NCBI GenBank assembly: GCA_050230475.1
Contig: JBFLGF010000124.1
Coordinates: 62,001 to 90,098 of the forward strand
Length of the DNA: 28,098 bases
From: Ancylonema sp.
Lineage: Eukaryota
Reading direction: 5' to 3'
Numbering within the stretch: the stretch's first letter is position 1; each line of letters begins with the position of its first letter. The notes under the pieces are model-generated. The model was not told the DNA's origin. It did no database searches and saw only the letters and a list, made by a program, of their open reading frames with translations. The position numbers were made by a program, and so were the translations under genes. Positions 1 through 28,098 of this stretch are shown here, one piece after another.

Positions 1-70
1 AAAGTTCCCAATATGATTGCCCATTTTGATACCCTTTTTTTTTTTATCCTTTTGTCGACCTCCTTTACAG

Positions 71-1219
71 GTGCTTGTGGTTAACGACTGCGCGCTGCGG
101 ACGCGGGCCACGAGCAAATGGACGGTCATGATTGACGTGGACGAATACATCAACGTGGCGTCCCCCCCCCATCACCTCCTCCCATTTTTGGAGAGCCCTT
201 TGGTTAAGGGCCGTCCGTGGGTGACCATGGGCAGCATGACGTACAAGACCGATGCCTGCGCGGTCAGGAATGGGGAATGGGGAATGGGGGATGCATGCTA
301 TAGGAAAGGGAGGAGAGGCAGAAGGGGAACACCGTTTGGTGGAATGGATAGTGAGCATAAGAGTCCAGTTTTTTTTTTTTTTTTTTAATGGTAGTATCTG
401 TGTTCATTTTTATGGTTTGAGAGCTGAGGGGAGGTTTGAGTGATGATGTTGAGTTCATTTTTGGTTTGGTTTTGCAGGGATCATCGCCCAACCAGTGGCC
501 CATTGAGCGGATGGTATTTCAGGACCCAAAAATATATTGCAAGCATGCAGAAAAATATGTCAGGTTGGGAACCACCCCTCATTATTTTATTTTTATTTTT
601 TGTTTTCTCCCCCCTCCCCCTGTTGGATGTATGTGTGCCTTTGTGGAGAATCATGAGCTCGCATATGTTGATTTGCATTTGTTCATTTCTGCATTCATTC
701 GAGTACGTTCGGTTTGTGGTCGGTGTTGCAAGTTCGAGTGAGATAGGTGTTGGAGTTGTTGGATGGTGAATGGTGAATGTGAACATGTCATGCGTGTTTG
801 AGTTCGGTTATGCACAGAATATGAAACCATATGATTACAAAAAGAGTTTCAATTCGACTGCTAAGGGGGCCAAGATTGATGTTCCAATGGACTCAAAGTT
901 TTTTTTTTTTTTTTTTTCTGGGTTGTATTTACATTGCAGTACGGAGCTTTGCCTGAAATGGGACGGCCATAGGAAGTACGTCATTGACCCTCGCAAAGTG
1001 AATCTTTTGCAAATTCATCAAGTGATGGAGTCGAACGAGTTGGGATTGAATGCATTGAGTACAAGCATTCATGTGAACCATTATCGAGGGCTCGGGATCC
1101 GGAACCATGAGTTATGCAAGGATGAAAAGGCGACACCTTACGACCACGTAAGGAAAGGTCTTGTGCGAGATTCGAGCGTGGCAAGAATGGCCTTGTTGGC
1201 TCGACGAAAAGCATCATGA
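71..1219 (+). CDS. Glycosyltransferase family 92 (galactan beta-1,4-galactosyltransferase/GALS-like), last three exons 71-262, 478-563, 940-1219; 5' part lies outside the window
   Basis: Spliced translation gives VLVVNDCALR...KWTVMIDVDEYI (GT92 NDC...DxDE motif), WPIERMVF and GHRKYVIDPRKV...IHQV...NHYRG. The GT-AG introns have matching phases and the gene ends at TGA 1217-1219. Confidence 0.8.
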
Positions 1220-1951
1220 TTTATTTGTCCTTGCTCTGGGATATTTAAGTTATTATTGTGTTCGTACTATAATAGTTTACCTTGCCCTCCCCTCGGAACT
1301 CCAAGGTTTTTGCACCATATAGACGTAGTCATTGTTTATTGTTCGAATCCAATCAGGGTTTTCTCAACCCGCTTCCGATCAGGATTGGATCCTACCCGGA
1401 TCGAAATGTGATCAAAGAGATTGTGGGCAGTGTAGGAAGATTAGGGCACTAATCTTCTATATTCTATTTCTTCGAAACTACCGAAGTGTACATTTGTCAA
1501 GTGTGCATCATGTTGGTAGTCGTGATAATGTTATTACCACGCTTTATTACCCAAGGCAACCACCTTTTTCCCTAGATTTTTTCAAATATGTCAAATGGAT
1601 GACTATCTTTTGTTACATGTGTCATGTTTTTGGAATGTGAACTTCATTCGAATAATTGTCGTATGTGTATATGTTAAAGAAACAACTTTAGTACTGGCCA
1701 CACATAAAGACCCGGGTTCTTAAAACTGCATTATTTTTAGTTCATGAACCACCAATTGAACCATCCATCCACGTAATATAAGAGTTCCCATACTCTTGAC
1801 TTGTCTATGTTGTCAAGCGATCCACATTACAAAATGACCCACTTTTTTCCAACAAACAAAATATTTAATATGATCCGACCCACCCTTTTATTATAATTAT
1901 TATTTTTGGAGGGTTATAATGTATGGCAAGTACGGTATGTTGCTGCTCGTG

Positions 1952-2007
1952 CCAAAACAACCAAAACTACCAAAACTACCAAAACAACCAAAACAACCAA
2001 AACAACC
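1952..2007 (+). repeat. 9-bp tandem repeat (CCAAAACWA)n, ~6 units
   Basis: Seen directly in the sequence. Confidence 0.85.
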
Positions 2008-2182
2008 TTTCACAACAGTTGCCAGGAAGAAAGGATTTCAGATTGGTTCTACAGTAACAGGACGAATCACACAAGACTTTGAGATTGTGTTCTAGCAACC
2101 TAGCAACCCGCTTTTACCCTATCCAACAATTGTGACCAGAAGTGAACAAATACTCTAACAATCGAATCATGATTGAACTCAC

Positions 2183-5690
<3,508 letters not shown>

Positions 5691-6437
5691 TCGAAAACTC
5701 TAAGATTCTGCCCAGGGCCGATCGCAAGTCGAGTTCCAGACAGCCCAGCCCCGTTTTGGTTCGTGTGAGTTGCACCACACCTTCAAACCTTCTCAGCAGG
5801 ATATGTCAGAACGCTGAGCATGTCATGGAGGTCAACAGAACACAGGTGATGCTGCACGAAGAAATTTACCGGTGTCTCGTTATAACAAATCTATTAACCG
5901 ACTTTCCAATATTGTGGGACGCCCAGCTGGGGGCGAAGCTACGGTAGGCGGAACACAAACAAGGTCCGACAGCTGCATTTTGGCTGGACGTTGAAAACTG
6001 GCAGGAGAGTGTGGGAAAGCGGTCTCTGATTGACAAGACTTGCGTTCAAATACAGTGTCCGAGAGTGCAATTTGCCGTGCATTGGTATCAAGTGGCTCAT
6101 CCATCTGACAACACTGAACGCGTTTGATAGAGCAATTCATTCCCCGCTGTTCCTACTGTAGCTTTCGTCAACCCTTGGAAGAAGCATATCTATGCGTAAT
6201 CTGCCGCTGTGCACTACCAGAACCCCACAGACACACTCAGTACATAAATACAGCATTATTCAAAAGATTGTGTATTGAGATCTCGAATATATCAGGCTTG
6301 CGCGTTATGCAGACCTCGTGTGATTTCCACTAAATATAGCAACCCAGATTTCTCCATCGCGACAAATTGCACTGGGAGCACACGAAACTTGAACTCGCCC
6401 AAAAAAAAAAATGACCTGCGCGTAGCGCAAGTAAACG
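5691..6437. promoter_or_regulatory. Probable shared divergent promoter/5'UTR region of the UMP-CMP kinase and URM1 genes
   Basis: The two inferred start codons (5690 minus, 6438 plus) point away from each other about 750 bp apart. No specific motif is claimed. Confidence 0.4.
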
Positions 6438-7664
6438 ATGGTGAAACTAACTCTGGAGTTCAGGTGAGAGTGTAGTTCAGCAGCTCCAGCTTATTTTGAA
6501 TACGAGCAGAGAGGTAATAGCAGTTATCCTCAACATTGATAGCTGCCGATGTGAAATGACTTTTTTTTTGTGGAAATCGTGCTTTCCAGTGGCGGTTTGG
6601 AGCTGTTGTTTGGTGGGGAGAAAGTGCATCACGTCGAAGTCCCGCAGCCTCAGGCTTCAAACGAGGTTAGCAGATGGCATTTCCAGTGCCAGGCGGCTAC
6701 AACTCTTTTACCTTCTATATTTCCTAAGAGACGGCAAGTTTTTGAATTACACGACGGGCTACGTTGCTTTCTCCACATTTGATCGCAGGGCAGAATCTTA
6801 TGGTGTGCTAGAGCTGGACTTTTTCAAATTTCCCACTACAATTGCTGGTCATCTTACTGCAAGCAGAGATAACCAGCGCGAGCCTGATTTCGGGATCCCC
6901 CTTTTCAAAATGTCTATCCAACACCCTCTGTAGGAGTGCATTTACATATGATGATTTCGAACGATGACTTGATGACTTCGATGACTTGTAAAGTCTCATT
7001 AACAGCCTCTGAACAAGAGAATACTAGAGGATAAGAATGATTGCTTCTTCCCATTTTCCCCCTGCAGCTGCGTGTTGCCAGTTTGTTGATGTGGATCCGC
7101 GAACATCTCCTCCAGGAGCGACCCGAAATGTTCATGAAAGAAAACTCAGTGTATGGTCTCTCATCCCCAATTCCTCAACCAATCGTTTCCTTTGCTGCTG
7201 GTGGTTCCGATGGACAGAAGTTGAATTTCACTCTTTCCTGATCGTGTCACACAAATCATTTGGTTGAAAATTTTGTCCCTTGGACACCGCAACACACTCT
7301 CTACAGAAATCTCATGAAGACAACTATAATCTTGCTCTGTGGTAGGTATTGCCACACTCTAATATCTTCTTCTTGGCTCTCATCTCTGGTTTTTGGCAAT
7401 GCGGATATAGCGTTTCCTTGTTTCTCAACTTTGTTATGTGCATCGTCAACAAACACATCTGACTCGCCCACTTGATTTTGGTGAATCTAAGAATTTCCAA
7501 CGCCATTTGTGGCTCTTGCTTTGATTCCTCTTCTTCTGTCTTTCAGTAGACCAGGTGTGCTCGTGTTGGTGAACGACGCCGAGTGGGAGCTGTGCGGAAA
7601 ATTGGATAGCAAGTTGGAAGACGAAGACACAGTTGTGTTCATTTCAACTCTCCACGGAGGCTGA
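6438..7664 (+). CDS. URM1: Ubiquitin-related modifier 1; exons 6438-6463, 6590-6665, 7068-7150, 7547-7664
   Basis: Spliced translation [26 protein letters not shown]...[61 protein letters not shown] ends in the diagnostic FISTLHGG. All introns are GT-AG and in phase. Confidence 0.95.
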
Positions 7665-8853
7665 TGTCTAGTGGTATCTGTGGTCTTGTTCTCATATTAC
7701 GAGTCACTTAAAATCATGACCATGGACATTTTGTTTTCGCAACACACAAGGTAGTGTAAGATGCAAGCTCAATTCGCTCACATTCCACCACATATTCCCG
7801 TTGGACGACAAATTGCGAGGAGATTCTGAAATCAGAGGAGGTAAATGAGTGTAGGCTATGTGAAGACGTTGCTAAAAACTTATCGTTTTCGAAGAGATCA
7901 CCCTTCAAGAAAACGATGTAACCTGCTCACAATATACACCATGTATCACTTCCATTTACTTGCTTCGCATTGGGAGCACACACACATGGCTCCGCACCAT
8001 GCTGAATTGCCGCACCCGTTCCGCACGTGTAAGGTACTGCAATCTTTCATGTGCGCAACCCGCTTGTGGTTGCAAGTCTTTGCGGCGCCCACAAGTGCCG
8101 TGCGAGTGAAAAATAGGGTGTAGAGAGTGTGTAGTAATAGTTGGAATGGCTATATGAGAAAGGCATTTTTGATGTGTTTCAACAGCCTCTTGGACGAATC
8201 TTCGTACGCCTGTTGTAGGGTTGTACTTCCGTTGCAAGATTTCACACCTAAATTGCTCTCACATAAATCTGGAAACGCATTCTACTTTCACCTAAAATAG
8301 TGCAATTCACATACTACATACGGTCCACCATAGACAACTCCTCATTTGTACACCGTAGTCTTATTTGCTCACACTAACCCACACGCTTCTTTTATATAAC
8401 CACACAAATAAAACATTACACCTAGTACTTTAGACCCTAAACACACATGAAGCCGTTTGTACACACGCATGATGTACATCACCACGTCTTAAACACGTTT
8501 GTGCTTTGCAATGTTTCATTATAGCGCCGGAAAATATATTTTTTATTCCACAATAGAATGTTGAATTGCGTGACGAGATTAATCACAACCTTTTGGTAAC
8601 ATGCGAAAATGTGTGTGTATCTTGAAGCAAAGTTGGGCTCCGCATGTTGTTATTTCGCACATATTTCTCATTTGCTCCCGTCCGCACAAGCGGAGCAAAA
8701 CCGCCAACAAAGTCCTCACCATGCGGGGCCAATAAGCGATGAAGAGAATTGACGAGTTTTCTTAACTAAGTCAGCGTACTCTGCGGAACAGTCGGCCAAA
8801 ATGATCATGTCCTACACAAAGGAAAAGGAAGGCGTGTAATGTACAAAAACAAT

Positions 8854-8926
8854 ACATATTACATATAACATATAACACATAACATATCACATATTACATA
8901 TAACATATAACATATTACATATTATA
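8854..8926 (+). repeat. Degenerate 7-bp AT-rich tandem repeat (ACATATT/ACATATA)
   Basis: Seen directly in the sequence. Confidence 0.75.
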
Positions 8927-10035
8927 TGTAATACATGTATTGGTCTATGTTTTTATGAAAAATCGATATCACTGTTTATCGCTTTTGGAGGGGGGGAACA
9001 AAAGTACCCAGGGAGGGGGTGTTAGTTTTTAGGGTTTGTCAAATTTAATTGTTATATCGATTTTTGTGATTCCGGGAAACTTAGCTTTAGTTTTGTCGTT
9101 ATTCAACAAATGCCGGCCGTAGTACTTGTTGCAATGATTGTGTCGATAAGTTTGGCCATCTGGCACAAGTGTCGATACGAATAGGTGATGTGGCAGAATA
9201 CTCAGATGTCATTTGTGTTGACCGAGTAGTTTCGATATTAGTATATATTTGACTAAGAAGCGTCATCGGTCACTCGACTATACAAGGTCTAGCCTTGCAT
9301 GCAGAATTTTGTAATCAATACTTTCTACTTCAAACTTGCACTTTTGTTGTGTCGACGCTTGTAATGACGTGAATACTTGATTCCTTAGAGTTGAAGATAA
9401 GTGTGCTTTATTCTTGCATCGATGGCAGAAGGAAGCACTCACACACATACACCATGTGTTTCAAAGACACACGCGATATGCTCTCGCTTTAGTTTTTCGG
9501 TGCTATGTGCGATACGTTCATTTATAGAAAAATCGAAATAAGTACCGCGGTAGTTGTCAACCGTTTGATTAACATTTACCGGTCAGAGTATGTTTCCTAG
9601 ACGTATGTAACACTAAGTAGTATGCGCTCGCTGCAAACGACTTGGTTGAAGTTAGTTTTTTTTCCAATTCCTCTTCAACTGCTTCGGTCCCTGATATGAT
9701 CCATCGTGTTGTTATAAAACATGTCCGGAACTCGATTCGTAAACTCCCGAACCTTTGGGGCCACCTGTGCTTTTATTAGTATCGTTCCTATGTTGCTTTC
9801 TAAGTGAGACGTGATACACTCTTTATTCAAAGCTTGTGGGATTCACATGTATTCGCACCCTCTTTTTAATTTTCACAATATCAACAACTTACCAAAGTCC
9901 AAAACACTTTCTTCGGTAACAGATTGCACATACCATTGCATGAGTTTGGGTCTAGCTGCCAATCTAGAATCTTATATGCACATCGGACCGTCGGCTTGTC
10001 ATGACCAACGCTCATCAATGTTGTTGAGGTGCCCT

Positions 10036-10566
10036 CGTCGTAGTGTATAGGCTCGTGTCGTTGTAATGCGTGCCAGGCACCGTTGTGTAGGAACGAGTCA
10101 GTATATTCAGGCTTTCAGACTTTTGTGTCGTTATAACGGAGTGGAGAGTTCGATACGCCCCAGTAGGAGTAAGGTGAATGGGAAGCTTTTGCGGATCTTC
10201 TTAGGCTTGAGCATGATTGGCGCCCCCGCTTATTTGACCAATCATTGAGTTAGGGGTTCCAATAGCCATTTGAGTGGACGATCGGGATTGAACGGCCACT
10301 AGTTCATCACCGTCAGTTAGACTTTTGGCCTAGCCGCCACTCTTCGAGTGGGTTGGTGCTCCACCATTATACGTCTAGGGTTGACTCTTGTATTCACTTT
10401 CGACAACATTTCCCGGACGACTTAATTCAATATCTTGTGTACGTGCAAATCGTATTTTCTCTGCGCAATCTATTATTGTGTCGTAGCTGGAACACCTCTG
10501 AGCCTGCTTGTGCGCTAGTTACGCTTCGCGTTTTCGGCACCCAGAGCTTACCTTGCTTTGGATAGT
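10036..10566 (+). repeat. Terminal repeat A, copy 1 (~530 bp)
   Basis: Near-identical to 19170-19707 from GTCGTAGTGTATAGG to CCTTGCTTTGGATAGT. A hand count gives roughly 20, mostly transition, substitutions plus small indels. Confidence 0.95.
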
Positions 10567-10580
10567 TGTTGTCGGAAAGT
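10567..10580 (+). promoter_or_regulatory. Primer-binding site, self-complementary (Tf1/sushi-like)
   Basis: TGTTGTCGGAAAGT directly follows repeat A1. It is the reverse complement of ACTTT(T)CGACAACA at 10396-10408 inside A, about 28 nt downstream of a TATA-like TTATAC (10367-10372). Confidence 0.7.
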
Positions 10581-10766
10581 CGAACCACGCGGATCGGATG
10601 CTTCAGTGGTCCTGCTTGGCCATGAATGTCCTGGTCACGTAATAGAAGTCCCAATTCTGGGAGGTTTATCCGGCATTCACCGGAAAGCATTCACTGGGGC
10701 TATCATTCCCCTCAGTCAGAATTATCATAAGAGCTGGATACGAATTACCAGCTCGACTTTGAAGCC

Positions 10767-13700
10767 TTGAACGAGTCTCTTCGCAACTTGCAACACGCTC
10801 CATCTTCTCCTGATTCTCTCTCTTCGGCGACGTCAGCTGGCAATTTCTCGGCAGCGGACGACGACGACGACGGGATGTCGGAGCCAGTAATTCCCAAATA
10901 CAATGGGGAGCTGGGGAAGCAGCAAGAGTCTTTCTTCACACATGTGCGCACACATTTCAGGCACATGTGTCTGCGGAAGGATCGAGTGCTACAATCTATG
11001 GAGGGCTACGGGCAACTGGAGTTTGTGGATATGGACTTGCGGACTTTTCTGGGAACAGACGCGCTTCCCATCCTGGACCTGTTCCTACTGGACGCTCAGA
11101 ATATTCCAGCAGCCAGACCTGAGCGTGCGGTCGCTCAAGCGCGGGCTACTGCGCGAGCTGGTTTCCGCAACTATAGAGCTGATTGGATGGAGGCGGATCG
11201 GGCGCATAAACCCGCAGTGCCAGCTCCTGAGCCCGACGACATCAACGATTTCTTTCGAGCTCTACGCCGACGATTCCAAACCAACTGCGGTGAAGCCTAC
11301 GCAAAGCTGCTGAACTTGAGGCCAGAAGCTGGCGACTCCGTCCACACTTTATTTGTACGAGTGGACGAACCACCATCCGCCACAGAAGCGGTCGGTATGA
11401 CTACACCTGTAGACAACGCTCTCCGCTTCTACCATTTCCTGCCATAACCGACGAAGACCATCATCACGCCGGACTACAATGCAGAGGAGAAGCGTTGATG
11501 GGAGCAAGATCCGAGACTACCTCCGATGAGTCGAGAAGAAGTTCGCGACATGGCGCAGCGAGCCGAAAACGGGGCTCAGGAAGTGGGAGCTCAATACAGG
11601 AACCTCGGCCTGTCATTGACTCCACTTGGAAAGCATCTGCAGCCGCCTCCGCGCCAGATTCCTCTTCCTTCTCCCTTCCTCCCTGTCTACCAAACCCCTG
11701 CCCCTGATCTTCCTGGCGTCTACACGCCTCCACCAGATACCAGGACGTGCCACATTTGCGGCCAGCCAGGACACGTGCGAGCCAACTGCCCTTACAAACA
11801 GACGGGTGTGCCACAAGGACAACCTAGAAGCCAGCCACCATTGAAGCAGTCGTCACCTGGAAGGAAGAGTCAGCAGTCGGGGCAGCCTTCTACAGCTCCG
11901 GATGCCGGTGGTGGACCCTCGCGACCACGGTCCCAGATCACCGACCAGGATCGGACGCCCGGAGCTTCATGCACCTATTGCAAGCGGCAACATCACACGG
12001 AGGCGCAGTGCTTGACCAAGAAGCGTGGGCTGCCACCAAATCCTTCTCCTGTCCCCTATCCTGCCTACACGCCAGGACAACACCTTCAGCAGAATGAGGT
12101 GCCAGCGCAGGAAGGGACCTTTTATCAGCTGTCGGAGCAGCCTGTCACCGGCAGCGAGCAGCCGCAGTTCCACGTAGAGGAGCAGGTCTCATTCAACAAC
12201 GCCGGGTATGGTTACTACCTGCGTGGGCTGGCGCCGCGAGCTGAAAACAGGGCCCGGGTAATTGGTGTCCACCCCGAGCCTCAAAGCCTTGGGTTGGACC
12301 TGCCTGGAAGTCACCTGCAGCCGTTTCAGCGCCAGACTCCTCTCTTCGTCCTTGACAACCTGAGCCCTACCTCTGATGCAGCGAAGGGTCGCTGCCATGA
12401 AGACAGTCTGCAACGACAACCAGAGTCCCCAGAAGATTAGCCGACCTCTACAAGAGACGAGGTGCGTGCGTTGGCGCCGCAAGCTGAAAACAGGGCCCGA
12501 GTAATTGGTGTCCACCCCGAGCCTCAAAGCCTTGGGTTGGACCCGCTTGGAAGTCACCTGCACCCGTTTCAACGTCAGCCTCCCCTCTCCGTCCTTAGTG
12601 ACCAGCATGCTGCAGACGAAGCAGCCCTTCGTCGATCTGCAAGAGTCGCAGCAAGGGACGCAGCTGGATCACGCGTGGTGTGGTATGCAGCCTTGAAGGA
12701 ACCAGTGGCAGTGGAGGCGGATGCAGGCAGTAGCAGCCGTTTTGGAGAGCGCCTGGCCAGCCGGCCTTTGATCCGTCCTTTGCAGTCTACTCTAGAATCA
12801 TTTGATGTCGGGCCTTCACCTACTCCATCCATGAGACAGCCGCCACAGCCGGTACCAGCAAGCCCTTCGCTCCCAACATCTGCACCCATTGCCACCGGAC
12901 GAGGTCAAGGGCCAGACTACGGTAGATCAGGTGATACAACTAAGTTACCCCTGAGTTTTCGTCAAAGGGATTTCGGTGATTTAGAGCCGGGTACTACATT
13001 AGAAAATGAACCCCCTTCAGATATTTTTTCAGAAGAACGAGGCATATTTGCTTTGAGTGAGATTGCAAATCATGTGAAGAGTGCACAGGCAGCAGCTAAG
13101 GTAGATCAGTCATCATTGTACCAGATTTGGCACGTCAGTCGGGCAGTGTTAGATAAGGCAGGGACAACTGTTTGCCCAACTCCTGTAGAACCTGAGCAGG
13201 GAGTATCTAACTACTTGTGCTCCAGTGCCTAGGCTCGTATGACACAAAGCAGTCCCACCACCCACACTGGGGGTGGGGCTCTTCTCTCAGCCAAGATCCC
13301 ACGGGAAAAAAAAGTTGAGCAAGCGGTGTCTAACCATCTAAACTCAGGGAGAGAACTAAATGAGCAGCCGGCACAGAGTAGTGCCTCCCTCTCTACATCG
13401 GTTGGTACTCTCTTCCCGGTCTTTCTGACTCCGTCCCCTTGTGACCAGATGCATTCCAGTTTGTCAAAGGTAGGGAAAACAGCGTTGAGCGGTACCACAT
13501 TGATTTCTGATAGCAGGCTGTCTAGGGATACAGAGAAGCCTCCATTTTGCATGCTAGCTAGAGAGTCTGCTGCTAGCGTGCCTTGCAAAATTCCGGTCCA
13601 ATCAACAGCCAAGGTTAGGTTTCAAATGCCCAGCCAATTTGTCTCCCTCGGTACGGCAATAGAAGGAAAGAAGGTACAGTCATCAATCCCAAGTCCAGGA

Positions 13701-14666
13701 TTAGGTCCGTCCAGTCTGTCCTCAAGGGTGAATCAGTCCAGTCTTGCCTCCAGTCTACGTAGGCCAGGTACAACTGGTCATCCATATGACCAGCAGGTAG
13801 GAATCCCAATAGACCTGAACAAGGGAGGACGGGCAGCAGTGTCTAACTGTCTGGGCCAAGGGAGAAAAAGTGGTGGGGATTCGGCACAAGTTGTCCTATC
13901 TGACTTTGGGGAAATCACAACTTTCCCGTCTCTACCAAGAGCCCCAGTCAAAAGTATGAATCCATTTGTAAAACATGAAGGACACGAGGGGATGCCTAAT
14001 CTTACTTGTTCCCCTGACTTCGGTCCTTTCCCTCCACCTGTCGACCTTTCCCTCCCTTTCTCTCCAGAGCCTGCGACTCCCTCAGCAAGGTTTCGTCATT
14101 CAACTGGGATTCTGTTGAGGTGGACCCAGCCTTTGTGGAGAAGATCCGTACTCCACTCTCTGGTCAGTTCGGACAGCAAACAGCAAACAGCAAGGGTAAG
14201 TCAGGTACACTTCCCGACCTCGTTCATGCACTGCAACACTTGCAACTACATGAAGATGTGGAAACATCTTACCATTCCCAATGAAGCTGGAGCGGTCACC
14301 ATCAACGGAGTGGTTCCCAAGGATGGCATCGTGCTGGACACAGGCGCCAACTTTTTCATGCTAGGTAAGCCGGTCGCAGACCAAATGGGATTGACAGATG
14401 CAGATATGAATGAAGGCATCACATACACAGTTGCATCAAGTGCATTTGCTAAATGCCGTAGTGTCACAAAGAAGAAAGTAGCCATCATATTGCTGCCCGG
14501 AACTATGCACGAAGTCAAAGCCTTCTTGCATGTGCTGGTGGACAACGCCACTAGTTATGATGTATTGTTAGGAGCCCATTTTGTCAATTGGGTGACTGCT
14601 TGCATCAACTTCATTGATTCCTACTGGAAGATCGTGCCAGATTGGAACACACGCACCTTCTCTTGA
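10767..14666 (+). pseudogene. gag: Gag (two CCHC-type zinc knuckles) + long Pro/Ser-rich spacer + aspartic protease, in one frame with four premature stops
   Basis: ORFs 10767-11447, 11526-12440, 12462-13232 and 13239-14666 share a frame. They contain CHICGQPGHVRANC, CTYCKRQHHTEAQC and retropepsin motifs IVLDTGAN...YDVLLG. Probable ATG at 10875. Confidence 0.85.
12220..12597 (+). repeat. Imperfect ~130-bp direct repeat, period 243 bp (in frame)
   Basis: LAPRAENRARVIGVHPEPQSLGLDLPGSHLQPFQRQ (~12220-12353) versus LAPQAENRARVIGVHPEPQSLGLDPLGSHLHPFQRQ (~12463-12597). Confidence 0.9.
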
Positions 14667-15390
14667 CCTTTATGTCACTCCAGACCAGCTGAGAGAACGT
14701 GTGGATGCAGGTTTGCTACAGAACTACGCAGGTGATGCAGGAAGTTACACTTCAAACAACGGTGAGGTAGATGTCATGCGCAGCTTAGCCGATCAGTGGC
14801 AAGCTCAGGCGAATCTGCTAGAGGATGCTCGTGAGGATATCGCTGCCACCGAGACCACTTGGTTGCTTGCCACTCCTGCCCTGCATCTTGCTACTCAACC
14901 TCTCGAGGACCTGGTGCAACACCGTGATCTGGTAAAAATGCATGTGGTGCAACTTCGAAACTGGCTGTCCCGTCATAACATGGGCAGCCGTGAAGGCCTT
15001 GTGCCATTGTTGTTTGCTCGTCGCAACCAAGTCTTCCGTGCAGCTCTGCCATTTCTCGAGCAGCTGGACCTCGACGTGGCCAACCAGACTGCCGCAGAGG
15101 AACGAGCCAGACGTGCACAAGGCATCATCCCTGAACCTCAACCAGCCCCGGTGGTGCACTTCAGCCAAGAGTATCAGGAACTCGCCCGACTCAGTCAGCG
15201 TGCCAACGTCACCTGGGCCTTTCGAGAGACCAGGGCCAACCAGCAACTGATAAAGCACCTGAATGCCACGCAGCCTCCCATCCCGACAGGTGAAACAAGT
15301 CCCCCTTTACCCCCATGGACTGGACCTAAAGCTCACCGCGTCCAGCCCATCAATATTTATATCCAATGCCTCACACCTGAGCAACAGTCT

Positions 15391-16345
15391 CATGGGGTTC
15401 ATATCATAGAGGTGTGTGGAGGGGTAGGATGCCCGAAACCGGTTGAAGCATTGGAAGCAGGTTTACTTGTGTATAAGTACACTTTCATTGATATAGACCC
15501 ACATGTGCATGTTGTTGTGCGAGTGTTCTTCCGCAAACTTCGTCTCCGCTATCCTCATCTTTTGCCTGCTTTTGCCCTACATGGTTTTGATGCACGTCTG
15601 CCACAGGATGTGCGTTTGATCTCTAACCTGCAGTTGGCCAACTTTGTGGCCCGCCATGGCCCTGTCGATATGTTTGGGGCTGGGTTTCCTTGCCAACCGT
15701 TTAGTGGTGCTGGCCCCAACCGTGGCATCCAAGATGCTAGGTTTCAGGTGTTTTTTGAAGTCGCTCGCTTGCTTAAATGGTTTCAGGACAACCAGAATGG
15801 CAGGCCAGTGTTATACTTGCGTAAAAATGTTTGCATTCGTGATGATGCCCCCAAAGTTGTGCGTGATGCGGATGCTTTGATCAGTATAGCGTTTGATGCT
15901 TGTTTGGTAGGAAGACTGTCCCACCGATACCGTCGGTACTCTCTGGACTAACATGATGTCGCCAGCAGCCCTACGTTGTCTCCTTCCTCCTAACCAACCC
16001 CTGACCAACCTCACCACTGTGTTGGAAGAAATCCATACCACAGCGCCTGTGCAGTTCACGGACAGTCCTCCCCATAGGATCGTCAACGTGCTTGGTCAGG
16101 AGCGCCGCGTTCTGCCCACCCTTGTCTCTTTTCCCAATAGTCATGCGTTGCGCCCCTCTGGCAACCGTCCTGGCCCTGGCCAGCTCTACAACCACGAGAC
16201 TCATGGGATGGGCCAACCATAGCCGAGAAGGAGCGGCTAATGGGCTTTGAAACAAATGATATGACGGTGGTCCCACTGTCTCCCTTGCCTCCCGCCACCA
16301 GATGATCGGCCAGGCCATCGACCGGCACGTGCTGCGCTGGTTTGG
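15391..16345 (+). pseudogene. C5 cytosine DNA methyltransferase domain embedded in pol (frameshifted)
   Basis: Motif I-like IIEVCGGVG, motif II FIDIDP, motif III PQDVR, motif IV GAGFPCQPFSGAG (catalytic Cys codon 15691-15693), motif VI KNV (canonical ENV), motif VIII HRYRRY, motif IX KERLMGF (~16227), motif X RHQMIGQAIDRHVLRWF (16293-16343). Confidence 0.9.
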
Positions 16346-16719
16346 CGGCATTCTTTCCTTCCTTCACCCCCGCTAGGGCTCAGACCCCACCCTGGGCCTC
16401 ATGTCTGCACGGCAGGCTCTGAGCGGGGGGGAACTGGGAGCGGGGGGGGGAAGAAGAAGAAGACCGGGACAAACAAACTGCTTTGCGCATAATGGAGTTT
16501 TTCACACTGCACTACAATGCAGACGAGCGAGAATTTTACTATGATGGAGAGGAACGCCTACATCTCCACAAGGCCCACTTGTGCGTGCAAGACTAGATCC
16601 GGTCGTTGCAGCATCAACAGCTGCTGCGAGGAGAGCGCCTTCAAGAACTCCTTCACGATCCGCAGCCACTCATGGCTGCTGCAGGTGAGGATGCTGCGTG
16701 GAAACTGGGGGGGGGACTA

Positions 16720-17160
16720 AATCCTGAAGAAACAGAAGACTCAACCAACTTTTTGGAAAAGCACACGGGTGCCTTTGCCTATTCAATTGCTGATCTGGGG
16801 GGGTTTACTGGACCTGCCATGGAGATTCCTCTCACCACTGACAAACCCATCTTCTCGCATGCTGATAAGCTAGGGAAGACAGAATGGGACTTTGTATAGG
16901 AAAACTGCCAAAAACTGTAGAAGCAGGGGCTCATCAGATTATCTTCTCAGTCCAAATATGCCTTTGCCACTGTGGTGGTGCGGAAGCGGGACGAGTCAGG
17001 CGCTTACATTGACTTACGTCAGTGCGGTGACTATCGTCCCGTGAACCTTTACACTGAGCTGGGCTCGCTAGTCCCTCATTCTGCAGGAATATGATTTCAA
17101 AATCAAGCACACCCCGGGTGTCGCCAACGCTGTTGCAGATTGCTGTAGCAGGTTTCCATT
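16720..17160 (+). pseudogene. pol: N-terminal fragment of Ty3/Gypsy reverse transcriptase joined by a deletion to the C-terminal end of RNase H
   Basis: GLIRLSSQSKYAFATVVVRKRDESGAYIDLRQCGDYRPVN (RT start) jumps at ~17060 to WAR*SLILQEYDFKIKHTPGVANAVADCCSR (RNase H end). No YxDD motif is present. Confidence 0.85.
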
Positions 17161-17564
17161 GCCATCTAGTTATGATGAGTTTAGAGAGAAGAGAGAAGAA
17201 TTGGGGACTATTTGTTATGCTGATGTACAAGTGCAGGATGAGCTGGTGTTAGGCCCTGCTACTTAGCGTTTCACGCAACAACCCTTCCTTGCACCACAGC
17301 TCCCCTGTCTGCAGTCTCTCTCTCCCTAGTTTCCCCCACAGCTGTGCCCGCAGCCGGAGTTTCCCCATCGTCAGACGCTGCCTCTACTCCTGACATTTGG
17401 GCAGACACACCGGTTCTGGAGTTCCTAAAATATCATCGCCATGCCCCGGACTCTACTCCAGCACAGCGCGACAAGGTGTATAGAGGGGCTTTAGGATATC
17501 AGTGGCTGGGGGGGAATGTATATAAGGTGTATCCGGGTGGTATCATGCTTCTCATCCCTCTCAC

Positions 17565-18625
17565 GGGTGCATCGGGAAATGGGACACTTTGGGGTCAACC
17601 GTGTACAGGGTCTCTTGCAGAAAAACTACTACTGGAAGGGCATGGAATCTGATGTCCGTGGCGTGATCGGCAGCTGCAACTCTTGCGCCCGCGTCAAAGC
17701 CGCCATTCGAGATCCTCAACGAGAGCTGCAACCCCTTCCTATTCGCGGCCTCGGGTATCGTTGGGGCGTGGACTTCGCTGGTCCTTTTCCGGTAACCAAA
17801 CGAGGTGTATGTGCTGGTCCTCATCGAGCATTTCACAAAGTGGGTTGAACTGGTGCCATTGCCTGACAAGTCTGTTGCTGGTACTCCATGGGCTTAGGTA
17901 GAGTATGGTCTCACTCGCATGGGTGCTCTTGCTGAAGTAGTAACTGATCAGGGCTCCGAGTTCAGGGGTGAGTTTCAAGATGTGCTAACCCATTTCAAGA
18001 TTATGGCGACCATCGTCTGGCCTCTCACCAGCACCCTCAGGCAGATGGGTTGTCCGAAAGGATGGTCCTAACTATGAAGCAGGGCCTCCGTAAGACGCAG
18101 CTGGAGCGCGCGGCCACGGATTGGGACCTTGTCTTGCCTTATGTTGCTACAGGGTACAAGATGACGCAGCAGAAAGCCCTGGGCTACTCGCCCTACTACA
18201 TCCTCTTTGGGCGTCACCCCATCTTCCCTGCCCGAATCCAAGCGCTGGAGGGTCAATCAATGCCCGGCCTGGATGACCCAGAAGCCGTGCGTTTCTTCAT
18301 CGAGGAACGCTCGCAGATCTTCCAGCAAGTGCTGCCCCTGACCATGCGCAATCTCGCCATCGCCCAGCACCGGGACAAGACGCAGTTTCGCCTAGTCCGT
18401 GGCCCTCCATGGGACAGAGCCAAGGAGGAGGTGGCTTCAGGCGATTTCGTGTTAGTCAAAAGGAAACCTTTGGCGTCTCTAGACGTCCCCACCGACCCTC
18501 ACATCCTTCAGGTGGTGCGAAAGAAGGCCAGTGGAGTGGTGGTGCTTCAAGGACAGGATGGCGCGCGCATAGAGGAGCAGGCTAAAAACGTGCCCCCCTG
18601 CAGCCTATCTGTCATTGACAATTAA
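17565..18625 (+). pseudogene. pol: Retroviral-type DDE integrase (HHCC zinc domain + rve core), frameshifted
   Basis: HREMGHFGVNR...YYWKGM...CNSCAR; RWGVDFAGPF (D); IEHFTKWVELVPL; VVTDQGSEF (D); HPQADGLSERMV (E); WDLVLPYV...GYSPYYILFGRHP. Confidence 0.9.
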
Positions 18626-18802
18626 ATCTACCCGGAGCGGTATTTCCGTAGGGACAATACCTATTGCCGCGAGTGTGGTAGTCGGGAACGCGAGGAATCT
18701 ATGGTGTTGTGTGATCGCTGTCAGCAGGGGTTCCACATATGGTGTCATACACCCCCCCTGCCAGATATCCCGTTGGGCTCTTGGGCTTGCCCGTACCATT
18801 AG
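18626..18802 (+). pseudogene. PHD finger at the integrase C-terminus (same frame, separated by one TAA)
   Basis: CRECGSREREESMVLCDRCQQGFHIWCHTPPLPDIPLGSWACPYH* has PHD C4HC3 spacing with His as the last ligand and the conserved Trp. Confidence 0.88.
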
Positions 18803-18947
18803 TGAGGGAGACTAGTGAGGTGAAGTTGAAGGCATGGACTGTAGGTGAGCAGAGAAAGTTTACTTCTGCAAATTTGCAACCTGTAGTTAAGTTCAGATTC
18901 TGTTTTTCTTGAGTCTAGACTTTGTGACATTTCACTTTCACAAGTCT

Positions 18948-18957
18948 AGAGGGGGGG
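18948..18957 (+). promoter_or_regulatory. Polypurine tract (plus-strand primer)
   Basis: AGAGGGGGGG immediately precedes the first base of repeat B1. Confidence 0.75.
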
Positions 18958-19169
18958 AGTTAAAAACAATTTCAGCACTTGTTGTGCGTGGGTGGTGTGT
19001 TGGGATATACTTGGGGTATTTGGACTTAGGGGCAATAGTATGGGTTAAGGGAACGTGTGTTTATACTTGGGGGTGATTTGGGAGGTACGATTCAAACATT
19101 ATAGCTTGTAGTTTTGTACCATGCAAGACATTGCGTGTGTTGTTGTGAGTATTTGGTAAACGATACGGC
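18958..19169 (+). repeat. Terminal repeat B, copy 1 (~210 bp)
   Basis: AGTTAAAAACAATT...TTTGGTAAACGATACG, near-identical to 19708-19914. Confidence 0.95.
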
Positions 19170-19707
19170 TGTCGTAGTGTATAGGCTCGTGTCGTTGTAA
19201 CGCGTGCCAGGCACCGTTGTATAGGAACGAGTCAGTACATTCAGGCTTTCAGACTTTTGTGTCGTTATAACGGAGTAGAGAGTTCGATACGCCCCAGTAA
19301 GAGTAAGGTGAATGGGAAGCTTCTGCGGATCTTCTTAGGCTTGAGCATGATTGGCGCCCCCGCTTACTTTACTTGACCAATCATTGAGTTCGGGGTTCCA
19401 ATAGCCATTTGAGTGGACGATCGGGATTGGACGATCGGGATTGAACGGCCACTAGTTCATCACCGTTAGTTAGACTTGTGGTCCAGCCGCCACTCTTCGA
19501 GTGGGTTGGTGCTCCACTTTTATACGTCTAGGGTTGACTCTTGTATTCACTTTTCGACAAAATAATTCAATATCTTGTGTACGTGCAAATCGTGTTTTTC
19601 TCTGCGCAATCTGTTATTCTGTCGTAGCTGGAACACCTCTAGACCTGCTTGTGCGCTAGTTACGTTTCGCATTTTCGGCACCCAGAGCTTACCTTGCTTT
19701 GGATAGT
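19170..19707 (+). repeat. Terminal repeat A, copy 2
   Basis: Begins TGTCGTAG and matches 10036-10566. It has a duplicated GGACGATCGGGATT and a short deletion after CGACAA. Confidence 0.95.
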
Positions 19708-19929
19708 AGTTAAAAACAATTCAGCACTTGTTGTGCTCGGGTGGTGTGTTGGGATATACTTGGGGTATATGGACTTAGGGGCAATAGTATGGGTTAAGGG
19801 AATGTGTGTTTACACTGGGGCGATTTGGGAGGTAAGATTCAAACATTATAACTTGTAGTTTTGTACAATGCAAGGCATTGCGTGTGTTGTTGTGAGTATT
19901 TGGTAAACGATACGCTGCTATATACGTCA
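19708..19929 (+). repeat. Terminal repeat B, copy 2, plus a short unique tail ending TACGTCA
   Basis: Matches 18958-19166, then CTGCTATATACGTCA, followed by the TSD GCCCT. Confidence 0.93.
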
Positions 19930-20860
19930 GCCCTACACCAAAGTCGCGACCTTTCACCGTAATGCCTCCCGGTTTGGTGATGCAGGCACCTCGAGATTGG
20001 ATCCAATTGTTGATTGATACAATCGGGCATCCAAAATGCCCCTGCACCCTCAAGAGCAAGTGATGGTTTGCACTACGTTTGTGGTTTGTACTACAAAGTT
20101 TATAGTGTGGTGTGGTCCTCAGCTCATTTATCACATCATCCAAAAAATTGAGCAATATTTAAGCTTTAAAGCAACCGTTTGCAGTCATACATAGAATGTG
20201 ATGGTTGTACCGGATGATAGTGCTTGTTATCACAACGAACGAGATGTCGCAAAACCTAGAGAAAAACAATGATTTCTTTTGCTGTAAAAATGGCGACTCA
20301 AAAGCCATCCCCGTTCATATGAGTCAACATTTACTTTCCGATCTTGTGTTGATCACAATTGGTGACGTTAGATCGACGCCCTTTCATAACTCAAAGAAAA
20401 AGAACAAAATACAATGCCTCTAGACCACACACTTGACCACTAGACCTCTAGACCACCCACTCTGAACATGTGTGCAAGTGTGGTTTTGTGGATCATCCAG
20501 GAGAACGTGGACGATCATCTAATTGTTCTTCGTGAAACCTCCAATGGCAATTGTTTCTCAAACGACATGTGGACAAACGAGGAACATCTTGGCAATCAAG
20601 GTGACCACACATAAGAATGAGATGTATACACACCAAGCATTGCGCACAACGCTTTGCTAGTTACATCTTGCTGGGTCTCTATCAAACCGCCGTCTAATCA
20701 CCGCCACACAACGACAATCACATGCGGGTGTCCTCTTTATTTCTTCCACCAACCACATGGACACCTAGACCACATGGACACCTAAACGGACAATCTCGAA
20801 TCGAACTCGAGCTTGATGGTGACCCACTCACTTGGTCGACAAAGTAACGACAACTTCGTT

Positions 20861-23800
20861 CTATCTCTTGCGCGACCTTCTCCTCACCGAGTCCTGCACA
20901 ACGACACAACGAATGCACATTAGCATGACCGTACATTCACAATATCATGGCTGTACAATCACACCACATTCACTTGTCACCACACGAAGTCTATGGCTTC
21001 CCCCCAGAGTACCATCCTCGCCAATTTCTACTCTGCACAGATATGTAGACTCACGTACGGTGGCATAAAAACAAAAACACATCTTATTCATCGTTCATCG
21101 TTCATCGTTCATCGTTCATCGTTCATTGGTCAAAGTTGATAGATGATTGACAATTGACAATTGATGATTGTTGATCGATGATTCATGGCCCATGATTGAT
21201 GGATGACATCTCACCGTTGGCTCTTTCGTGTCTGGCAGTGCCACCTGTTCCCCCTTTCCAGATGAACCCTCCACCCCCTTCCCACCCTCTCCCTCTCCTT
21301 CCCCCTCCCCCTTGCTCTTCTTCTCTGCTCTACCCCCCTCCACTTCCGCCCCCCTTCCCCTCTTCCTCTCCCCCGCCTCCCCCTCCCCACCCTCCACTTT
21401 GGTCCCCAATTCTGGTGGAACGGGCTGTGGGCTCCAAATATCCCCCCCCCCCCCTGCGCTCTGCTTTGGATCTGGCGTGGCAGGTGTCACCTCCCCACCC
21501 TTCACCTTCACTGGGGTCAAGGACTGCTGTACTGGGGTGACTGGGGTTACTGGGGTGACTGCGGTACTCTTCACCGGGGTCCCCCCCTCCTCTCCCCCCT
21601 CCGTCTGCGCCCTCGTCCTTCTCGTCACCCTCCCCCCCCCCCCGCCCCCCCCATTCGCCACCCCCACCTCCGCAGCTGCACCCTTCTTCCCCTTCCTCTT
21701 CCCCCCCCCCCCTCCCGCCTCCTTTTTGGCCTCACCCTCTACTTGTACTTCTGGTTCTGGTTTTGGTTCCTGGACAGGGACAACCACCTCCTCTGCCTTC
21801 CCCTCGGCCCCCACCGCTGGGGGCTCTTGAGGCTCTTGGGGCTCGATGGGCTCTTCTTGTTTGGACTTCTTGCCCTCACCCCCCTCCTCCTCCTCCTCCT
21901 CTTCCTCCTCTCCCGCCCTCGTCCTCTTCTCCCCCCCCTCCCCTCCCACCCCCGACCCCTGCGTGCCCCCCTGGTCCCCCTGGGGGACAGTGGGAGGGGG
22001 AGGGGGAGTGGTAGTGGCAGTGGGGTTGGGGTTGGGTTTCGGCTTCCCTGTGGCATCCACCTCATCCCACCTCTCTTTCCTGAGGGCCACCTTCTCTTTA
22101 TCCCCGTCCTCGTACGCCACCTGGCAACCACAGCACACAAGGGGTGTTCAGTCACACCTCTGCATCTCGCATGAACTGGGGACTTAACATAAGCAAGAGT
22201 GTCATCCCAAAAAATTAAGGGGGAGAGAAAAATGTAATCATAGTCTCGTATTCGCAACGACGTGCTATTATATCTTTGTCCGCTTTAAAAAAAAAAAAAA
22301 AAAAAAGCAAACCAAGGCCAATGCAATTTGTGTTCTTAGGAAACCATCCAACCTATGGACGACAAAACTGTACGGGCCCCTGCCCAAAAGCCCCTCCCTA
22401 TTCCCAACCACATCCTGGATTGCATCAAAGTGTACCCAAAATTCGTGGACCATGCCAATGGAGAGGTGGGTATTTTCATGACCATTTTCCGACAAGTCAT
22501 GTGTGAAGGTGGTAATCGGGGTGACTCCGCAAGTTTCGGGTCTTAAATCTTTGAGAGTGCACATTCACTCGCAAGATAAGACCTTTGATTGGTGGTTGAT
22601 GCTATGAATAACGATATGATTAACGGTATGAGAAACGCAATGATTGCGTATTTTCTTGTATCATTCGTGCCAAGCACAACCTAAAACCAGCATCGGGAGC
22701 GTAGTGAAACCATGATTTCAAGACTTCGCTATTATAATCATCTCCTTTTATATGTCTTTTTTTTGGCTCCTAGGAACCAAAAATAGATACAAACAAAGTG
22801 GGGCCGGAAAAAATAAACGGGTAGTGACAGGTATTTGACTACATTCCCATTTCTTGTTTTCCTCTCAAGTGGCTTACTACCAATAAGAACAGTGTCTATG
22901 AATAACACATTTGGGTACATTCAGGTTATGCGTGGAAAGTGGACTGGGGACTGGGGACTGGGGGACTACGGACAGAGGGATATGATCCATGATCCATTCT
23001 GATTCCGTCTTACCGTGTGCTTCCCTGTTCTTGGGTTGTAGTCTGTGACCAGTCCTTTGTAGTACTTCTTATCCAGCGGCCACCACACGCGGATGCGCTT
23101 GCCAATCAAATCGGAATTGGCGCCCTTCAGAACAAAGGGAGGGCTCTGCACAGACTCACCCAAACAAAACAAAAAAAAAACAAAAAAAAAAACGTTATTA
23201 ATTCTTGTTTTGAATCTAGTTTTTTGTTTCTTTTGTTATTTTTCCCCTTGTCCCCTCCGGGTCTCTCCTTTCCTATTCTACTGTTGGAAGGACAGAAATA
23301 ACCGGAACCCACCCAGCCTCACTGCGTATCCTATCCTCCCTCCCTCCACTACCAAGTTCCAGTCACTCCACACTGCCCCTCCCCTTCTAACCCTTGCCCC
23401 CCTCTTCCCCCCACCTTCATCTCCTCCTTCACTTTCTTCCCCCCCTCCCTGGGTGTCCCCAAAGACGTCCGCCCTGTCCGCGTACGTATCCCGTCCCCTG
23501 CCTCAGGCGTCCCTGTGAGTGCCAGCTGTGAGTCTATGGCTGCTGACGCACTTGGTGCGCCCTGGGAGCCCTGGGAGCTCTGGAGGGCGGGGAGTTTGGA
23601 GGAGCGGGTGGAGGTGGAGTGGGGGTGGGGGGGGTGGGGAGAGGATGGAGTGGATGTGAGGTGTGTGAAAGAAGGCAACCAGGAGAGAGGGAATATTCCC
23701 TTGGGGCGCTGAGTGTACAGTACCGTGGGAAGTCGGAGACTCTCTGGCAAATCACTTCCATCTGACTGAAACAAAGGAAAACACCCCACCACACCTACCA

Positions 23801-26800
23801 ATGTAAAACTTGTATCCCCTCCCCTCCCCCTCCTCCCTGTGACTCTGACCGTGTTTGTGAGTGGGGGTGACGTTCCTGGGTCTTGAAACAGGGAGGCGGG
23901 CAGCATGATGACTCCAGGGTACTCCCCGGAAACGGTCTTGTTTTTGCACAGTTCCTTGGCCAGGAGGAGACCGATGTCGCAAAGGATGTACAAATTCTGG
24001 AGGGGAAACGAAAGAAAAAAAGAGGCAGAATTCTGAATCCGGTTGTTGTTTTTTGTTATTTTGTTTGTTAGTATTATTACAATGAGAATATAAATCATCA
24101 CCATTTTTTCTATAATACATGAATGTTTGTGCTGTTATTATTATTATTATTATTAATACTATCATTACAATTATTATTATTAATAATATCATTACTATTC
24201 TTGCTATTATTACTATTATTACTATTATTAATATTATTACTATTAATAATATCATAACTATTGTTATTATTGATGTTATCATTACTATTATTGCTATCAT
24301 CACTTGAATGAAGTCTAGGCGTCTGTTGTTGTTGTTGCATGTTATATTCTTTCTCCATCCTCTGGTATTCGTTTGGGGGATTTCCCCTTTCAACAATCTA
24401 CAGACAAAAATATGATTTGCAACTTGAAGAAAAGAAGAAGAAAAAAAAGAAAGTCCCAAAAAAAGAAGTCCCGAATCGAAAGCCCAGTGCACCGCAAGGC
24501 AAGAGAGTGGGGTCAAGATCCCTTCGTCAAGATCCCACCTTCGTTTTGGAGGCATCAATGGCGTCATTCGGCACCAGTTTTATTTTCCGGAACAGCGTGA
24601 GGATGAGAGGCAAATTGTCCACCTCCTCCTTCTTGCCACCATCCGGAATGTCAAGGTGCAGAAGAGCGCGAAGCATGGCACCCAAATTGCTGGAAGAAAA
24701 GCGTTTAACAGGTGAAACCACCCCTCCTCCTTCTCAGTTCAGAGGACACCTTCCTCCCTTACCCCCCCTTGGGTAGACGACACTCAATAACGGGATGAGT
24801 CTTGTAATCAACTGCTGACGCCTTTTGGGATCGTCATCGGGTACTTACTAGAACCAACCAGAACATGTTGAAAATGTACAAATTTACAGAAGTATAGATT
24901 TACTGGGGTAAAAATCTACAAAGGTAAATCTACAGAGGTGCAAATCCCCCATACCCACCTCCCAGTCTTAGTACCAGGGGGGGTCTTCAACCGCCAGTCC
25001 CATTATAAAAATAATAATTAAAAAAAAAAAAAAACAATCCAGCCCCCCCAGGAACCAATCGCGTCCACCCCCCCCCACTCACACTTTGAACGGTTCGTAG
25101 AACTGCGCCCCCTCGTCTTCCTCCGGGAAATCCGGGTGGTGCGCCAACACGTGCACCAGGTAGGGGAGGACGAACTCGGGGTGAAGAAGCACGAGATCGG
25201 AGGGGTCTGCCGCCCCCCCCGCCTGGCGCTGAACGACCTCACGACGGGCGGTGTCCACAAAATCGGCCAAATACTTCCAAGACTGAGAGGGGGGAGGGGG
25301 GAAACACCCTTCTTCTTCACTATCTCCCACTGCTTTGGTACCTCCTCTACCCTCATAACTCCTCTCCTTCAATGTCTTCTCTTCCTTAGAACATCCTCTC
25401 CTTCAACAGTTCCTCTCCCTTCACAACTCCTCTACCTCACTACCTCCTCTCCTTCAATACCTCCTCCCCCCACCTGTGCGCTGTTGTCCTTATCCACATC
25501 CATGGCGTCCATCGCCAGCGCACACGCGTACTTGTGGCTCTAGCTGTGGTCGTGCAGGTAGCGATGCACGGCGCCCACAAACTGCTGCCTGACCTGCAGG
25601 CATGGGTCCTGGGCGGTCATGACCGAAAGGGACAAGAGTTTTGGGTGGGAGGAGGCGATGACGTCCTCGTGGCGACGGGAGAGGTGGAGGAGGCATTTGG
25701 AGGCGGACAGGCGGACGTGGGCGCGATCCACGTCACTGGGGGGAAAGGGAAACCCGACACCCGAAACCCAGAGGAAAAAGGTAAGACGCGATGCGAATTG
25801 GGGACGGGAGTGGGGGAGTGGGGGAGGAGGAGGGAAAGAATGGGGGGGGGGAGGGGGGGATGGGGGCGCGAAGGGGAGGGGGGGAAGGGGGAGAACGAGG
25901 GGGGGAAGTGGGAGGTGGGGAAAGGGGGAAAGGGGGGAAGGGGGGAAGGGGGAAGGGGGAAGGGGGAAGCAAGAAGCGAGAAAAGGGGGCAAATAGAGGG
26001 GAGAAAGGGGGAAGGTAGAAGGCGAGATGCGAATAAAGGGAGTAACTAGAGGAGAGAAAGGGGGAAGCGTGGGGTGTGGTAGGGTCCAAGTGCGTGTCCT
26101 CCTTACGATGCTGTCATTTCCGGCTGGTCTCCCGTGGGCACCAGCTGTTCCATGAGCCTCAGCAGTCCGCTCAGTCTTGGGCGCACTGCCCCCTCCTTGT
26201 GAGGGAGGAAGGGGGAGACGAGGAGTTTGAGTCCCTTGCACTTGAGTTTGCAGGTGGAGGTGGGGTGGTCCCACTCGAACTTCTTTGGGCGACCATCGCC
26301 GCCTGCAGGGGTCGAGTGGGACTGAGGGCACGGAGAGGGGAGGGGGGGGGGGGAGGGATGGGGTGGGGTGGGGTGTGGTGGGGTTAGTGGCGGTATATAC
26401 GTACGAACAACTGTATGGATGTGGGTACTTATATTGTGGAACATTATGTATACACACTCAAACCTCGCTAGAAGAAACTTCGTTAAAAGAAACTCTTCGC
26501 TGTAAGAAACCATTTTTTATTTTTTTAAAAGGTTTTTACACTCAAAATGTGATATGTATGTAAGAAACATTCGCTGTAAGAAAACATTCGCTACAACTTT
26601 TTAGGTTTCTTTTATCGAGGTTTGAGTGTACATATGTACAAGTTTATGTGTATATATGTCTCTGTACATACAAACATACGGGAAAAGAACAAACACACAT
26701 ACGAGCTTCACACACATACATACATACATACATACATACATGCTTCCATACATACAGGCCTACATACGACATGCATAGCCATGAATGTGTAGATAACCCC

Positions 26801-28087
26801 CATAACTCCCCCCCCCCCTTCCTCACGCTTTGTCTCTTGAACAGCCCCTGCACCACAAACTTGATGATCTCGTTCTCCCTCAACTCAAACACGTGGGGCG
26901 CCCAGTGAGCAATGCTCTCCAGGGAACGCAGCACGGTCAGCAGCTGGGCGTCCTGGGCGTGGGCCAGGGAATCCACCAGGATCTGGTAGAGCCCTGGGAG
27001 GACCTGGTGGGAGATGGACATGGAGGCCAGGGTGGCCACCGCGTGCTTGGCCTCCTTCCGGGAACCTTCCAGGGCAGACTTCTTCAGGAGCTCAACAATG
27101 GTCCTGGAAACAAACCCCACCCCTCCTCCCTTCATCATTTTTCTGTAGCTCAAATTAAACCCCACCGAAAAGACGAACGCAAGGTGTCTTTTTTTTTTTC
27201 TGAGTTTTTTTTTCCCCCTTACTGGTCTTCCCCCCCCGGGGTGGTCTTCATGAGCGAGGACGCATGGGACACGACCAGCATGGCTCCGTCTTTCCTGCTC
27301 TGGTTCCCTTCCTTGATCATGGAAAAAAGGTCTTCCATGTGGGGCTCAAGGAGGGAAGGGAAGTGTTTGGAGACCTCCTGGAAGGAAAGAGACGAAAGAG
27401 TTGAGGAAGTACAGAATGTCAAGAAAATAAATACTGAATACTGAAGAAATGAGTACTTGATACAAAATGCATAACCCTGGATAATATGAATTTGACTCAG
27501 AATACTGAATACAGATTGCTGAGTACTGAATAGTGAATAGTGAATGCTGGATGACCTACAGCGCTCGTCTAGTGTGTTCGGCTTTGCTGTACCATCCTGG
27601 TTACGGTTACAGTTAAGGTTACGGTTACAATTACAGTTACGGTTACGGATACGGTTATGGTTATGGATATGGTTATGGTTACAGTGGGTAGTCGGGAAAG
27701 GTAGAGGAGAGAATGGAGAGGTACAGTCCCCCACATCAAATTTCAAAATCTGTCACAGGAGGGCGTCGTCCTCCCATCATCCATTACATCACCCCTTACA
27801 ACACCCTTTCATCAACCCTTACATCCCCCTTACATCACCCTTCTATCCCCCTTTCCCCATCCCTGCATCCCCCCTACATCCCCTCTCTCCCTCTCCTTTC
27901 TCACCGCCAGCAGTTTCATGGCCGCTCCTATGAGTTGCGGTGTGTCGTCCAGTTCCTGGCCCTGTAGCAGTTTGAAGACGGCCACCAAGTGGTCCGCCCC
28001 AAATAGAGTGAAGGACAGTTTGGTGGCCAGGGTGCGCAGTAGGGGAGACAGGGGGTGCTTCTCGCCCATGCGCTTCAACAGGTCGTC
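20861..28087 (-). CDS. PDS5: Sister chromatid cohesion protein PDS5 (plant type, HEAT repeats + Tudor), 3' part. Exons approx. 28087-27905, 27377-27223, 27103-26827, 26321-26107, 25735-25474, 25282-25083, 24689-24539, 23996-23850, 23765-?, ~23579-23415, 23145-23014, 22120-21215, 20893-20861
   Basis: LEGSRKEAKHAV, DRAHVRLSASKCLLHLSRR, AQDPCLQVRQQF...KYACAL, HPEFVLPYLVHVLAHHPDFP, NLYILCDIGL, Tudor LIGKRIRVWWPLDKKYYKG...H/VAYEDGDKEKVALRKERW, then a low-complexity tail. One in-frame TAG at 25540-25542. Confidence 0.9.
21087..21126 (+). repeat. (TTCATCG)n heptamer repeat in the last PDS5 intron
   Basis: Seen directly in the sequence. Confidence 0.85.
24134..24300 (+). repeat. Degenerate (TAT)n microsatellite in a PDS5 intron
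   Basis: Seen directly; it produces spurious poly-Ile and poly-Asn ORFs. Confidence 0.9.
27599..27682 (+). repeat. Degenerate (GGTTAY)n hexamer repeat in a PDS5 intron
   Basis: Seen directly in the sequence. Confidence 0.85.
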
Positions 28088-28098
28088 CTGGGGAGGGA

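Follow-up and report, generated by a model that had tools for sequence, protein, structure and literature searches.

Retrovirologists have long disputed whether circular LTR DNA can serve as a substrate for integration or leads nowhere. Tyrosine-recombinase (YR) retroelements of the PAT/Ngaro type integrate from a circle, and in transposition of the IS3/IS30 type a DDE enzyme acts on a circle junction. The case for LTR circles as substrates has so far been based on the integrases of HIV and foamy virus, which cleave palindromic LTR-LTR junctions according to the available portions of the reports (PMC1180852, PMC1905944). The repeat arrangement considered here is in print once, without explanation, in a figure legend: that of Fig. 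4c in de Mendoza et al. 2018, in which KnitGypsy-Dnmt3 of Klebsormidium nitens is said to have repeats arranged as in DIRS, an arrangement defined in the same paper as A-coding-B-A-B (PMC5890265). In its accessible part, that text is silent on the ends and TSD of this element, on an internal site, a primer or a PHD, and on the mechanism.

The stretch of DNA analyzed here (the window, 28,098 nucleotides from Ancylonema sp.) contains a dead and degraded member of a multi-copy retrotransposon family of the Ty3/gypsy type. Apart from the TSDs, all the features located below are on the + strand. An initial annotation had described the layout A1-internal-B1-A2-B2, and this was borne out: A1 (10036–10566) and A2 (19170–19707) are identical in 493 of 516 ungapped columns (95.5%, BLAST E 0), and B1 (18958–19167) and B2 (19708–19914) in 197 of 207 (95.2%, BLAST E 1e-86). 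Repeat A1 runs from an internal integrase half-site through the predicted promoter, R and U5, while B1 starts at the RT-defined LTR start and is adjoined by the PPT AGAGGGGGGG (18948–18957), placed there also by the initial annotation. The same holds for the A2|B2 join, TAGT|AGTT at 19707/19708, where the RT-defined ends are joined end to end, and for the TSD GCCCT, with copies at 10031–10035 and 19930–19934. The right GCCCT comes directly after CA and is the only one within 19900–19960. The right end of the element consists of B2 plus 15 extra bases, previously overlooked (19915–19929), so that the repeat extends, as it does at the right ends of other copies, over 19708–19929 with an intact ...TACGTCA end.

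The left end of A1 reads CGTCGTAG and the corresponding start of A2 reads TGTCGTAG; the CG at 10036 occurs in the window copy alone, the left end of the family being TG. Concerning B1|A2, it reads GATACG-GC-TGTCG, without the 15 bases that are present after B2. Comparison with other copies indicates that a 13-nt deletion removed the last 13 nt of B1, including its CA half-site, and that the GC at 19168–19169 is the 2-nt spacer of an internal CA-GC-TG site. Because the 15 bases are absent at B1|A2, the repeat of the window copy does not itself show a CA|TG site. The abutting CA|TG that had been postulated there has to be replaced by CA-2 nt-TG, commonly with GC as the two nucleotides.

It could be argued that an ordinary two-LTR element was rearranged after insertion, or that the region was misassembled, given that no read spans the B-A-B block and that the window copy carries other deletions. 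This explanation is largely refuted. Contigs of run X1, possibly the source sample, cover both flank junctions (9700–10064 on the left with 0 differing letters, 19901–20300 on the right with 1), the PPT adjoins B and the PBS adjoins A, and the layout recurs with its own TSDs in six complete loci of an unrelated family, described below, and also in K. nitens as far as the available text of PMC5890265 tells.

The coding domains follow the order Gag, protease, C5-DNA methyltransferase, RT-RH, DDE integrase and PHD. The gag region (10731–12440) is interrupted by stops and has a CCHC knuckle at 11748 (Pfam zf-CCHC, E 2e-4), and an aspartyl protease (14295–14582) was matched below the cut-off (Asp_protease_2, E 3e-4). 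They are followed by a frameshifted C5 cytosine methyltransferase-like domain (15301–16257; PF00145, E 2e-9, and tblastn with P0011/P0012) and by an N-terminal piece of RT fused to an RNase H tail (16687–17100; tblastn with P0011). The fusion point is near 17061/17063, with about 320 codons lost (P0011 944–1068, then 1388 onward); RT-RH, mostly deleted here, is whole in the relatives L129 and P0012. The integrase (17567–18622), with frameshifts and stops, is of the DDE type, as had been stated (Integrase_H2C2, E 4e-12; rve, E 3e-4), and its landmarks are HHCC at 17567–17690, D in the regions of 17762 and 17937, E in the region of 18047 and a GPY/F-like motif at 18440. A PHD finger occupies its C-terminus (18665–18793; PF00628, E 1e-8). 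The methyltransferase and the PHD finger were both missing from the initial description.

The layout matches that of PAT/Ngaro (PMC4157794, in the part available), and a tyrosine recombinase supplied in trans could move the element as in those retroelements, with the DDE integrase as a passenger. This is very unlikely. The Pfam search gave 0 YR matches in six frames of the window element, in agreement with the initial annotation, where none had been found, and 0 in six frames of L129; the integrase is retained in intact relatives, and TG...CA ends together with TSDs of 4–5 bp, of a length fixed per family, are signatures of a DDE enzyme.

The position of the insertion ends within the terminal repeat is a family trait and not a one-off. 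Ten contigs pass into flank at the first base of A, and eleven do so from B after CGTCA, the flanks being long and different in both cases, so the ends proposed for the window copy are common to other copies. The B|A joints were CA-2 nt-TG/TA in 8/8 among those listed, which come from two studies. The end positions in this family and in its relatives sustain the idea that the element integrates by other ends than those set by reverse transcription, and the CA-nn-TG palindrome inside the terminal repeat, where insertions start and end, is very probably the integrase site. Assignment to Troyka (CG...CG ends, 3-bp TSD) was rejected, the family ends being TG...CA and the TSD here 5 bp. A protein scan found no relatives in viral contigs; a pattern scan of such contigs gave 120 chance loci, which were used as background only.

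Concerning priming, the PBS-like sequence noticed after A1 is well placed (10567–10580), but its nature had to be corrected to a likely self-priming type, as it is complementary to 10396–10409. A transcript 5′ end is predicted at the latter positions from the spacing to a TATA-like box at 10366. The perfect match in the window copy is of only 8 nt and was equalled by 425 of 5000 shuffles. The window family has one extra C at this site, which gives a 14/14 match to the predicted 5′ end. In the second family the geometry of the PBS is alike with different letters, and its complement is 31–34 nt past the TATA in 7/8 copies, where the start is predicted from TATA spacing; in distant families self-priming was seen in 0/8. 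A tRNA primer was rejected, since the spacing from a TTCGA-like word to CCA is 3 nt too long and self-complementarity fits, and no tRNA gene was found within the window. Reverse transcription is likely self-primed in a Tf1-like manner, the RNA of the element supplying the primer from its predicted 5′ end.

Taking as starting point the repeat layout, the shared family ends, the TSDs, the 2-nt spacer and the domain content, all of them observed directly, the best overall explanation, to which we give a probability of about 0.5, is that a self-primed two-LTR cDNA has its ends joined, probably as a circle, and that the DDE integrase opens it at the palindrome. The transcript would start near 10396 in A1 and end at R in A2, its 5′ end would act as primer, and the product would likely be an ordinary two-LTR cDNA with B-nn-A as the LTR. 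Joining of the cDNA ends would create the A|B junction afresh at each insertion. A staggered cut by the integrase after CA on both strands would leave CA-3′OH ends with 2-nt 5′ overhangs, the form that integrases use. From a 2-LTR circle opened at its left site, A-int-B-nn-A-B would result, a form capable of further transposition. A-int-B, a predicted dead end with no 3′ R, would result from a 1-LTR circle or if both sites were cut. That the intermediate is a free 2-LTR circle is a point on which we are evenly divided.

The second family, the repeats of which are unrelated in sequence to those of the window family, includes six distinct complete A...BAB loci with 4-bp TSDs and five further B-A-B ends, so that relatives with this layout and their own TSDs, which the initial annotation had proposed to look for, do exist. 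The TSD, with at least 3/4 positions matching, was present in 7/7 complete elements versus 3/42 cross pairs, a pairing reached in 1/5040 permutations. A 2-nt spacer was found in 12/12 junctions (AC in 5, GT in 4). Its origin from donor flank was rejected, since both families have as spacer either GC or a dinucleotide derived from GC by transition. The A2|B2 joins were full in only 2/11 and short by 1, 2, ~7 or >100 bases in 9/11, whereas the B|A site is exact. The divergences of A and B correlate (rho 0.82, n 7, p 0.02), A2 is nearest to its own A1 in 6/6, and B2 is nearest to its own B1 in 6/10 and to the B1 of another copy in 4/10. The correlation, together with the kinship of A2 and B2 within copies, is the pattern expected if each insertion copies B2 anew from B1; the 4/10 speak against it.

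The raggedness of the A|B joins is compatible with a circle, but also with two alternatives that keep the same palindrome. In the first one, no circle is ligated by the host: once at the right end of the cDNA, RT would switch to the left end and go on copying, giving an over-length B-att-A-int-B-att-A|B-att, in which pairing of sites 1 and 3 would produce A-int-BAB, and of sites 1 and 2 A-int-B. In the second one, the integrase would cut the palindrome within one LTR of linear cDNA and insert the two half-sites into the target, and host repair would join the free outer ends on the chromosome only afterwards; the resulting sequence, TSD and raggedness at A|B would be identical. Losses of 1–2 nt at an AT overlap, in 7/11 joins, fit the RT jump, while the larger losses in L162 and L193 resemble end-joining more. 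A symmetric circle should give equal numbers of mirror A-B-A-int-B insertions, and these were 0/6 versus 6/6 for A-int-BAB (two-sided p 0.03), which counts against the circle. The RT jump accounts for this absence, whereas integration before joining also predicts the unseen mirror form and would leave a chromosome break at each insertion.

Lone A begins 8/8 resolved left ends, the left end being unresolved in 12/13 B-only loci. As for the right ends, A...BAB accounts for just 11/25 resolved ones, because 13 distinct loci end as PPT-B-CA-flank and one (L176) as PPT-B-nn-A-flank. A-int-B is thus about as common as A-BAB, and with median nearest-neighbour B identities of 0.947 and 0.933, respectively, there is no sign that A-int-B is older; a later B1 × B2 recombination may also have given rise to A-int-B, though these identities do not show it. 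The RT jump accounts for the common A-int-B form (13 loci); L176, with a full A end against the flank, could be a failed join after integration. Routine jumps of this kind are not known for Gypsy RT, and we regard the RT jump as unlikely, though deserving attention, and integration before joining as more doubtful still. The joined cDNA opened at the palindrome remains our preferred reading.

In distant loci, G(A/T)CA-GC-TGTC, a motif picked post hoc after an earlier result had been seen, occurs at most 4 kb downstream of the integrase in 14/22 evaluable cases (0.37 expected) and in none upstream. It sits 47–204 nt past a G tract, and locus L182 starts at its TGTC. Among 17 distant-family loci examined for B2, most of which are collapsed or short contigs, none had it. 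In a FastTree of integrases (79 rows, 18 redundant loci dropped), the window integrase clusters with P0001–P0012 (support 0.99); its grouping with the second family (0.43) is unsupported. The closest solved structure to the intact relative P0012 is Ty3 Gag-Pol (E 2e-94). We tentatively envisage a broad lineage of Gypsy elements with a PHD-bearing integrase, present in both green algae and early land plants, in which the integrase site may have moved to an inherited intra-LTR GACA-GC-TGTC and LTR circles may be obligate, the 2-LTR form giving live A-int-BAB and the 1-LTR form dead A-int-B; two-LTR tools would miss all of it.

If the circular route is true, a form usually deemed a dead end would be a working transposition route. 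The genomes record a lineage that retains the end-to-end junction in the integrated copy, with a conserved internal palindrome as the very probable integrase site. The palindrome provides a defined substrate of 10–16 bp with clear predictions, and a simple marker for locating the lineage, whose members LTR finders will overlook or mis-bound. DIRS-like split repeats can, moreover, arise alongside a DDE integrase.

Compared with known systems, the element shares with Ty3/gypsy (Metaviridae) the PR-RT-RH-INT order, the HHCC-DDE integrase, the PPT, the TG...CA ends and a 4–5 bp TSD. It differs in that the integrated form is not bounded by a complete LTR on each side, the PPT precedes B and not TG, the integration ends are 47–220 nt inside U3, and a DNMT and a PHD are additional. 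With KnitGypsy-Dnmt3, compared by its partial published description alone, it has in common the Gypsy domain set, a C5 DNMT within Pol (PF00145 here) and DIRS-like A-B-A-B repeats; no cluster was found whose name links the relatives to K. nitens. PAT/TOC1/Kangaroo and Ngaro share the A1-B1-A2-B2 split direct repeats, in the available part of PMC4157794, while here there are a DDE integrase, a fixed-length TSD and TG...CA ends, and no YR. The accessible text of PMC4600332 describes for Tf1 and Tj1 a PBS that pairs with the 5′ end of their own RNA, as the PBS here does with the predicted one, but with ordinary LTR ends. Finally, in the portions available of PMC1180852 and PMC1905944, the foamy-virus and HIV-1 integrases are DDE enzymes that open a circle at a palindrome formed end to end, and the route proposed here resembles theirs. 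In those viruses and in IS3/IS30 cutting takes place where the two ends meet, whereas here the proposed cut is at an inherited intra-LTR site and the end junction stays in the integrated copy.

The element at 10031-19934 has the layout A1-internal-B1-A2-B2. Repeats A1 (10036-10566) and A2 (19170-19707) were alike in 493/516 ungapped columns, and B1 (18958-19167) and B2 (19708-19914) in 197/207, which bears out the repeat positions of the initial annotation; the GCCCT target-site duplication (TSD) that it had proposed was likewise found, at 10031-10035 and 19930-19934, the outer bounds of the element. B1 lies directly 3′ of the PPT, and A2|B2 is a direct join of the last base before the PBS to the first base after the PPT. 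At the right end, 15 bases (19915-19929, ending in TACGTCA) lie beyond the extent of B1, and the B1|A2 junction of this copy reads GATACG-GC-TGTCG, with CA absent. The neighbouring host genes are exons of a glycosyltransferase family 92 (GT92) gene (17-1219, plus strand), a CaMKII association-domain gene (2100-2561, minus strand) and several exons of a PDS5 gene (21100-27345, minus strand), which ends about 1 kb from the right end of the element.

The initial annotation had noted no tyrosine recombinase and had suggested an HMM search for one; a Pfam scan of all six frames of the element detected none, and the matches obtained, all on the plus strand, were to CCHC, aspartyl protease, C5 DNA methylase, integrase H2C2 and core, and PHD. 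Compared to the intact relative P0011, taken as reference, the RT halts at residue 1068 and picks up again at 1388, most of RT and RNase H being deleted at about 17061. The window copy is dead. Of the 38 relatives found at E 1e-10, most have RT-RH-INT-PHD, four have PF00145 and two bear names from a green-alga genome; the closest solved structure to relative P0012 is Ty3 Gag-Pol. Within the element, a 134-nt duplication lies between gag and protease (12220-12353 and 12463-12596, 91% alike, 243 nt apart). The DNMT-like domain (15409-15830) has PCQ as catalytic motif, where P0011, P0012 and locus L129 have ECQ, and KNV as motif VI. In relative P0036, a degenerate methyltransferase-like stretch (about residues 700-1000) was seen by eye between RNase H and integrase, not between protease and RT.

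Parts of the window element were present in four of the six sequencing runs listed, across two studies; one of them, X1, may be the source sample of the window itself. In X1, at least 10 contigs pass from the first base of A, and at least 11 from the terminal CGTCA of B, into long, unlike flanks (flank agreement 0.43 and 0.51, respectively), so other copies do share the integration ends. The eight B-end-to-A-start joints listed all read CGTCA (CGACA once), two bases, and TG or TA, with spacers AC (three), GC (two), GA, GG and AT, and one of the eight has a further short deletion; the B-A joint of run X2 also has a GC spacer. The integrase site proposed inside the repeat is thus present in other copies, but not as an abutting CA|TG, since two nucleotides separate both halves in 8/8 listed joints. 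On this basis, the internal site of the family is CA-nn-TG, and 13 bases of the site region are gone from the window copy. Neither an empty site nor a record spanning the B-A-B block was seen among the contigs of the runs searched. In three runs, 6-15 contigs have loose ends at 17806-17807, which suggests that other copies possess a piece of the integrase region that is altered or absent in the window copy.

Metagenome contigs were scanned by taking the best 80 of 492 relatives and removing duplicates. These best 80 of 492 revealed a second family, with repeats unrelated to those of the window and the same domain order, represented by six complete A...BAB elements (L129, L162, L170, L189, L193 and L200), five further B-A-B right ends, 13 right ends of the form PPT-B-CA-flank and two loci with truncated B. 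Within the same 80, the two halves of the internal junction are 2 nt apart in 12/12 cases (spacers AC, GT, GC and AT, all either GC or reachable from it by transitions), and a 4-bp TSD has three or four of its four bases alike in 7/7 whole elements (control: 3/42 cross pairs matching; 1 of 5040 permutations). The expectation that relatives share A...BAB with TSDs of their own therefore held in the six complete loci, except that the TSD is of 4 bp, not 5. Locus L133 (2702-11674), counted among the 13 PPT-B-CA-flank ends, carries a whole A-int-B copy without A2-B2, flanked by a perfect TCAT duplication, as would be expected if a 1-LTR circle, two cuts or recombination between B1 and B2 had given rise to it. 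In L125 (1805-1929), likewise one of the 13, an inverted piece of A begins directly after the CA that terminates B, possibly through autointegration or insertion into another copy. L176 (3510-3985), the one locus of its kind, shows PPT-B-nn-A, its complete A end abutting unrelated sequence and B2 being absent.

The LTR as set by PPT and PBS is B-nn-A, and a transcript running from within A1 to R in A2 would yield an ordinary two-LTR cDNA in which B2 is never copied. B2 and the A|B join would therefore be made anew in each insertion. This fits the raggedness of the A|B joins, as A2|B2 was full in 2/11 and lacked bases in 9/11 (best 80 of 492; in five loci the A end was borrowed from other copies), mostly two bases at an AT overlap. 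It also fits the likeness of B2 to B1 of the same copy, its nearest match in 6/10; that of A2 was its own A1 in 6/6, and A and B divergences co-varied (rho 0.82, n 7, window included). DDE integrases insert 3′-processed ends. If this chemistry applies here, staggered cleavage of CA-nn-TG, 3′ of the CA on each strand, would produce such ends, matching the observed element ends and TSDs. The joining of A to B is ascribed, with a probability of about one half, to a host-ligated 2-LTR circle. The mirror form A-B-A-int-B was found in 0/6 (p 0.03), which counts against a symmetric circle; an end-to-end jump of the RT could join A to B instead, which we consider rather unlikely, and their joining by repair after integration seems improbable. 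The left end was present in 1/13 B-only loci versus 6/11 B-A-B loci (p 0.02), an imbalance that may conceal the mirror form; the circle is the reading preferred here.

Concerning priming, the window family has an extra C at 10400 (12,669/13,451 depth in X1; also in X2-X4), with which 10396-10409, located 30 bases after a TATA-like box, complements the sequence right after A1 at 14/14 positions. For the window copy alone, the perfect complement is only 8 nt and not significant (reached in 425/5000 shuffles). In the second family, 7/8 copies from the best 80 of 492 relatives have a PBS complement of 13-16 nt, 31-34 nt after the TATA, its letters unrelated to those of the window. A TATA-anchored search detected self-priming in 0/8 distant relatives.

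The distant set comprised 30 other loci, 22 of which extend 1 kb or more past the integrase. The motif G(A/T)CA-GC-TGTC, picked post hoc, occurred within 4 kb after the integrase in 14/22 evaluable loci, versus 0.37 expected over all 30 and a viral background of 3 in 1.09 Mb, and nowhere upstream in them. This palindrome lies 47-204 nt after a G tract, and L182 begins at its TGTC. B2 was found in 0/17 distant loci searched, and 6/9 of those checked carry on into long ORFs, the behaviour expected of collapsed assemblies; A...BAB itself is thus demonstrated here in just two families. Loci L151, L154 and L158 have terminal overlaps of 123-141 nt (circular assemblies) and each contain a single B and a single palindrome, along with long open frames; they are either young families or real 1-LTR circles.

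The A...BAB arrangement in the window is real, family-wide and common to relatives. Its elements have separate precedents in the parts of the literature consulted: YR elements have split repeats (PMC4157794), integrases cleave 2-LTR junctions (PMC1180852, PMC1905944), and there are LTR retrotransposons that prime themselves (PMC4600332). Troyka, as far as described in the accessible part of PMC12440569, does not fit the window element. The available text of a chromatin survey (bioRxiv 2021.11.30.470311) reports PHD-retrotransposon fusions, A...BAB-type repeats not being among its contents. Among the listings and abstracts of the open literature searched, no paper dealt with elements of this sort that have their integrase site inside the repeat. 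The layout is already in print once, unexplained in the portion of the article available: KnitGypsy-Dnmt3 of Klebsormidium nitens (de Mendoza et al. 2018, PMC5890265), a name found nowhere else in the literature searched, combines, according to one legend, a DIRS-like repeat arrangement with Gypsy domains, as the window element does. What is new here is the internal palindromic site, the TSDs, the predicted self-priming and the A-int-B sister form.
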